Positions 1 to 64,000 are shown, counted from the first letter of the stretch. The stretch is 64,000 bases of DNA from a virus (IMGVR_UViG_3300026176_000228:1-64000), one strand, 5' to 3'. Notes: generated by a model not told the origin, from the letters alone. Numbers and translations are program-made.

Positions 1-167
1 CGGCAATGCGTGGCCTGGATCAAGCAGGCCGGTTGGCTCTACCGCAAGAACCAGGACGATGGGCACATCATGGTGCGGTGTCCTGAGCATCAGGAGATCA
101 CGCACGACATGGAGGCTGAGGATGGATACGACAACCCCTGACCCGCAAGAGACAGCAGGACAAATCA

Positions 168-434
168 GTGATGGCGAAAAATCCTGGAAGAAGCATTGAC
201 ATGAAGCCGGGCTACGAGTACGTGCAATGCGCCAGGTGCGGCCTGTGGGTTGCCGCAAACTGGCTGGTGCGCCATCGCAAGAGCGGCTGTCAGAAGGGCG
301 GAACGATCCGGTACAGCGTGATGCCAACCTGCTCACATCCGGAACTGCGCTTTGACACGCTGGGATTGCGCTGTGCGCTGTGTGGTTATGTGTTCCCCAG
401 CAAAGCGCCGGTCGTAATCACGAGCGGGACGTAG
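168..434 (+). CDS. Hypothetical Zn-finger protein
   Basis: ORF with CxxC motifs (CARC, CALC); no family recognised. Confidence 0.5.
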   Translation: MMAKNPGRSIDMKPGYEYVQCARCGLWVAANWLVRHRKSGCQKGGTIRYSVMPTCSHPELRFDTLGLRCALCGYVFPSKAPVVITSGT

Positions 435-753
435 GGGGGGGGCAATGCACAATCGAGTGATTAGACTGCGCGGTCAGATTCCGTGCAATGGAACCTGGGG
501 GTTCGGAACTATCTGGCAGGCGGCCAGTTGGCGTGTACGTAGGCGGTCTGCATTGGCACGTAAGCGTATTGCTAGACGGAGATTAAAGTGTTCTGGCGTC
601 TAGCGGCTCGCGTTTTATGGCTCGTGCCGTCGTTGCGACGTGAACACGCCGACTTTGAGCGTCGCGCCTGGGATGCTGGCATGGCGTCTATGGAGTTCTC
701 ACTGTGGCTTCGTGATGTCTGGTTTCACGGAGCCTAACGGCCCTTAGCATAAG

Positions 754-802
754 TATCAGCTTTACTTATACATAGAATGAGGCCGTATAAGTAAAGCTGA
801 TA
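754..802. repeat. Perfect 18-bp inverted repeat (tatcagctttacttatac / gtataagtaaagctgata)
   Basis: Arms 754-771 and 785-802, immediately upstream of a promoter. Confidence 0.85.
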
Positions 803-811
803 AGGGGAGAC

Positions 812-841
812 TTGACAAAGCAGAACAGTATGTGATACAAT
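812..841 (+). promoter_or_regulatory. sigma70-like promoter
   Basis: TTGACA(812-817)-18 nt-TACAAT(836-841) with TGn extension. Confidence 0.65.
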
Positions 842-860
842 GTATCATAGAAAGGGTGAA

Positions 861-1058
861 ATGGTTGAGTTATTGACTGAGGCAATTCGAGTAAGGCTCA
901 CGCGCAGGCAACGCCTCTGGTTAGATACACATGCTAAGGCCGGTGTATCCCCCAGCGTGTTGGTGCGTGAGGCTTTGGATGCTTATATCGCGAAAGATGA
1001 TTTTTGGCATATGCCACTTCGATCAATTGAAGCAGCAGAGGATGTTGCAAAAGAATAG
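861..1058 (+). CDS. Ribbon-helix-helix (CopG-like) DNA-binding protein
   Basis: IRVRLT...GVSPSVLVREALDAY RHH pattern; ATG 861 follows aaaggg RBS. Confidence 0.7.
   Translation: MVELLTEAIRVRLTRRQRLWLDTHAKAGVSPSVLVREALDAYIAKDDFWHMPLRSIEAAEDVAKE
1004..1017. promoter_or_regulatory. Dispersed palindrome copy 1 (TTGGCATATGCCAc), inside the RHH gene
   Basis: 13/14 match to the motif found 10 times in the window. Confidence 0.6.
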
Positions 1059-1188
1059 TCTCCAGTGAGTAGTGGCATACGTCTGGAGACCATTCCGGTA
1101 AACGAGAATGTACTTGTATTTCTCACTACTAGAATACTACAAGTCACATTCTCCTGTCAAGCATATATAGGAGAATCTAAAGAATATC

Positions 1189-1779
1189 ATGGGTGAAAGT
1201 TCTAAACAGTACCGCTGGCGACCACCTACCTTCTTCAAGGAAGACCGCGATATCATCTTCGGGTACGAGAAAGAATTTGCTTCTTTGGTTAGCTGGATGC
1301 GTTGTTCGGATACCGAAGCCGCCAATCAAATTTTTCTAGCGGGCATGGAAGCTAAATCCCAAGAACGTACAGAAGCTACCAGTATGAGCAGCAAGATAGC
1401 TTCTTTTTCTAGGCGCAACGAGCAACACCTTTTCGATATCAAGCAACTGCGTAAAATCTTTCAGGAAGAATACGCGAGTAAGGGTGCGGATGAGTTTATT
1501 GCAGATTGTTTAGCTGATGGCATCAGTCAAGCTATCTGTGATGAAGTCTTGGAAAGTTTCATTACCCCAGAGTTGAGTTGGCGCGAAAGAGCAATTGATT
1601 GGCTTACTAATGTATGCTTGGTATCGGGAGATTGCAAGGAAACCGGTACCATCAAGCGTGAGGCTTTACAAGCCAACATCATTTCTGACCCCGAATTAGA
1701 TTGGAATAAGCTCCGTGTATTGGCTAGTGAGAAGGGTTTTACGGGTAAATTACGGGGAGTTTGGCGTCTACCGTCATGA
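1189..1779 (+). CDS. Hypothetical protein
   Basis: 196-aa ORF preceded by aggag. Confidence 0.7.
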   Translation: MGESSKQYRWRPPTFFKEDRDIIFGYEKEFASLVSWMRCSDTEAANQIFLAGMEAKSQERTEATSMSSKIASFSRRNEQHLFDIKQLRKIFQEEYASKGADEFIADCLADGISQAICDEVLESFITPELSWRERAIDWLTNVCLVSGDCKETGTIKREALQANIISDPELDWNKLRVLASEKGFTGKLRGVWRLPS

Positions 1780-1782
1780 CTG

Positions 1783-1864
1783 TAATATACGTTGATGTAA
1801 AGCAATCAATCGTATTCTTACAACTTCGTTATTACTACAACTTGCTTTACATCAACGTATATTA
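1783..1864. repeat. Perfect 23-bp inverted repeat with 36-nt loop
   Basis: taatatacgttgatgtaaagcaa (1783-1805) / ttgctttacatcaacgtatatta (1842-1864). Confidence 0.9.
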
Positions 1865-1887
1865 TTATTATCATGAATGGAGCATGT

Positions 1888-2817
1888 ATGGCAGAGAAAC
1901 TAGATTTTGGCCCCAATATAACTGATGCTCAATCATATTCTTCATACGGATACGATGTTGACAGACTTGAATATAAAGAGAATTATGCACGCTGCGAATA
2001 TATGATTGAATTACCCTGGTACAAAGAAATGTTGGCTTTCAATGCCGAGAAACAAGCATTATCTAACGCCGTAATTGATGGCATTACTTTTTCTGTTACA
2101 CCATCATTCAAGGATTATGTTGTCAAAAGAAAGAAATCGGCTTATATTTATTTTCTAGTGGACTCCGAGGGTAGCTTACTGTATATCGGCAAAAGCACCA
2201 GTTTGTGTGGTCGTATTAGAAGTCATATCAAAGCTGGTATTATTCCATTTGTGCGAGTAGTTGCAATTCGACTGGATGATTACTTAGAGAAGTCAAACAC
2301 TGAATTGTCTCGCTGTGAGGATTATTTTATCAAGAAGCTCAATCCTCCCTATAATTTACAGGGCACCGAGCAGTTCAAGCGCGGTAAACTAAATCCACGT
2401 TTCAGAAGCAACACATGGGCGGGTTGGCGAATCGATGTTGTTATCCAGGATAAAAAAGCGGAAGTAGACGAACAGAAGGAGGTTTTTGCTGGCATCGTAA
2501 AGATGCTTGGTATCGGTGTAGTTGAAGCTAAAGCTGAAATCTTTAAAGAGGGCATGTACCGTATTGTGCATGATCCTAAGTATAAAGAACAACGCGATGA
2601 GGATTTGTTTCTAGCTCAATCTATGCGTGAATTACGTGCTGAACTTGACCGTATTGATAGACTAAGTAGCCTCTATCATCGCATGGTGGATGCTTATCCC
2701 GATGGAGAAGAGCGATTTACGCAGTTCTGCATTGATACTAAAGTCTCTGATGAAGACCAAAAATTAGCTAGACGACAAACAGAATCAAACCTAAAGCGTA
2801 ATGGTGATTTCCGGTAG
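1888..2817 (+). CDS. GIY-YIG nuclease domain protein
   Basis: AYIYFL...LLYIGKS...RIRSH...E..FIKKLNPPYN GIY-YIG signature; start 1888 after ggag (alternative 1873). Confidence 0.8.
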   Translation: MAEKLDFGPNITDAQSYSSYGYDVDRLEYKENYARCEYMIELPWYKEMLAFNAEKQALSNAVIDGITFSVTPSFKDYVVKRKKSAYIYFLVDSEGSLLYIGKSTSLCGRIRSHIKAGIIPFVRVVAIRLDDYLEKSNTELSRCEDYFIKKLNPPYNLQGTEQFKRGKLNPRFRSNTWAGWRIDVVIQDKKAEVDEQKEVFAGIVKMLGIGVVEAKAEIFKEGMYRIVHDPKYKEQRDEDLFLAQSMRELRAELDRIDRLSSLYHRMVDAYPDGEERFTQFCIDTKVSDEDQKLARRQTESNLKRNGDFR

Positions 2818-2841
2818 AATTGGGAAATCTAATCTTTACTT

Positions 2842-2855
2842 TTAGCATATGCCAA
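2842..2855. promoter_or_regulatory. Dispersed palindrome copy 2 (TTAGCATATGCCAA)
   Basis: Directly upstream of the methyltransferase RBS. Confidence 0.75.
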
Positions 2856-2868
2856 AAAAGGATGCTTT

Positions 2869-3528
2869 ATGGAACCAACCTGGAGTTCGGATAATGGGAA
2901 TGTGCAGTTGTATTTAGGGGATAGCCTCGCTGTGCTGCCGACGCTGCCCGCCGATAGCGTTGACCTCATCCTCACCGACCCGCCGTACAACGTAGGCATC
3001 AAATACGGCTCAACCTACAACGACAACAAAACACCGGATGAGTTCAGGGCATGGGCCGCAAGCTGGTTCGCTGAATGTCGCAGGATTGCCAAAACGGTGC
3101 TTATCACTGGGCAAGCAAGGTTGCCAGATTATGCGCTGATTGAGCCGTGGAAGTGGTTGTTAGCTTGGTGGAAGCCTGCCGCTATGGGACGTTCGCCGGT
3201 TGGTTTTTGCAACTTTGAGCCGATTGCGATGTGGGGGAAGGGCAGTAATGCGGGGGTGGACGTTATCAAGGCTCGTATTGTGCCAGATGCGGCGCTATCA
3301 GGGCATCCATGCCCTAAGCCTCTTGATTGGGCACTAGGGCAACTGGCATTATTTCCCAATGCTGCAACCGTCCTCGACCCGTTCATGGGCAGCGGGACGA
3401 CAGGAGTTGCAGCGGTGCAGACGGGGCGCAAGTTCATCGGCATTGAGATTGACCCTGATTACTTTGAAATCGCGAAACGACGTATCATCGAGCAACTGGA
3501 ACACAATTCTATCTTTGACCTAACTTAA
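2869..3528 (+). CDS. DNA amino-methyltransferase (beta class, DPPY)
   Basis: LILTDPPY...HPCPKP...VLDPFMGSGTTG. Confidence 0.92.
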   Translation: MEPTWSSDNGNVQLYLGDSLAVLPTLPADSVDLILTDPPYNVGIKYGSTYNDNKTPDEFRAWAASWFAECRRIAKTVLITGQARLPDYALIEPWKWLLAWWKPAAMGRSPVGFCNFEPIAMWGKGSNAGVDVIKARIVPDAALSGHPCPKPLDWALGQLALFPNAATVLDPFMGSGTTGVAAVQTGRKFIGIEIDPDYFEIAKRRIIEQLEHNSIFDLT

Positions 3529-3549
3529 TCTTCAAAAAGAGAAGGCTAA

Positions 3550-3990
3550 ATGACCTCTAAACTCCAAAAACATATCGCAACGACCCAAGCTCAATTGCAA
3601 GATTTTGACTTCGCGTCCGAGAACGCAGGCAGGCTCGCGCTCGCGGTCGCGCAGAACGACATCGCGGAAATCCAACTGCAACTCAAGTTGGGGAGAAATG
3701 ATTTACGCGGTGATGAACAACGCGTCTGGTATGAGAAAACCAGTAAGGCCCTGACTCATCGCATGAATGAAGCCCGGCTTATCAAGGCTTGGATTCGGGA
3801 TAATCTAGGCAAGGTAGACCAGGCTAATCTGGATGATAGTGTGGTGGCACTCTTGAAACTGTATCGCATCCTGCAAGCCCATGTCCGGTTTCAGGAGATG
3901 GATGAGGACGAGCAGGAAGAATTCAAGTGCGCGCAGGATTTACTGTATCGCGCTTTGGGGACGACTAATATTGCACAGGTGCAACTCTAA
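3550..3990 (+). CDS. Hypothetical helical protein
   Basis: 146-aa ORF in operon context. Confidence 0.7.
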   Translation: MTSKLQKHIATTQAQLQDFDFASENAGRLALAVAQNDIAEIQLQLKLGRNDLRGDEQRVWYEKTSKALTHRMNEARLIKAWIRDNLGKVDQANLDDSVVALLKLYRILQAHVRFQEMDEDEQEEFKCAQDLLYRALGTTNIAQVQL

Positions 3991-4775
3991 TGCATCCCAC
4001 CTGGCAATCAGAAGATGAGCGTGTGCAATTATACCAAGCTGATTGTCGCGATGTTTTGCCTTTACTATCAGTTGGTGCAGCTAATATCGCGATTACTTCA
4101 CCGCCCTATAACATGCGGACTAGAATCCGAAATGGTGTATATACGGAACGTGAAATCGGTCAACACTTCTCGCGTAAGTATACCGACTTTCACGACGCGT
4201 ATCCCATCGCAGAATACTACGATATACACAAGGCTATCATCTTAGAGCTACTGCGCATCACCAGTATGAGTTTTATCAATATCCAAATTGTAACTGGCAG
4301 TAAAGAAGCCTGGTTCGCGCTCATCGGTGATTTTCGCCAGTATCTCAAAGATATCGCGATTTGGGATAAAGGTAGTGGTCAACCCGCGATGCATGATAAC
4401 GTCATGAACCGCGGTTCGGAGTTGATTTTGATTTTGGAATCCGCGATGACGGCAGGACGTGCCTTTCGGCGGTCCTACTTTCCGCGCGGCACGATGCCGG
4501 ATATCTGGCGACTAGGGCGCGGTGGCAGTGGCGAAGTAGATGGTAACGGGGCGGTCTTCTCAATTAAGCTAGTCAATCAGATATTACAAGGCTGGACATT
4601 ACCGGGTGATACCGTGCTTGACCCATTTATGGGTTCTGGTACGACGGGTATTGCAGCCCTGCGCGCGGGCAGGAAATTCATCGGTATTGAATTAACTGAG
4701 AGTGGTTTTGACCTGGCCAAGAAGAATCTGGTTCAGGAACTAGAACAGCAATCTATCTTTACGTTGGGAGCCTGA
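3990..4775 (+). CDS. DNA amino-methyltransferase (SPPY, probably N4-C)
   Basis: ITSPPY...VLDPFMGSGTTG. Confidence 0.92.
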   Translation: MHPTWQSEDERVQLYQADCRDVLPLLSVGAANIAITSPPYNMRTRIRNGVYTEREIGQHFSRKYTDFHDAYPIAEYYDIHKAIILELLRITSMSFINIQIVTGSKEAWFALIGDFRQYLKDIAIWDKGSGQPAMHDNVMNRGSELILILESAMTAGRAFRRSYFPRGTMPDIWRLGRGGSGEVDGNGAVFSIKLVNQILQGWTLPGDTVLDPFMGSGTTGIAALRAGRKFIGIELTESGFDLAKKNLVQELEQQSIFTLGA

Positions 4776-4776
4776 C

Positions 4777-5055
4777 GTGATTAGAATTTTAGACTTCGGC
4801 GCGACATGGTGCGCACCCTGTAAAACTCTACGACCTACCATCGAGCGCATCGCGCGCGAGTATGACATTAGTATCGAAGAAATTGACGTAGACCAAGACA
4901 GTAATACAGCGGAGAAATACGGTATCGTTTCTCTGCCAACTGTCTTGTTTTTGACAAACGGTCAAGCGGTCACAACTCTTTATGGTTCTAAAGTTAATTA
5001 CGCGTCTATCACGCGCGTGTTAGGTGAGTTGGGGCTGCATCGAACTAGAACCTGA
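4777..5055 (+). CDS. trxA: Thioredoxin
   Basis: DFGATWCAPCK active site and cis-Pro SLPT. Confidence 0.9.
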   Translation: MIRILDFGATWCAPCKTLRPTIERIAREYDISIEEIDVDQDSNTAEKYGIVSLPTVLFLTNGQAVTTLYGSKVNYASITRVLGELGLHRTRT

Positions 5056-5444
5056 TGTTGTCCGGTATAGTTCTGGCTCTAGTTTTACTGCTCAATACCT
5101 GGACTGGTGATGCCACTTGTTATGGAAAGGGAATTTTTCAGAAAGTTTGGGAGTATCGCAAAACTTACCTAGCGCCCTGTCCTGAATGTGTGGGCTATGC
5201 TGCGTTAGCTGACCCTAAGTATACCGGCAGTAAGATATGGGTTAGTGATGGCGTGCATTTCAGTGGGAAACTGCATGTCATCGACAACGGTGTGTTTCAT
5301 ACGCCCGGTCGGATTGTCGAGTTAGATGCTGAAACCTGTGCCGCGTGGGGCATGCGCGCGCCACGTAGAGTCACAGTCCAGTTCTATCCCTGGCTAGTGC
5401 AGTATCCGCGCGATTGGGTGCCGCCGAGAATACAAAAGGAGTAA
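5055..5444 (+). CDS. Secreted or membrane-anchored protein, possibly double-psi beta-barrel (RlpA/3D-like)
   Basis: Hydrophobic N-terminus; VIDNG...RIVELD pattern. Confidence 0.5.
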   Translation: MLSGIVLALVLLLNTWTGDATCYGKGIFQKVWEYRKTYLAPCPECVGYAALADPKYTGSKIWVSDGVHFSGKLHVIDNGVFHTPGRIVELDAETCAAWGMRAPRRVTVQFYPWLVQYPRDWVPPRIQKE

Positions 5445-5449
5445 TTGTT

Positions 5450-5463
5450 TTAGCATATGCCAA
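5450..5463. promoter_or_regulatory. Dispersed palindrome copy 3 (TTAGCATATGCCAA)
   Basis: Overlaps ATG 5457. Confidence 0.75.
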
Positions 5464-5681
5464 ATTACGAAGTCATCAGCTTAGGCTTAGAACCTCAGGT
5501 CTTGGAGTACACGGATTACACTGTCGCACAGGCTTATTATAACGCCTGTTCAGGAATGCGCTTTCTCAGAAAGGTTTCCGATGTTCAAACTAACAGTTTT
5601 GTTGACTATTGTCTTACTCGGCTTAGTGCCCGCCTCCCGCACTTTCGCGGCCAGTTCACCGCAGATGAGTTCCCAGGCTAG
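5457..5681 (+). CDS. Hypothetical protein
   Basis: aggag RBS, but overlaps the next ORF by about 100 nt. Confidence 0.4.
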   Translation: MPNYEVISLGLEPQVLEYTDYTVAQAYYNACSGMRFLRKVSDVQTNSFVDYCLTRLSARLPHFRGQFTADEFPG

Positions 5682-6009
5682 TTATCAGGGTCAAGGTCCG
5701 GTGCAGGTGTGGACGGAGCATGTCTTTGATATTCATACGATTCGCAATCGTCCTGCGGCCTTGCAGAAGTTTCTCAAATCCTGTCGTGAAACCAGCGGTT
5801 ATCAACCGGATGGGCAACTCGCCAAAGCTATCTTCAAGAATGCTAAAGGGCGTTGGATGATTCGGATGATTAGGTTGGAGAGTCGTGTGATGCCCGCGGT
5901 GTTGTTTCCAATTTACTACGATAGTGTCGGGATGTGTTTTAGGCGAGTAGATAATCAGCAGCCGATTCGTGGTGTGGGTGGTGTCTGTCGGAATTATGGG
6001 ATTAGCTAG
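5581..6009 (+). CDS. Hypothetical protein with signal peptide
   Basis: aaaggt RBS; N-terminal hydrophobic stretch ending in an AxA-like site. Confidence 0.6.
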   Translation: MFKLTVLLTIVLLGLVPASRTFAASSPQMSSQASYQGQGPVQVWTEHVFDIHTIRNRPAALQKFLKSCRETSGYQPDGQLAKAIFKNAKGRWMIRMIRLESRVMPAVLFPIYYDSVGMCFRRVDNQQPIRGVGGVCRNYGIS

Positions 6010-6017
6010 GTAAGGGG

Positions 6018-6078
6018 TCGCGCGCGCGCGTATTAATTAATAGTATCTATATTATATAGTATCGCGCGCGCGAGGCTG
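6018..6078. repeat. (CG)n - AT core (TTAATTAA) - (CG)n element, copy A
   Basis: tcgcgcgcgcgcg tattaattaa... cgcgcgcgcgaggctg; related copy at 7286-7336. Confidence 0.7.
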
Positions 6079-6081
6079 AGA

Positions 6082-7395
6082 ATGGATGGGAAGATGACTT
6101 ATCAGATTATCCAGGGTGACGCGCTAGAGATTGCTAAGACGCAGCCGGATAATAGTGTGCATTGTATAACTACTTCTCCGCCGTACTTTCGGCTCAGGAA
6201 ATATTCAACCGCGGTTTGGATAGATGAAGATGAGCAGTGCAAGCATGTACTTACTGGTCAAGTTTGTGGTAAATGCGGCGCGCGCTATATAGACCAGCAA
6301 ATTGGCATAGAAGATTCGGTCAGTGATTATATCGCGCGGTTGGTGGAGTTGTTTCGCGAACTGAGACGGATTTTACATCCTAGTGGTGTAGTGTTCCTTA
6401 ACCTCGGAGACAGCAGAGCAGGTTCAGGTGGCTCAGGTGGGGATTATAACAAGGGTGGTAAGCGCGCGGGTCAGCCTAGGTTCGCGGGTACGCGTAGCAG
6501 AGATACGCATTTCAAAGCTAAGGATTTGATGATGGTACCCGCCCGCGTTGCGATAGCTTTACAAAATGACGGTTGGTATCTTAGGTCCGACATCATTTGG
6601 AGTAAACCCAGTGTGATGCCGGAATCGGTGACGGATAGACCTACGCGCTCTTACGAACATGTTTTTTTACTCACTAAATCACCTAGATATTTTTGGGATA
6701 GTTGGGCTATTAGAGAAAAAAGCGTTACGGGTTTTACGCGCGCTAGAAAACGACCTAATGGCCTGAGCGTTGTTGAAGAAAAAGAGGGTGAATATGGTTT
6801 TACCTCTTGCGGCATAACTGACACCCGTAATAGTCGAGATGTTTGGGTTATCAATCCAAGTAGTAATACGGGCATCAAACATTACGCCACGATGCCCGTA
6901 GAACTGGCTAAGAAATGTATTCTCGCGGGAAGTTCAGAGTATGGCGTGTGTAGTAAATGCCTGGCTCCGTACCGGAGAATCATCAAACGCACTCCTGGCT
7001 ATTCCAAAGAGTGCCCTAAGACCCAAGCTGCACATGAAGCCCGCGGTGGTGGTAAGAAGTTTACGGGTACAGTCGGTAAATCAGGTGGTGGACGCACTGA
7101 TGGTACAGTTGAATTTCTAGGTTGGGAACCGACCTGTAAATGCCAAGACGCGACCGTAATCCCCTCTGTCGTCTATGACCCTTTCGCGGGTGCAGGCACA
7201 ACGATGCTGGCCGCGGAACTACTCGGTCGTAACAGTCTTGGCAGTGAATTAGGCGCGGGGTATATTGAGATGGCGCATGAGAGGATCGCGCGCGACTTAA
7301 TTAAATATAGTAAGCTACCGCGCGCGCGCGAGGCTGTAGCTGAACCAGAGGTTCTGGGTATCTTTAGCTTAGAAGGGATAGAAGATGAAAGTTAG
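6082..7395 (+). CDS. DNA N4-cytosine-type methyltransferase with Cys-rich insertions
   Basis: ITTSPPY, LRSDIIWSKP, HYATMP, VYDPFAGAGTT. Confidence 0.92.
   Translation: MDGKMTYQIIQGDALEIAKTQPDNSVHCITTSPPYFRLRKYSTAVWIDEDEQCKHVLTGQVCGKCGARYIDQQIGIEDSVSDYIARLVELFRELRRILHPSGVVFLNLGDSRAGSGGSGGDYNKGGKRAGQPRFAGTRSRDTHFKAKDLMMVPARVAIALQNDGWYLRSDIIWSKPSVMPESVTDRPTRSYEHVFLLTKSPRYFWDSWAIREKSVTGFTRARKRPNGLSVVEEKEGEYGFTSCGITDTRNSRDVWVINPSSNTGIKHYATMPVELAKKCILAGSSEYGVCSKCLAPYRRIIKRTPGYSKECPKTQAAHEARGGGKKFTGTVGKSGGGRTDGTVEFLGWEPTCKCQDATVIPSVVYDPFAGAGTTMLAAELLGRNSLGSELGAGYIEMAHERIARDLIKYSKLPRAREAVAEPEVLGIFSLEGIEDES
7286..7336. repeat. (CG)n - AT core - (CG)n element, copy B, inside the 3' end of the methyltransferase
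   Basis: tcgcgcgcgac ttaattaa ... cgcgcgcgcgaggctg. Confidence 0.65.
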
Positions 7396-7588
7396 TGTTA
7401 CATTCCATGTCTCAGACATGGCACGGCGCGGTATCAACTGGAATCGCGGTCGTCCTGGTTTAGCCACGCGCGCGGATATACAAAATGCTATCGGTGCGAC
7501 TGTAGATGTTTGGCTGGATGATATGGCTCAAGAGGGCTACGAGGCAGATAGTGAATCCGAAGAATCAGGAGCAGAAGATGACGGATGA
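7385..7588 (+). CDS. Hypothetical protein
   Basis: Overlapping-stop operon arrangement. Confidence 0.6.
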   Translation: MKVSVTFHVSDMARRGINWNRGRPGLATRADIQNAIGATVDVWLDDMAQEGYEADSESEESGAEDDG

Positions 7589-7769
7589 TGATTGGAATGT
7601 GCTGATGCAAGAGAAGATTACGCGCGCACCCTGGTGGAAGCATAAGCCTTACTTTCACTTTGGACTACGCGAGGATTGTCCTTATATCTGGTTTGGTTAT
7701 TGGCTGATTACTTGGGATAGAAGTTATCAAGGCATGTTGCGCATTGATATTAGCTTTTTGCCGGATTAG
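7578..7769 (+). CDS. Hypothetical Trp-rich protein
   Basis: aggag RBS before ATG 7578. Confidence 0.55.
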   Translation: MTDDDWNVLMQEKITRAPWWKHKPYFHFGLREDCPYIWFGYWLITWDRSYQGMLRIDISFLPD

Positions 7770-7778
7770 GAGTTTACT

Positions 7779-7982
7779 ATGCTAACTGATGCTGAATTTC
7801 TATTGTCCGTCGCGCATATTCCCGATAGCGAAGTCGCGCAGGATATTCGTGATACCGAAGATGAAATTTACGCCTTGAGACGCGAAATTAGAATGCGCGA
7901 ACAAGGCATTGAAGAACGTCAAGCATTTATTGCCAAGCTAAGGCATTTACAGGAACTACGTGCGAAAGCAGGAGTTGTTTGA
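7779..7982 (+). CDS. Hypothetical coiled-coil protein
   Basis: aggag RBS; heptad pattern. Confidence 0.65.
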   Translation: MLTDAEFLLSVAHIPDSEVAQDIRDTEDEIYALRREIRMREQGIEERQAFIAKLRHLQELRAKAGVV

Positions 7983-8779
7983 TGCATCAATACCTAGACA
8001 TGTTGCGCTATATTTTAGCTCATGGTGAAACGCGTGTAAATCGCACTGGCATAGATACCATTGGCGTCTTTGGTTATCAAGCGCGCTATGACCTACGTGA
8101 ACGCTTTCCCCTACTGACTACTAAGCAACTACACTGGAAAAGCATTGTCGAAGAACTGCTCTGGATGTTACGCGGCGAGACGAATATCAGGAGTCTCCAG
8201 GCTAAGGGTGTGACTATTTGGGATGAATGGTCGTCGCCTGATGGAGAGCTAGGGCCAGTTTATGGATTTCAGTGGCGACACTGGACTACTGATATTCGTT
8301 GGGAAGTGGATCAAATCAGCGACCTAATAAGTAATCTGAAAAGTAATCCCTTTTCACGCAGACATATCTTAACCGCGTGGAATCCTAGCACTGTCAATAA
8401 TTGTGCTTTACCACCCTGTCATGTCATGGCACAGTTCTATGTCAATAATCACGATGAACTGTCCTGTATGATGACGCAACGTTCATGTGACGCCTTTTTG
8501 GGCGCGCCGTATAATATCGCGTCCTACTCCCTACTCACCTGTATGCTGGCACAAGTTTGCGGCTTGAAGCCAGGCCAATTCATTCACTCAATTGGTGACT
8601 TGCATGTCTACAAGAACCACTTGGGAGCAGTCAAAGCCCAACTGATACGCGTTCCGCGTCTTTTACCGGTCCTAGAACTCAATCCTTCTATCACGGACAT
8701 TGACGCGTTCACCTATGAGGATTGTAAAATCCTAGACTATCACCCGCATCCCAAGATTGCGGCTCCAGTGGCGGTATAA
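7982..8779 (+). CDS. thyA: Thymidylate synthase
   Basis: RTGIDT, FPLLTTK, ELLWML, GPVYGFQWR, ALPPCH, QRSCDAFLGAPYN. Confidence 0.97.
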   Translation: MHQYLDMLRYILAHGETRVNRTGIDTIGVFGYQARYDLRERFPLLTTKQLHWKSIVEELLWMLRGETNIRSLQAKGVTIWDEWSSPDGELGPVYGFQWRHWTTDIRWEVDQISDLISNLKSNPFSRRHILTAWNPSTVNNCALPPCHVMAQFYVNNHDELSCMMTQRSCDAFLGAPYNIASYSLLTCMLAQVCGLKPGQFIHSIGDLHVYKNHLGAVKAQLIRVPRLLPVLELNPSITDIDAFTYEDCKILDYHPHPKIAAPVAV

Positions 8780-8780
8780 G

Positions 8781-9224
8781 ATGGCGCAATTCAATCCCGC
8801 CAATCACTTTGGCTTAGACCAAGAGTCTTACTCTGAAATCGAACACGCGTTACGCGCGCTAGACCCTGGTTTCTCGATGCATCGCTTTGTCGAAGATCGA
8901 CCTGAGTTTCACCAGAAGGTCAAGGCTAAACCGGTAGTCATAGAAGCTACGCCAGTCGCACCAGTCAAGACTAAGGTCGCGCGTGTATATGACTATATCG
9001 CGGAGTGCCAACCTGCCAGCGCGCGGGCGATCCGTAATGCAACAGGTTTAGATCATCGCGAAATCAGCAGTGTCTTGAATAAACTGTGTCGTCGCGGACA
9101 ACTGGCTAAACAACCGATTCCTGATGGCAATGGCAGGATGGTGTATCTGATAGTGCCAGAGAAGCCGTATCTGTCTGCGGAGAAGTTTCAATCTTGTAAC
9201 GGCACAACTGAGGATGGGGATTAA
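8781..9224 (+). CDS. Winged-HTH domain protein
   Basis: SARAIRNATGLDHREISSVLNKLCRRG. Confidence 0.6.
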   Translation: MAQFNPANHFGLDQESYSEIEHALRALDPGFSMHRFVEDRPEFHQKVKAKPVVIEATPVAPVKTKVARVYDYIAECQPASARAIRNATGLDHREISSVLNKLCRRGQLAKQPIPDGNGRMVYLIVPEKPYLSAEKFQSCNGTTEDGD

Positions 9225-9225
9225 T

Positions 9226-9423
9226 ATGCAAAAACCCTATTATCATTTACTAACCAGTAGCTTGTTTATCGTAGGCATTATGGCCCTAACGAGTTACGCT
9301 CTGGAGCAGGACATTCTTTTAGACTGGATGCGACTTCCCTTTTTCTCACTCATGGTCTTGGCATTGCTGATGCAACTGACTGTTTTTATCCTTGCAGTTA
9401 TCACGATTGTTTTAGGAGACTAG
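9226..9423 (+). CDS. Small membrane protein (2 TM)
   Basis: Two hydrophobic segments. Confidence 0.55.
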   Translation: MQKPYYHLLTSSLFIVGIMALTSYALEQDILLDWMRLPFFSLMVLALLMQLTVFILAVITIVLGD

Positions 9424-9538
9424 CTGTAGAATGGCCCTGTGGCTGCGCTGGGCGTTCACTGGGGCGTGCTGCACTCCGAAGTCGTAGTATTTGACCTTGC
9501 CCTTGAAATTGACCGTCTAGAGAGGTTTTCGTGACATT

Positions 9539-9670
9539 ATGTTTACTAATGGTAAATTTGGCACCACACCTATTGAACAGATTGGTGGTCCTAAGCCACC
9601 TAAACTGCCAGTTCTGCCACCCATTACGAAACGCGAACGCGTACCAGTCAAGTCACCACGCAAGAAATGA
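9539..9670 (+). CDS. Small Pro/Lys-rich hypothetical protein (43 aa)
   Basis: agaggt RBS-like sequence; MFTNGKFGTTPIEQIGGPKPPKLP... Confidence 0.3.
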   Translation: MFTNGKFGTTPIEQIGGPKPPKLPVLPPITKRERVPVKSPRKK

Positions 9671-9826
9671 TTCTAGGACTTAGCAAAACCGATTGACGAC
9701 TAACTGTAGAATGCCCTTCTAAGACCTGTACGCTATCACTGGGGCGTTTTACTACGCGTTGAGTATAAAACTATGACCAGGGCTAAATACGCCTGTTTTT
9801 GGCAGTTTAGCCCTAACTAAAGAGGT

Positions 9827-9840
9827 TTAGCATATGCCAA
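9827..9840. promoter_or_regulatory. Dispersed palindrome copy 4 (TTAGCATATGCCAA)
   Basis: Overlaps the start codon of HTH gene 9834. Confidence 0.75.
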
Positions 9841-10091
9841 AAAAGAGACGCCGCGAACCGGCTAAAACAGTCTCAGACAGCGAATTACTGACCATCATTC
9901 AAGAATTCACCAACCTGTATCAATACGCGCCCGATGATCTGGATATCGCGCAACGCAGTGGTTACACGCGCGAATCTATGTATAACCGTCTCCGTAAAAT
10001 GGAGAGACAGAACCTGATTCAACGCCTGCCCCTGAGTGCTAATGAATATTGGAGCTACAGTTGGCGCGTTAATCCTACAATGCCTCTCTAA
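9834..10091 (+). CDS. LexA-like winged-HTH DNA-binding protein
   Basis: IIQEF...YAP...DIAQRSG...MYNRLRKMERQNLIQR resembles the LexA DNA-binding domain. Confidence 0.7.
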   Translation: MPKKRRREPAKTVSDSELLTIIQEFTNLYQYAPDDLDIAQRSGYTRESMYNRLRKMERQNLIQRLPLSANEYWSYSWRVNPTMPL

Positions 10092-10192
10092 GGCCCGTAG
10101 AGGCACCAAGGTTGAATTCTACTGTAAAATTCGATAAAAACATACGTCCACTTCTGTAGCGGGGCGTAGAGACAATCCTGGGGGATTTACCT

Positions 10193-10414
10193 GTGGCAAA
10201 TAACCTAAGTTATCGTTGTGAAATCTGTGCTCTTGAACTTGACTCTCAGCACTATAAAATAGTAGGCTGGACGATGGGGGATTGGCGCAATATCGCCCTC
10301 TGCCCAGAGTGTTATCAGCGCGGCAGGGCTGAGGAACTGTACGTGCAGAAAACTAAGTATGTTGTGGTGCACGGGCGGAGTACGCGTTGGGAAGATGTGC
10401 TCGCGCTTAATTAA
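10193..10414 (+). CDS. Small Zn-finger protein
   Basis: CEIC...LCPEC. Confidence 0.55.
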   Translation: MANNLSYRCEICALELDSQHYKIVGWTMGDWRNIALCPECYQRGRAEELYVQKTKYVVVHGRSTRWEDVLALN

Positions 10415-10442
10415 TTAAGTTAATTAATAGAAAGTCAGACCT

Positions 10443-11009
10443 ATGTCCATTACTATTTACAACTGCGACTATCATGACGTAGCACAATGGAAATTCAGTG
10501 ATGCCATCATTACTGACCCACCTTATGATAAACCTTGCTCCAAGGTGGAATTACTGAGCTATACCACCGGACATGTTTTGGTGTTCTGCGCGCCAGAGAA
10601 TCAATATTTTGTGGCAGATGAATACGCGTTCTGGAACAAGACACCTAGCACTAAAAACTATATCAAATCTCTAGGACGTTTTATCGAAATCATCTTGATT
10701 CTACGGCAAGGTATAACTTTCAATAAACTACACTGGTCGCAGATGACCGGCATCTATGATGACAGGTTGATCGAGAAGCCAGAGCATCCCTACGAAAAAC
10801 CCCTAGCTCTGATTGAACGCTTGGTCAGAATTTACACCAATCCAGGCGATACAGTTTTTGATCCCTTCATGGGTAGCGCCACAGGTGCTCTGGCTTGCTG
10901 GAATCTAGGCCGTAATTATATCGGTTGTGAACTGGATGCCACCAGCTATCAGATTGGTGTGCGCAAATTACAAGCGCACAAGGTTGTATTTGAGGAAGGT
11001 ACCATCTAG
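10443..11009 (+). CDS. Compact DNA amino-methyltransferase (DPPY)
   Basis: IITDPPY...HPYEKP...VFDPFMGS. Confidence 0.9.
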   Translation: MSITIYNCDYHDVAQWKFSDAIITDPPYDKPCSKVELLSYTTGHVLVFCAPENQYFVADEYAFWNKTPSTKNYIKSLGRFIEIILILRQGITFNKLHWSQMTGIYDDRLIEKPEHPYEKPLALIERLVRIYTNPGDTVFDPFMGSATGALACWNLGRNYIGCELDATSYQIGVRKLQAHKVVFEEGTI

Positions 11010-11522
11010 ATGACTCTAACCCTACCTAATATCTATCAAATGCACGCGCTAGTCTGGAACTTACGCGCGGAAATCTCAAATCAGTGGACCACCCCTGACA
11101 GGCGCACCGCGACTCGCTTTTTAATAACAGAGGCCGCTGAGCTTGCCGATGCCTATCTACGCATGGTTGGTGGCTACGCGCGCAATAATCATAAAGACCT
11201 CGCGCTGCCCGCGGAACTCGCGGATGTATGGCTCATGGCTCTGACTGCGATGGGGCCAGAATATCACGAAATCAATCTCCAAATGACAGCTTTGGATGAC
11301 CAACGGCTCTATATTCTTGGTCTGGACGATGAACTTGACCTAGGCAACGCGATTGATATCCTCTGTGAAGATGCCGCGATTCTACCGCGCCGCTTTAACT
11401 ACGGCACGCTCAAATATGTCTTTTACGACTGCATCATTTTGGGTGAAATCCTTAAAGTTGATGCTTATACTATCCTGGAACAAAAACTCCAGCAGATTCG
11501 GAGTAAATATGTCACCGACTGA
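11010..11522 (+). CDS. MazG-like / all-alpha nucleotide pyrophosphohydrolase
   Basis: EAAELADA...ELADVW acidic metal-binding motifs. Confidence 0.65.
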   Translation: MTLTLPNIYQMHALVWNLRAEISNQWTTPDRRTATRFLITEAAELADAYLRMVGGYARNNHKDLALPAELADVWLMALTAMGPEYHEINLQMTALDDQRLYILGLDDELDLGNAIDILCEDAAILPRRFNYGTLKYVFYDCIILGEILKVDAYTILEQKLQQIRSKYVTD

Positions 11523-11784
11523 ACCTACTATCCTACGTCATGACAGAATCTTTAGCCTGCTGCAAATGGGTTATAGCAGGCTCGATCCCAATCTATTAGA
11601 CTATTGCAAGGAAGAAATGCAGACTGACTTCAACGCCAGTTTAGGCGCGCTGCTCTCTGATGGTCAACCGCGCGTCATTCAGTGGTTAGGTTGGGAAGAA
11701 AAGATTTATAATCATACTATTCATCTTAGCGGCAGTTATAAGATTACTGTCCTAGAAAGTGATACTGATGCCAACACCGACTGA
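11509..11784 (+). CDS. Hypothetical protein
   Basis: ggag RBS before ATG 11509. Confidence 0.5.
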   Translation: MSPTEPTILRHDRIFSLLQMGYSRLDPNLLDYCKEEMQTDFNASLGALLSDGQPRVIQWLGWEEKIYNHTIHLSGSYKITVLESDTDANTD

Positions 11785-14700
11785 TTTCGATTTACAAGCT
11801 CCTAGCTGGCGACCTTATCAATACGAGACTGTGCAATGGGCGCGCGAGCCCAAACAGCACAATGGCGTGTATGTCGCGCAGATCAACGAGGCACCGACAG
11901 GGTGCCACCGCATTGGTCAATCTATTCTCATGGCAAATCTATCAACTAAAAAAGTAGAAGATGTAATGGTTGATGATTTAGTCATGGGAGATGATGGTCA
12001 ACCACGTAGAGTTTTATGTCTAAATCGTGGTATCGGAAGAATGTATGAAATATCCCCTACACACGGCGGCGATAGCTTTGTCGTCAACGAAGATCATATT
12101 CTGACTTTGGTCAGAACAAATATCAGTACTCATGGCAGGAAAGTAAGACGAGATTGTATTGATGGTCAAATACTAGATGTCTCGGTAAAAGAATATCTGA
12201 CTTGGAGTAAGTCACGTAAGCATATCTATAAACTCTATAAAACTGGTATTACAACCACACGAACTTCTGATTGGATTATTGAACCTTACTTTTTGGGCTT
12301 ACTGCTTGGCGATGGTTGTCTTAGTTCTCATGGAATTAATATAACCACTATGGACGAAGAAGTAGTCGCAGAATGCTACAGACAAGCGGATAGATTTGGG
12401 CTTAGAATCACTACTCAAACTAAAGAGCACAATAAAGCTAGTAGCTACTTTTTTGTTTTGCCAAATCATTCGTCCAAAAAAAGAGATTCGGTTTTTCATA
12501 ACGAAATTGGTTTACTAGGACTATTAGATAGTGGTTCTGATGGTAAATTCATTCCACCTGCGTATCTACGAGCATCCACTGAGGACAGATATGCTTTACT
12601 GGCTGGTTTACTAGATTCAGATGGATATCTATCTAAAAGCACAGTGTATGACTATATAAGTAAATCAAAGCAATTAGCTAATGACCTAGCATTTCTAGCT
12701 CGATCACTTGGTTTTTCAGCTAATGTTAGTGAATGTAAAAAGTACTGTCAAACCGGTGGTGGCGGCACATATCATAGGGTTTGTATATCTGGTAATATCA
12801 TTGAAATACCGTTTCGTATCGCGCGTAGAATACCGCCCTCTGAAAGACAACAAATTAAGAATCATCTTAGGTCTGGGTTCAAAGTAAAAGAATTAGAAAC
12901 TGAACCTTACTATGGATTTACGCTAGATGGTAATGGCAGGTATTTACTCGGAGATTTCACGGTTACTCATAACAGCGGCAAATCTATGAGTGCCTTAGCT
13001 GCGGGTCATAAGATAGGTCAAACCGTCATCCTGACCCATACGCGCGCGCTACAATCCCAGTATGAAGCCTCTTATCCCAATTGTGTGGTCTTGTTTGGTC
13101 GCAACAACTATCCCTGTGTCTACGAAGAAAATCCACAGGGACTCGACCTGACCGCGCAAGACTGTTCCTTCCCTAGCAAACCCTCAGACTGCCCACAGTT
13201 CTATGACTGTGGCTATCATACGCGTAAAAAGCATGCGCGCGAAGCCCAACGCGCGGTTCTCAACTACGCGTACTGGCTCATCACTTATCAAAAATGGCAT
13301 CCCGCATTACTGGTCTGTGATGAAGGCCATAACATTCCCGATATCATCCTAAACCATGTCGGGACTGAAATCAACGAACACCAGCGCACCACCTGGCGAC
13401 TACCGCCCTTTCCCTTGCTCAGCGGTGAGCCAGTCAATGGCCTGTTCAAGCCTAAGAATTACGCGGAGCCTTCTGAGGTTGCGCGCGATTGGTTAGATGA
13501 TTGCAATACTATCGTTACCCAAGCCGTAGGCACCTTGAATTACAAAATCAAAGTAGATGGCGCGAATCAACGTCTCATCGCGCAGAAACGCGCCGCCGAG
13601 AATCTATCAGGACGCATTGAAGCCTGTCTGACGGCCCTCGCGACGACTCCTGGCGAACATTGGTATATCAACAGTGGGCCAGGGGTCGCGTACTACCGCG
13701 GAGAAGTTACACCCGGCTTCAACTGCAAACCTCTTACGGCCAGATATGACTTCAAACGTTTCTGTGCCCCGACGCAACAGCAACGCTTACTCATCATGTC
13801 GGCAACGATTGGTAATGAAGCCGTGTTTGCGCGTGAGCTAGGTGTAGAAGAATTCGACTTCTATCGTACACCCGCGGTATGGCCCGCGGAGACGCGACCA
13901 GTCCATGTCTTAGATGTGCCTTCCATGGGCAAAGGTGCCGCAGATAAAGACCCTGGTATTTGGAACAAGCAGGCTGACGCAATTAGTAAAGCCATTCTCA
14001 ACCTACCGCGCCACTGGTCGGGGATTATCCTGGTATCGCGTAAATCTGAAGCTAACTTGCTCGCCAAGCGTTTAGCCGACCGCGGTTTACAAGAGCGTAT
14101 CTGGGTGCCACCGGGAGCCGATGCACAGGATTATAAACCCACTAATGAACAGCTTGCCGCGTGGCAGGAGAGATTGGAGGAAGTACCTAATTCTATCGCG
14201 GTCGCGTGGAGTTTCTGGGAAGGGGTAGACGCGAAAGAGAGTCAAATATTGATAGCTGCAAAATGTTTGGCGTCTGATATGCGTATCTTTGGACCAGATG
14301 GGTATAAAGATATAGATTCCATCAAACTGGGAGATAAGGTTTTTGGTACTACCCCAGACGGCGAACTGATCGAAGATACTGTAGTTTCAATTATTCGCAA
14401 GCCCTATACCGGGGAAATGATTCATTTCCACAGTAAAGGTTATGACGTTACCGTAACACCGGATCATCAAATGCTAGTAACTCATATAAAAAAGGATAGT
14501 CCATATGAGAAAATAGATGCCGAAGCAGTAAATACAAGTCATATGCTGCCTCTTAGGGCTACATCGTGGAATGGAGAATCCCTGCCTGACCAATTTACTT
14601 TCGAGGAATTTTTTGACGAAAAAACAATAGTTTACTGTCAGTTACTGGACTTTAACACCAATAAGACTTGGTATAATCAACTTCCTAGTCCTTTTGTGTT

Positions 14701-15727
14701 TGAGTACAGATACAAGTTATTCAAAATAAAATGGACTGATTACGCTGCCTTACCCTCGTCTATACAACAGAGAACTAAACCGGTTTGGTATTGTGATGGT
14801 GCTCAATCTAATAAACTACCATACTCCATTGACAAGAGAACATTATTGGAACTAGCGGGCTGGTTTGTTAGTGAAGGTCATAGCCAAAATTTAAAGGAAT
14901 ATTGTTACGAGAATGGTAACAGGGCTGGTCAGACATGGCGTATAGCATTTACGCAAAATAAAGGCCAAGGATTGGATGCTATCAGAAATTTACTACTAAA
15001 TGCAGGCATTCAATTTTCTGAACACGAAAAAACAGAAAGATGCGCGCGACTGACCATTCACAGTAAAGTTTTGTATAGAGCTTTCACTGAATGGTTTGGT
15101 GTCGGAGCCAAAAATAAGAAAATTCCACGCTTTATCCTAAATTCATCCAGTGACGATCTTAGAGTCATGTTCGATGCCCTCATTGCTGGCGATGGTATAG
15201 TATTACCAACTGGCAAGTCGTATAGTTACCAAACTACTTCTCTGTCTCTCAGGGAAGCGATGATAGAGATAGGATTGAAATTGGGTTTCGGTGCTAGATT
15301 TAGACCGGTACAATCTGGCTGTTGGTTAATTAGCTTTCCTAGTTTTATGCTGAAGGGGACCATTAATCAAGAGAATAAAACTAGAATTCCTTACGATGGA
15401 GAGGTATGGTGTGTAACAACGAAAAAAACCGGTACTATATTAGTCGAGCACGATGGTAAGCACACTTTTGTAGGTAATTGCCCATTCGCTTTTAGAGGTT
15501 CGGCTTACGAGATGGCCCGCGAGCGTTATGATGGAGCCTTTGCTTTACAGCGCGTCGCGTGGCAGTTAGAACAAGGCTTAGGTCGCGTCAGACGCGGAGA
15601 CGCGAGTGACTATGACGATCCCGCACGTGGTATCATTCGCACATATGTAGCTATCGCAGATGGTTCTTGGACGAGAATCAAAAAGTACTTGAGTTCGTCC
15701 ATGTTAGAAAGTCTTGTCATAGACTAA
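11768..15727 (+). CDS. DinG/XPD-family Fe-S SF2 helicase precursor with two inteins (about 557 aa after splicing)
   Basis: Q-motif WRPYQ, Walker A APTG|SGKS, GRNNYPC..C..C..C cluster, DEGH, SAT, QGLGRVRRG. Confidence 0.88.
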   Translation: MPTPTDFDLQAPSWRPYQYETVQWAREPKQHNGVYVAQINEAPTGCHRIGQSILMANLSTKKVEDVMVDDLVMGDDGQPRRVLCLNRGIGRMYEISPTHGGDSFVVNEDHILTLVRTNISTHGRKVRRDCIDGQILDVSVKEYLTWSKSRKHIYKLYKTGITTTRTSDWIIEPYFLGLLLGDGCLSSHGINITTMDEEVVAECYRQADRFGLRITTQTKEHNKASSYFFVLPNHSSKKRDSVFHNEIGLLGLLDSGSDGKFIPPAYLRASTEDRYALLAGLLDSDGYLSKSTVYDYISKSKQLANDLAFLARSLGFSANVSECKKYCQTGGGGTYHRVCISGNIIEIPFRIARRIPPSERQQIKNHLRSGFKVKELETEPYYGFTLDGNGRYLLGDFTVTHNSGKSMSALAAGHKIGQTVILTHTRALQSQYEASYPNCVVLFGRNNYPCVYEENPQGLDLTAQDCSFPSKPSDCPQFYDCGYHTRKKHAREAQRAVLNYAYWLITYQKWHPALLVCDEGHNIPDIILNHVGTEINEHQRTTWRLPPFPLLSGEPVNGLFKPKNYAEPSEVARDWLDDCNTIVTQAVGTLNYKIKVDGANQRLIAQKRAAENLSGRIEACLTALATTPGEHWYINSGPGVAYYRGEVTPGFNCKPLTARYDFKRFCAPTQQQRLLIMSATIGNEAVFARELGVEEFDFYRTPAVWPAETRPVHVLDVPSMGKGAADKDPGIWNKQADAISKAILNLPRHWSGIILVSRKSEANLLAKRLADRGLQERIWVPPGADAQDYKPTNEQLAAWQERLEEVPNSIAVAWSFWEGVDAKESQILIAAKCLASDMRIFGPDGYKDIDSIKLGDKVFGTTPDGELIEDTVVSIIRKPYTGEMIHFHSKGYDVTVTPDHQMLVTHIKKDSPYEKIDAEAVNTSHMLPLRATSWNGESLPDQFTFEEFFDEKTIVYCQLLDFNTNKTWYNQLPSPFVFEYRYKLFKIKWTDYAALPSSIQQRTKPVWYCDGAQSNKLPYSIDKRTLLELAGWFVSEGHSQNLKEYCYENGNRAGQTWRIAFTQNKGQGLDAIRNLLLNAGIQFSEHEKTERCARLTIHSKVLYRAFTEWFGVGAKNKKIPRFILNSSSDDLRVMFDALIAGDGIVLPTGKSYSYQTTSLSLREAMIEIGLKLGFGARFRPVQSGCWLISFPSFMLKGTINQENKTRIPYDGEVWCVTTKKTGTILVEHDGKHTFVGNCPFAFRGSAYEMARERYDGAFALQRVAWQLEQGLGRVRRGDASDYDDPARGIIRTYVAIADGSWTRIKKYLSSSMLESLVID
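11903..12973 (+). mobile_element. Intein 1 (357 aa) with LAGLIDADG endonuclease, inserted in the Walker A motif
   Basis: Starts CHRIG, block B VNEDHILTL, LGLLLGDG and LAGLLDSDG, ends VTHN followed by Ser; AT-rich. Confidence 0.93.
14264..15478 (+). mobile_element. Intein 2 (405 aa) with LAGLIDADG endonuclease
   Basis: Starts CLASD, block B VTPDHQM, LAGWFVSEG and FDALIAGDG, ends FVGN followed by Cys. Confidence 0.92.
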
Positions 15728-15729
15728 AC

Positions 15730-15743
15730 TTGGCATATGCCAA
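15730..15743. promoter_or_regulatory. Dispersed palindrome copy 5 (TTGGCATATGCCAA)
   Basis: Intergenic, just after the helicase stop. Confidence 0.75.
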
Positions 15744-15762
15744 ATATCTAAGAAAGGTTATC

Positions 15763-16098
15763 ATGAGCAAAAAGTTGCAACGTAAATCCTTCCGTAAATG
15801 TGTCCTCGCGAATATTCGCGATATCACCACTATCTCACAGAAACCCTACACCCAAGTCACCATTGTAGTTAGTGACGAGTCCGGTGTCGATGGTTCGTTC
15901 TTCTCACCCGCGCGCGAGTTTCATGGTTTCAGTAAATGCAACGCGGGTGATGCTTGGGACGCAGAACTAGGCTATAAGATCGCACACGCGCGCGCGGTCA
16001 GAGAAGCGATTGACTACATGGAACAAGATACCGAAAAAGAAGCTTTTGTCTCTAGTATAGAAAAAGTTTTAGACCGCATCTTTCGCGATAGCTTCTAA
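15763..16098 (+). CDS. Hypothetical phage protein
   Basis: aaaggt RBS; GFSKCNAGDAWDAELGYKIA motif. Confidence 0.7.
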   Translation: MSKKLQRKSFRKCVLANIRDITTISQKPYTQVTIVVSDESGVDGSFFSPAREFHGFSKCNAGDAWDAELGYKIAHARAVREAIDYMEQDTEKEAFVSSIEKVLDRIFRDSF

Positions 16099-17066
16099 CT
16101 TTTAGCTGACCATCTGCGTCCCACGCCACAAGAGCAGGCGATTCTAGCATCTCCGCGAATCAAATCGCCTGCTCTTGTCTGGACAATCCCGCCTAAGCTA
16201 AACCCAATCAAGCACGTCCCGCCATCACAGAATACGGGTTCCCCACCGCTAACAGTATTCCACACGGTATTATCCCATCCTACTACCGGTTGTCCACTCA
16301 TATTCTCATACCAACTGCGCAGGACTTCATAAGGATAGGTCGAAGGACCGGTGCGCTCAACCCTGCCGTGATTGATTTGCATAATCTCAGGATGCTTATC
16401 CATGACTTGCACTAGCCGTTCCAGATTCGCCATCGGTGAGACATAGCCTGCCAACGCGCGCAGCATCGCGATATCTTCCGGCCAGTCTACTTCCACGCGA
16501 TAATTCCTGAAATAGAAATTCTTGGGTGGCTCATGATAAATCACCTTGAATTGGTCGCGGTTAGAGTGAAAGTAAACATCCACATGCTCGCGCGCGGTCG
16601 AACGCTGCACAATTTGTTCCCACGCGGCGCGACTATAAGGGAACTCGCGTGAGCCATACAGCGGTTGCACATGGGGAGCCAAGGCCCACTGCATAATATC
16701 GCCAGCTTGTTTCTCACAGACTTCTATGGCACGTAGAATCAATTCCCCAGCCATAAAGGGACAATCCCCTAAACCACGCAAGACCCACTTAGCTTCAGGA
16801 TGATACTGCTTGAGCGCGTCATCCATGCGCGAAACCACATCCACTTGTTGCCCGCGGAACACCGGCACATCTAAGGTCCGCGCGTACACGGCCAAGGGAT
16901 CATCGCTGCGTAGGCGCGTGGTCGCGAGAATGACGCGGCCAATCTTACTTAGACGTTTGATAACCCACCCAATCAAAGGTGTGCCACGGACATCCAGCAT
17001 GGCTTTACCGGGTAAACGTTCGCTGCCCATGCGGGCGGTGAGAATAATCGCTAAATCTTGGTTCAA
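16095..17066 (-). CDS. CMP-nonulosonate cytidylyltransferase (SpsF/PseF/KdsB-like) with C-terminal Cys-rich extension
   Basis: ILTARMGSERLPGKAM, RGLGDCPF, REHV, VEVDWPED. Confidence 0.88.
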   Translation of the reverse strand: MNQDLAIILTARMGSERLPGKAMLDVRGTPLIGWVIKRLSKIGRVILATTRLRSDDPLAVYARTLDVPVFRGQQVDVVSRMDDALKQYHPEAKWVLRGLGDCPFMAGELILRAIEVCEKQAGDIMQWALAPHVQPLYGSREFPYSRAAWEQIVQRSTAREHVDVYFHSNRDQFKVIYHEPPKNFYFRNYRVEVDWPEDIAMLRALAGYVSPMANLERLVQVMDKHPEIMQINHGRVERTGPSTYPYEVLRSWYENMSGQPVVGWDNTVWNTVSGGEPVFCDGGTCLIGFSLGGIVQTRAGDLIRGDARIACSCGVGRRWSAKS

Positions 17067-17198
17067 GGTCGGTCCTCAATATGAAAAATGGGAGCCAAAG
17101 CATCGGCTTCCGCGCGCGCGCGTCTAATATCATCCGCGGTCCAGTAATAACCCCACGGCCAGAGATGCATGCGCAACCAGCGTAGAAAATAGAATAAT

Positions 17199-17879
17199 TT
17201 ACCACACATTGTGTCCTTGCCCCCCATCGTAAGTTAGAATCTGTCCAGTAAGTCCGGGCTGCTGATATAGTGACACAATAAAGCGTGCGACATCCGCGGA
17301 TTTCAACAAGGGCGTCAGGAGCCGTGAACTCATATACGCGCGCTCGCGTGAATCGTTAGTTACCTGCTGCATCATGGTATCGCATTGACCTAAGCGCAGG
17401 GCAACAGACCTGAAACCGCTGTCGCGTTCTTCCTGTGCCACCGTTAGCGCGAAAGCTTCTAAACCAGCCTTAGATGCCGCATACAACCCCCTACCCGCGC
17501 GTGGCGACTCCGCATGAATCGAGCTAATATACACCAATAGCGCGCTCGGTTTCAGACATTCATACTGAAGCAGATGATGCGTCATAGCGATTGAGCCTTC
17601 CAGATTAGTATCCAGCACGTAGCGATAATCTTCATCGGTGTAGTCTATGACTGGCTTGATACGCGTGGTGCCATGCGCGAAAACTACTAAATCAAACTTA
17701 GCTTCCGCCATGTGGCGCACGATATAATCCGTGGCCCACCAACGCGTCAAGTCCAGCGCGATACTCTGCTGTTGGCCCTGGCGCGAGAGGCGCTTAACGA
17801 GCCAATCTTGACTTTCTAGTTCTGTGACAATCGCGCGACCCAGATTGCCTGTCGCACCGGTTACTAAAGCTTCAAACAT
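17199..17879 (-). CDS. Short-chain dehydrogenase/reductase
   Basis: TGATGNLG, ISS, YAASK. Confidence 0.9.
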   Translation of the reverse strand: MFEALVTGATGNLGRAIVTELESQDWLVKRLSRQGQQQSIALDLTRWWATDYIVRHMAEAKFDLVVFAHGTTRIKPVIDYTDEDYRYVLDTNLEGSIAMTHHLLQYECLKPSALLVYISSIHAESPRAGRGLYAASKAGLEAFALTVAQEERDSGFRSVALRLGQCDTMMQQVTNDSRERAYMSSRLLTPLLKSADVARFIVSLYQQPGLTGQILTYDGGQGHNVW

Positions 17880-19080
17880 CCATGTCTCCTAACTCACTTG
17901 CTGCCATGGTTGCATAAGCCCACGCTTGCTCCGTGGTGTCACCTGCGGTAATGATGAATAATTGTCTATCCGCGCAGTTCTGCCATTTCTGAATCGGGCC
18001 ATACGCGCGCGCGATGACATCCTTGACACCGGGCCTGGTCTGGAGCATGTGGACATGCTTAGGTTGTAGGTCAAAACCCTCAGGTAATGTGGGCGCGTAC
18101 GCGACACTGTACTTGAGCCATTTGGGTACCAAGTCCCGCCTATCAATGCGACCCGTCAAAGCATAATCCGCAAGGACTTTGACTAAATCACGCCCAGTCG
18201 CGTAGACTTGCGTATGAGTATGGTCGAAACCACCACTCCAGCGCGTCGCGCATTCCAAGATACACCAACCATGGTTTTGGTCATACATGAAATCAATTTT
18301 GAAGGGGCCAGTCTTGATATTGAGCTTCGACGCAGCTTCTTGGGCTAATTCCAGCATTCTAGCATCGGGTAAAGGTGCGGGATTGAGATGCCCCAATTCC
18401 AGAATTCCATCAGGTGCAAATTTACGCTCAGCCCCGTTGATATAAGTAACTTGCCCGTATTCGACAAACCAGTCTGTCGCGCGTTCGGGGCCAGAGAGAC
18501 ATTCTTCAATGACTACCGCGGTCGCGTATTTATTATATTCACGCGCGTAAGTAATGGCGTCTCTTAGCTGTTCAGGAGTATAGCACTTGGTAATCCCGCG
18601 CGAAGCTGAGTTATCCGCGGGTTTGACGATACAGGGAAAGGGTGATACACCTTGCTCGGTACAGCGTGCGTACCAGGAATCTATACCGTAAGCCGTGGTA
18701 TTGATTTGCCAGATGACTGTAAAAAGCGGGTGTGGCAAATCCAAGGTCACGCGCATTTTAGCTTTATTACGCGCGGTTTCCGCAGCTAAATAACTACACG
18801 CAGGTAAGTTATATATCTCAGCCAGCAGTGAAACTGTCGGACCGGCATCAATCGCGTCTGCAACCACTGCACTGGGCCGATGCTCTAATTCTTGCGCGTA
18901 CATACCATGCGCGTTGACATCATGGGTATCGAGTTGAATTACCGCGTCCGCGTATTCTGCACCAGCACAGTTGATATTTTTATCAGATACCAGGACATCT
19001 AAACCACGCTGCTTGAATTCCTTGATAATAGGAATTTGCAGTAGTCCACCACCAATAACCCAGGCGAAATCATTTTTCAT
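17872..19080 (-). CDS. ATP-grasp ligase
   Basis: IGGGLLQ, NKAKMR, CIVKPADNSASRG, IEECLSG, ILECATRWSGG. Confidence 0.88.
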   Translation of the reverse strand: MKNDFAWVIGGGLLQIPIIKEFKQRGLDVLVSDKNINCAGAEYADAVIQLDTHDVNAHGMYAQELEHRPSAVVADAIDAGPTVSLLAEIYNLPACSYLAAETARNKAKMRVTLDLPHPLFTVIWQINTTAYGIDSWYARCTEQGVSPFPCIVKPADNSASRGITKCYTPEQLRDAITYAREYNKYATAVVIEECLSGPERATDWFVEYGQVTYINGAERKFAPDGILELGHLNPAPLPDARMLELAQEAASKLNIKTGPFKIDFMYDQNHGWCILECATRWSGGFDHTHTQVYATGRDLVKVLADYALTGRIDRRDLVPKWLKYSVAYAPTLPEGFDLQPKHVHMLQTRPGVKDVIARAYGPIQKWQNCADRQLFIITAGDTTEQAWAYATMAASELGDMDV

Positions 19081-19081
19081 A

Positions 19082-19537
19082 TTACTCGCTTTCTGATAAT
19101 TGACGCTTGATAGCCCATACTAAAGCTTCGTGAACTGTAAAACTACGCTCGGCCATACCTGCATTACAATCCTCGCAAAGCCAGGCTAAGTTATCCGTAT
19201 GGTCGGCCCACTCAAGCGGCAAGCCATTAGTCCGAATATCTTTCTCGCTCAATAAATGCGCGACATGCATCGTGGTTGCACTTGCGTCTGCACCGCAAAA
19301 CTCACAACGATGATTGACGCGTCTTGCAATTGCATAGCGTACACTTAATTTAATACTATTAGAGCGCATGGGCGGGGGAGCAAGACCTTGTTCGTGTTTT
19401 GGAGCATTATATTGCCATTTATCACAAGCAGCACACCTTACCACCCCTTGTCCATTAGTGGGTGTTAAAATACCAAGTAACCCCCCACATCTTATACATG
19501 GTTTACGGAGTGGGTAATTCTCTGTTACTGCATCCAT
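19082..19537 (-). CDS. HNH endonuclease with N-terminal Zn ribbon
   Basis: CEFCG...HVAH...DNLAWLCEDCN. Confidence 0.8.
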   Translation of the reverse strand: MDAVTENYPLRKPCIRCGGLLGILTPTNGQGVVRCAACDKWQYNAPKHEQGLAPPPMRSNSIKLSVRYAIARRVNHRCEFCGADASATTMHVAHLLSEKDIRTNGLPLEWADHTDNLAWLCEDCNAGMAERSFTVHEALVWAIKRQLSESE

Positions 19538-19551
19538 ATTACTTCTATCTA

Positions 19552-20460
19552 TTATACCTTTCGTGCTACTTTCTTAGCGACCAACAAACTCTCTCTGCCC
19601 CAACCTAATTTCCGATACAACACTCCATATAACCGCCACGCGAGATTCCCCGTGCGCTTTTCAAACTCCAACCGCTTGCGGTGCAACTTCCGACCCAATT
19701 CATCATTCCCAATATACTTATAACCCATCAGGTAAAACAATTCCATCGGAAATGTCGCACCCGCATAAGTTACCTGGAAACCCGCAACTTCAAGCAGATC
19801 GCGAATACTTTTTCTAGTAAAGTAATTCAAATGCGGCTTCTGAATATACCAGTGCCCCTCACGCTTGGCGACTTTCTGCTGTAGAGGATTGAACTCATTG
19901 GGCACGATAACCATGATCTGACCTTGCGGTCCTACCAAGCCATTGCGTAACTGCATGACGAATACCAAGGGGTCCAAGATATGTTCTAGCACCAGAGCTA
20001 AGCGCACACTATCAGTCGTGCGCCGCACTAGCCAGGGTTGCAATTCATCCAAACTAGCCAAGGTACGACTAGGCAGCAAGCTGACCTTACGCGCACTGGC
20101 ACTCGGCTCGACACCCCAGGCTTCCCCGTAATGTTGATTGTAATAATGCAGCCAGTCACTCTGCCCGCTACCAATATCGTAAACTACCGGCGCGCAGACA
20201 GTTGCGCCGCGTCTCAACAGTTGACTCTGCCACTGAAAAGCACTCTGCCACAGACCGGCTTTGTACTCCCTCTCAGTTTTCTCGAACCAATCAGGACTGC
20301 CTGCACGGTAGAACTCATCATGCTCATAATAGGCGTCTACATCACTCTGGGACGGCAGGGGCATTTGATGGATGTAACCACAATCGCGGCATTGAATCGC
20401 GCGGATGCCGTTATGCTCCCACTCGCGTAAGGTTGTATGTTTTACTTGACGATCTGCCAC
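19552..20460 (-). CDS. Class I SAM-dependent methyltransferase (sugar-modifying type)
   Basis: CRDCG ribbon, VYDIGSG, GVEPS, VLEHILDP, IVPN, HLNYFT. Confidence 0.85.
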   Translation of the reverse strand: MADRQVKHTTLREWEHNGIRAIQCRDCGYIHQMPLPSQSDVDAYYEHDEFYRAGSPDWFEKTEREYKAGLWQSAFQWQSQLLRRGATVCAPVVYDIGSGQSDWLHYYNQHYGEAWGVEPSASARKVSLLPSRTLASLDELQPWLVRRTTDSVRLALVLEHILDPLVFVMQLRNGLVGPQGQIMVIVPNEFNPLQQKVAKREGHWYIQKPHLNYFTRKSIRDLLEVAGFQVTYAGATFPMELFYLMGYKYIGNDELGRKLHRKRLEFEKRTGNLAWRLYGVLYRKLGWGRESLLVAKKVARKV

Positions 20461-21263
20461 GTTTCCTCCAGTGCGGCCTGGACATTCAAAGCCAGCTTAA
20501 CCGTGCCCTTAGTATCCGTGCCCGCCATATACTCACTCCACATGCGCGCGAACATCTGATTATCGGGCTGCACATTCATGTGGCACAGGCGTTCATCCTT
20601 ACGCGCGAGACTGATATCGTTGACGCGTTCAGTGGGCGCAATCGTCACGCCATCTATCAACTTGAACCTGCCGTGTCCGTCGTAGAACTCGCCATTGACC
20701 AGCCAGTACTCGCGCAACGCGATAGACTGGTAATAATCATTCACGTTATGCAGAGCATCCGTGACTGCCAATTCATCTTCACCGGTAATATACGCGGTCA
20801 TTACTAACGCGTGACTGATATGGTCAATCAAGAGCGACCAGTTGGGCAATTCCGCACGGTACTGCACACTGCGAATCTTGAGTTCATCATATTCCATCAA
20901 ACGACTGACTTCGCGCAGGGCTTCGATTTGCGGATGCCAGAGCCAGTTATAGGCCACCATAAACTGCTTCGGCAATTTGGCATATGCCAAAAGATTAAGT
21001 TGCTCTAAATCACATAAGGGTTTCTCACATAGTACTGGCACACCTAATTCCGCGCACGCGGTCAACTGCATAATATGCATATTAGGTGGCGAAGCAATTA
21101 CCACACGATCCCAGTCGCTTTCCTGTAGAGCTACACGCCAATCCAGATAATTCGCGCCAGTGGCAGGATTAGGGTCCACTGTTGCTACGGTCAAACCTGC
21201 ATGCTCAGCATATTGTGCGTGGCGTCTACCGGCGCGACCATAGCCTAGAATCAAACAATTCAT
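20442..21263 (-). CDS. Gfo/Idh/MocA oxidoreductase
   Basis: GYGRAG, IASPPNMH, LCEKP, VAYN, DHISH. Confidence 0.88.
   Translation of the reverse strand: MNCLILGYGRAGRRHAQYAEHAGLTVATVDPNPATGANYLDWRVALQESDWDRVVIASPPNMHIMQLTACAELGVPVLCEKPLCDLEQLNLLAYAKLPKQFMVAYNWLWHPQIEALREVSRLMEYDELKIRSVQYRAELPNWSLLIDHISHALVMTAYITGEDELAVTDALHNVNDYYQSIALREYWLVNGEFYDGHGRFKLIDGVTIAPTERVNDISLARKDERLCHMNVQPDNQMFARMWSEYMAGTDTKGTVKLALNVQAALEETWQIVK
20977..20990. promoter_or_regulatory. Dispersed palindrome copy 6 (TTGGCATATGCCAA), intragenic
   Basis: Exact match to the motif. Confidence 0.7.
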
Positions 21264-21661
21264 TCAACAAAACCTCTTTCTGGATCAAACGGTTCTGCTT
21301 GGTAATCTCGCAAGGGAAGTATGATATTTGAATCGGGGTCTTGTTTTAGATTCTCTAGTAATTCCCCTACTTGTTCGATGGCCGTTTCGATTTCAGATAA
21401 AGATATAGTCAAACTGGAATCTCTACGTAAAAACCATGTCAAGCCTAAATTATCTCGGATAGCACAATATCCATCGCTGTTCCATGGAATAGCGATATCG
21501 TATGTTGGACAAAAGTAACCATTGTGTGGATCGAATGTTTCAAGTAACTTCCAATTAGTATCATCTTTAAGATTGTCTTTTGAATAACAATAATGTGTAA
21601 AGCCGTAAGTCAAGGCTTCGTCTCTGGCCCATGTATAATCATGACGACGATTATTAGCCAT
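21260..21661 (-). CDS. Hypothetical AT-rich protein inserted in the sugar cluster
   Basis: ATG 21661 after aaggg; lower GC than neighbours. Confidence 0.6.
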   Translation of the reverse strand: MANNRRHDYTWARDEALTYGFTHYCYSKDNLKDDTNWKLLETFDPHNGYFCPTYDIAIPWNSDGYCAIRDNLGLTWFLRRDSSLTISLSEIETAIEQVGELLENLKQDPDSNIILPLRDYQAEPFDPERGFVE

Positions 21662-21662
21662 T

Positions 21663-22523
21663 TTAGCCCTTCCTGGTTTCCAGTAGTGGCCGCAGACCAT
21701 CATAAGGGTCACTGCGCCACAGGCGTTCATGATACTCACTCGCGTTGATGGACTTGCCATAGAGGCCTACCGCGCTGGTAGCAATATCCAAATCATGCTT
21801 GAGTTTCACTACTTCCACAGGTGTCCAGCAATGCCCCATCTGCGTCTCAACGCCATCCGTATCTGCCAAGTCAAAATGTAATTCTATGACGTTGGCTTGC
21901 TGGCCTAAGACCGCCTGCATGACGACCGGCAGCGAGTGGCTATGGTCCGACCAGCCTATCGCGCGCACACTGTAATTGGTCTTGAAGGTTTCGCGTAGGC
22001 TCGCGATAGTTGCCAGATTACATTCGCCAGGCGGGACAGGATAAGCTGAAACACAGTGCAATAGCGTGATATCGGTACAGTTACCGCCATACAAAGCATT
22101 GACCGCGTTGATAATCTCAGGCACAGTTGCCATGCCTGTTGAGAGCGTTACTGGCTTACCAGTCTGCGCGACTTGGCGTAAAAAGTCGTGTTGCAGGACT
22201 TGATAACTGCTGACTTTGTAGAAATCTACGTAGTCATAAAGTTCTTCTACCGCGTGCGGGTAAAAAGGCGTGCAAGCAAATTCTAGGCCATAATCATGCG
22301 CGGTACGAGACAGAGCAGATAACCAAGAAACAGGTAATTCCCATTCTTTGCGCGCGCGGAGTTCAGGTTTCTTATGCAAGGCCCACGGCGCAAAGAGTTG
22401 GTCAAGCTTGAATAACTGAAACTTGACGGCCTGACAACCGACTTCCGCAGCGGTTTCGATAAGCTTCAACGCGCGCGTGAGATCGCGATTGTGGTTAGAT
22501 GAGATTTCCGCGATGAGTTTCAT
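21663..22523 (-). CDS. neuB: Nonulosonic acid synthase (NeuB/PseI/LegI/SpsE family, no SAF domain)
   Basis: IAEISSNHN, KFQ, YKVSS, LSTGM, LHCVSAYP, GWSDH, IELHF. Confidence 0.93.
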   Translation of the reverse strand: MKLIAEISSNHNRDLTRALKLIETAAEVGCQAVKFQLFKLDQLFAPWALHKKPELRARKEWELPVSWLSALSRTAHDYGLEFACTPFYPHAVEELYDYVDFYKVSSYQVLQHDFLRQVAQTGKPVTLSTGMATVPEIINAVNALYGGNCTDITLLHCVSAYPVPPGECNLATIASLRETFKTNYSVRAIGWSDHSHSLPVVMQAVLGQQANVIELHFDLADTDGVETQMGHCWTPVEVVKLKHDLDIATSAVGLYGKSINASEYHERLWRSDPYDGLRPLLETRKG

Positions 22524-22526
22524 GAA

Positions 22527-23741
22527 TTAGCGATTCCTAAACAGCACAGTCGGTAGCTTATCGCGCATCAGCGTCTCTAACTTCGCACTCCCCATCGCGT
22601 CCACTTCTGCGCGAATCACCTTCGCGGCCTCATACGTCTTTTTCTCATCATCCAAGGTATGACACAGATTCGGGAAGTTAGGCCGATTCATCAGAATCCC
22701 CTGCTCGGCCATGCGCCGGATAAAGTAAGCCTTCTCGGAATCGCTCGCGAACTGCATCAACGACCGCGGCGCATGTCCGATTACCTGCCAGCCTGCCGCG
22801 CGCATGTCGGTCATCAAGGCGCTACCCATCTCATAAATCTGCGCGACCGATTGTTTATTCCAGTTCTCCAGAACATACTTGGCCGCGGCAAGACTCATAG
22901 CGTCACCAAAGTTGGTTGAAGATACAAATACCGGGTCATTGCGACTAAACCAACTCATATACTCCGTAGGGCCAACCAGCGCGGCAATCGGAAAGCCATT
23001 ACCCAAAGCTTTGCCTAAACATATTAGATCGGGTTGGACACCATAGACTTGACTCGCGCCGCCCATCGCGTAACGAAAACCGGTCACGACTTCATCCATA
23101 ATCAGTAGACTCTTGTGTTGATTGCAAAAGGCACGCAACTTTGTGTAATAATCTTTTTCTGGCTCTACGATACCTTGTTCCAGAATGACGCCAGCGTAGT
23201 CGTAATTTTCAGGTAAGGCGTTGAAATCAAAACTTTGAATCCACTCATGCGCATCGTAGATAATGCCATGGGCGGGAGTAGTGGTGGCAACAAACGAATC
23301 ATGCCAACCGTGGTAGCCTGATGAGGCCACTGCTTGGTGTGAGATTTTCATCGCGCGCGCGAGGCGAATAGCGGCATCACAAGCATCACTGCCAGTCTTG
23401 AGCCAGCGCACCTGCAAGGGTGTATTAGCCCAACCCGGTACGTGCTGTTGCATTTGATGCACCAAGAGTTCTGCGACTTCTTCTTCAAGATAGGATGGCA
23501 GCGAGAAGCTTAGCCCCCGCCGCGCGTGATACATCAGGTAATTTGACCACTTAGCCTTCGCGACCCCATCCCCATGACCCAGTAAACACGCGCCTAGACT
23601 GCTCACCCAATCGAGATACCATTTGCCATCATTGCCTTTGAGATACGCACCTTGGCCTTCGCGAATATATTGAACCGGAAAATCTACGCCCCAAAAATCA
23701 GGTGATTTCGAGAATGTAGAGGCAATCGGTGTGTATTTCAT
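22527..23741 (-). CDS. Class III PLP aminotransferase (GSA-mutase-like)
   Basis: GQGAYL...YLDW, KTGSDA, GYHGWHD, DEVVTGFR, PDLICLGKALGNG; start MKYTP after aaaggt. Confidence 0.9.
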   Translation of the reverse strand: MKYTPIASTFSKSPDFWGVDFPVQYIREGQGAYLKGNDGKWYLDWVSSLGACLLGHGDGVAKAKWSNYLMYHARRGLSFSLPSYLEEEVAELLVHQMQQHVPGWANTPLQVRWLKTGSDACDAAIRLARAMKISHQAVASSGYHGWHDSFVATTTPAHGIIYDAHEWIQSFDFNALPENYDYAGVILEQGIVEPEKDYYTKLRAFCNQHKSLLIMDEVVTGFRYAMGGASQVYGVQPDLICLGKALGNGFPIAALVGPTEYMSWFSRNDPVFVSSTNFGDAMSLAAAKYVLENWNKQSVAQIYEMGSALMTDMRAAGWQVIGHAPRSLMQFASDSEKAYFIRRMAEQGILMNRPNFPNLCHTLDDEKKTYEAAKVIRAEVDAMGSAKLETLMRDKLPTVLFRNR

Positions 23742-23751
23742 AGCAACCTTT

Positions 23752-24531
23752 CTAGTACTGACAATGGTCTTCCATAAAATCAACTACATGTTCTACGCCG
23801 TACAAAGGCGGCTTCATTGTAGGACAACCAATATACTGATGCTCTAATTCAGTCCAAGCTTTACTGATATTACCGCGCGTGACATATGGTAGGCCGTAAA
23901 TACTGGCCTCATCTGCGTGTTCATTAGATTGCACTACTGACACCACGCGACAGCCCAAAGCCAGAGCTTCAAAAGTAGTCTGCCCCCAACCGCAAATCAC
24001 GTTTTGGTGGTCATTGAGTAAATCCAGCATTTCCGTATGCGTTGGCGCGACTATCAAATTAGCGTCAGGAGTTTCAATTGTGCGGCCAAAATTAGGTCCA
24101 ACCACAACTGTCGCGGTGGTTGCGCGTGCGCTTTCGATTAATTTTTCAGTCAATTTCCAACCATCATAGCCGCCCATCGAAATCAACAGTTTCCTGCTCT
24201 TAAGTCTAGGCCATGCAGTTAGTTTTCTAATGCTCGCGTCAAGCAATAAATACTTACTACCCGTCAAAGTCCGCGGACGGGGTGAATGCAAAGGATGCCA
24301 AGACCAATCCTCAGGCTCCTGTGGCAACATGCCCATCAGTAATCTTTGCGCGCCCATGGGTGCAGCATGCTCGCGCGCGGTAAAATCACTGGGATAATCC
24401 ACTACCAACCAATGGGGATCGCGATCAGTAATTTCATGTCCGCGCGCACGTAATTCCTGCGCCAGAATCTCACACCTGATTTTATGTCCTAGAACTGTAT
24501 CATCATTCAGGTAATCCAGTCTCACTCGCAT
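23752..24531 (-). CDS. PseG/SpsG-like UDP-sugar hydrolase (GT-B fold)
   Basis: LGHKIRC..LA, LVVDY, GSKYLLL, LISMGGYD, GQTTFEA. Confidence 0.75.
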   Translation of the reverse strand: MRVRLDYLNDDTVLGHKIRCEILAQELRARGHEITDRDPHWLVVDYPSDFTAREHAAPMGAQRLLMGMLPQEPEDWSWHPLHSPRPRTLTGSKYLLLDASIRKLTAWPRLKSRKLLISMGGYDGWKLTEKLIESARATTATVVVGPNFGRTIETPDANLIVAPTHTEMLDLLNDHQNVICGWGQTTFEALALGCRVVSVVQSNEHADEASIYGLPYVTRGNISKAWTELEHQYIGCPTMKPPLYGVEHVVDFMEDHCQY

Positions 24532-24538
24532 CGTTAAC

Positions 24539-25468
24539 TCAATTCTCTAGCTGGGCTAGTAACTCCTTGGCTGTAATTCTCCGCGCCGTCTGTGATTTGA
24601 ACTCATCTGCCACTTCAAACTTACCTGCTTTATTATGCACAATTCGATATAATTTTGGCAACACTGTTTCGACGCACTCACCGGGTGCGACTAAGACTTC
24701 ATGCACTTTTTCACCCGCGCCTAAGGGCAACAGCAGCCATTTGGTATAATCTGGCTCAAACTGTTCGGCCAAGTCATGCAGACTGAACGCGGGGATATCA
24801 CCAGGGACAAACGTCTCACCGCCCTGCATTTCACGTAAAGCTTGCTGCACCAAATCTACTGCTTGAGACTTGAGCATAAAGAAGCGCGTGGTATCAGGTG
24901 TACGCACCATGATGGGTAAACCGCGGGCTACCTGCTGTCGCCAGATAGGGATGACTGAGCCATTGGAACCCATGACATTGCCATAGCGTACTGCGGAGAA
25001 CAAAGTCGTAGCTGTACTATGACTATTCCAAAGATATTCCGCGATGGCCTTAGTGTGACCATACAGGTTGGCGGGGGCCGCACATTTGTCCGAGGAAATA
25101 AACAGATTCTTCCGCACTCCGGCTAACTGACATTGCCGTGCGACGTTTAGTGCGCCATCCACGTTAACGCTCTTGAACTCCAGGCTCTGCACTTGCCCAA
25201 CATCGACTTGTTTCAAGGCCGCGGCATGCACGACGATATCACGCCCTCTAACCGCGCGCGCGATCACTTCGGGATCGCGGATATCCCCCAAGAACAATTC
25301 CACTTGCGGAAATTGCTGGCGAAACAAGGTCTGCTTATGGGGATCGCGCGATAAAATCGCAACAGAAAAACCTTCCGCGAGGAAGGCTTTGGTCAACGCA
25401 TACCCAAGTGTCCCGGTGCCTCCGGTAATCAGGCTGCGCGGATGCAGGTTCCCGTCTGCGTGTGTCAT
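24539..25468 (-). CDS. UDP-GlcNAc 4,6-dehydratase (PseB/CapD family)
   Basis: ITGGTGTLG, GDIRD, HAAALKQV, SSDK, YGHTK, RYGNVMGSNGSVIP, TRFF, GEKVHE. Confidence 0.92.
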   Translation of the reverse strand: MTHADGNLHPRSLITGGTGTLGYALTKAFLAEGFSVAILSRDPHKQTLFRQQFPQVELFLGDIRDPEVIARAVRGRDIVVHAAALKQVDVGQVQSLEFKSVNVDGALNVARQCQLAGVRKNLFISSDKCAAPANLYGHTKAIAEYLWNSHSTATTLFSAVRYGNVMGSNGSVIPIWRQQVARGLPIMVRTPDTTRFFMLKSQAVDLVQQALREMQGGETFVPGDIPAFSLHDLAEQFEPDYTKWLLLPLGAGEKVHEVLVAPGECVETVLPKLYRIVHNKAGKFEVADEFKSQTARRITAKELLAQLEN

Positions 25469-25496
25469 ATAACTAGCTCCGTGTAAGTATTATAAA

Positions 25497-26303
25497 TTAG
25501 GAAGTACGAATATCTACAAACTCTGCGACCGCGGGGACTTCGCGCAAAGCATCGGCAAACACCACATGTGTATTCGAGGCCATCTTCATTCTGCGCCAAA
25601 AGGCATAGTTGAAATCCGCGGCATGCTGCGTATCAACATCTTCGGAAAACCAGACTACCGTATCCACTAAGCCCGCGAGTTCGTCTGCAACCGTCGAAGA
25701 GCTACAGGTTGCCAGGACAATCACTTTCACGCCATCTAACACGTTATGCCAGAACTCCGGGGGTGCAATGCCATCACTGAGCAAGATACCCTCTGATCCG
25801 GCATGGGCGGAAATCAGAATCCAGGGGTATAACGTATTGTCCTGTCTGCGCCGCCGTAACTCCGCGGTAATACTGGCTTGGGTCGCGCGTACTAAACGAT
25901 GGAACAGGACTTCCGCGCGCCGAATCGCAGCCCGGTCGCGCTGAAAAATATCCATATCATCGCCACTGATGATCAGCAGTGGCTTAGGTGGCAAAACTGG
26001 CAAGGGTGCAATCTTGAGTTGGGTTTCCAATTCTGCCACGCGCTGAGCCAAGCGAATATTCTCGGCTTCCAATTGCTCAATGCGCCGGTCTGACGCGTCC
26101 AATTGCCGTCGCAATGTATTGACGGTAGCAGTGAGGTCTTTAATGGTGGTCGCCATATTGATATCTTCTTGCGATGCAGGCAGTAAAGCAGCAAGGCGGG
26201 GTGGGTGACGCACGACATACCATAAGCCTACCGCGAAAAACGCCAGCAAGCCTAAAAATATAGCTACATCATGGGAATTAACAGTCACGGAAACGGGCCT
26301 CAT
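25497..26303 (-). CDS. Membrane-anchored coiled-coil protein with CHAT/caspase-like domain
   Basis: TM helix, heptads, then ISAHAG...VIVLATCSS His/Cys pattern. Confidence 0.65.
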   Translation of the reverse strand: MRPVSVTVNSHDVAIFLGLLAFFAVGLWYVVRHPPRLAALLPASQEDINMATTIKDLTATVNTLRRQLDASDRRIEQLEAENIRLAQRVAELETQLKIAPLPVLPPKPLLIISGDDMDIFQRDRAAIRRAEVLFHRLVRATQASITAELRRRRQDNTLYPWILISAHAGSEGILLSDGIAPPEFWHNVLDGVKVIVLATCSSSTVADELAGLVDTVVWFSEDVDTQHAADFNYAFWRRMKMASNTHVVFADALREVPAVAEFVDIRTS

Positions 26304-26661
26304 TAGCGATTTCTAAGGCAAATACTATGCTCAACGCCATGCTTATATTAGCTTCCCAAACATCAAAAGCCAACAATAGCCAGAAGCAGGCAACCAGGAC
26401 TGCAATGATTCGACCTGTATAAGAAGCCCGCTTAGTGCAGCCGCGCGTAGCAAGCAAAGCCAGAGACATCAAGAGCATCAAAGCTCCGTATAGCTCAGAA
26501 GGCAAGATATTGACTGGCTGCGCAGTAACGTGCGGTAACAGTCGTAAGCCTTGCACCGCGCAGCAGAGGGCGATAAAATCGCGCACGCCATCGCTGCGCG
26601 AAGGTTGCAATTCGTGCCAAAAACGCCGTAGTAAGGTCACGGTTCTAACTCGCGGCGACAT
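26278..26661 (-). CDS. Membrane protein (3-4 TM, holin-like)
   Basis: Several hydrophobic helices. Confidence 0.6.
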   Translation of the reverse strand: MSPRVRTVTLLRRFWHELQPSRSDGVRDFIALCCAVQGLRLLPHVTAQPVNILPSELYGALMLLMSLALLATRGCTKRASYTGRIIAVLVACFWLLLAFDVWEANISMALSIVFALEIANEARFRDC

Positions 26662-26824
26662 CAGTTGGTGGTAGAATTTCCACGGGCGTGGTATTGATTT
26701 GGATATTCAGAATCATATCTTCCAGAGCCTGGACCACGGACAACATCTTACCTACCGTTGTACCGGGCTGAATGTAAATTACACCATTAGTATACACTGT
26801 AACTAATATATTTGCATCTGTCAT
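26645..26824 (-). CDS. Small hypothetical protein (59 aa)
   Basis: aaggag RBS; MTDANILVTVYTNG... fills the intergenic gap. Confidence 0.55.
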   Translation of the reverse strand: MTDANILVTVYTNGVIYIQPGTTVGKMLSVVQALEDMILNIQINTTPVEILPPTDVAAS

Positions 26825-26834
26825 TTTGTACTCC

Positions 26835-28292
26835 TTAGCTACTGGTTGGTATATTGTAAAAAGGTAAATAATAATAGGTGTCAGCCAAGGGACTGGTCGC
26901 AGAGTTATCTTGGACGTAAATCTTCAACCAACCCATCAGGCTACCTGTGACCGGTAAACTAGCTGAAACCAATAAGGATTGCGCGTTCTCGCCCGATGCG
27001 GATGTGCCGATAAAACGCACGAACTCGCGGTCTACCGCGGCCTGCTCCAGAGTTAACGCGGGTCGGGAACCACTGATGGATTGCTTGACGTGCAACTTGC
27101 CGGTCGGCGCAGCTAACCCTACACCTACCAAGTCGGAGGCCGCTGCGCCGTAGAACATGAAATCATCACCGCTGCCGCGGATTTGGAAGCCGTAACTGCC
27201 GGATTGGGCGTTGAAATCCAACGCCCCGCTGTACTGTGAGATATTGCCTGCCAGAAACAGGCTCCCGACGCCTTCGGTGGCATCCAGCATAATATTATCC
27301 GAGTGTATGTCAATTTGCGGTATGCTACCCAGCCCCTCCAGGCAGATGATGCGTCCGCGCTGTGATGCGCCTTCCATCCAGGTAATGGCCCGCGTGATGG
27401 ACTCGCTGCCGTAATTCAAAAGTAGACCCGAACTAGAGAGTGACAAGTCACCATCCGCGACTAAAAGCACACCTTCGGTACCTAAACCGAGATTACCTAC
27501 GGCATCCCAGGTTAGCTTGCTTGCGCCTGCCAGCCAGCCGGAGCCATCGCTGTCGAGGTGTACGGTTTCCACGGAGCCGCTGTAAAGCTGTATGTCGCCC
27601 GCGATATTGAAACGTCCTAAAACTTGGTCATACAGGTTGATGTGGAAGCCACTGGCTGAATCCAAGCCAATCCAAGTGCTGCCGCTGCCGTAGACACCAA
27701 AGGCCGCGCCAAGAATCGAGCCACTGGCAGCATAGCCGTAATCGCCATCCAGCAAGCCCAATTTACCGTAGGTCGCGACTGCGTTGCGAAAGGTGATATC
27801 CGTGCCGGAAAACTCGCCATGAAAATCAGTCGGATCGCCCGCGATAAATAAGCCCGACGCGGCGTTGATTTGACCCTTGATTTCCGAGCCATAACGTAAA
27901 TCAATCGTGCCTGCGTCGTAATCCATATGAAAATGTGCGGCGTAAGGATTGCCCCAGAGCAGGTCGCCCGCGGGATAAGTCGTATTGCCTACCGTAGTAT
28001 CACCAGTGAACTCAATCATACCCGCGGTAGGTCGCGCGCCCGTCTCCCAACCAAGTACAGTGTAGAAGGCCAGCGCAGGTGTACCGCGTTGTTCAACCAA
28101 AATCGAATCACCGGGATAGTACACACTATCAGGCGGCACCATAACCTTGACGCCGCCCACGCCTCCAACTTCACAAATCAAGTAGCCTACACCACGGCCT
28201 ACATCATCTACGGGCCGCTGTGTAACCCGCGCGGAGAGCTTATTCATGCGCGCCTGAAAGCGTTGCTTGAGCAAAGCGTTAATCTTCGACAT
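26835..28292 (-). CDS. Minor tail / tail fibre protein
   Basis: Gly-rich beta repeats, VGVGLAAPTGKLHV motif; follows the tail tip gene. Confidence 0.7.
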   Translation of the reverse strand: MSKINALLKQRFQARMNKLSARVTQRPVDDVGRGVGYLICEVGGVGGVKVMVPPDSVYYPGDSILVEQRGTPALAFYTVLGWETGARPTAGMIEFTGDTTVGNTTYPAGDLLWGNPYAAHFHMDYDAGTIDLRYGSEIKGQINAASGLFIAGDPTDFHGEFSGTDITFRNAVATYGKLGLLDGDYGYAASGSILGAAFGVYGSGSTWIGLDSASGFHINLYDQVLGRFNIAGDIQLYSGSVETVHLDSDGSGWLAGASKLTWDAVGNLGLGTEGVLLVADGDLSLSSSGLLLNYGSESITRAITWMEGASQRGRIICLEGLGSIPQIDIHSDNIMLDATEGVGSLFLAGNISQYSGALDFNAQSGSYGFQIRGSGDDFMFYGAAASDLVGVGLAAPTGKLHVKQSISGSRPALTLEQAAVDREFVRFIGTSASGENAQSLLVSASLPVTGSLMGWLKIYVQDNSATSPLADTYYYLPFYNIPTSS

Positions 28293-28309
28293 TAATTACC
28301 TTCTCTTTT

Positions 28310-28323
28310 TTGGCATATGCTAA
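28310..28323. promoter_or_regulatory. Dispersed palindrome copy 7 (TTGGCATATGCTAA)
   Basis: At a gene junction. Confidence 0.75.
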
Positions 28324-31175
28324 TAAAATCTGCGTGCATCTACTTGCGCGGTCCAATGCTTCTGGCCCCCACCTTGGCTCCAACTATAATGGATACCTTC
28401 GACAATCCAGTATTCGATAATACTGCTGGTCGTACTGGCTTCCCAACTTAATTGAATAATATAGCCCGGCCTGAGCCATTCACCCGGCCCCTTGATAGTG
28501 AAGCGCGCGCGGCGAGTATCAGTTTCGCGCATCTGAAGTTTGTAAGCCATATCCTGCGCGTAAGCACTGTTGGGTACAGTAATGTCGGTAAACTCCTTAG
28601 TTGTCGTGCCGGTAGCCCCCGGTGGTACCGTGACGCGCTGCAAGGGATTACCTAGGCTATCTGTCGCGATGAGAGCCACGCCAGTGACATCTGGTAAGCT
28701 ATCTTCGATATTGTAGTCATCACGCAGTTCATTACGCGTAAATTCACAGATGATCCCGTAATTCAAGCCCCCGACATAGTAGTACGCGGCCTGGTCTAAA
28801 CCACCCGGCCACCACGGATCGCGTTCTATCAGTATTTTACCACACGGATGATAATGCACCACACAGCCATGTGCACGCGCGAGGTCTTCAATGACGCCGG
28901 TAATCGGCGCAATCGCGGAGCTAAAACTATGCACATAGCCCCAACCGTCGAAGGTGTCATTACGTACATCCGCTTCAGTGAGCCAAGAATAGTTAGCCAA
29001 TAGATAACGAATCGCTTCGGCGGCAGTGCTCTGTTGTGCGCCTTCTGGTGTTGTAACCAAAGGCAAGCTTTCATTGATGGTCAAGTCATCGGGATAAACT
29101 TCAATTTCATTGACCTTCGCACGCGCGGGTTCAGTGTCGCCCGCATCAGGATACATTTCATGAATCAGAACTAAGATTGAACGAATCCAGCGCGAGGTAT
29201 CCGTAATTGGCTCCAAGTAGATATCGCTCATGCTGGTGTCAATCGGTCCAACATAACCATTCAGACCATTAAAGTACTCTAAGTGTGGTTCTAGGTAGTC
29301 TGCCTGCCAAAGAATATTGGTAGGGTCCAGGCCATCGGGTGACGCGGTGTCGGGATAGGGCGAGAAATAGACCGACAAGCGCTTGATCGCGGTGGTGCCA
29401 ATGGGACGGCGAATCTTCAGAGAGCTTACCAACCAGCCAGTTTGAGCAATACCATTTGCATAAGGATAGGCTAACGCACCAACGACATGATTGTCAGTTA
29501 ATCCCGTGACCTCCGTCAGCGCGGTGCTGGAACGACTCGCGTATTGAAACACATCGCTTTCAATGACACCATAACCACTGGGGGGCCAGCCTTCCACGCC
29601 CTCATCGAAGGTAATAGAAGTTGTGGTTGGGTCAATCGCTGTAGCCAGGGTTGAAGTATGTGCGTCGAGTTCTAGTAAGACCCACTCAAATTGATTAATG
29701 GTGTATTTGTCACCAGGGCGCGGGTAATCTGATGCAATCCAGTCTGCGGCAGTATTGGAATCGTAATTATTAGAACCATAACCGGTCCCCACACCACCAC
29801 CAGATGGCAAGCGACGTATAGATTGACTGGTAGATGGATTAGTAACCGTGACTCCAACCCATAGTTCGCCGCTACGCGTACCAGGTGGAAAAGCTTCATC
29901 ATAACCCCACTTGACACAATCCCCATTACTGAATTGCTGATACCAGTAAGGTGACTGATAGATATAACCCCCATTAGGATTGAGTGTAAATGGTAGTCTT
30001 TGACTGGTATCCAGATTCATCTTAAAACGATAAGTATCCGGTAGAGGATTGTCCTGTAATTCATAATTAATAATCCGATAACACTCTGGTAGAGTATCAG
30101 CTTCAAAGATATGCGCGGCTCCATTGCCGCCCCCGGTATACTCCTCGAAACGCTTCCGATTGGCGCAGACCACCACGCGCTGCCCGCGCTTCAGCGCAGA
30201 TGTATGACCGCTTAAATGCAACGCAACCGGAATCCCATCCGCGTTAAAAGTCGCAATCCAGTCGTCAGCCCATGCGCCGCCACCGATATACAACTCATCA
30301 GCTAACGCGACAATCTCAAACCACCAACATTTTTCGGGGTCATAACCCGTGACCGGCATGAAAAAAACTTCATCGATCTTAAGACGCTCTTGCTCAACAT
30401 GGTATAAAGGCAGTTCATCCGCAATCACGCTCGGTGGATATTGTGCAATCCAAGGTGTGTTTAGACGGCCATCTACGATGTTGCCACTGTCTACGTTCGC
30501 GGTCGAGCCAATAAACTCACTATTAGGAATTTCCTCCGCAGGCACCGCCAAGGTACTGGAAACCGTAATACTACTACCTTGGGCGAGATTAGTTTTGCCC
30601 ACAGTAATACGTGGCGCGTCTGTAGTTTTGAGCGAGATATTAGTGCCCTTAATCTCACGCTGCCAGCGCATGCCATGCTTGTAGTTATCGGTATAACCCC
30701 CCGACGCGACACAGCCTAGCCACCAGAGTCGCCAACCTGAGTCATAGCCTGTAAATGTCACCTTACGCATGCAAAGCAAGGCTTGGCCTACTCCAAAGTA
30801 CCCTGCATCATAATTCTCGCCATGCAGCGTGCTGGACCATGTAATTTTATTGTCATCCCATTCGTAATCAAAGGAACCATTGAAATGAATATAGGTTGTT
30901 ACTTCGACCCACGGACTCGCGGGCGTGATTTGTTCCGTACCAACATTCCAGCCCACCGGATCACCATCCACGGGAAAATTATCTGCGATGGTTAGAGTTT
31001 TGAAGCTATCACCTAAAGCAAAGAAGCGCAGCTTGATATCGTAAGCCGCGGCCGCGTTGCTGGCCGCAATTTCAGGCGCAGTTAAACCCGCGATACCTGC
31101 AACCGCCGAACTAGGCGTCTCTGCGCCCTTGAGAATGGCCGTACTCTCTAAACCATACTGAATAATCGGCAGCAT
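28320..31175 (-). CDS. Large tail tip / baseplate hub protein
   Basis: 951 aa downstream of tape measure and Dit-like gene; C-terminal LRPGYIIQL...IVEGI hub motif. Confidence 0.75.
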   Translation of the reverse strand: MLPIIQYGLESTAILKGAETPSSAVAGIAGLTAPEIAASNAAAAYDIKLRFFALGDSFKTLTIADNFPVDGDPVGWNVGTEQITPASPWVEVTTYIHFNGSFDYEWDDNKITWSSTLHGENYDAGYFGVGQALLCMRKVTFTGYDSGWRLWWLGCVASGGYTDNYKHGMRWQREIKGTNISLKTTDAPRITVGKTNLAQGSSITVSSTLAVPAEEIPNSEFIGSTANVDSGNIVDGRLNTPWIAQYPPSVIADELPLYHVEQERLKIDEVFFMPVTGYDPEKCWWFEIVALADELYIGGGAWADDWIATFNADGIPVALHLSGHTSALKRGQRVVVCANRKRFEEYTGGGNGAAHIFEADTLPECYRIINYELQDNPLPDTYRFKMNLDTSQRLPFTLNPNGGYIYQSPYWYQQFSNGDCVKWGYDEAFPPGTRSGELWVGVTVTNPSTSQSIRRLPSGGGVGTGYGSNNYDSNTAADWIASDYPRPGDKYTINQFEWVLLELDAHTSTLATAIDPTTTSITFDEGVEGWPPSGYGVIESDVFQYASRSSTALTEVTGLTDNHVVGALAYPYANGIAQTGWLVSSLKIRRPIGTTAIKRLSVYFSPYPDTASPDGLDPTNILWQADYLEPHLEYFNGLNGYVGPIDTSMSDIYLEPITDTSRWIRSILVLIHEMYPDAGDTEPARAKVNEIEVYPDDLTINESLPLVTTPEGAQQSTAAEAIRYLLANYSWLTEADVRNDTFDGWGYVHSFSSAIAPITGVIEDLARAHGCVVHYHPCGKILIERDPWWPGGLDQAAYYYVGGLNYGIICEFTRNELRDDYNIEDSLPDVTGVALIATDSLGNPLQRVTVPPGATGTTTKEFTDITVPNSAYAQDMAYKLQMRETDTRRARFTIKGPGEWLRPGYIIQLSWEASTTSSIIEYWIVEGIHYSWSQGGGQKHWTAQVDARRFY

Positions 31176-31177
31176 AA

Positions 31178-31594
31178 TTAGCGATCCGGCGCAGGTGTTA
31201 ATTCATTGATGACGATCTGCACGTCAAAGTAAAACGTCTGCGGTGAACTGGAACCCGGTCGTACGCGACCCCAGGTTGGACGCTCCAGGTAGCCTTGCCA
31301 GTTAGTCCACCAACCCGTGCGCGGATCTACCGCACTGATATAGATAAAGCTATCTTCGACCGTGGTATCAGTCTGCATGTTATGCCAAAAGTTCATGCCG
31401 CACGCGGTCATGATATTAGATTTCAAGCGTAAAACAGGCTTGCCCACTGCTGCGCAACGCCTGCCGTTGCCATCGTAACTTTCTGGTGCAGGATATTGCA
31501 CAGTCAGATCGCCCTCGTAAGTGCCATGATAAGCCTCAGTTGGGATATCCACCCACGCACCCGCACCCGCGCTGTAATACTTGAAATCAGCCAT
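31178..31594 (-). CDS. Distal tail (Dit-like) protein
   Basis: Position directly after tape measure; size. Confidence 0.55.
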   Translation of the reverse strand: MADFKYYSAGAGAWVDIPTEAYHGTYEGDLTVQYPAPESYDGNGRRCAAVGKPVLRLKSNIMTACGMNFWHNMQTDTTVEDSFIYISAVDPRTGWWTNWQGYLERPTWGRVRPGSSSPQTFYFDVQIVINELTPAPDR

Positions 31595-34500
31595 TAGTCT
31601 TCATCCTCATTTAACGCGTCTAAAATCATGAGTTCAACAGTGCGCTTTAGTGCGCTAGAGTTACGCGCGCGGTTTACAAAACCGCCTTCAAATTTATCGA
31701 AAGCCCGTTCACCCTGCGTAGCCAGAGTCGTATCAGCGATGATCGCGGTTTCCATACCCTTGCTAATCAAAGGAATCACGCCCTTGAACTTATCCGAAGT
31801 TAGAATCGCGTCCAAGTTATTCAGGCCCAACATCGGTGACATGACATCTAATTTAGATGCACCTGCGGCAGTCGCGAATTGCGCCTGCACCGCGGTAGCC
31901 ACCTTGGTCATATCCGGTACCGAGAAATTACCTTCGCCATCCTCTTTGATGCCCAGCAGGGAGTTAAGATTCTTCTGATCTAGTTCAGGATGGGCTTTGA
32001 GCAATGCGTCTGCGTACGCCAATTTGGACGCCGCGGCGATTTTCTCCATATTGATGGTATCAACTAACTTCTGCTCGTCAATAAACTGTGTCACGTCAGG
32101 TGTAAAGATACCTTGCTGGAATTTCTTGACGATATCTGTGGCCTTAGCGACCGCATCCTCAAATGCCATACCCCCAAAGTACATCTGATACCACTTCTTG
32201 GTATCCGCGCCCTCAGTGGGCTTACCGAGATTCATGGCGATGTCTTGCAGGCGGTAGATGGCTTCAAAGGGGCCATTGGCACCCGGCGCGAGTGGACCAC
32301 CCCCAAAAGTACCACCGCGCAGATCACCTAAACCTACCGAGAATTGACTACCCTCATCAAGTTTGGATTGGATACCGTCGATGATTTCTTGGGCGAGGTC
32401 TTCACCGGCTTTTTTAGCTTCGGCACCCTGATCCTCCAAGCCACTCAAGTCCACTTCGGGACCGGGCAGTAGTGGTAGCACCGCATCGCCAAGCTGACTT
32501 TGCATTTGCAGCATCGCGTCCGTAACGGCATTACCATATTGGCGCGCGATATTATCCGGTATATCTTCAATATCTACACCCGGTAGACCCCGGCCTGGTC
32601 CAGTTGGTTGACGCCGTGAATAACGAATATGCGCGAGGTCTAAATCTTCCAGGGTCTTTTTCTCGATTTGATATTGTTTTTCGACTTGCTCCAAAGCCTT
32701 TTCGTATTTTTTGATTTGCCCTACAGAATCAGCCCATGGCTCACCTAGTTTGAAATCCTCGATTAGCTTGGTAGTGTCATAAAACTCATCAAAGGCTCCC
32801 CGTACCGCGGCGATGGCCCCTGCAAAGTTACCTCGCGCCAAGGAGCCAAGGGCTGTTGCTAGTGATGCGACTCCCTGCAAGGTATTCTTCAGGGATTCCC
32901 ACATCAGTTTGAAAGCTTCGGCTACCACAATACCGGCAATCTTGCCGTATTCACCTAGAATACTAAAGCTTAGATAGAGGGATTGAATTGTGCGCTTGAA
33001 ATTGACAACCAGTAAGGCCACCGCGCGGAAGGCTTCACCGAGTACCTTGACGATATCGATACCGCTTTCCATCTCGCCCCAAACGACTGTCCATTGAGTT
33101 GCGAAACCGGCACTATCCAGAGCCATGAAAATAGCTTCGAGTTGGACCGCGATACCACCAATGGCGTCCGCGCGGCGCGTGAGTTCAGTCAAGCCATCGG
33201 CTAGGCCCAGTACATTTTCCTTCCAGAGATAGAAGCCAACTGTAGCGGCAGTTGCAACCGCGGCGACAGTTACCAAAATACCCGCCACGGCCCCAAAAAT
33301 ACCTAAAGCACCTGACAGCACTGCGCCCACGCCTGCGGTACCCGCCGCGACGCCTTTGAACGCGGTAACTAATCCTAAGACGCTCGCGCCTAATTTCGCT
33401 ACCATAGTTACGGGGGCCAAGAGTGCGCGCGCGAGGGCCGTCAGGATCACTGCGCTAGAGTTCATAGCTGTACCCAGAACAATCAAGACTGGACCTAAGG
33501 CAGCTAAGGCTAAGGCTAATTTGAGCAGCTTACCCTTGGATTCATCACTGAGGCGCGCGAATTGATTGATGAGAGGCTTGAGATTGACATTGACAAACTT
33601 CATAATCATGGGCAGGAGTTGTTCGCCCAAGGCAATCGCAATGGCGGTGATATTGTTTTTGAGATTCTGAAGCTGCGCGCTAAAACTCTTGGTTTGAATA
33701 TCGAAAATTTGCCTGACCGAACCGGCTGAGTTCTTGAGAATCGCCAGGTCGGTGTTGAATAACGACAGGCCATCGGACAAGAGCGCAAAGGCACCGCGCA
33801 CCCCGCGCATTTCGCTAAATAGTTGCGCGATTAGCTCTTCGCTACCGCCAGTCTTTTGCCAGATATCCGCGAGAACCGTGCCCAGCCCTTTCTTGAGCGC
33901 CTTAGCCGATAAATCAATACCCAGGAATTGCGCCAGGTCCATTTGCGCATTCGAGGGTTTCAAGAATGTCATCAAAATACGATTGAGTGAAGTTGCGGCT
34001 TCCGAAGGCTTGATACCGCGCTTGGTCATCGCGGTCATCGCGGCCATGGTGTCCTCAAAGGGCACCTTGAGCATACCCGCGGCTCCGATAAAGTCACCCA
34101 TTTGCTCGGTTAAGTCTTCAAAGCGGAAAATACCAATATCTACCGCGCGCGCCATCTTGTCAGTATATGAAGTCGCGTTATCCGCGGAATCATTATAGGA
34201 CTTGAGCGCAATTGCTACGGCCTTAGCAGTTTGTAATTGGTTAGCCATGCCCGCGGTTGCCGCCATCGTAGAGGCGTCGAGGACTTTTTGCGCGTCAGCC
34301 CCATAAAAAGCCGCGGATTGAATCTCGTAAAAAGCTTCAGCTAACTCCTGTGGTGAGGCTACGGTCTTGGCAATATCTGTGGACATGCCAATGAATTTCT
34401 GGCCTAGACTTTCTAGCTGGGATTCAGTTTGTCGCCCAATGGATTGAATATTGCGCAGTGATTTTTCGTATTCAATTGTAGTTTTAGTCGCGGAGACTAA

Positions 34501-34800
34501 ACCCGTAAAAATCGGTGCGCTGATAAGCGCGGTGGTCATCAAGCCCGTCGCGGAGATGGTTGAGGCTAAGCCTTGCCAGCGCGCGCGGAGATTAGTCACC
34601 GCGACCGTCGCACGCAGAGTGGCTTCAGTCAGGCGATCTACGACCGGTACAGGTAAACCCTGCGCGACTAAACCAGCATTGGCCCGTCGTAGTTTAGCTA
34701 AATTCGTCGCGTAACGACTTGCCATCCGATCAACTTCTTTGGATAGCAAGTCCACGCCACGAATGACAATAATCGCGTTGCCTAGACCTTGTACAGGCAT
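31594..34800 (-). CDS. Tape measure protein (TP901 family)
   Basis: 1068 aa, helical and Ala-rich; EAATSLNRIL, hydrophobic TM-like region. Confidence 0.93.
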   Translation of the reverse strand: MPVQGLGNAIIVIRGVDLLSKEVDRMASRYATNLAKLRRANAGLVAQGLPVPVVDRLTEATLRATVAVTNLRARWQGLASTISATGLMTTALISAPIFTGLVSATKTTIEYEKSLRNIQSIGRQTESQLESLGQKFIGMSTDIAKTVASPQELAEAFYEIQSAAFYGADAQKVLDASTMAATAGMANQLQTAKAVAIALKSYNDSADNATSYTDKMARAVDIGIFRFEDLTEQMGDFIGAAGMLKVPFEDTMAAMTAMTKRGIKPSEAATSLNRILMTFLKPSNAQMDLAQFLGIDLSAKALKKGLGTVLADIWQKTGGSEELIAQLFSEMRGVRGAFALLSDGLSLFNTDLAILKNSAGSVRQIFDIQTKSFSAQLQNLKNNITAIAIALGEQLLPMIMKFVNVNLKPLINQFARLSDESKGKLLKLALALAALGPVLIVLGTAMNSSAVILTALARALLAPVTMVAKLGASVLGLVTAFKGVAAGTAGVGAVLSGALGIFGAVAGILVTVAAVATAATVGFYLWKENVLGLADGLTELTRRADAIGGIAVQLEAIFMALDSAGFATQWTVVWGEMESGIDIVKVLGEAFRAVALLVVNFKRTIQSLYLSFSILGEYGKIAGIVVAEAFKLMWESLKNTLQGVASLATALGSLARGNFAGAIAAVRGAFDEFYDTTKLIEDFKLGEPWADSVGQIKKYEKALEQVEKQYQIEKKTLEDLDLAHIRYSRRQPTGPGRGLPGVDIEDIPDNIARQYGNAVTDAMLQMQSQLGDAVLPLLPGPEVDLSGLEDQGAEAKKAGEDLAQEIIDGIQSKLDEGSQFSVGLGDLRGGTFGGGPLAPGANGPFEAIYRLQDIAMNLGKPTEGADTKKWYQMYFGGMAFEDAVAKATDIVKKFQQGIFTPDVTQFIDEQKLVDTINMEKIAAASKLAYADALLKAHPELDQKNLNSLLGIKEDGEGNFSVPDMTKVATAVQAQFATAAGASKLDVMSPMLGLNNLDAILTSDKFKGVIPLISKGMETAIIADTTLATQGERAFDKFEGGFVNRARNSSALKRTVELMILDALNEDED

Positions 34801-34810
34801 AATCTACACC

Positions 34811-34847
34811 TTATAAAAAAGTGCGTGCCGCAGACGAGACACGCACT
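34811..34847 (-). terminator. Intrinsic terminator-like hairpin before tape measure
   Basis: agtgcgtg...cacgcact followed by T-tract on - strand. Confidence 0.55.
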
Positions 34848-35331
34848 CAGAATTTACGCTTGCTCAGCGCGACTTCATACTCATTCGCAACCAGCCAGTT
34901 GCGCAGCACGGCATCTGCGGGTTCTTTAGCCAGTTGCGACGGTAGACAGCTGTAATGCTTACACAGTAACGCTTCCAGGATTTCCCAATTCGCGGGGCCA
35001 CCGTAGCTACAAGCGACGATGGCTTTCCTTAGTTTGGGGCAAGCGTCGTCAGGTGTTCCAGATAAGCATTCGCGACTGCGGACAAGAGTTCGCCGTCCAT
35101 GTTAGCGTCCATCGCGTCGGGAGTCGGCGGGTAAGGCTCACCGTTCTCATCCACGAAGTTCCACTCCAACATGATACGCGCGATGCCCTTGATGATAAGT
35201 TCCAGATCGCCCGATGAGAACCACTTCAGTACACCGATGGGCGGATTGGTACGCGCGGTAAATTCCCAACCCTCCCACGGGCCGGTTAGTTGCACAGTGG
35301 CTTTGTTGATCGGGGCTTTACGGACTGTCAT
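34847..35331 (-). CDS. Tail assembly chaperone long form (gpGT) via -1 frameshift
   Basis: Slippery C CCA AAC (35032-35038) just before the stop; -1 frame reads KLRKAIV...LCKHYSCLPSQLA...KRKF*. Confidence 0.8.
35029..35331 (-). CDS. Tail assembly chaperone (gpG)
   Basis: EWNFVDENGEP motif; between tail tube and tape measure. Confidence 0.85.
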   Translation of the reverse strand: MTVRKAPINKATVQLTGPWEGWEFTARTNPPIGVLKWFSSGDLELIIKGIARIMLEWNFVDENGEPYPPTPDAMDANMDGELLSAVANAYLEHLTTLAPN

Positions 35332-35351
35332 ATAATTAATATTAACCTTTC

Positions 35352-35786
35352 TTAGAATGTCGCCTTGGTAACTGAACCAGAGCGCGATTCGATGGTGCCA
35401 GAGATGGTGATGGCGTTGTCCAGATCAAATGAGATTTCGTAAGTGGACAGCACGCCCGAACCGGAATACTTGTCGTTGCCCGAAGATGAACCTGCGGGAC
35501 CAAAGACAAAGGTATTAGAACCTGCCCACATATTGAACAGAGCTTCATCGATCATCGCGGTATTATTGCCGATGATTTCGTTATCGTAAAAGCCTTCAAA
35601 GTCCAGGCTCCAGTCCGTGATGCCGCCAGAGAGGCGTTCACGCGTGGTGGAGCAGAAGGTGGTAACCTCCGGCGCGTCGCGTTCCTGGTTGAGCGTGATG
35701 GAGTTTAGATCGCAGCCGAGCGCGATACAAGCCGTGTTGCCATAAGAGGCCGCGAGGTACGCCCCGCGGGCAGTAATCTTTCCCAT
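35352..35786 (-). CDS. Tail tube protein (paralog 2)
   Basis: EVTTF...GGITDWSLDFEGFYD, GPAGS..YSG. Confidence 0.85.
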   Translation of the reverse strand: MGKITARGAYLAASYGNTACIALGCDLNSITLNQERDAPEVTTFCSTTRERLSGGITDWSLDFEGFYDNEIIGNNTAMIDEALFNMWAGSNTFVFGPAGSSSGNDKYSGSGVLSTYEISFDLDNAITISGTIESRSGSVTKATF

Positions 35787-35798
35787 GATCTAATCTCC

Positions 35799-36230
35799 TT
35801 AGCCAAACGTCGCGGTGCGCGTTAGCGAACCTGAACGTCCAACCAGTGTAAATGAAATCTTGGCCGCATCTTCTGCGACTTCGTTGATTTCGTAGGTGGT
35901 CAAGGTAGCGCAGGCTGAATACATGGGCGATGTTGAGGTTGAGCCTGCGGGACCAAGCTTGCAGAAAGTCGCGCCGCCATTGGCAAAGACGGAATTCAGC
36001 AAGCAGCCGGTTTCACACGCGGTCGCGGAATAGAAGCCATTCACGGACATTTCCCAGTCCTTGATACCGTCTACAACGCGTTCACGCGCGCTGTTACCAA
36101 AACCAGTGACTTCAGTAGCTTCTGAGGATAGCGAGAGCGTGATCGAAGATGTCAGACCGGAAACGGATCGACATACTCCCGACGCGTCATAAAGGTAGAG
36201 TGACGCGTTACGCGCGACAATTTTAGCCAT
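35799..36230 (-). CDS. Tail tube protein (paralog 1)
   Basis: EVTGFG...GIKDWEMSVNGFY, GPAGS..YSA; ggagg RBS. Confidence 0.85.
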   Translation of the reverse strand: MAKIVARNASLYLYDASGVCRSVSGLTSSITLSLSSEATEVTGFGNSARERVVDGIKDWEMSVNGFYSATACETGCLLNSVFANGGATFCKLGPAGSTSTSPMYSACATLTTYEINEVAEDAAKISFTLVGRSGSLTRTATFG

Positions 36231-36256
36231 GCGATGGCCTCCTGGAAAGGGTAAAC

Positions 36257-36297
36257 AAAAAAGCGGTGGGCATCCATGACAGATTCCCACCGCTTTT
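36257..36297 (-). terminator. Intrinsic terminator between promoter and tail tube genes
   Basis: aaagcggtggg...cccaccgcttttttg on - strand. Confidence 0.7.
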
Positions 36298-36335
36298 AGA
36301 AAATTGTTATTCGATTATCGGTTCAGGATGGTGCT

Positions 36336-36364
36336 ATTATAAACGGCTTTGCAGGCTTTGTCAA
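36336..36364 (-). promoter_or_regulatory. Consensus sigma70 promoter
   Basis: TTGACA-17-TATAAT on - strand. Confidence 0.8.
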
Positions 36365-36372
36365 GAGGTTGT

Positions 36373-36807
36373 TCAAGACCATTCTTTGGCTTGGACGGTG
36401 CCTTCGAGGGGGAGCCAGGAAGTACCGTTGATACTGAGCGCGATTTCGGGATTGCGCGTGAGGGTGATGCGCGGGACCGACACGCAGGTGCCTTGTAGAG
36501 TTTGATCTGCTTCGATGGTTTGAATGATGGTCGTCGCGCAGGAGTAAGTACGCGCGAGGGTGGCTTCGGGGTCGCCGGTATCGCGCACAAAGGCTTTGAT
36601 TTGGAAGTCCCAGATACGTTCGCGGCCCGTACCAAAGGTCATCTCGGCGTCGTCTAAGTTAGTATAAGAGATGAATAAAGCCGCGTAAGCCGCGTTCTCT
36701 AGGATCGCGTAAGAACAGGTGGAAACATTACCTGCCCCAAACGCGGAGGCCGCGGAGAACATGGTGTATAAGGCCTGTGCGATAGATGATGGACTATTGA
36801 CGGTCAT
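36373..36807 (-). CDS. Tail terminator-like protein
   Basis: Position; IEADQTLQGTC motif. Confidence 0.7.
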   Translation of the reverse strand: MTVNSPSSIAQALYTMFSAASAFGAGNVSTCSYAILENAAYAALFISYTNLDDAEMTFGTGRERIWDFQIKAFVRDTGDPEATLARTYSCATTIIQTIEADQTLQGTCVSVPRITLTRNPEIALSINGTSWLPLEGTVQAKEWS

Positions 36808-37328
36808 AACAGACCTCCGGGTGTGCCACTGGAACCGCGAAACGCGGATTGAAAGGCGGCGAGTAAATCTTCGACAATTTCTTTCGGGGCGTCGATTTCA
36901 CCGCGCAGTTGCGCGAAAGCACGTTCATCAAAAGGATTGGGTGCGGTACCAGGATGATGCACGATGGTGATACGCGTGCCGCGCGGTAAGTCAGGCCACC
37001 AGAGATACTTCTTGAAACGCGGCGTGATGATATGCGGGCGTGTCCCGCCCACCATCCAGTTATATTTCAGAGCCGCGTTTGCGCCCGTGGTAATTACGGA
37101 GTAATCCAGTTGGCCCATGCGCTGGACTGTGAAGGAATCGCGTAGATGCTGCGGGTAGCGTGGATCAGGCCGATCCTGATAGGGCGCTTCTTCTTTGAGC
37201 AGTTGCGCGAACTTCTCTGTGGTCTTGCGCACCCAATACACGGCGGAACGCGGCGCGGTTGCGCGCATCTGCGTGAAGGCGTCCGATATCTGGTCAAAGC
37301 CATGCATGTCAACCTGAATGATGGGCAT
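36804..37328 (-). CDS. HK97 gp10-like tail completion protein
   Basis: LRDSF, GTRPHII, VHHPGTAPNPF. Confidence 0.8.
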   Translation of the reverse strand: MPIIQVDMHGFDQISDAFTQMRATAPRSAVYWVRKTTEKFAQLLKEEAPYQDRPDPRYPQHLRDSFTVQRMGQLDYSVITTGANAALKYNWMVGGTRPHIITPRFKKYLWWPDLPRGTRITIVHHPGTAPNPFDERAFAQLRGEIDAPKEIVEDLLAAFQSAFRGSSGTPGGLL

Positions 37329-37331
37329 AGA

Positions 37332-38516
37332 CTAAAGTCCTGCTAATTCGCGAATCCAATTAGCTAAACGCCAGTAAGCTTTGCCGTCTACTGCGCCAAA
37401 ATACTTGGTCACAAACGCAGACGTATCGACCGGCGGCTCCGCAACGCCATCTAAGACTGATACTAACGCATCTACATCCGCAGGGCAAGTCAGGACTTCG
37501 GGATCATTAGCAAAGCCATTGATGGCCGCGAGGCGGATAAAAGGATAGCACGCGGCTTCGACCAGAACATTGGATGGCCCTAGCGCAATCGCGAGGTCAG
37601 TCGCGTTGAGAAACACATCCAGGTGCTGGTCAGAGACGATACAGCGCACGCCATATTCTTCCGCGAGTTTTACATGCTGTTCGACGTTTTGGCTGCGTGG
37701 ATGGCACTTGACCAGATATTGATAGTAAGGTCGTCGTGAGGCCGCAGTAAGAAATGCGCGATAGCCTTCTTCGACTACATCGGTGCAACCGAGCAGGTTA
37801 GTGTCCTGTCGCCAGGATGAGAAGTAGGTGATGACAGGTTGATTAGCCTGGAGATTGAGCAAGCGTTGAGCATCCGCGCGGAAAGGCTTGAGATTCGCGA
37901 AACGGTCTGCGGCCAAGGTCGCAGTCATGCGAATTTCAGCTTTAGGGTCGCGCGCGTGATACCATTGCGCCTGGAATGGCCCTGCTGCCGCGATACGCTT
38001 CGCGGTCACGATATCATGAATATCAGTACCGATAGGTCCGCGCTCATCGGTGTCCATGTAGACCGCGTGCGGGATATGCAGGCAAGGTACGCCATGCGCT
38101 TCCGCCCAAGCCGCCATCAGGCGCGTCGCGGGTTCCACGTCGTTATGCACGACAATCACATCAGGCTTGAGTTCGTCCAGCACTAACGCGACGTTGATGG
38201 TTTCCGGTAAGCGCGGATAGAGATACGGTGCAATCAGTTTCTGAAACATATCCCAACTGGCTTGGTCTAGTTCATCAGTTTTTTCGACTTGCGTCAGCAG
38301 GGCCAGAGTTTGCAGCATCTCCGCGGCATGCGCAAAAGCCAGATCGCGCAGAGGACCAACATTGAGCTCAGAAAGCAGTTGATTCGGGATATCCGCATCC
38401 GCGAAGAGCTTACTGACTCCCGCGTGCGTGGTCCAAATTTCAACCTGACCCTTGAGTTCCTTGAGAATCGGCAGGAATGCGGGCTGCGCGCTAAAGAGAA
38501 TCTTCGGTTGTGGCAT
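37332..38516 (-). CDS. GT-B glycosyltransferase, candidate CMP-nonulosonate transferase
   Basis: VPCLHIPHA, VKCHPRS (HP motif), SNVLVEAA; start MPQP. Confidence 0.65.
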   Translation of the reverse strand: MPQPKILFSAQPAFLPILKELKGQVEIWTTHAGVSKLFADADIPNQLLSELNVGPLRDLAFAHAAEMLQTLALLTQVEKTDELDQASWDMFQKLIAPYLYPRLPETINVALVLDELKPDVIVVHNDVEPATRLMAAWAEAHGVPCLHIPHAVYMDTDERGPIGTDIHDIVTAKRIAAAGPFQAQWYHARDPKAEIRMTATLAADRFANLKPFRADAQRLLNLQANQPVITYFSSWRQDTNLLGCTDVVEEGYRAFLTAASRRPYYQYLVKCHPRSQNVEQHVKLAEEYGVRCIVSDQHLDVFLNATDLAIALGPSNVLVEAACYPFIRLAAINGFANDPEVLTCPADVDALVSVLDGVAEPPVDTSAFVTKYFGAVDGKAYWRLANWIRELAGL

Positions 38517-38709
38517 TGTCACTATGAGATTCCTGTTCCATGGTGGCCGCGAGCCAGCCATTATTGAGTACTTGAATCAGTTCATAGGTAAAGAGTCGGG
38601 GAATATTGACACCTGCAACTTCAAACGGTGGTACATCTAAGGACCAAGTTTCGAGAAAATGCAAGTGTTGTGCATTGACTTCTGCGGCGCGCGCGAGGGC
38701 ATCAGGCAT
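38491..38709 (-). CDS. Hypothetical protein
   Basis: aaggag RBS; lies between the two transferases. Confidence 0.5.
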   Translation of the reverse strand: MPDALARAAEVNAQHLHFLETWSLDVPPFEVAGVNIPRLFTYELIQVLNNGWLAATMEQESHSDNATTEDSL

Positions 38710-40373
38710 TGGTAGGCTCCTTGGGCAACCAGTTGACGAAATGTAGCATAGGCAGTCTGCCGCGTTGAATCCGCACATCTTTGGCGATTTGCTGGTAAAC
38801 TTTTTCGTAAGCAGGCAATTGGTTGATTGCCAGTAGACTGCGATAGTAAGGCACGCGCGCGGTCGCGGTTTCTTGTTCCTGAATCAAATTACGGATCACT
38901 CGCGCCATGGTATCGTACCAGGCTTTGTTGTCATTGGGAATCGCGTAGCCTAGATGCTCTAAGTCGCGATAAGGTTCGCCCTGCGTGCCAATCCACGGTA
39001 CACCTGCCAAGCCGCATTCCAGAGCTTTAATCCAACTTCTGTGCTGGTCGTAGATACCGCAGAGAGGCGCGAGGCCAATATCAAAGGTCTTGACAACTGT
39101 CGGCCAAAGCGCAGGTTCTACACCAGGTTGGAGCAGTTTATTGTCGCGCGGCACCGGCAGCATGTCATAGATACGCGGGTCATTGCCGCAGAGCATAAAC
39201 ACAACCTGTGGAAACTTCTTCGCAATGTCATACGCGGCTTCACGAATTTCCGTACCCCACCAAGAGTCATAGTGCGAGACACTGCCACCCCAACCGATAA
39301 CTACGCGGTCAGTCAATTTGAGTTTAGCTTTTTGTTCCGCACGCGTAGGCATGACTTCCGGCCAGAAAGTATGGTCCGCGTAGTTAGGCAGGTAGTAACC
39401 TTGGACTGCGTAGCTCCAGTCTTGCAACAGCAGACGATTGGGCGCGGTCAAACCATCGCTCTTGCGCAGGCCGCGTTCGAGAATGTCTAAAGGTGCCGGA
39501 TCAAGGTCGTGCTTGTTCTCAATCCAGAACGCGTGCGCGGGATTACTCCAGGGTAAGATATGGTAGGCATCGTCTAAGTCAATCGAGACAGTCTTGCCTA
39601 GACCCTGGAAGTATTCAATCGCGTCAATGACTTTCTCGTTGATGACGTTACGCTGCACGCGTACGTGGTCCGCTTGCATGATCCAGTCTTGGATGACCGG
39701 ATTGATGTAATCCGTGAAACCAGAGACGTGGATTAATTTGGCAGACCAGTCTTTGAACGCGGGATCGTGTTCCGCGCGATAATTGATGGCATTCGCAGGC
39801 GTGAGATCACGCCACTGGCTCACATAATCTGGTCTTCCGACACAGTGTAGGACTATCTCATATTCCTGATAAATTCAGGAACCGGGGCGCTGATGAGGTC
39901 TTATTGTTGGGACTCAACCTCTAAGTCTCTGAACCTTCCGTGATACCTTAGCCCATCACGGCTTGGCTGCGGATTACCCGATAATGTTGCCAACATCTCT
40001 TGGGCTTCCCGATTAGATTGGCTACCCTGGCAATCTAACTTTCAATTCACCCCGTTTTTCAATGCTAGTTACCTAGCAAAGCTGCCACCCAGACAGTTCC
40101 ATTCAGTTTGGCTCGGAAATTAATTTTTGTTACATCTACCTAAGATAGATGGTCAAGTCATTTCTGCTTGACTCTGCATCTTTACTTATACATGCAGCCC
40201 GGACTTTGCCTTCATCCCGTAGGATGCGCCCCATCAAGTCTCTACACCTTCCATCTACTGATGGCTTGGCTCGACGTTGCCCACTCTTGGGGTGTTCATC
40301 GAATTTGAGGCGTTCACTGACTTAGTTACCTAAGTTTCGGACTAACATCCGCGTAGATAAAAACTATTTTCAA
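38702..40373 (-). CDS. GT4-like glycosyltransferase, 3 exons: 40373-40347, 40113-40093, 39820-38702 (388 aa, MKIVFIYAD-SQTEWNC-SQWRDL...)
   Basis: RBS aaagga plus TTG; in-frame after removing two group I introns; DLDDAY, IGWGGS.SH, DIGLAPL, RSWIKALE. Confidence 0.85.
39821..40092 (-). ncRNA. Group I intron 2 of glycosyltransferase (272 nt, ORF-less)
   Basis: 5' exon ends in U (tgt) with P1 ctgtc/ggcag U.G pair; core ggttcagagactt ... gagatagtcc (P7); terminal G. Confidence 0.88.
40114..40346 (-). ncRNA. Group I intron 1 of glycosyltransferase (233 nt, ORF-less)
   Basis: P1 cggat/gtccg with U.G pair; gtgtagagactt ... ggcaaagtcc (P7); gcagaaatgac P9 region; terminal G. Confidence 0.88.
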
Positions 40374-40431
40374 CAGTGGTCCTTTCTCTTATCTAATATC
40401 TATAATCTATTATATCAATTACGCGTTATTT

Positions 40432-40445
40432 TTGGCATATGCCAA
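40432..40445. promoter_or_regulatory. Dispersed palindrome copy 8 (TTGGCATATGCCAA)
   Basis: About 60 nt upstream of the glycosyltransferase start. Confidence 0.75.
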
Positions 40446-40565
40446 ATTCAACTGCCCAATCTAAAGACTAGCCACATGACTTCACATGCCGCGACCCAAA
40501 AGACATAGGCGCGGAAGCTGACCCACAACACATGCCATAGTGCGCCAATGGTAGACGCGTCCAAG

Positions 40566-41150
40566 CTAATCTGTTTCATTGCTGGTAGTATTGTTGCTAG
40601 TGGGTGTCAGTGCGCCAGAAGTCGCAAACATCCCGCGTGCAAAGCGTGGCGCAATACGGTCGCTATCGGTATCGTAGGTGTCTTTAGAAGCCTCTGAAAT
40701 ACCACCTACAAATAATGTACCGCGACTGGTGCTGCGCGTGACGCCCATCGTGGTTAGGTCTAATGCGGTAAATTGACCGAGTTGCTTCCAGAAGTAGTCT
40801 AGCAGCACTTGCCCGCGCGTGCGTTCACCAGGCGTCAGGGTGATGTTGATACGCGTGAGTTCACTCATGCCTGCCGCGTAAAGCATGTTGAGATTACGCA
40901 GCCAGTCACGCGCCGCGGTGCCTTCCGCGACCGGTACATCATAACCCTTACTGCTTAGAGTGCTTTCGATAATACCACAGCCTGAAGATAAATAGCTGTT
41001 GACATTAGCCAGGGTAGGCGAAGTGGATGTGCCGAAACCCGTCGCGGGGCCAAGTAAATTGCGGCACATCCCTGCGATATCGGAAGCCGCGGCGTAGGCT
41101 TCCCCAGGACTGACAAAGGCTGAACCAGTGGTTGAAAAGGTATTAGTCAT
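40566..41150 (-). CDS. Head-tail adaptor (Mu gp36/SPP1 gp15-like)
   Basis: AYAAASD...IESTLSSKGYDVPV; position in the morphogenesis module. Confidence 0.7.
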   Translation of the reverse strand: MTNTFSTTGSAFVSPGEAYAAASDIAGMCRNLLGPATGFGTSTSPTLANVNSYLSSGCGIIESTLSSKGYDVPVAEGTAARDWLRNLNMLYAAGMSELTRINITLTPGERTRGQVLLDYFWKQLGQFTALDLTTMGVTRSTSRGTLFVGGISEASKDTYDTDSDRIAPRFARGMFATSGALTPTSNNTTSNETD

Positions 41151-41162
41151 TTAGAAATATTC

Positions 41163-41840
41163 CTATAAATCCGTGACCGTAATGCTTTGCGGGTTAGACC
41201 AATTCGCCCCGCCCTGCCGCCACACATAGTACGCCCCAGGATCAAGATAGACTGTCACGCGACCTAAAGTATTAGAATAAAGTGTACCGGCTTTGATGCT
41301 GCTGCCCGCGAGGTCATCTGTGACCCACACCGCGACACCTTCTAAGGGTAATGAAGACGCGTCTAGGCATTCGATAGTTACAGTTTCCGAACCGGCACCC
41401 GCGCTACTAGCAACCAAACGGTATACCGCGCCGTCCGGTTCCAGCGCCGTGTCGAGCTTGTCCGTGACTGCCTTGACCGCCGCGACCTCAGAGAGCACGT
41501 CGAAAACCTCGGTGACAATGCTGACGCTGGTGTCCGCGGCCTGGCCTGCTAAGTAGACCTTGACCACGTCGCCTGTTTCGACGGCCAGTGAGGTCGTCAG
41601 CACGGTCAGCGTCGTCACGCCGTTCGCCAGGGGCACTAGCGCCGAGGGCGACTGGTAGGCCGCGCCTGTTCCGCCAATCTGCCGCGTCAGGCACGCGCCG
41701 TAGGAGCCGTTCCCGGCCAGCCCGCTAGCCGACACCTGTACCAGAAGTTCGCGGTCGGCGTCCGCGGTGTAGGTATAGGTCAGCAGCGGATTGCCGCTGA
41801 TGTTCTGTGCCGTCAAGGTGGAGATGGCGATTCTGTTCAT
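41163..41840 (-). CDS. Virion-associated beta-rich protein
   Basis: Start MNRIAIST; VKAVTDKLDT linker and C-terminal Ig-like region. Confidence 0.65.
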   Translation of the reverse strand: MNRIAISTLTAQNISGNPLLTYTYTADADRELLVQVSASGLAGNGSYGACLTRQIGGTGAAYQSPSALVPLANGVTTLTVLTTSLAVETGDVVKVYLAGQAADTSVSIVTEVFDVLSEVAAVKAVTDKLDTALEPDGAVYRLVASSAGAGSETVTIECLDASSLPLEGVAVWVTDDLAGSSIKAGTLYSNTLGRVTVYLDPGAYYVWRQGGANWSNPQSITVTDL

Positions 41841-41842
41841 AT

Positions 41843-42589
41843 CTAGCTCACATACCACTGGCCGAAGGCCGTCAGCGCGCCGCTGATAATGAGGCGCGTG
41901 TCTGCGCCGGTTGTCGAGTACGAATCGTTGTCTGCATACCACGCATAGCCTGCGATGTTGGGATTGCCGTCCGCATACACCCGGAATATCTCAGCTTGCG
42001 CCACCGTGGGTACGCTCCACTCCGTGACCCAGACCTTGTTGATGCCGATGGACTGGCCGTAGGCGATGAACTGCTCGACCTTGGCGATAGCTGCCGCCGC
42101 GTCGCTTGCGTAGGAGTGGCAGCATATCCCGCCGTCCCATCTGGGATAGCCGCCGTAACGCGTGTTGTACTCCGTGCGCATGTTCGCCAGCCAGGTTGTG
42201 CCGAACTGCGGGGAGGGCGAGATCAGCGGCTTGTCAGGGAACGTCGGCTCGACAAAGTTGTGCCAGTGAATCGCGCCCTCGGCAGCGGTCATGTTCGCCT
42301 GCCCGGAGGCTTCGGGTTCGTTGTAGCCAAAGACCGCCACGCCATCAGTGGCCCACTGCCAGTTTTCAGGCTGCGTGTTATCGTCGTAAATCATCAAGTA
42401 CGCTGGCACGCCAGTGCCCTGGATGGGGTTCCACCACCAGTTGTAGTGCCAGTTGGGCTTGAGCAGGGCGATGCTGGCGGCTGGCGTTGCGCCCACAGTG
42501 CCCAGGCCCTGCTTGGGATGGCGCGGGTTTTGCAGGCCCTGCCGCCCCGGCCTGACCCTCACCCGTCCGCCTACGAAGCCGCCCATCAT
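41843..42589 (-). CDS. Glycoside hydrolase, GH128-like (clan A)
   Basis: WHYNW, GYNEPE, HSY, VWVTEW. Confidence 0.75.
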   Translation of the reverse strand: MMGGFVGGRVRVRPGRQGLQNPRHPKQGLGTVGATPAASIALLKPNWHYNWWWNPIQGTGVPAYLMIYDDNTQPENWQWATDGVAVFGYNEPEASGQANMTAAEGAIHWHNFVEPTFPDKPLISPSPQFGTTWLANMRTEYNTRYGGYPRWDGGICCHSYASDAAAAIAKVEQFIAYGQSIGINKVWVTEWSVPTVAQAEIFRVYADGNPNIAGYAWYADNDSYSTTGADTRLIISGALTAFGQWYVS

Positions 42590-43092
42590 GGCAGCACCAG
42601 ACTTTCGGCGTCCGCCACCGTTTGCGGGAAGGCTGTCGTCCCGTCGAACTTGTCCGCCGTGATGACGCCGTCCGCCATAGCTGTGACGTTGACATCCACA
42701 GTCGCCCCGTCAACCAGGCTGTTATTGAGTGCCGCCGCCCGGAAGCCGATCACCGGCCCGCGCCAGGGCAGCACGCCCGTCGCCACACCCGTAAACCAGC
42801 CGAACCCCTCGGTATCGTTGTTGACGGACGCGCCGCCGGAGGCGGGTATCTCGATGGTGTACAGCCCGCCGTCCTGGTGCGCCCAGTCATACGCGCCGCC
42901 CGCAGTAGGTGTGACGACGGTGGCCGTGGTCGCGCCTGCGGTCGTGGTGAAGTGCCAGATAAGTTCCAGGCCAGCCGCGTTGTAAGCCACAGACTCCTCG
43001 CGCGTCTTGAAATCCGTGTCGTCCAGCAGCGGCAAGATGTTCACCGGCACCTCCGAAAGCGCCGCATCCACATCCATCCACAGGTCAGGCAT
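42586..43092 (-). CDS. Virion-associated hypothetical protein
   Basis: aaggag RBS before MPDLWMD; GVITADKF repeat. Confidence 0.65.
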   Translation of the reverse strand: MPDLWMDVDAALSEVPVNILPLLDDTDFKTREESVAYNAAGLELIWHFTTTAGATTATVVTPTAGGAYDWAHQDGGLYTIEIPASGGASVNNDTEGFGWFTGVATGVLPWRGPVIGFRAAALNNSLVDGATVDVNVTAMADGVITADKFDGTTAFPQTVADAESLVLP

Positions 43093-43103
43093 GATTTTGC
43101 TCC

Positions 43104-43775
43104 TTATTGCTGTGCGTAGGCGTAAGCGGGTTTGCCGCTGCCGCCGCCGAGTGTATAGGTAATCACCAGCCGGGGCCGGTTGCCAGTCGTGGCACCATCC
43201 GAGGACGTGAACCGCTTGCGGCAGTTCATCGTCCCCTCGTCCGCGCAAATCAGCCACCAGCCATAGTTGGTGTATGTGCCAGCATAAAACGCTTGACAGT
43301 CGGCCAGTACGTCCCAGCCATAGGCTGTTGCCGGGTCTGTGACCGTCACGGTATCCGTCGGCGTAGCGACAAACTCCGTGCCTGCCGCGCCGCCTGCTCC
43401 GCCTGCCCAGGCTACCGAGCCGTTGGCATTGCGATAGTTATACGTGCTGGCGTTTTCGCCAGTAGGCAGCTCGGCGTTCCCAATGCCCTCGTACCATTCC
43501 ACTAACCCGCGATGCACGCCGAAAACCCGGTCAGAGGTATCCGCTTCTGACTCGCAGTAAAGCGTCAACGTGGCTGCGGTCAGCGTGGCCCCGGCAGGCA
43601 AGCCGGAGAGGTCAAACTGGAACAGGCCGCGGGAGATATTCGGCGGTGCAGCGCCGATATCCCCGATGTAGAGCGGCGATGTCTTGCCATAATTTGTTGT
43701 TGGCGACTGGCTCTGAATCAGCGTGTCCTTCGCCGTATTGACATCGCCGCCGTAGCCGTCCGTGTAAGTTGGCAT
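43104..43775 (-). CDS. DNRLRE/CBM96-like domain protein
   Basis: DTLIQSQSPTTNYG, RGLFQFDLSGLP, AATLTLY, RPRLVITY. Confidence 0.8.
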   Translation of the reverse strand: MPTYTDGYGGDVNTAKDTLIQSQSPTTNYGKTSPLYIGDIGAAPPNISRGLFQFDLSGLPAGATLTAATLTLYCESEADTSDRVFGVHRGLVEWYEGIGNAELPTGENASTYNYRNANGSVAWAGGAGGAAGTEFVATPTDTVTVTDPATAYGWDVLADCQAFYAGTYTNYGWWLICADEGTMNCRKRFTSSDGATTGNRPRLVITYTLGGGSGKPAYAYAQQ

Positions 43776-43787
43776 GATAATCCTCCC

Positions 43788-44054
43788 TTACGTGGCGGCC
43801 AGCGCCGTGGCGAGATTGGCTATATAGAACATATCCCCCCGCGCGAAAGCCGCCACGTCAAGGTACTTGATGAGTTCCGCCTGCGAAGCCTGCTGAATCC
43901 AGGCTTTAGCCGTGAACAACGCCCGCACGTTATAGAGCGTGTCGTGCGTGCCCTCGTTGCGCGTCGCCTCGTACTTGCTCACGAACCAGCCCGGAGCCAC
44001 GCGCTCGTACAACCCTATCGTGTCCTGCATCAGCGGCAGGGCGTTGGTCCGCAA
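43788..44054 (-). pseudogene. C-terminal fragment of a high-GC gene
   Basis: No RBS; begins at the composition junction near 44055. Confidence 0.5.
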
Positions 44055-44316
44055 GTATAACCGGAACGGTATAACCCTTGCTTTGTAGCGTGCTTTCTAG
44101 GATGCCGCAACCCGATGAAAGATAAGAATTTACTGCGGCCTGCGTGGGCACAGTAGACGCGGTGAAGGTAGAACTGGACGCCAAGAGATTGCGGCACATA
44201 TTAGCTACATCTGAACCCGTCGCGTAAGCTTCGACCCAGCCTTCACCATCTAACAAAACCCCAAAATCATATTGAGGCGTAAAATCGCGTAAGCCAGCTA
44301 CAACTTGTTTAGGCAT
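43930..44316 (-). pseudogene. Truncated paralog of the head-tail adaptor fused to foreign sequence
   Basis: MCRNLL...VNSYLSSGCGILESTLQSKGYTVPV matches 40566-41150; similarity stops near 44055. Confidence 0.7.
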
Positions 44317-44516
44317 AACAACCTCAACTTAGTGTGTCTTTGAGAAAGACACTTTGGCGATCAGGAATCGATGCCGCGGTCAGGTTAATGATCTGCCCAC
44401 AAGCACTGATTGTAAAGTATTGGCTCCAGTGTAAACATGAGTTGTAATAGTCGCAGCCATGGAAATCTCCTTTTAGCAAAATTAACTTTTGCGTAAATTT
44501 ATTGCTCTGTTCTGTT

Positions 44517-45119
44517 CTACGCGGGTGTCACGCCTGTGATCGGGCTGGCACTGGATGAGCTGGTCAAGGTAGCTTCCCAAGCTTTAGCCAGGTCATCTTC
44601 CTTAGTCACGGTCATGGTTGTGCCAGAAACCGACCACTTATTGCGCAGGAAACGCAGGGCGTTTAGCGCTGACCGAGCAGCCTCGTCTGTCACTTGTGTC
44701 CAATCACGCTTGAGCAAGGCGTCGGCGTTTTCGACAGCGGTAGGCACGTCGGCAATATCCGCACTCACCGATGCGCCCGCCGGTGCGCCCAGCCGCGCAT
44801 AGCTGTCGCCCGTCTGGTTGATGGACGCCTCGGTAAACACCTGCAATTGGTCAAGTACCACGCCCGACGTGGCCGACTTCGGCGCGAAAATCAGAACCTC
44901 GCCGTTCGTCTCCGCCTGCGTCAGATCGAACACATACCAGCCGGGCATGTTGGTCGCGTCCAACTCGGTCGGGTTCACGTCATCCAACTGGTCAGCCGCC
45001 GCAAAGCCGATGGACTCATAGCAGGTGATATTGGCCGCGTCGCCCGTCTTGGCCGCGCCCGTGGAGGCGGTGTAGGCAAACACCGCAATCTTCTGACTGG
45101 CCGTGTTTTTGTAGAGCAT
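44517..45119 (-). CDS. Virion-associated protein
   Basis: ggag RBS; GDSYARLGAPAGASVSADIA repeat typical of phage structural proteins. Confidence 0.7.
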   Translation of the reverse strand: MLYKNTASQKIAVFAYTASTGAAKTGDAANITCYESIGFAAADQLDDVNPTELDATNMPGWYVFDLTQAETNGEVLIFAPKSATSGVVLDQLQVFTEASINQTGDSYARLGAPAGASVSADIADVPTAVENADALLKRDWTQVTDEAARSALNALRFLRNKWSVSGTTMTVTKEDDLAKAWEATLTSSSSASPITGVTPA

Positions 45120-45120
45120 C

Positions 45121-46221
45121 CTATCTCCCCATCAACCGCGCTACGCGCCGGATCACGCCCCCCGCCCCGGCCTGCACCGCACCCTTATCCGCTTTCGGCG
45201 CTGTACTCGCCAGCCCCAGGAACGTCAGTGGGAAGGCGTCTTCTGTCACCCCCGCGACCGCGCCGTTGATGTCAAAATCCCCGTTCGCCGCGTCCACAAA
45301 CGGCGCGCCCGCCAGCGTATCATTGTTGATAGACTCGACAATCGTCTCTAGCGTGAGCGAGTAATTCGTCGCGTTGTTATAGGCGGCATTGGCGAGCAGC
45401 AGCATCGCGTTTTTATCTACGGTTGAGACTCCCTTACCAGAGTTGCCAGAGAACCCCTGCACGATATTGTTGAGGTTGAGGCTGTTGACCTTGAGAAACA
45501 GCCCCGTACCTGTAGACGCTCCGTCTGACACTATCGTGTTGTGCAGCGCCAGCGCGCCCGCGCCGCGCACTCCGTCAATGTTGCCGGAACGCAGCCGGAT
45601 GACATTGTGCGCCAGCACTGCAGCCACACCGTCCAGCAGCACCACGGCGGCGGCGGGCGTCACGCTGCCGGTGTCGATGTAACAACCCACTATGATGGAC
45701 GGTTGGCTGGAGTAGAGCGCATAGTTGCCGGCTAGGTCGTGCAGGTGGCAGCCTACCACGCGCGTCGTGCCGGATAACAGAACGCCATTGGTGCCTGTGT
45801 TGCCGTAGACCTCGCAGCGGAACAACAAGCAGTAATTACGCAGCCCCGACATGACCACATTCGCGCCACAGTTGCCCATTTTCAAGTCGATGAAATGCAC
45901 GTAATCCGTGTTACTGGTGGTCCAAATCGAGTAGGTCGCATTGCCGCTGATTTCGCCAATGCCGCCGTCATTGGCCGTGGACTTATAGCCGCGGAACAGC
46001 AGTGGAGCTGCCGCGGTGGGCGTGCCGTAGGTGGCGATGGACAATGGCGCAGCCAGCACGTCCGCCGCGCCCGCCTGGACATTGACTTGATCGCCATCCG
46101 TGGCATTGCGCGTAATCGTGTTCAGCGCGTGTTGCGTCGTCGCCCACGGTGTACCAATCGACCCGTTGCCCGTCGTGTCGTTGCCGCTGGCCGGACTGAC
46201 GTAATAGTGCGTGCGTGCCAT
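45121..46221 (-). CDS. Right-handed beta-helix (pectin-lyase-like) tailspike/depolymerase candidate
   Basis: YYVSPASGNDTTGNGSIGTPWAT start, Asn-ladder repeats, DKGAVQ end. Confidence 0.75.
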   Translation of the reverse strand: MARTHYYVSPASGNDTTGNGSIGTPWATTQHALNTITRNATDGDQVNVQAGAADVLAAPLSIATYGTPTAAAPLLFRGYKSTANDGGIGEISGNATYSIWTTSNTDYVHFIDLKMGNCGANVVMSGLRNYCLLFRCEVYGNTGTNGVLLSGTTRVVGCHLHDLAGNYALYSSQPSIIVGCYIDTGSVTPAAAVVLLDGVAAVLAHNVIRLRSGNIDGVRGAGALALHNTIVSDGASTGTGLFLKVNSLNLNNIVQGFSGNSGKGVSTVDKNAMLLLANAAYNNATNYSLTLETIVESINNDTLAGAPFVDAANGDFDINGAVAGVTEDAFPLTFLGLASTAPKADKGAVQAGAGGVIRRVARLMGR

Positions 46222-46232
46222 GCCCTACCGCC

Positions 46233-46601
46233 TTAGATGTTCGTCGGCCCCGCCAACTGGACGCCATACCCGTCCACTGTCTCTTTGTCCGGCCACACGA
46301 CCGCAGACGCCCCGCCGTTGTCGCCGTAGACGGCAGCAACGAGGTTGACGCTCCACGCAAACTTGTCCGTGAAATCCGCCTTCGTCATGGTCAGGTCCGC
46401 GCCCGCCAGTCCGCTGCCGTCCTCGATCACATCAGCGTCCGCAATCGTGGCCCACAGCGGCGCAATGGTCTGCGTGTACGCTTGCACGAGCAACTGCTGT
46501 TGTCGCAGCCCGCGCACCACATCGGCCATCGCCGCCCGGTAGTCCCTGAGAAACTCGTTGACCTGTTGTCGCTGAGTCGGTGTCAAGTCAGTCAGTGCCA
46601 T
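46233..46601 (-). CDS. Hypothetical protein
   Basis: ggag RBS; co-oriented with neighbours. Confidence 0.65.
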   Translation of the reverse strand: MALTDLTPTQRQQVNEFLRDYRAAMADVVRGLRQQQLLVQAYTQTIAPLWATIADADVIEDGSGLAGADLTMTKADFTDKFAWSVNLVAAVYGDNGGASAVVWPDKETVDGYGVQLAGPTNI

Positions 46602-46767
46602 GTTGTAAGTCTCCCGTTACCAAAGGTTCTAGCTCGGCCATGATTTGATCGAGTCCACAGTTGCAATTCACTGGGTGTTCACACGTCTCTTTGTGCTGGA
46701 TGTAACCGCCATCCAGCAGCTTCCCGATCAAGTCGCGAAACACTGCAATGGTTTCCGTGTCGTCCAT
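46588..46767 (-). CDS. Small hypothetical protein (59 aa, HxxxC...CxC)
   Basis: Strong aggagg RBS. Confidence 0.5.
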   Translation of the reverse strand: MDDTETIAVFRDLIGKLLDGGYIQHKETCEHPVNCNCGLDQIMAELEPLVTGDLQHGTD

Positions 46768-46827
46768 GAGTCCTCCTGGTTGTTGGTTTCCCTAACAACA
46801 GCTTATACTTCGCAAGTTCATGCATTC

Positions 46828-47739
46828 TCATCGTCTTCCCATAGTATACCACAAACCAAAGGCAGTCAGGTAGCCTGATTGGTCAAATAAACTGGTATCA
46901 CACTGCACCGGTTGAAAAGCCCACCATTCTTCATTACGAATATAATCCGCGAACCACGCGTGACCTAGAACCTGTGGATCAGCCTCAAAAACCTGGCGTA
47001 GTTTATCAGCTTCTACTAGAGCCGCATTGATAGAGGGTTGACCCAAGACGTTCATAGTAGTACGCGGACACGGTAAGATGGCCCATTCAGTAATCCAGAC
47101 CCCCGGTGCGTTTAGTTGTTGCGCCATCTGCTTATACCATTCCAGTTCAGCTAAGCACTCTGCCGCGGTGGGGAAATAGCAGTGCATCGCCAAACCCTTA
47201 TCGAAGCGCGGGTTAGTATGGTACAGGCGTTGATATTCTGCGACCATATTGCTGAGCCATGCACGGCCCCATGGTGAAGGCGCAGGCGCGATTAATTTAT
47301 GTTCAGGATAAGCTTGTTCAATGCGCCGCCAGAGAGTCGCGTACTTTTGCGGCGAGACATTGCATTGTTGCGGTAAGTCACATTCATTGCCACCCATGAC
47401 GCCTTCAACATACCAGGGTATTGCGGGTAACTCGCCTTCGTCATACCAACCCCACAGCATCGCGAACGCGCGCACTTCCCCATAACATTGACCAGGCTTG
47501 GCTGACCAATCGTAATACCAGTAAGCACTGCTCTGTAAAATAGTGTTACAGTTGCTGTAAGGCGAACTAATGCCCTGCTTGGGTAACTGCAAAGGCATGT
47601 TGACCATGGGCCAGTAATAAGTATAAAAGTTCTTAGCCTCAACTATAGGTATGTAGATTGTGGTATCAGCCTGCACAGTACCGGGTAACAGAAACCACAG
47701 ACATATAATCATCAAAAAGATGACAGTTTTTACCACCAC
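46828..47739 (-). CDS. Secreted GH128-like glycoside hydrolase
   Basis: Signal peptide, IYIPIV motif, WYYDW, GNECD, MHCY, VWITEW. Confidence 0.78.
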   Translation of the reverse strand: MVVKTVIFLMIICLWFLLPGTVQADTTIYIPIVEAKNFYTYYWPMVNMPLQLPKQGISSPYSNCNTILQSSAYWYYDWSAKPGQCYGEVRAFAMLWGWYDEGELPAIPWYVEGVMGGNECDLPQQCNVSPQKYATLWRRIEQAYPEHKLIAPAPSPWGRAWLSNMVAEYQRLYHTNPRFDKGLAMHCYFPTAAECLAELEWYKQMAQQLNAPGVWITEWAILPCPRTTMNVLGQPSINAALVEADKLRQVFEADPQVLGHAWFADYIRNEEWWAFQPVQCDTSLFDQSGYLTAFGLWYTMGRR

Positions 47740-47783
47740 GCTACCTGATTTCTAAGCACAAGATTGCTTGACATGTTTTGTGA

Positions 47784-48122
47784 CTAGATTGGTCGGAGGT
47801 CAAAATGGGCGCGAAAGAGCGATGCGGCCTCGGCTCCCATCGACGCGGAAACTTTGACCGCGTTGCCATAAAGTTCCAGGCTAAAGACAGACGCGACTGA
47901 AGCCGCGATAGGATACAGAGCTTCGTAATCCCAATGCGCGCCGTAGTCACTGGATTGGCGAATACGGATCGCGGACGCGGTGCCTGAAGCATTAGAGTAC
48001 AACAGGCCAACCAGTTTAGCGTAGCCGTGACAGATCGCGCTGCCAGTAACAGTGCCATTGGCCGCGAGAGAGGCACCAGTACTCAGAACTTCCGTGGTAG
48101 CTTGCGCGTATAAACGAGCCAT
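47784..48122 (-). CDS. Small virion (head decoration-like) protein
   Basis: aggag RBS; Ala/Ser-rich beta pattern. Confidence 0.6.
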   Translation of the reverse strand: MARLYAQATTEVLSTGASLAANGTVTGSAICHGYAKLVGLLYSNASGTASAIRIRQSSDYGAHWDYEALYPIAASVASVFSLELYGNAVKVSASMGAEAASLFRAHFDLRPI

Positions 48123-48133
48123 AAGTGGACTCC

Positions 48134-48166
48134 TAAAAAATAACCCAACACACGCGTATTGGGTTA
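48134..48166 (-). terminator. Intrinsic terminator-like hairpin
   Basis: taacccaa...ttgggtta followed by T-tract on - strand. Confidence 0.55.
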
Positions 48167-48243
48167 GAGAGTTAGACTGTCAGCCGCGGGTGTGTACGCG
48201 CGCCATCTAATTAAGACAGTCTATTAATTAATGGTTAATTAAG

Positions 48244-48900
48244 TTATTGATAGAGCAAAAACCGGCGTTGGTTCGCGACTTCAGATAAAATGATTTTGTA
48301 ACGCTTTTCAGCAGTCCAGATCAGAGCTTCATCATCCACGAATTCGTCCGCTTCCTTGATAAAAGGCGGGCGGAAGGGACGGAGTGGATATGTGACCGCA
48401 CAGTTGTCACCGAGATGACGTAGCCATTCTAAAGTGCCGGTATGCATCGCCGTGTGTTCCAGGACATCTAAAGCCAGAGCTAGACTGTGGCGTTGCACCG
48501 CGTGGCCATAAGGAATAAAGGCAGTATTGAGATGGTAACGCGCGCTATGATCGAGAATAAAGTCCTGGCCGATGCCGGGAAAGTCATAGAACGTCACTAG
48601 CTGCGTGGGACGCAGATGCGCGAGGGTTAGACCCGTGAGTCCGGTCGCGCAACCTACATCAATATAGCTGGTATCGTCCGCGGACATCTCATGGATGATT
48701 TTGATAAAGTGCTGGACGTTCGGATCAAGATGCCATTCAGTCGTATAGTATTGATACCACGGTGACTTAGTATAGAAAGCTTCGTCGGGACCGTACGCGG
48801 TGCCTTGCTCGAACTCAACTACTTCGGGATAGTTTTGACCCAGGAGCCAGGTACGAAGGTCCGCGCGTAGCTCCTGAGTAATAGTCGCGATGGCACTCAA
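48244..48900 (-). CDS. Class I SAM-dependent methyltransferase
   Basis: YIDVGCATG, DVLEH. Confidence 0.8.
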   Translation of the reverse strand: MSAIATITQELRADLRTWLLGQNYPEVVEFEQGTAYGPDEAFYTKSPWYQYYTTEWHLDPNVQHFIKIIHEMSADDTSYIDVGCATGLTGLTLAHLRPTQLVTFYDFPGIGQDFILDHSARYHLNTAFIPYGHAVQRHSLALALDVLEHTAMHTGTLEWLRHLGDNCAVTYPLRPFRPPFIKEADEFVDDEALIWTAEKRYKIILSEVANQRRFLLYQ

Positions 48901-49227
48901 TTAGAGCGCCAGGTAGATGTAAGAAAGCGTCACGGTGGACGCGGCGGTAGCACCGAGCGACATGAAGCTTAGCGATGCGGTATTGGTAGCGATAGGGCAA
49001 ACCGCAGTTAGCTGCAAGCCCGAACCACCGCTATTGAGTTGCATGAACACGGTACCGGAGGCCGCTAGACCTGTAATTAGTGCCGAACCGGTGCCCAGGG
49101 TCGAAGCACCCATTGCAGGCACGCAGGCCGCAACAGTGCCGGTCAGGATTTTATCAATTGTAGTGCCGTTACCGACATTCAAACCACCCATCGCGAGCAG
49201 TGGTCGGCGGACACGGAATGAAGGCAT
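48901..49227 (-). CDS. Small virion protein (head fibre-like)
   Basis: aggag RBS; directly after the major capsid gene; GLNVGNGTTI. Confidence 0.6.
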   Translation of the reverse strand: MPSFRVRRPLLAMGGLNVGNGTTIDKILTGTVAACVPAMGASTLGTGSALITGLAASGTVFMQLNSGGSGLQLTAVCPIATNTASLSFMSLGATAASTVTLSYIYLAL

Positions 49228-49276
49228 TTGATTTTCTCCTATAGAAGCAGGCTATAGCATCTGCTCAAGCAGGTTG

Positions 49277-49320
49277 TTACTAAACCTCTGTAGATATGAC
49301 TAAGTACAGAGGTTTAGTAA
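49277..49320. repeat. Perfect 16-bp inverted repeat downstream of capsid gene
   Basis: ttactaaacctctgta / tacagaggtttagtaa. Confidence 0.8.
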
Positions 49321-49339
49321 TAGTAGACATTGTAACAGC

Positions 49340-51156
49340 TTAAACTGCCGAGAAGATCACACTTCCCGCGTCGCTGGCTGTGATTTTTTCCACCACTGAA
49401 TGACTGGCCTCAATCTTGTCCGTGTATTCCTCTTCCCTGCGGAAGCGGCGCACCTGACGACCATTCCATTCGAGCAGGTAGCCTGCCGCGGGCGTCAGCA
49501 GCGCGGGCGCGGATGGGACATAGCCCAGCCACATACCGTCACCCCAGATATACTGCGGGCTACCGGTTTGGCCTTCCAGCGCCGGGTCAAACAGCGACAT
49601 GCCGATCAGAAACTTCTCGAAGCCGAACCACTCGCCAAAGTCACTGGTCATGACGCGCGCGTTCGGGCGAGTGTATTTTACGCGGTCCAGCAGATCGGGA
49701 TGCTGGCGCAGATGCCGCCACACGTCCCAACTAATGACCGCCACATTGGGCATGCGCCCGATAGTCGAGACGACGCCGTTGATCGCATCTTCGATGTCAC
49801 CGTAGGGGTCAGATGTGTCGCTGGACCACTGGGTCGTGGGTGAAGCCGCGTAAGCCCACAGCGCAGAGCCACCCGTGGTTAGGTCAGCAATCCGTTTTTC
49901 CTGTGCGCGCAGGAGTTGGTCCATGACGAATTCAACGGCTTCCGCGTCAGGTCGCAGCGGACTGTCTGCGTTTTGTCGAACTTCCACTTTTGTTACTACT
50001 TACTTGCGTAAGCGGGTAGATCATTTCTGTCTACCTCTACGGGTTCACTTCCCCGTAGGTCGGAGCACATCATCATCCCAGTAGGATGTTGGCTCTATGC
50101 TCTCTACACATTTCAATTCGCATTTGTACTTTGCTAATGCGTATGATATAATGGCATTAGAAAGGTGGTTTTATGGATTCTAATACATACAAGAAACTTT
50201 GGAAGGCTAAGCGCATCGCTGAAGGTCTATGTTATCGCTGCGGTAAACCTCGCACTGACGACCGTAAAATTTGCGCTGCTTGTAACAAGAAGTCTAACCG
50301 CAGGGCTGCTGCTTGGCGAGAACGGGTTTTGATTGAACGTCGCTGTACTAGTTGTGGTGAACCATTAGCAGAGAATGAAACTCGACTCACTTGTTCGACC
50401 TGTGCCGCTAAAAACTCTAAGGCTACCCGTGAAAAGCAGAAACAAGCAATCGCTAATGGCCTGTGTGAAGCATGTCAGAAAAACCCTATTGGCTCTCGCT
50501 CTTCTGTTTGTTGTGATGCGTGTTATGAAAAACGCTTGGTATCACATCGTAAGATTCATAGTAGAATCAACTTTGGCGGTTTACGTGAAGCCGCCCTAGA
50601 GCGAGATAACCATGTCTGCCGCGCTTGTGGGTCAAGCACTAAACTTGAAGTTCATCACCTAGATGGCAATCGTCAGCATAACGAGTTATCTAATTTCATA
50701 ACCCTTTGTCATAATTGCCATGTGCTTTTGACCCGTATGATCGAAGCGCCTAATCTTCCGTTTCTGTATGAACTTGTAAAGGTGCAAATGCGAATTGTTT
50801 AGCTCGGTATTGGCATCTCAGCTTCCACCGAATTAGGCCAATTTTCACCGTCACATTGCTATGGCGGGGGACAAAAGTTTATCCGGAACTAATTTTGAGA
50901 TTGCCCACGTTGGGGTGTAGTAACTGGCTGTCGTTAGATCGTAATCTGCCTCAGCCGACCGCGCACCCGGTGCCCGCTTTTGCACGTCAATGCGTTGCCA
51001 AGCCTGCCGGGGAAATTCCCAGATGTAGTCCGTCTGCTTCTGGACTGGCACGCGCGGAAAGATTTGATCGCCAATGTAAAGTTGATTCTTGTACGCCAGG
51101 CTGAGCGAGGTCAGCGCGGCGTCAAGATGGACATCTCGCACAGAGGGTAGAGCCAT
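49340..51156 (-). CDS. Major capsid protein, 2 exons: 51156-50881 and 49984-49340 (306 aa, ...KLVPD|EVRQNADSP...)
   Basis: VHLDAALTSLSLAYKN, IFPRVPVQKQ, LRQHP, IWGD, PAAGY; in-frame after intron removal. Confidence 0.92.
49985..50880 (-). mobile_element. Group I intron (896 nt) in major capsid gene, carrying an antisense HNH ORF
   Basis: P1 ggataaa/tttgtcc with U.G pair; P7 gagca/tgctc; P10 gaagtt/aacttt; terminal G at 49985. Confidence 0.92.
50173..50802 (+). CDS. Intron-encoded HNH endonuclease with tandem Cys4 Zn-ribbon repeats
   Basis: ALERDNHVCRACG...LEVHHLDG...NFITLCHNCH; own TATAAT and aaaggtgg RBS. Confidence 0.9.
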   Translation: MDSNTYKKLWKAKRIAEGLCYRCGKPRTDDRKICAACNKKSNRRAAAWRERVLIERRCTSCGEPLAENETRLTCSTCAAKNSKATREKQKQAIANGLCEACQKNPIGSRSSVCCDACYEKRLVSHRKIHSRINFGGLREAALERDNHVCRACGSSTKLEVHHLDGNRQHNELSNFITLCHNCHVLLTRMIEAPNLPFLYELVKVQMRIV

Positions 51157-51171
51157 CGTATTATACTCCTA

Positions 51172-51576
51172 TCAATCCGCCCACTTCTGGGGGCCGGTGA
51201 GAAAGATCGTCGCGTTCATGCCACAACCACTCGCGATGGATTCCTGCGCGATGCCCAAGCGGGTCGCGGACGCCGCAGGATTGAGCGCGCCACAAGCGCG
51301 GCCATCCGAAGCGGTCTTGACCCACTGACCGAATACCAGCGGCGAGGCTGCGGATTCGCAGTTGACTTCCACCTTGGTGAAGCCGAACACGCGCACGGTC
51401 GCCATTTCCCCAGCCTTGGGATCATTCTGCAAGACACCTAGTGGTGAACCTGCGACGACATTGGATAGCGAGACTTCGCCAGCTACCGAACCAGCCTTGA
51501 CGAAGTGGTACTGCGAAGCGGAGAGATCAATGGCCGCGATGTAGGTGTGATCAATGCCCCAATATTGGACTGCCAT
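51172..51576 (-). CDS. Capsid cement/decoration protein (DUF2190-like)
   Basis: DLSASQYHFVK, LGVLQNDPKAGE; between scaffold and capsid genes. Confidence 0.8.
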   Translation of the reverse strand: MAVQYWGIDHTYIAAIDLSASQYHFVKAGSVAGEVSLSNVVAGSPLGVLQNDPKAGEMATVRVFGFTKVEVNCESAASPLVFGQWVKTASDGRACGALNPAASATRLGIAQESIASGCGMNATIFLTGPQKWAD

Positions 51577-52461
51577 TTAGCCCTCCTGCGCGGACTTGGC
51601 CCGCGAGCGCACGCTGCGTAGGTAGGCTTCGGCGTCTTTCTTGGACAGCTTGAGAATTTCAGCCTTGGGGTCATCCGACTTGGCAATGACCGCGAGGGCA
51701 TCCGGCTGTTCCGGCGTAAAGGCCGTGCCTTTTTCAATGAAGAGTTCCGCGTCAGCGGCCATGGCATCCACGGACTTCAGTAGATCAGTCCAGAATGACA
51801 GGCGCTTGGCATCCCACTTCGCCAGGGCGTGCAGTTGTTCACCGAGTTCGACAGGAGCGACAGGAATGGCCGCGAAGCTATTCGCCTTGGCGATATAAGT
51901 CTCGCGATCACGCTCTTCGCGCGCCTTTTCGACCTCGGCAACCAGGGCTGCATTCGCTTTTTCAAGTTCCGTGAGACGGCTTTCGAGGGCCGCTTTCTCG
52001 ACGGTGTCTTCCATGGTTGCCTCCGGGTTTGAGGTTTGAGGCTCACTGGCCTCGGATTCGGGTTTAGGTGTGGTCATGGATTCTAGTTCTGAAACTTTTT
52101 CGAGTTGCTTGGCCTCGACTACCGTCTCGGCAGGTATAACTTCAGAAGCAGCTTCAGGTTCTGGCTCAGGTTCTGGTTCAAGTGTAACTTCAGCTACAGG
52201 TTCGACTTCAGTTTCAGCTTTGACTAGTTCGGCCATCTCTGTATCTACGGTTTTCTGGAAGAGTTTGAGGAAACGCGTCCAGAGATTAGTTTCAGGAGTG
52301 GCCGCAGCCGTAATATCGCCCGCTACAGTAGCTACATCATTAGTATCAGACTTGAGCAAGAAGAATTCCTCGCGATTCGCCCCTTGAGTGACCAGCCCAA
52401 GAGTCTCGACTTGGACATCGCTGAGTTCAGTGATGATGGTGTTGTGGTCGTTATCAGGCAT
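51577..52461 (-). CDS. Scaffolding protein with an XkdF-like N-terminal strand
   Basis: ELSDVQVETLGLVTQGANREEFFLLKS, acidic linker, coiled coil. Confidence 0.75.
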   Translation of the reverse strand: MPDNDHNTIITELSDVQVETLGLVTQGANREEFFLLKSDTNDVATVAGDITAAATPETNLWTRFLKLFQKTVDTEMAELVKAETEVEPVAEVTLEPEPEPEPEAASEVIPAETVVEAKQLEKVSELESMTTPKPESEASEPQTSNPEATMEDTVEKAALESRLTELEKANAALVAEVEKAREERDRETYIAKANSFAAIPVAPVELGEQLHALAKWDAKRLSFWTDLLKSVDAMAADAELFIEKGTAFTPEQPDALAVIAKSDDPKAEILKLSKKDAEAYLRSVRSRAKSAQEG

Positions 52462-52517
52462 TTAGCCTACCTCCCGACGCGTATGAACGCGTTCTCTGGG
52501 CGCTCCAACCCGCGGAA

Positions 52518-52748
52518 TTAACCAAGTAACAGGCGGGAGAGCACACTGGGGCGCTTTTCCCCGTAGGTGCGGATGGTCGGTTGCTGCATTTCAACATAGA
52601 GTTGGACCAGCTTGGCAATAGTGGAGAGTCCGACGACTAGAAGTGGAACCCAAGGTTCTTGCACCCAGCTTTCCAACCAACCCGACAAGGCACCTGTCAG
52701 CAAAGTAATGAGCGCAGCCCATGCCGCGCCCGGAAGCTGTACCCGCAT
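52518..52748 (-). CDS. Holin-like 2-TM protein
   Basis: Two TM helices and basic C-terminus. Confidence 0.55.
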   Translation of the reverse strand: MRVQLPGAAWAALITLLTGALSGWLESWVQEPWVPLLVVGLSTIAKLVQLYVEMQQPTIRTYGEKRPSVLSRLLLG

Positions 52749-52780
52749 ATGTAGACCCTTTCTGTATGATGTGCGCTAAT

Positions 52781-52929
52781 AAAAAAATCAGGCGGGAAAC
52801 TACAAGAGGTTCCCGCCTGATTCCACTACATGTTTGACTGGAAGTGACTGCTCCCTTGGGTTTACCCAAGAGCTTCTATGGATTTTCACCAATTCTCACC
52901 AGCCCGTGAGAAATAGAGCGCATCAACCA
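52781..52929 (-). ncRNA. Putative sRNA / attenuated leader (about 150 nt)
   Basis: Promoter TTGACA-17-TATGCT (52964-52936); terminator aatcaggcgggaa...ttcccgcctgatt-T-tract; 14 nt complementary to the start of 58592-59524. Confidence 0.5.
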
Positions 52930-53080
52930 TAAACAAGCATAGCATATGGTGCATGCTTTGTCAAGATGCTGTTTCAAGTTATTTTTAAATAATTTACAAC
53001 GTTAGTACAACGTTAGATCGAAGTAAAACAATTTAGTGGTTATTAAAATATAGTCTAGGGTTTGTGACACTCCGCATGGG

Positions 53081-54223
53081 CTAAAGCCCAACGGCTTCTT
53101 GGGGCACGCACGCCGCAACCGGCCACGTTACGCCCCAGGCTCGCTGTCCGCGGGCCAGCAGATTACGTGCAGCGTTCTCATCTCGATCCATAGATAAGCC
53201 ACACGCGCACCGCACCCAGCGATCTGCTAACGTTAGGTGCTCAAATATAGAACCGCATTGTGAGCAGGTTTTAGATGAATAAGCGGGATTGACTGCCACA
53301 ATTAACTTCCCGGCCCATGCTGCCTTGAAAACTAATTGACTACGGAAGTAACCCCACGAAGCATCTAGAATGCTCTTTGATAAATGATGGTTCTTTACCA
53401 TATTGGTGATTTGTAAATCTTCAATCGCAATACGGTCATAATGTGATACTAAATTATGGACTGTTTTTTTGATGAAATCAGTACGTCGATTAGCGATACG
53501 CCGATGGTGTAACTGCACCGCGCGCTTGGCCCTACCCCGACCTCGACTACCATTCTTGCGACGCGACATACGCCGCTGTAAGACGCGAAATTTAGCTTGC
53601 TCAGTACGATACCATTTCGGGTTTTCGATATGTTCACCGTTTGATATGGTGAGTAATGAGCTAATACCCACATCAATTCCAGCTTCTTGACCAGTTAGCC
53701 CAAGTGGTTGTGGGTCTATCTCACAAGCAAAGCAAACATACCATTTATTCGCTTGTCTACGGATGCGTATGGTTTTGATTCTACCCTCTATGGGACGATG
53801 CCAGCGAACCGCGACGCGTCCAATACCCGATAGTTTCAAACGCCGACCGTCAATCTTGAAACCGTTGTTTAGTTCTTTAAAACCAAAAGAATCATAACGG
53901 CCACGTTCACGAAAGCGTGGATAACCCGGTGTCTCGCCTGCCTTAACCCGGCGAAAAAACGCCTGAAACGCTTTATCCAAATCAGTCGTGACGACTTGCA
54001 AGACATGACTGTGAATCTGTCCAGCGAAGGAGTTTGCCCTGCGGTAGTTCTTAACGTTTGCTAATTGCTCAAACTTGCCAACACTGCGTTTTTCTCCTTC
54101 CCACGCATCTCTGCGTTCCGCAAGACAAGTATTGTACCAGTGACGACAAGTTTCAAGCGTTTGATTTAGTAGACGCGCTTGATTCTTGCTTGGATACAAA
54201 CGGTATTTGTAGGTAATCAGCAT
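53081..54223 (-). CDS. tnpB: TnpB RNA-guided endonuclease
   Basis: YKYRLYP, GIDVG, IAIEDL, CSQCG/CACG, DRDENAARN; RuvC D-E-D intact. Confidence 0.95.
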   Translation of the reverse strand: MLITYKYRLYPSKNQARLLNQTLETCRHWYNTCLAERRDAWEGEKRSVGKFEQLANVKNYRRANSFAGQIHSHVLQVVTTDLDKAFQAFFRRVKAGETPGYPRFRERGRYDSFGFKELNNGFKIDGRRLKLSGIGRVAVRWHRPIEGRIKTIRIRRQANKWYVCFACEIDPQPLGLTGQEAGIDVGISSLLTISNGEHIENPKWYRTEQAKFRVLQRRMSRRKNGSRGRGRAKRAVQLHHRRIANRRTDFIKKTVHNLVSHYDRIAIEDLQITNMVKNHHLSKSILDASWGYFRSQLVFKAAWAGKLIVAVNPAYSSKTCSQCGSIFEHLTLADRWVRCACGLSMDRDENAARNLLARGQRAWGVTWPVAACVPQEAVGL

Positions 54224-54344
54224 CAGCTAGAACTCTCAATGCTAAACGAATTGCAGATGAATCAGTATCTACGCCATAGCGTTCGCGAATCCGTCGAATG
54301 GCCTCGCGATCAGTATCACCTAAATGAATTGTAGTGCGTTTCAT
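54153..54344 (-). CDS. RHH protein, probably translated from a leaderless mRNA
   Basis: MKRTTIHL...SSAIRLALR; TTGACA-17-TATACT ends 6 nt before ATG. The 3' end overlaps tnpB and may be shorter. Confidence 0.65.
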   Translation of the reverse strand: MKRTTIHLGDTDREAIRRIRERYGVDTDSSAIRLALRVLADADYLQIPFVSKQESSASTKSNA

Positions 54345-54431
54345 ACTTGGAGTATATCATTACGATACACATCTGTCAAATTCGATTGAGAGCAAGTCAT
54401 CTGCGATAAATCTGCGATAAAGTTGGCAAAG

Positions 54432-54520
54432 AAAAACAGCCGATGCGAGGGTACATCGACTGTTCTCCTACTACCTTCCACCATCATCCCCAACAGAGGT
54501 CTGTTTGACTGAACTCAACC
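54432..54520 (-). ncRNA. Putative sRNA (about 90 nt)
   Basis: Promoter TTGACA-18-TATCCT (54556-54527); terminator aacagtcgatg...catcggctgtt-T-tract; shares cagtcaaaca with the 52781-52929 RNA. Confidence 0.5.
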
Positions 54521-54552
54521 AACCTTAGGATAACACAGGTGTCATAGGTTTG

Positions 54553-55137
54553 TCAAGGGGTTGGCACACCCCAATGCGCGATAAGCTTGCGTAGACTCAA
54601 CGCAATATCTTCGGTAGCCGCGACTTCGCGTTGCCAGAGGTCTAGAGTGTCTACATCAGGAATGTCAGGGTCGCCGTCGTCATCGGGTGGACTGTCAAGT
54701 AGACGCTCCTGGAAAGTCGCGCGGTAGGAGACATGCCGGTTCCAGGGTAGACCTAGCCCACCTACGATATCGGAGATGATGGTATTGTTTTCGCGAATAC
54801 AGAGCGCGAGGGGGCCGAGGTTAGGCGGCGCGTAGCTGTTCGTAATCATGTGCTGGTTATTGGGATTGCCAGGTAACGCGAAGTTAGCCAGGTCGGGATA
54901 AGGCCACGCGAGCGAGACAGGCTGCGCGATTTGAATGCCTTCCGCGGTGAGGACGGCGCAAGTCGCGACCGTATTGCCTTGCGCGGAGGGTTCATCAATC
55001 AGTTCCACGCGAATGAGTTCATAGCGCGCGGTAGGTTGTAAGACAACTTGCAGTTCGACGCCCGTGATTTGCCCTTGCGCGTTTTGGGTGAGAGCGCGAC
55101 AGTTAGGGGCGCGTGGGTCGGTATAAGCTAGAGACAT
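54553..55137 (-). CDS. Hypothetical protein (possible cell-wall enzyme accessory domain)
   Basis: aaggag RBS; SDIVGGLGLPWNRHVSY. Confidence 0.7.
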   Translation of the reverse strand: MSLAYTDPRAPNCRALTQNAQGQITGVELQVVLQPTARYELIRVELIDEPSAQGNTVATCAVLTAEGIQIAQPVSLAWPYPDLANFALPGNPNNQHMITNSYAPPNLGPLALCIRENNTIISDIVGGLGLPWNRHVSYRATFQERLLDSPPDDDGDPDIPDVDTLDLWQREVAATEDIALSLRKLIAHWGVPTP

Positions 55138-55166
55138 TGAGGCTCCTTCTATTATATATTAATTAA

Positions 55167-55496
55167 TTAAGCTTGTAAGGGCTTAGTGATACTTAAATAA
55201 GCATTACTACACCAACCGGTTAGATAGGGTGGAACTTGAGTTTGCACCCAGTACCAGTTGTTAGCTATAGACCAGACATCTACCTTGGTATGCAGGGCTA
55301 GTTTATCGATGATGGGAGCCGTGAGCGCAGGTTGCAAGCGGAGATTGAGCGTAGTCGCGGTGACAGTAGCTTGACCAAGACAACAGACAGACTGATTATT
55401 AATTGGAAGCTGGCTTACCAAAAACTTTTTCGGATTGTCTAAACGGCTGCTACGCACCGTTTGTATCTCGCGTTTCAGTCTCTGCCGCACGGACAT
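55167..55496 (-). CDS. SH3b domain protein
   Basis: LNLRLQP...WYWVQ...TGWCSNAYL. Confidence 0.75.
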   Translation of the reverse strand: MSVRQRLKREIQTVRSSRLDNPKKFLVSQLPINNQSVCCLGQATVTATTLNLRLQPALTAPIIDKLALHTKVDVWSIANNWYWVQTQVPPYLTGWCSNAYLSITKPLQA

Positions 55497-55507
55497 GTCT
55501 AATGGCC

Positions 55508-56419
55508 TCAGGTACAGGGCTTGCTGGTCATGACGCGATTAGGTAAAGGTACTTGAGTGGGTAGTAGAGTTTGCAGTTCCTGCCATAAGGCATTGGGAAT
55601 GGGTAGCGCGGACCAGGCTTGATTCTGCGCGACTTCGTTACTGTTGGACATGCCGACAATGACTTGCGTGACTGCGGGATGCGCGAGGCAGAATTGTAAC
55701 GCGACCGCACCGAGAGGCACTTGATAACGCGTACAGAGTTCTTGCAGGGTTTGCACGCGGGCCGTGATAGATTCGGGTGTGCCATCGTATTCGTAGAAGC
55801 CCGCGATGGGGTCGGCTAAAATGCCGCCCGCGTAGATGGTGCCAAGTTGGACTTGGATATGACTTTTGCAGCAGTAGTCGAGTAAGGGTAAGGCGGCTTG
55901 ACTGAGTAGATTATAGTCTGCCGCGATTAGGATACAATCGGGTTGATAGGTTTTGACCAGCTTGGTCAGGGTCTGCCAGTGGTGGTACTGGCCGAAGCCG
56001 ATGCGCTGGACTAAACCTTGCGCCTTGAGGTCTTGTAAGACTGGATAGAGGTCAGGTACGGCAGTGCGGTAGTCGTAAGGGTCGTGCAGCAGTAATTGGT
56101 CAGCATGGGTAAGTTGCAGCCGTGCAAGACTCGCGCGCAGGCCGGTGCATAAGCCTTCGGGTGTCAGTGCGGGTCGCACGCCCTGATATAAGGAAAGGAC
56201 TTTAGTTTGCAGCGTGAAGGACTGGCGTGGCAGAGTGGACAGGACTTGACCTAAGCGGATTTCCGACAGACCATCGCCATACTTGGGCGCGGTATCGAAG
56301 AAGGTAATGCCCGCTTCATGCGCGCGCCGAATCGCGGCGGCGGCCACTTCATCGGATTGACTATGGGACGCGAAACAGTCCATACCAAGAGGCGCGGCAC
56401 CGAAGGCGAGTTGCGTCAT
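55508..56419 (-). CDS. Aldo/keto reductase (sugar dehydrogenase-like)
   Basis: FGAAPLG, FFDTAPKYGDGLSE, TKV, LLHDP, ALQFCLAHP. Confidence 0.9.
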   Translation of the reverse strand: MTQLAFGAAPLGMDCFASHSQSDEVAAAAIRRAHEAGITFFDTAPKYGDGLSEIRLGQVLSTLPRQSFTLQTKVLSLYQGVRPALTPEGLCTGLRASLARLQLTHADQLLLHDPYDYRTAVPDLYPVLQDLKAQGLVQRIGFGQYHHWQTLTKLVKTYQPDCILIAADYNLLSQAALPLLDYCCKSHIQVQLGTIYAGGILADPIAGFYEYDGTPESITARVQTLQELCTRYQVPLGAVALQFCLAHPAVTQVIVGMSNSNEVAQNQAWSALPIPNALWQELQTLLPTQVPLPNRVMTSKPCT

Positions 56420-57222
56420 TGGGCTACCTGTTTAACTTTGCGGATGCCTTTGCCACGGATGCTGTAAGCTTTGAGCAGACCGGATTTCACGCGCGGCCAG
56501 AGCGTCGGGCCGAATTTAGTCGCGACCACCCAGGAGCCTTTAGTGACGAACTTAGTAGAGCCATCGGGCAAGGGCCAGTTGATATCAATCGGCGCGATGA
56601 AGGATTCTACGATATGAGCTTCGGATTTCGCGACATCTAGGATTTGATGCTGGATATCATAGTTTTGCGAATTAGACATCCAAGCATGGGCCATTTTTTC
56701 GATTTCTGGAATTTCCATGCGGTCATTTTGTGAATCGACCCAATCCTCTGATGTCGCAGGATAAACTATTGCATAGCCTACTTGTTCCTCATCGGCGGAC
56801 TTGGCAAACATAGTAGCCTGCACGGTGTTAGTTTGCGGCCAAGGATTAACGGCGCGTAGGTGCGGTAGCTCGGCGTCAATGATTTCATTGAAAGTACCTA
56901 GAGCTTCACCAATCGCATGGGATAGTAAAATGCGTTCGTCTTGACCATAGACGCCATCACCGTACATCAGATCAGCCTGGACGGTAAACTCGCGATGCAC
57001 GCTGGCGATCAGTCGGTCAATCACGTTGACGGCTTTTTCGACCTCAACTATAGGTTCAGATTTAGTGACCGGCTTAGTTTTGTCACCACCTAATTCACCA
57101 AGCATATCCTCTACAGTTTGGCGTAACAGACGCAGGAACTCAGCTTCAGTCATAGGCGCGGTTTTAGCAGGCTTAGATAGCGCGTTAGGTTGATGCACTT
57201 GCGAAACAGTTGGTGTCGGCAT
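56416..57222 (-). CDS. XkdF-like prohead serine protease
   Basis: VDSQND, EIEKMAH, DIQH, IVESFIAP, KGSWVV, AYSIRG. Confidence 0.85.
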   Translation of the reverse strand: MPTPTVSQVHQPNALSKPAKTAPMTEAEFLRLLRQTVEDMLGELGGDKTKPVTKSEPIVEVEKAVNVIDRLIASVHREFTVQADLMYGDGVYGQDERILLSHAIGEALGTFNEIIDAELPHLRAVNPWPQTNTVQATMFAKSADEEQVGYAIVYPATSEDWVDSQNDRMEIPEIEKMAHAWMSNSQNYDIQHQILDVAKSEAHIVESFIAPIDINWPLPDGSTKFVTKGSWVVATKFGPTLWPRVKSGLLKAYSIRGKGIRKVKQVAQ

Positions 57223-57255
57223 AAGATTGCTCCGTACTATGATAATTATACAAGT

Positions 57256-57284
57256 ATCATAGCACAGAGTCGTAGGTCTGTCTA
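57256..57284 (-). promoter_or_regulatory. sigma70-like promoter for the protease gene
   Basis: TAGACA-17-TATGAT. Confidence 0.45.
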
Positions 57285-57288
57285 TAAC

Positions 57289-57567
57289 CTATTCTTGTAA
57301 TTCAAGCATTATAGGTGCCAAGTCAACATCAGCATCGCGCAACACCTGAAACAAGCCTGCTTCTAGACCCATAATCTGTTGTTCAGTCAAATCTAACTTT
57401 AGATGTCGATTCAAGGCTTCGATAATTTCATGCAATAAAGTTGACATCTGTTGTTGAGGCACAAGACGTTTATCGATTTTGATGCGTAAAGACGCGGATT
57501 GCATTTCACCCATACAATCCAAGAATGGATCGGTAATTAGTTTATAATCATAACCAAGTATGCGCAT
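57289..57567 (-). CDS. Small zincin-like phage protein
   Basis: TLLHEIIEA. Confidence 0.7.
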   Translation of the reverse strand: MRILGYDYKLITDPFLDCMGEMQSASLRIKIDKRLVPQQQMSTLLHEIIEALNRHLKLDLTEQQIMGLEAGLFQVLRDADVDLAPIMLELQE

Positions 57568-57717
57568 TTATTTGATATCGATCCTGATGTAATAGCTGTC
57601 ACCAGATGGTACGCGATACGCGGTAATAGTATAGCTGGCGATATTAGTTTCCATCTTAGTCGTACGCTGCATCCGAATCTCATCTATGGCATAGGCAATC
57701 CACTCCGGTATGTTCAT
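57568..57717 (-). CDS. Small hypothetical protein (49 aa)
   Basis: gaggt RBS; fills the gap exactly. Confidence 0.5.
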   Translation of the reverse strand: MNIPEWIAYAIDEIRMQRTTKMETNIASYTITAYRVPSGDSYYIRIDIK

Positions 57718-57735
57718 TTGCAACCTCGTTTCTGG

Positions 57736-57945
57736 TTACTTATGTCTTTCTTCAAGTTCCACCGCGCGTATCCCAATACAAGCCAGGACTTCCAGGGCGG
57801 TATCGCGCCCCATGCCGCGATAGCCTTGTTTGACCATCTTATCAGCCATGCGCGAGATAATGGCGCGGTCCTCTGGACTCAGGTTTTTGAAGGCAGCTTT
57901 CGCGGCAGGCACGACCTGCTTGCGTTGGGTATCATCTAGATTCAC
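57736..57945 (-). CDS. Hypothetical protein
   Basis: aggag RBS plus GTG. Confidence 0.65.
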   Translation of the reverse strand: MNLDDTQRKQVVPAAKAAFKNLSPEDRAIISRMADKMVKQGYRGMGRDTALEVLACIGIRAVELEERHK

Positions 57946-58417
57946 GGAGACTCCTAAGAATTTTCTAAGAATTATTCAATTTCTTTAGCTATCGTATTGC
58001 GTGTGTTTCAGCAAATTGAATCATACCACGGCTATGCTCATCCGACACAGAAGTTACACCTTTTTCAACGAGCCAGGCTGGAATAGGTTTACTGCTCCAC
58101 CAAACGGTCTGTGACAACAAATCAGATATCTCATTATCGTTACTGCGCCAGTAAGCCGCGCGAGTGCCATCTGGTAAATCAAAATTACTGACAACACCAT
58201 AATCAATATCAAGGCCGTTCCAGCGTTCCAGTAACCACCCAAAACCATTATCAATATGCCCCTCGCGAGTCCATACCCACGCCTGATCCTTACTTGTTCC
58301 CGCTTCCCAAGTCGCAACCTTCTTCGTAGTACACAAGATGACTGAATGATATGGCATTTTATGAATATCGGGTTGTGGTCCACGTTTAATTAAGTATAGA
58401 TTCACGGAGACTCCTAA
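57937..58417. repeat. 21-bp direct repeat tagattcacggagactcctaa (57937-57957 and 58397-58417)
   Basis: Identical RBS plus first codons of two adjacent genes. Confidence 0.85.
57989..58405 (-). CDS. Hypothetical protein
   Basis: GTG start within the repeated RBS block. Confidence 0.65.
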   Translation of the reverse strand: MNLYLIKRGPQPDIHKMPYHSVILCTTKKVATWEAGTSKDQAWVWTREGHIDNGFGWLLERWNGLDIDYGVVSNFDLPDGTRAAYWRSNDNEISDLLSQTVWWSSKPIPAWLVEKGVTSVSDEHSRGMIQFAETHAIR

Positions 58418-58419
58418 AA

Positions 58420-58433
58420 TTGGCATATGCTAA
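58420..58433. promoter_or_regulatory. Dispersed palindrome copy 9 (TTGGCATATGCTAA)
   Basis: Abuts the RBS of 57989-58405. Confidence 0.75.
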
Positions 58434-58591
58434 ATCTATATTATTAGTATACCAGAAGGAGTCTGTCTACCACAAGCGCACAAGCAAGTTACGGGTATGA
58501 ATCTAGTATGAATCTTGGTTTGAGGTTGCTTCTCTCCTGCCTCTGTGGTTCAGAGGTTAGTTTGGCGGTCATTTAGTGGGCTAAAGTCAGG

Positions 58592-59524
58592 TCAGTTACA
58601 CAAATTTGGTGGTATAGCGGCTAAATAACCCCTGCTAACTGCTTTAGGAGCCATTAATTTGCGATAAGCTAACCAACTTGCGCTAATACTAGTGGTATCT
58701 ATAGAAAATGTTTGCTTGTGGAGTATCTTACGAGCTTTGAGCTTACGTTCCGCGATGATGCGGAAGAAGATTTGTTGGATGGTCTGCTGATAGCTGACAT
58801 GTTCTTCGACAGTGGTAGGAATCAGGTTGATAGTTTCAGCCACAACTTGCAGATTGATATCCTCGATGACTTCATCAGTAATCGGTTGATCGTTCTCGTC
58901 AGTGATAAAAGCATCTTCGATATCTACCACCACGCCTTCAACCTTGGGCTTGCTGGGCTTGGCTCCCAAGTTACCGGAAAGCTTAGCCCCATGACCGTCA
59001 CGGCGCTCGTAGGGTGTATCCATGATTGTCGCGATGTCATAGGTGATAATATCGTCTGTAGTAACCGTTTCTAATTGGGGCGTGCTAAGCGGTGCGGTGC
59101 TAACAAAGAAAACAATGGCTGTGTCATCGGTTTGAGGAATCCGCAGATAATCACTTTTACCCGCAATACCCTGGGCTTTGATAAAGGTTTTCCACTCAGC
59201 CAGGGGTACCCGCATACGATAGAGGGGTAACGCGCGCTTGTTGGCCGCAGCCATGACCCGCATGAGTGTTTCGCGACCCTCTTGCAGACGTAGATTGTTA
59301 CAAAACTCGCACTCACGGTCATGGCAGTAGAAGGGGCGCATGGCGTAGGAGCCAGTGGCATCATGATAGCAGGCATGTCGCACACCACAGTCGCGCATGC
59401 GTTGCTGGCGTTTTTCTTCGCTGTTGCTACCAGACATAGACTTGAAAGCTTCCGGGTCTTCATCGAGAATAAACTTATGGTCGGTAGCGATAGTTGTAGC
59501 TGGCTCTGGGTTCCAGTCAAACAT
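58592..59524 (-). CDS. Rep-like protein with Cys4 Zn domain
   Basis: RMRDCG...CHDRECEFC resembles the Rep_1/IS91 Zn-binding N-terminus; no HUH motif seen. Confidence 0.55.
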   Translation of the reverse strand: MFDWNPEPATTIATDHKFILDEDPEAFKSMSGSNSEEKRQQRMRDCGVRHACYHDATGSYAMRPFYCHDRECEFCNNLRLQEGRETLMRVMAAANKRALPLYRMRVPLAEWKTFIKAQGIAGKSDYLRIPQTDDTAIVFFVSTAPLSTPQLETVTTDDIITYDIATIMDTPYERRDGHGAKLSGNLGAKPSKPKVEGVVVDIEDAFITDENDQPITDEVIEDINLQVVAETINLIPTTVEEHVSYQQTIQQIFFRIIAERKLKARKILHKQTFSIDTTSISASWLAYRKLMAPKAVSRGYLAAIPPNLCN

Positions 59525-59584
59525 AGATTATAACCTCATATGGATTGTTGTATGACATTGGAAAGTTATCTCGTAGTATCATGT

Positions 59585-59735
59585 ATTATACTCGCTGTTA
59601 GGGCTTCTCGTCAATAGCTTTCTTGTTCCAAAAAGGAGTATACCACAACAGTAAATGCATGTCAAGTACTCAATATACAGAAAAACTCAACCCCTTTTAT
59701 AGCATTTGACATGTGATTTATAATAATGATATGAT
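59585..59735. promoter_or_regulatory. Divergent promoter region
   Basis: Minus strand TTGACG-18-TATAAT (59614-59585) and TTGACA-17-TATACT (59665-59637); plus strand TTGACA-18-TATGAT (59706-59735). Confidence 0.7.
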
Positions 59736-59790
59736 GTGTACATACACAGGTACATAGAAATGTACACAACCCAATCTATGAGGTAAATAT

Positions 59791-60024
59791 ATGGCTCGTA
59801 GAACAGAAGGCATTCGGCAAGTCAATTTCTGGATACCGGAGAGTTTATGGGAGAAATTCTATCAGAGCTATCGGATGACTTCGCACAAATCATTACGGAG
59901 CCTGTTCGAGATGATACTGCAACAGTGGGTGGATGGGCCTGGGGCAACTATCCCCAACCAGAAACCGCTATTTCCTACTCCATCACAGGGTACGCCAACC
60001 CAGAGTGGCGCACCAGAAAGCTGA
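59791..60024 (+). CDS. RHH-like regulator
   Basis: QVNFWIPESLWEKF...SLRSLFEMILQQWV; gaggt RBS. Confidence 0.65.
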   Translation: MARRTEGIRQVNFWIPESLWEKFYQSYRMTSHKSLRSLFEMILQQWVDGPGATIPNQKPLFPTPSQGTPTQSGAPES

Positions 60025-60029
60025 AGCGC

Positions 60030-60392
60030 GTGGGTAAACTCCTGATTGCGGCAGTCATGCTCGCGTTCATTATCTTTGGTTTCCTGACCGTCATTGAAGG
60101 GGAGCAGACCAAGCAGGCCACAGCGGAGATGCAAATCAAGCAGGCTGAGCAGCGCATCGTAGAAGCCGAGAGCCGCGCGCGGGAAGCCGAAGCCCAGGCT
60201 AAGGTCGATACTGAAGTGGCACGTCAGGATGGTAAAACCGAACGCGCGCAGACTTATTCTCTGGCGTTAGTCGCATTGAGTGCAGGTTTCAGTGGAACAG
60301 TAGATATGCTACTGTTTTTAGGCTTCATGTTCATTGCGGCGCTGGCGATTCCGGCTGAAATTATCTTCCTGAAGCGGAAAGGTTGGCTGTAG
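60030..60392 (+). CDS. Membrane protein with coiled coil
   Basis: TM-coil-TM; start uncertain (ORF open from 59847). Confidence 0.6.
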   Translation: MGKLLIAAVMLAFIIFGFLTVIEGEQTKQATAEMQIKQAEQRIVEAESRAREAEAQAKVDTEVARQDGKTERAQTYSLALVALSAGFSGTVDMLLFLGFMFIAALAIPAEIIFLKRKGWL

Positions 60393-60515
60393 ATGGTTGA
60401 AATCGAGATTATCGCACTCTTGAAGTTCTTTGTCGCGAGTAGCCTGGCGAGTGTGGTTTTAGGTATACTGTTAGGTGTGGGGCTACTGTATTATAGTAAG
60501 AAAGTGAGTCAATAG
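60393..60515 (+). CDS. Small single-TM protein (40 aa)
   Basis: Abuts both flanking genes. Confidence 0.5.
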   Translation: MVEIEIIALLKFFVASSLASVVLGILLGVGLLYYSKKVSQ

Positions 60516-60758
60516 ATGGCTGAAGTGATTTGGAATGTCGGAACGGAACCTAAACCCGGTATAAATGTGGAAGAAACGATCAATCAACTAATACCAAGTG
60601 CGCTGGTACTGGTAGGAGTTGCACGCACCACGTATGAAATGACCGGTAAACTGAATACCAGTGGTAAGCCCTTGCCAGCTTTACCGGAAGATTTGCGCAA
60701 AGAGATTACGCTGAATGTGTTGCAGATGTATACTGGAAAGGTACTGAAAGAAAGGTAG
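60516..60758 (+). CDS. Hypothetical protein
   Basis: Operon packing. Confidence 0.65.
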   Translation: MAEVIWNVGTEPKPGINVEETINQLIPSALVLVGVARTTYEMTGKLNTSGKPLPALPEDLRKEITLNVLQMYTGKVLKER

Positions 60759-60761
60759 AGG

Positions 60762-61391
60762 ATGAACTTTTCGCGCGTGCTGAATCCTGATCGCCCTAAG
60801 CCGCAGCCGATAATTGCGCGCACTCCGCAGACCACGCCTAACACGCGCGCGCATGTCGAAACACCCTTAGCCTCAACCATCGTCACGGTAATCATCGTGA
60901 TGGGTATTCCCGCCGCGCTAGTGGGCTTATGGCCGGTGCCGCCGAAATGGATTGTACTGAGTATTATTACCTGGCTAGTGATGAACGCGGCTTGGTTCTG
61001 GCAGAGCAATCTATTTCGCGAAACTATGTGGAAGATTGAGGAAGCTACTGGCGCAGAGTTGACTGGCGATGCTATTCGCGGTAAGCCTTACGCGAGTGTG
61101 ATGCACGGCAAGGGTGGTGCGCCCAGGCCGCTGACGCCGGAGCAAATTCTCAATAAACGCTTCAGTGACTTTTTGGATACCGTGTATCGCATTGAGAGCG
61201 CCGCGTATGCGCGTTTAGTCAAAGAAGGTTGGGAGAACAAAGATGAAATCAAACGCTTCAGGGACGCGGCGATTCAAGCGGGGATATTTATGCAGCATCC
61301 CGATGGACGAGTCGAAGCGTTAGTGACCAGGGAGCGCGCGAAACAGATTGAGAGTAATGTTAGGTGGAATGTCAGGGAAGGGGTGTATTAG
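60762..61391 (+). CDS. Membrane protein (2 TM plus soluble C-terminal domain)
   Basis: Hydrophobic pair; RBS. Confidence 0.7.
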   Translation: MNFSRVLNPDRPKPQPIIARTPQTTPNTRAHVETPLASTIVTVIIVMGIPAALVGLWPVPPKWIVLSIITWLVMNAAWFWQSNLFRETMWKIEEATGAELTGDAIRGKPYASVMHGKGGAPRPLTPEQILNKRFSDFLDTVYRIESAAYARLVKEGWENKDEIKRFRDAAIQAGIFMQHPDGRVEALVTRERAKQIESNVRWNVREGVY

Positions 61392-61637
61392 ATGGGCTTA
61401 GAACTCTGGTTCAAGGAAGATATCAAGAATGTACTGTTGGGCTTAGCGGTGAACGCGCCGCGTATGGGGTTGGATTATAAAGATGAGGGCGAGGAATTTC
61501 AAGCCGGGTATAAAGCGGCACTAGAAGCTGTCGCGGTCAGCTTTGGGATTATGGAACCCATGATGCAAGCGCGGCCACAGTATAGAATTGTGCCGCGCGA
61601 GGCACCGCGACTAACCAGTGGGAATGGCAGGTACTAA
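61392..61637 (+). CDS. Hypothetical protein
   Basis: Operon packing; FQAGYKAALEAVAVSFG. Confidence 0.65.
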   Translation: MGLELWFKEDIKNVLLGLAVNAPRMGLDYKDEGEEFQAGYKAALEAVAVSFGIMEPMMQARPQYRIVPREAPRLTSGNGRY

Positions 61638-61911
61638 GATGAATTGTGGTATTTGCGGTATGCCTATCGCGGAAGGTAAAGCTGATCCGCGACAGAAGAA
61701 TCTGCATATATCCTGGACTGTTTGTGTAGATGTACTGTTAGCCGAAGTTACACGCTTGCGTGCTGAACTACAGGAGCATAAGGACAATCCAACGCAAGGA
61801 CTGGCGCAGATTGGTTATCATGACGTAGAAGCATACTATAAAGAAGAAGAGACAGAGTTGAAGCCCTGCCCGATTTGCGAAGGGCGCGGTACGGTACCTT
61901 GGCTAGATTAA
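61618..61911 (+). CDS. Zn-finger hypothetical protein
   Basis: CGICG...CPICEG. Confidence 0.6.
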   Translation: MGMAGTKMNCGICGMPIAEGKADPRQKNLHISWTVCVDVLLAEVTRLRAELQEHKDNPTQGLAQIGYHDVEAYYKEEETELKPCPICEGRGTVPWLD

Positions 61912-61931
61912 GATCGTGGTGATTGTAATAT

Positions 61932-61964
61932 AAGAGGCTCCCAAAAGTGGGGGCTTCTTTTTTT
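61932..61964 (+). terminator. Intrinsic terminator
   Basis: aagaggctccc aaaagt gggggcttctt followed by T-tract. Confidence 0.7.
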
Positions 61965-62602
61965 ATACCTGCCGTACCAATAAGAGGGCGGGGGGTCTAT
62001 TGATTTGAGCCTTAGTGATTTATTGTACTTGTAGCACACAAGCCACTTGGCATAACGTAATAAAGCAACCTTAGTCACAGTAAACATAATATTTTTAGAT
62101 TTGATTTTATGTCAATTATTTTTGTAAAAAACGCGTCCGTCCGGTCCAGCCGTTATACGTCTACGGCTCCAGAGATAGAGATAGGCAACAGGGCAGGGCA
62201 AGGGAGAACTAGAAACAGCCAGCTAAATTATAGAACTATTGGTCTATCTCTAATCCAACCCACTACTCGGAGCAGGTGAGTGTCAGCAGAAACCAGCCAA
62301 CCTCACCAGTCGCCCACCACCCTACCCTACAGTCACTCCCCTACCATGACTATGCGAAATATCCCAAATGACGCTGCTATAAGAAGTGACAACTGTAATA
62401 TAAGAGTAAGGGAAAAATTGAACTACCCTATAAACCAGTGCCCCCCATTCACAAAAACTTGCCCGCACAATTTTTCTTGACCAGTTTTATTGTGTCATCA
62501 TGTCTTGATGCAAGCCAGGCTGTCAACAAGGATGGATGAGAGTAGGGGTAGTCAGCATATATAGATGCAGGGGCGGCTGTCAGCCAAGCTTGTTGCAGAG
62601 GA

Positions 62603-62756
62603 TGACTATGCGCAATGACTACACGCAAGGCAAGGTGTGACGCGTCTATCGCGCGCGTGACGTGCTGGCTACACGCAATGGCTACACGCAGGAGACTTGC
62701 AAGCTTTGCTGCATGTAGGCGTGGATAGGATGACTACACGCAATGACTACACGCAA
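62603..62756 (+). repeat. Three tandem pairs of 13-mer TG[A/G]CTACACGCAA (iteron-like)
   Basis: Pairs start at 62603, 62666 and 62731; single degenerate copy at 62347. Confidence 0.8.
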
Positions 62757-63850
62757 GGGGTTGCACGGAGCGTGGTCAACGTTGGATGCAAGGTAGGGGC
62801 CAGGCTGCATGGGTCATGGTCTTATGACGTTGCATGGTAAGGTATAGTTTACATGCGCTATTGGCAACGTCGCCCTACAAGGTGGGCTGTATCTTGCACA
62901 TGTCAATGGCGCATGAATACACAAGTGGGGTGCACTTGAACATCTGTGCTATGATTCTTAAAACGATTCAACCTTAACAAGAAAATTGAATGCGTTTCGC
63001 ATAGACCAACATGCTATGTTACGCGTAACACGGCATTGTAAGCTCATATCTACCACAAGTCTTGTGATTGCACCATATTGCACTAGATAAAACGTTTTCC
63101 TTCGTGATAGCAGTCATCCAGGATTGACACAAAGAACGTGCGTTCTACAATGTCATATGTACTTGCATCCTGGTATAGTGCAAGTCATGACGCATTGGCA
63201 ATACAAGTGGGATTTAGCCGGTTTTAGCCGCGCGTCTAGGCGTGCGTCATGTAGGATTGCAAGATGAACCTGGACTTGCAGCAACATTACGATGAACCTT
63301 AAAGTTTTGCAATCTAAAATATGTCATGGTAACAAACACATCAAACACGTTTATACTACGTGCGCACGGGCAACCCGCGCAGTTCCACCGCACCTTGACA
63401 ACGTGAGACGCGACCTAAGCACAGCGCAACGCGCCAAGGCAGCGGGTTGCGTCTCACTACATCCCCAAGTCATAAAGGACGTGCTACCACTACGCAAGGG
63501 TAATCAGAGGTTATGGCATACATTCTCCGTATGCTGGCGCAATCGCTAACGTCGATTCGCAGACGTAGGACAGATTGACGCTAACCTACCTTATCCCCAT
63601 GCAAGCATAGCACGGAAATAATGCCGTAAGGCACACTAGCACGGCTTTAGCACAGCATAGGCTAGTGGACGTTAAAGGGATAGACTTCCTTATACTAGCA
63701 CAGACGTGCAAGATTGTAGTTATACGCTGTGCATAGCTTAGGTGTAAGGAAGAGGTTGCATCACTTCCCGCGCTAGTATGCGCAAGGTTGTACAAAGTCT
63801 ATACAAACATTGTGCATATGTGGCTGGCCGTCATAGACCACGCGGGATAT

Positions 63851-63864
63851 TTGGCATATGCCAA
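63851..63864. promoter_or_regulatory. Dispersed palindrome copy 10 (TTGGCATATGCCAA)
   Basis: Upstream of ORF 63918. Confidence 0.75.
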
Positions 63865-63917
63865 AAGGTTCAATCGCAACCTACAATGCGATATATAGCA
63901 CAAGAGGAGATTCTATC

Positions 63918-64000
63918 ATGGCACGCACTAGCAAATCAACACAATCGAACGTGAAGCAGATGTCTGAAGCAATCGCAGAATTCGAAAAGGAGAATCCCAT
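63918..64000 (+). CDS. Start of a gene truncated by the window end
   Basis: gaggag RBS plus MARTSKSTQSNVKQM. Confidence 0.6.
   Translation, partial: MARTSKSTQSNVKQMSEAIAEFEKENP

Follow-up and report, generated by a model that had tools for sequence, protein, structure and literature searches.

The late promoter PR' of phage lambda, which heads the structural and lysis genes, is followed by the terminator tR', so that a short abortive transcript, the 6S RNA, is made by default, and Q antitermination gives read-through. Short RNAs can also act in trans on translation starts, as do the c4 RNA of P1/P7 (on ant) and DicF (on ftsZ), both antisense regulators, and OmrA/OmrB and the Qrr RNAs are sibling (paralogous) sRNAs with diverged targets. 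We know of no phage sRNA from the host group of the phage described here, which is probably the Chloroflexota. A further class of comparison is the TnpB omega-RNA (reRNA) of IS200/IS605 elements, together with the guide RNAs of TldR proteins (PMC10705468; PMC10055086).

The locus that we analyzed lies in a 64-kb stretch of phage DNA (hereafter, the window), part of a 105-kb contig. As at lambda PR'-tR', the late genes here directly follow a promoter of constitutive type, whose short leader runs into a strong intrinsic terminator, and we propose that a short abortive RNA would be made here by default as well; unlike lambda, the locus carries this arrangement in two tandem paralogous copies, with a transposon-derived RNA scaffold in one of the leaders, and neither a Q-like gene nor a Q-binding site was identified. 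As with c4 and DicF, the predicted RNA is short and ORF-less, ends in an intrinsic terminator and has an accessible segment with complementarity to a start region, but here the same RNA also serves as late-operon leader, covariation is lacking, and expression, pairing and effect are predicted only. The two units share with OmrA/OmrB and Qrr the features of tandem duplicates (a common core, differing flanks and different best predicted targets), although the targets, the 310-aa gene and ORF 7506 for one unit and gene 96253 for the other, are predictions, unlike those of OmrA/OmrB and Qrr. Finally, positions 52844-52922 follow the plan of an IS200/IS605 omega-RNA (hairpin, AGAAGC, hairpin, GGAG-N-GUCAC, with the flank beginning after GUCAC), yet this segment is not at the 3' end of tnpB, holds only the last ~70 nt and has its own promoter and terminator; in contrast to omega-RNA and TldR systems, the contig has no cognate TnpB and no TAM is recognizable beside the matching site.

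Two units at the head of the structural operon

Units 1 and 2 are duplicated promoter-to-terminator units that head the phage structural-gene operon. That both lack ORFs, as the original prediction stated, is borne out: gene callers placed zero genes in either unit in every relative checked, and the sigma-70-type promoters (P1, P2) and strong terminators (t1, t2, each a long GC-rich hairpin with a U-run) are present and conserved in relatives. All features of the two units are on the minus strand. Unit 2 begins with P2 (54556-54527; TTGACA-18-TATCCT), whose -35 box holds the TGA stop codon of the 194-aa gene 54553-55137 and which is kept in the related phages L084, L086 and L089. Its predicted RNA of ~89 nt (54432-54520) comprises the leader GGUUGAG, the box UUCAGUCAAACAG (54514-54502) and t2 (54467-54432). 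Between t2 and the promoter of the neighboring RHH-like ORF, two direct copies of TTTATCGCAGA can be read from the sequence (54400-54421, minus strand); relatives have three to four copies of TTATCCCAA at this position, and these are candidate operator repeats. Unit 1 begins with P1 (52964-52936; TTGACA-17-TATGCT), whose extended -35 CTTGACAAAGC is common to 7 sites in the genome. Its predicted RNA of ~149 nt (52781-52929; MFE -55.6 kcal/mol, z -4.0) runs from the leader through an inserted scaffold to the box UUCCAGUCAAACAU (52830-52843), which had been proposed as a seed and whose first base directly follows the scaffold end, and then to t1 (52824-52781). Gathering-threshold Rfam and tRNA scans of the window gave no matches, nor did a blastn comparison of 52400-60000 with the phage collection.

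A 76-aa membrane-like gene (52518-52748, minus strand), the first of the structural operon, starts 33 nt after t1 and is followed by a protease/scaffold gene and then by the capsid gene. No other sigma-70-like minus-strand promoter was found in 52936-52300; expression of the structural genes must then rely on polymerase reading past t1. The units thus sit precisely at the structural operon's only promoter and terminators, a position that had been overlooked.

Related phages clarify how the two units arose. In L086 and L089 they lie side by side with no TnpB element between them, so that their "flanking" of that element, as first described, is incidental. Units 1 and 2 have near-identical promoters and leaders and are tandem paralogues; the 10-mer common to both, the supposed shared seed, is therefore a matter of common descent. 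Neighboring RNAs can share sequence simply by paralogy, and the idea of two redundant sRNAs sharing a seed is unsupported on this ground as well as by the pairing of unit 2 with the 310-aa gene, which is at background level. Target-site duplication by the IS was also considered as a source of the 10-mers and rejected, both copies being present in relatives without the IS. The promoter-leader-terminator layout is conserved in L084, L086, L087, L088 and L089; in the distant L087/L088 clade it is kept 33-60 nt before a 76/78-aa gene, with a different leader sequence. Terminator stems vary among relatives with their pairing preserved, and the box is identical in the two paralogues, the leader around it having diverged.

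We conclude, with a probability of roughly 85%, that the units are tandem paralogous native modules upstream of the structural operon, with TnpB inserted between them and an omega-RNA scaffold of ~70 nt in unit 1. In each module, a promoter of constitutive type leads through a short leader to a strong intrinsic terminator. That these modules gate late transcription is the most likely reading, though at no better than even odds. If they do, polymerase arriving from P2, P1 or the upstream operon would stop at t2 or t1 unless termination is overcome, the short RNAs would be by-products of the gate, the words conserved in the leaders, GGUUGA and the box AGUCAAACA, would be cis elements or inherited sequence, and the complementarity of 14 nt to the 310-aa gene would be either incidental or a further, secondary layer. 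The tail tube gene at 36365 is preceded by the same extended -35 (CTTGACAAANC) and the same order of promoter, leader, terminator and RBS; its leader is without the box, so the box does not serve generally as a signal for antitermination. Against such a gate stand the failure to recognize any antiterminator of the Q, N or put kind and also the accessible box, its sameness in both paralogues and a start-codon match rarer than chance; a trans-acting role fits the conservation and accessibility of the box and the rarity of the match at least equally well.

A TnpB element and an omega-RNA scaffold

The TnpB module (53064-54395, minus strand) appears to have been inserted between the units in the present phage. 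Its parts, all on the minus strand, are a promoter of its own (54379-54351), a short RHH-like ORF (54344-54153), tnpB itself (54223-53081; 380 aa) and a right end, RE1, which ends ...GGAGTGTCAC at 53064. The module is missing from L086 and L089, and in a digester/fuel-cell contig position 53097 is joined to 54396. The protein keeps the motifs GIDVG, IEDL and DRDENAA (by eye, in an alignment) and is thus not of the nuclease-dead kind. Self-comparison of the contig gave no second IS copy by which the ends could be defined, and no LE-like hairpin was found upstream of the window's tnpB. The left-end flank is GATGAC in the window and TTTGAC in L016/17; because these flanks are heterogeneous in other genomes, no firm TAM can be derived.

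A scaffold of a TnpB omega-RNA accounts for half of unit 1 and had also been overlooked. This 3' scaffold, RE2 (52844-52922, minus strand; inserted part ~52913-52844), has two covarying hairpins together with the motifs AGAAGC and GGAG-N-AGUCAC. A covariance model (R2), built only from TnpB-linked transposon ends with the units left out, matches it over its full length at 50.8 bits (E ~1e-9), ending exactly at 52844, and 12 of the 14 scaffold pairs covary. Copies within one genome diverge directly past GTCAC, and the variable flank starts right after GUCAC in 49 of 80 TnpB loci; the box occupies positions 1-14 of an omega-RNA guide. RE2 is not, however, at the 3' end of tnpB, where RE1 is found, but 237 nt past the tnpB stop and behind its own promoter. 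A cognate TnpB for RE2 was not found in the 105-kb contig (estimated to be 69% complete); the single TnpB encoded there has 41% identity to an L003-type protein, whose end resembles RE2.

The scaffold is present in L086 and L087 and absent from L084, L089 and the X1/X6 contigs, the last of which break at 52843/52844, the exact scaffold junction. In L086, 10 nt separate scaffold from box. It seems likely that the unit 1 leader acquired the final ~70 nt of an omega-RNA scaffold from a TnpB element and that a subsequent deletion of 10 nt set the scaffold end flush against the box.

The match to the start of the 310-aa gene

Exact copies of the 14-mer ATGTTTGACTGGAA lie at 52830-52843 (plus strand) and 59511-59524 (minus strand), the latter being the opening 14 nt of ORF 58592-59524, so that the perfect complementarity first reported between unit 1 and these codons is confirmed. 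The gene (58592-59524, minus strand) encodes a 310-aa protein of unassigned function with four invariant Cys; it is the first in a leftward operon and has promoters at 59665-59637 and 59614-59585 (minus strand). The proposed target, AUGUUUGACUGGAA, is its start codon and codons 2-5 (59511-59524, minus strand). The label "Rep-like" finds no support in Pfam, PHROG or PDB. A profile of 32 homologues had no matches among PDB sequences or Pfam, the AF2 model (pLDDT 86) had no Foldseek match with E <= 0.001, and the best VIA-align hit (Z 4.8, to SIRV1 ORF119), with weak RepB rows, was too weak for us to retain a Rep identity. IMG/VR scans with the 310-aa and a 294-aa protein gave no relatives.

A shorter word, the 10-mer TGTTTGACTG, has three exact copies, at 52831 (+), 54502 (+) and 59514 (-), spanning 6.7 kb and absent from the rest of the 105 kb; the unit 2 sequence originally named was read correctly, positions 54511-54496 of the minus strand being CAGTCAAACAGACCTC. 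A bare pair of 14-mers is not rare, as the window holds ~24 long-range inverted ones. A copied fragment of the gene's 5' end was rejected as the source of the 14-mer, since similarity ends at both of its edges. Compared with 169 start regions, a Watson-Crick run of 14 nt was reached in 0 of 200 shuffles of the 42-nt single-stranded part of unit 1 and in 2 of 200 shuffles of its 109-nt body, and with accessibility included the energy with the 310-aa gene (-12.9 kcal/mol) was reached by 1 of 68 shuffles. The odds for this one RNA are thus p ~0.005-0.02, before correction for a search that had covered the whole 64-kb window. Plain RNAduplex without accessibility was uninformative, long looped duplexes dominating its output. 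The start-region scan with shuffled controls that had been suggested favors unit 1 and not unit 2, whose 10-nt run is ordinary (36 of 200 shuffles) and for which the 310-aa gene is 9th of 169 predicted targets. Unit 1 does match the start codon of another gene, and unusually so, but this does not make the match a demonstrated regulatory switch.

The strongest alternative to the native modules acting as a gate, tentative and in our judgment less likely than not, is that unit 1 acts in trans as an antisense RNA on the mRNA start of the 310-aa gene. Pairing by way of UUCCAGUCAAACAU, either in the short transcript from P1 or in the 5' leader of late mRNA made by read-through, would cover the start codon and codons 2-5 and block ribosome binding (possibly also engaging ORF 7506), so that the first gene of a leftward early/middle operon would be shut down when late transcription increases; unit 2 would then be a sibling that has diverged toward a different target, gene 96253-96579. 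The predicted perfect 14-bp duplex has -22.1 kcal/mol (net ~-13, with an opening cost of 3.1 kcal/mol for the RNA and 5.7 kcal/mol for the target), and the box is accessible (2-3 kcal/mol to open), lying single-stranded immediately 5' of the terminator in all versions. ORF 7506-7769, which starts with AUGUUUGGCUGGAU (7506-7519, plus strand; -13.9 kcal/mol), is predicted to be as good a target of unit 1. Gene 96253-96579 is the best predicted target of unit 2, whose 5' end reaches -16.5 kcal/mol with its start region, with 0 of 34 shuffles as good.

Pairing between box and 310-aa start is retained in the three genome types in which both loci are known (14/14 here, 14/14 in L084, and 13 Watson-Crick pairs plus one G.U in L089, through a C to U change), and the A-to-G change in the box of L086-type phages (AUCCAGUCGAACAU) would also yield a G.U pair. 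There is, however, no compensatory double change in these three types, only single transitions, half of which would keep the pairing by chance, and the start codons are also constrained as protein (MFDWN). The L087/L088 leader is without CAU and therefore cannot cover AUG. P1 looks constitutive, and unit 1 RNA would therefore repress from the start of infection; moreover, an insertion of 70 nt and a deletion of 10 nt beside the box have been tolerated. What stands of the antisense proposal is thus the complementarity of unit 1 (unusual, accessible and retained), and what lacks support is the part of unit 2, the Rep-like identity and the compensation.

A possible operator or guide RNA, and the biology of the locus

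Improbable, in our view, is a DNA operator, by which (T)TC(C)AGTCAAACA would be a protein-binding site found in both late leaders and, in inverted orientation, across the 310-aa start, with a single regulator acting on the late modules and also blocking the early operon. DNA binding is indifferent to orientation, the phage encodes small RHH regulators close by (54344-54153) and at 854-1057, and the unit 2 site can be read within a quasi-palindrome (GGTTGAG-TTCA-GTCAAAC), but neither unit 1 nor the gene start shows a dyad. The confinement of the three exact 10-mers to 6.7 kb would fit an operator, yet two of the three are accounted for by paralogy, copies with one mismatch are not enriched (6 found vs 3.5 expected), and the mismatch at the gene site in L089 and the two in the box of L086 have no matching change elsewhere.

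The weakest alternative makes unit 1 a stand-alone omega-RNA gene whose guide positions 1-14 would lead TnpB to the 310-aa start, where 14 matching bases would give binding without cutting and hence TldR-like repression; short guides are known to allow binding without cleavage (PMC13507860), and phage TldRs use guides of 9-16 nt (PMC10705468). That a guide-RNA fragment in a late leader thus reads the phage's own early gene, with TnpB silencing it in a TldR-like circuit at its origin, we regard as very improbable: a bona fide omega-RNA 3' end does stop exactly at the first base of the 14-mer, with a terminator 24 nt further on and a tnpB with intact RuvC motifs (by eye) directly upstream, but the adjacency of scaffold and box is unique to the present lineage, the L086 gap and the boxes without scaffold in L084, L089 and the X1/X6 contigs speak against it, the scaffold is represented by its last ~70 nt only, its subfamily differs from that of the contig's only TnpB, and the 5' flank of the target (CTGGG, CTGAG and TTGTG across relatives) is unconserved and unlike the left-end flanks GATGAC/TTTGAC as well as the T-rich TAMs of the literature.

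The native modules, as we read them, lie at a hotspot at which at least four different TnpB elements have been inserted in related phages. Within the leader RNA, an omega-RNA scaffold of ~70 nt persists with compensatory changes in the absence of its nuclease gene. As a caution, two neighboring RNAs may share a "seed" simply by paralogy. If unit 1 does act in trans, one phage leader RNA would both gate the late operon and silence an early gene. The locus also indicates how readily a scaffold, a promoter, a terminator and a self-matching "guide" are assembled, which are thought to be the raw material of TldR-type regulators.

Promoters and terminators of the late operon

The window covers the initial 64 kb of an IMG/VR phage contig of 104,755 bp; near relatives of the phage are present in metagenomes from wastewater, digesters and fuel cells. 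All genes between 59524 and about 49000 are on the minus strand, in descending order 310-aa gene (58592-59524), small ORFs, XkdF-type protease, aldo/keto reductase, SH3 protein, 194-aa gene, unit 2 (54432-54520), TnpB module, unit 1 (52781-52929), 76-aa membrane-like gene, protease/scaffold genes and capsid gene. Both ORF-less units follow near-consensus sigma-70-type promoters, P1 (52964-52936) and P2 (54556-54527), and end in a long GC-rich hairpin and a U-run; unit 1 folds much better than shuffled sequence (z -4.0). Its terminator, t1, lies 33 nt ahead of the first structural gene and no further minus-strand promoter was found between t1 and 52300, so the structural genes need read-through of t1. 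The extended -35 CTTGACAAANC occurs at seven sites in the genome (window positions 811, 36365, 52965 and 54557; genome positions 93818, 96206 and 104159) and at none in a reversed control. At 36365 it precedes the tail tube gene, with the same promoter-leader-terminator-RBS layout as the units and a leader that lacks the box, the 14-mer at 52830-52843 in unit 1 that had been proposed as an antisense seed. Lambda PR'-tR' is the model for a late-operon gate, and because t1 must be read through and the tail tube gene has the same layout, our first reading is that the units would be gates of this kind (probability about 0.5).

The sequence after the promoter is also common to an RHH-like gene at 854 (ATGGTTGAGTT...), unit 2 (TTGGTTGAGTT...) and unit 1 (ATGGTTGATGC...); duplication of a promoter together with a gene start may have given rise to the units. 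Between the unit 2 terminator and P1 are short direct repeats (54400-54421 and 52995-53016; TTTATCGCAGA twice and TACAACGTTAG twice, plus strand), and in two relatives, L086 and L089, the inter-unit region carries three to four direct repeats of TTATCCCAA; the repeats may bind regulators, with sites that vary from one phage to another.

Tandem paralogues and an omega-RNA scaffold

In L086 and L089 TnpB is absent here and units 2 and 1 stand side by side, about 90 nt apart, with near-identical promoters (CCTCTTGACAAACC...TATGCTATCCT) and related leaders in which GGTTGA is followed by the box. Judged by these sequences the units are tandem paralogues, which makes their common 10-mer an inherited feature; the original prediction of two redundant RNAs with a shared seed is thereby not supported.

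The 310-aa protein has a single close homologue, on the relative L003, where a different TnpB element follows the gene directly, with the right end ...AGAAGC-hairpin-GGAGTAGTCAC and then phage flank. One copy of this motif in the window ends at 52844, within unit 1, and another, at the stop of tnpB, ends at 53064. Among 80 bacterial and archaeal TnpB loci, 49 have the motif as the element end, element copies within one genome diverge directly after GTCAC, and all similarity between the window's element and the 80 loci ends at 53064. Aligned right ends of the subfamily form two hairpins with compensatory changes in 12 of 14 pairs, and a covariance model, built with the phage units left out, scores 50.8 bits (E about 1e-9) on 52844-52922(-), its match stopping precisely at 52844. 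On these matches, unit 1 contains a TnpB guide-RNA (omega-RNA) scaffold.

Unit 1 lacks the scaffold in L084, L089 and contigs of two further studies (...ATGGTTGATGCGCTCTAAAAAACAATAC-TTCCAGTCAAACAT-terminator; in the latter contigs, X1 and X6, 52843 is joined to 52940), and in L086 the scaffold is followed by AAAACAATAT and ATCCAGTCGAACAT. The leader thus existed before the scaffold was inserted into it. A 10-nt deletion that brings the scaffold end directly against the box is confined to the window's lineage, including the identical L090 and L091. A distant clade, L087 with and L088 without scaffold, keeps the promoter-leader-terminator layout before a 78-aa gene, with a different leader, GCGAA(G/A)TCAACTC. 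The ancestral-type leader of L084 and L089 begins with a conserved 5-codon mini-ORF (ATG GTT GAT GCG CTC TAA), lengthened to 14 codons in the window (52927-52883) by the scaffold insertion.

Complementarity to the 310-aa gene

The original prediction is correct in all that it states of the sequence; its interpretation, antisense repression at the start codon region of the 310-aa gene (59511-59524), is supported in part. The bare 14-mer pair is unremarkable, as the window holds about 24 long-range inverted 14-mers. A 14-nt run between unit 1 and a start region is remarkable: a Watson-Crick run of that length against any of 169 start regions appeared in 0/200 when the 42-nt single-stranded part was shuffled and in 2/200 for the 109-nt body. 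In an IntaRNA-like scan, which adds the opening energies of both RNAs to that of the duplex, unit 1 scored best with the start of ORF 7506-7769 (-13.9 kcal/mol), next with the 310-aa gene (-12.9, reached by one of 68 shuffles), and the third target was at -10.7 (mean -2.9, sd 2.4). With unit 2 the 310-aa gene comes 9th among the 169; the best match of unit 2 is the start of gene 96253-96579 (-16.5 kcal/mol; 0/34 shuffles as good). That gene, beyond the window, is driven by a promoter with the same extended -35 (genome 96206-96260), and its start region (UUGACUGAAAGCUCAACCAUG) is a near reverse complement of the 5' end of unit 2. A 21-nt direct repeat (TAGATTCACGGAGACTCCTAA; 57937-57957 and 58397-58417) spans an RBS and start region in two successive genes, so start regions do get duplicated in this phage, which bears on ORF 7506 and the 310-aa gene, whose starts are nearly identical.

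The 310-aa gene starts with ATGTTTGACTGGAA in the window, L003, L084 and L092 and with ATGTTTGATTGGAA in L089. For three of these, the window, L084 and L089, the box is known as well; it does not differ in L084 or L089, so pairing is 14/14 in L084 and 13 plus one G.U in L089, and these three genomes hold no compensatory double change. The L086 box has two changes, which against the gene start would give one G.U and one terminal mismatch. Because the box is accessible, is the same in the two paralogues and has unusual complementarity to a start codon region, an antisense role in trans for unit 1, on the 310-aa gene, stays a live, if tentative, rival, and one that would be compatible with a late-gate role. 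That the box is instead a DNA operator is unlikely, and less probable than either the gate or the antisense RNA.

The name "Rep-like" for the proposed target is unsupported. The protein has no match in Pfam or PHROG, its family profile finds nothing among PDB sequences, and its confident AF2 model (pLDDT 86) has no significant match to known structures (best Z 4.8, to SIRV1 ORF119); weak structural rows for pMV158 RepB give no more than a hint. It belongs to an uncharacterised family, with four invariant Cys, one Pro and one Ser-Gly common to 35 distant homologues; residues 1-30, MFDWN included, are predicted to be disordered and differ in those homologues.

The gene also shares an 18-nt exact inverted repeat (CCAGGGTATTGCGGGTAA; 47413-47430 and 59157-59174) with gene 46828-47739; both being minus-strand genes, the two mRNAs would have 18 nt of complementarity (an estimated 0.002 such matches expected by chance). 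It has 14-15-mers in common with 4040, 26235 and 44292. A palindrome, TTGGCATATGCCAA or its TTAGC variant, lies mostly at gene junctions (1003, 2842, 5450, 9827, 15730, 20977, 28307, 40432, 58420 and 63851), one copy being over the start codon of gene 57989-58426.

A TnpB insertion hotspot

Among the window, L003, L084 and L087, tnpB genes lie at four different places in this region, four distinct insertions within about 7 kb of related phages. The L003 element (4362-5772; 369 aa, 41% identical) takes the place of the 143-nt intergenic stretch at window 58449-58591, in sequence otherwise 87-97% identical to the window. The window's own TnpB has its nearest relatives in Chloroflexota MAGs (56-64% identity). 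In a contig of sequencing run X2 only 17 nt and the tip of the right end at 53064 (window 53064-53097 and 54396) stand in place of the 1.3-kb RHH-tnpB module; the upstream flank ends in GATGAC, and by its sequence, which has an LE-like CCGCAAG word, the remnant resembles a miniature derivative. As a TnpB guide is the flank directly 3' of the right-end motif (PMC10705468), the proposed seed occupies guide positions 1-14. Guidance of TnpB by scaffold and box is very improbable because their adjacency is lineage-specific, the flank at the expected TAM position is unconserved and does not resemble the flanks at left ends, and the scaffold and the sole TnpB present belong to different subfamilies.

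What is new is the paralogy of the two units, their position as the promoter and terminators of the late operon, the omega-RNA scaffold within unit 1, and the TnpB hotspot.
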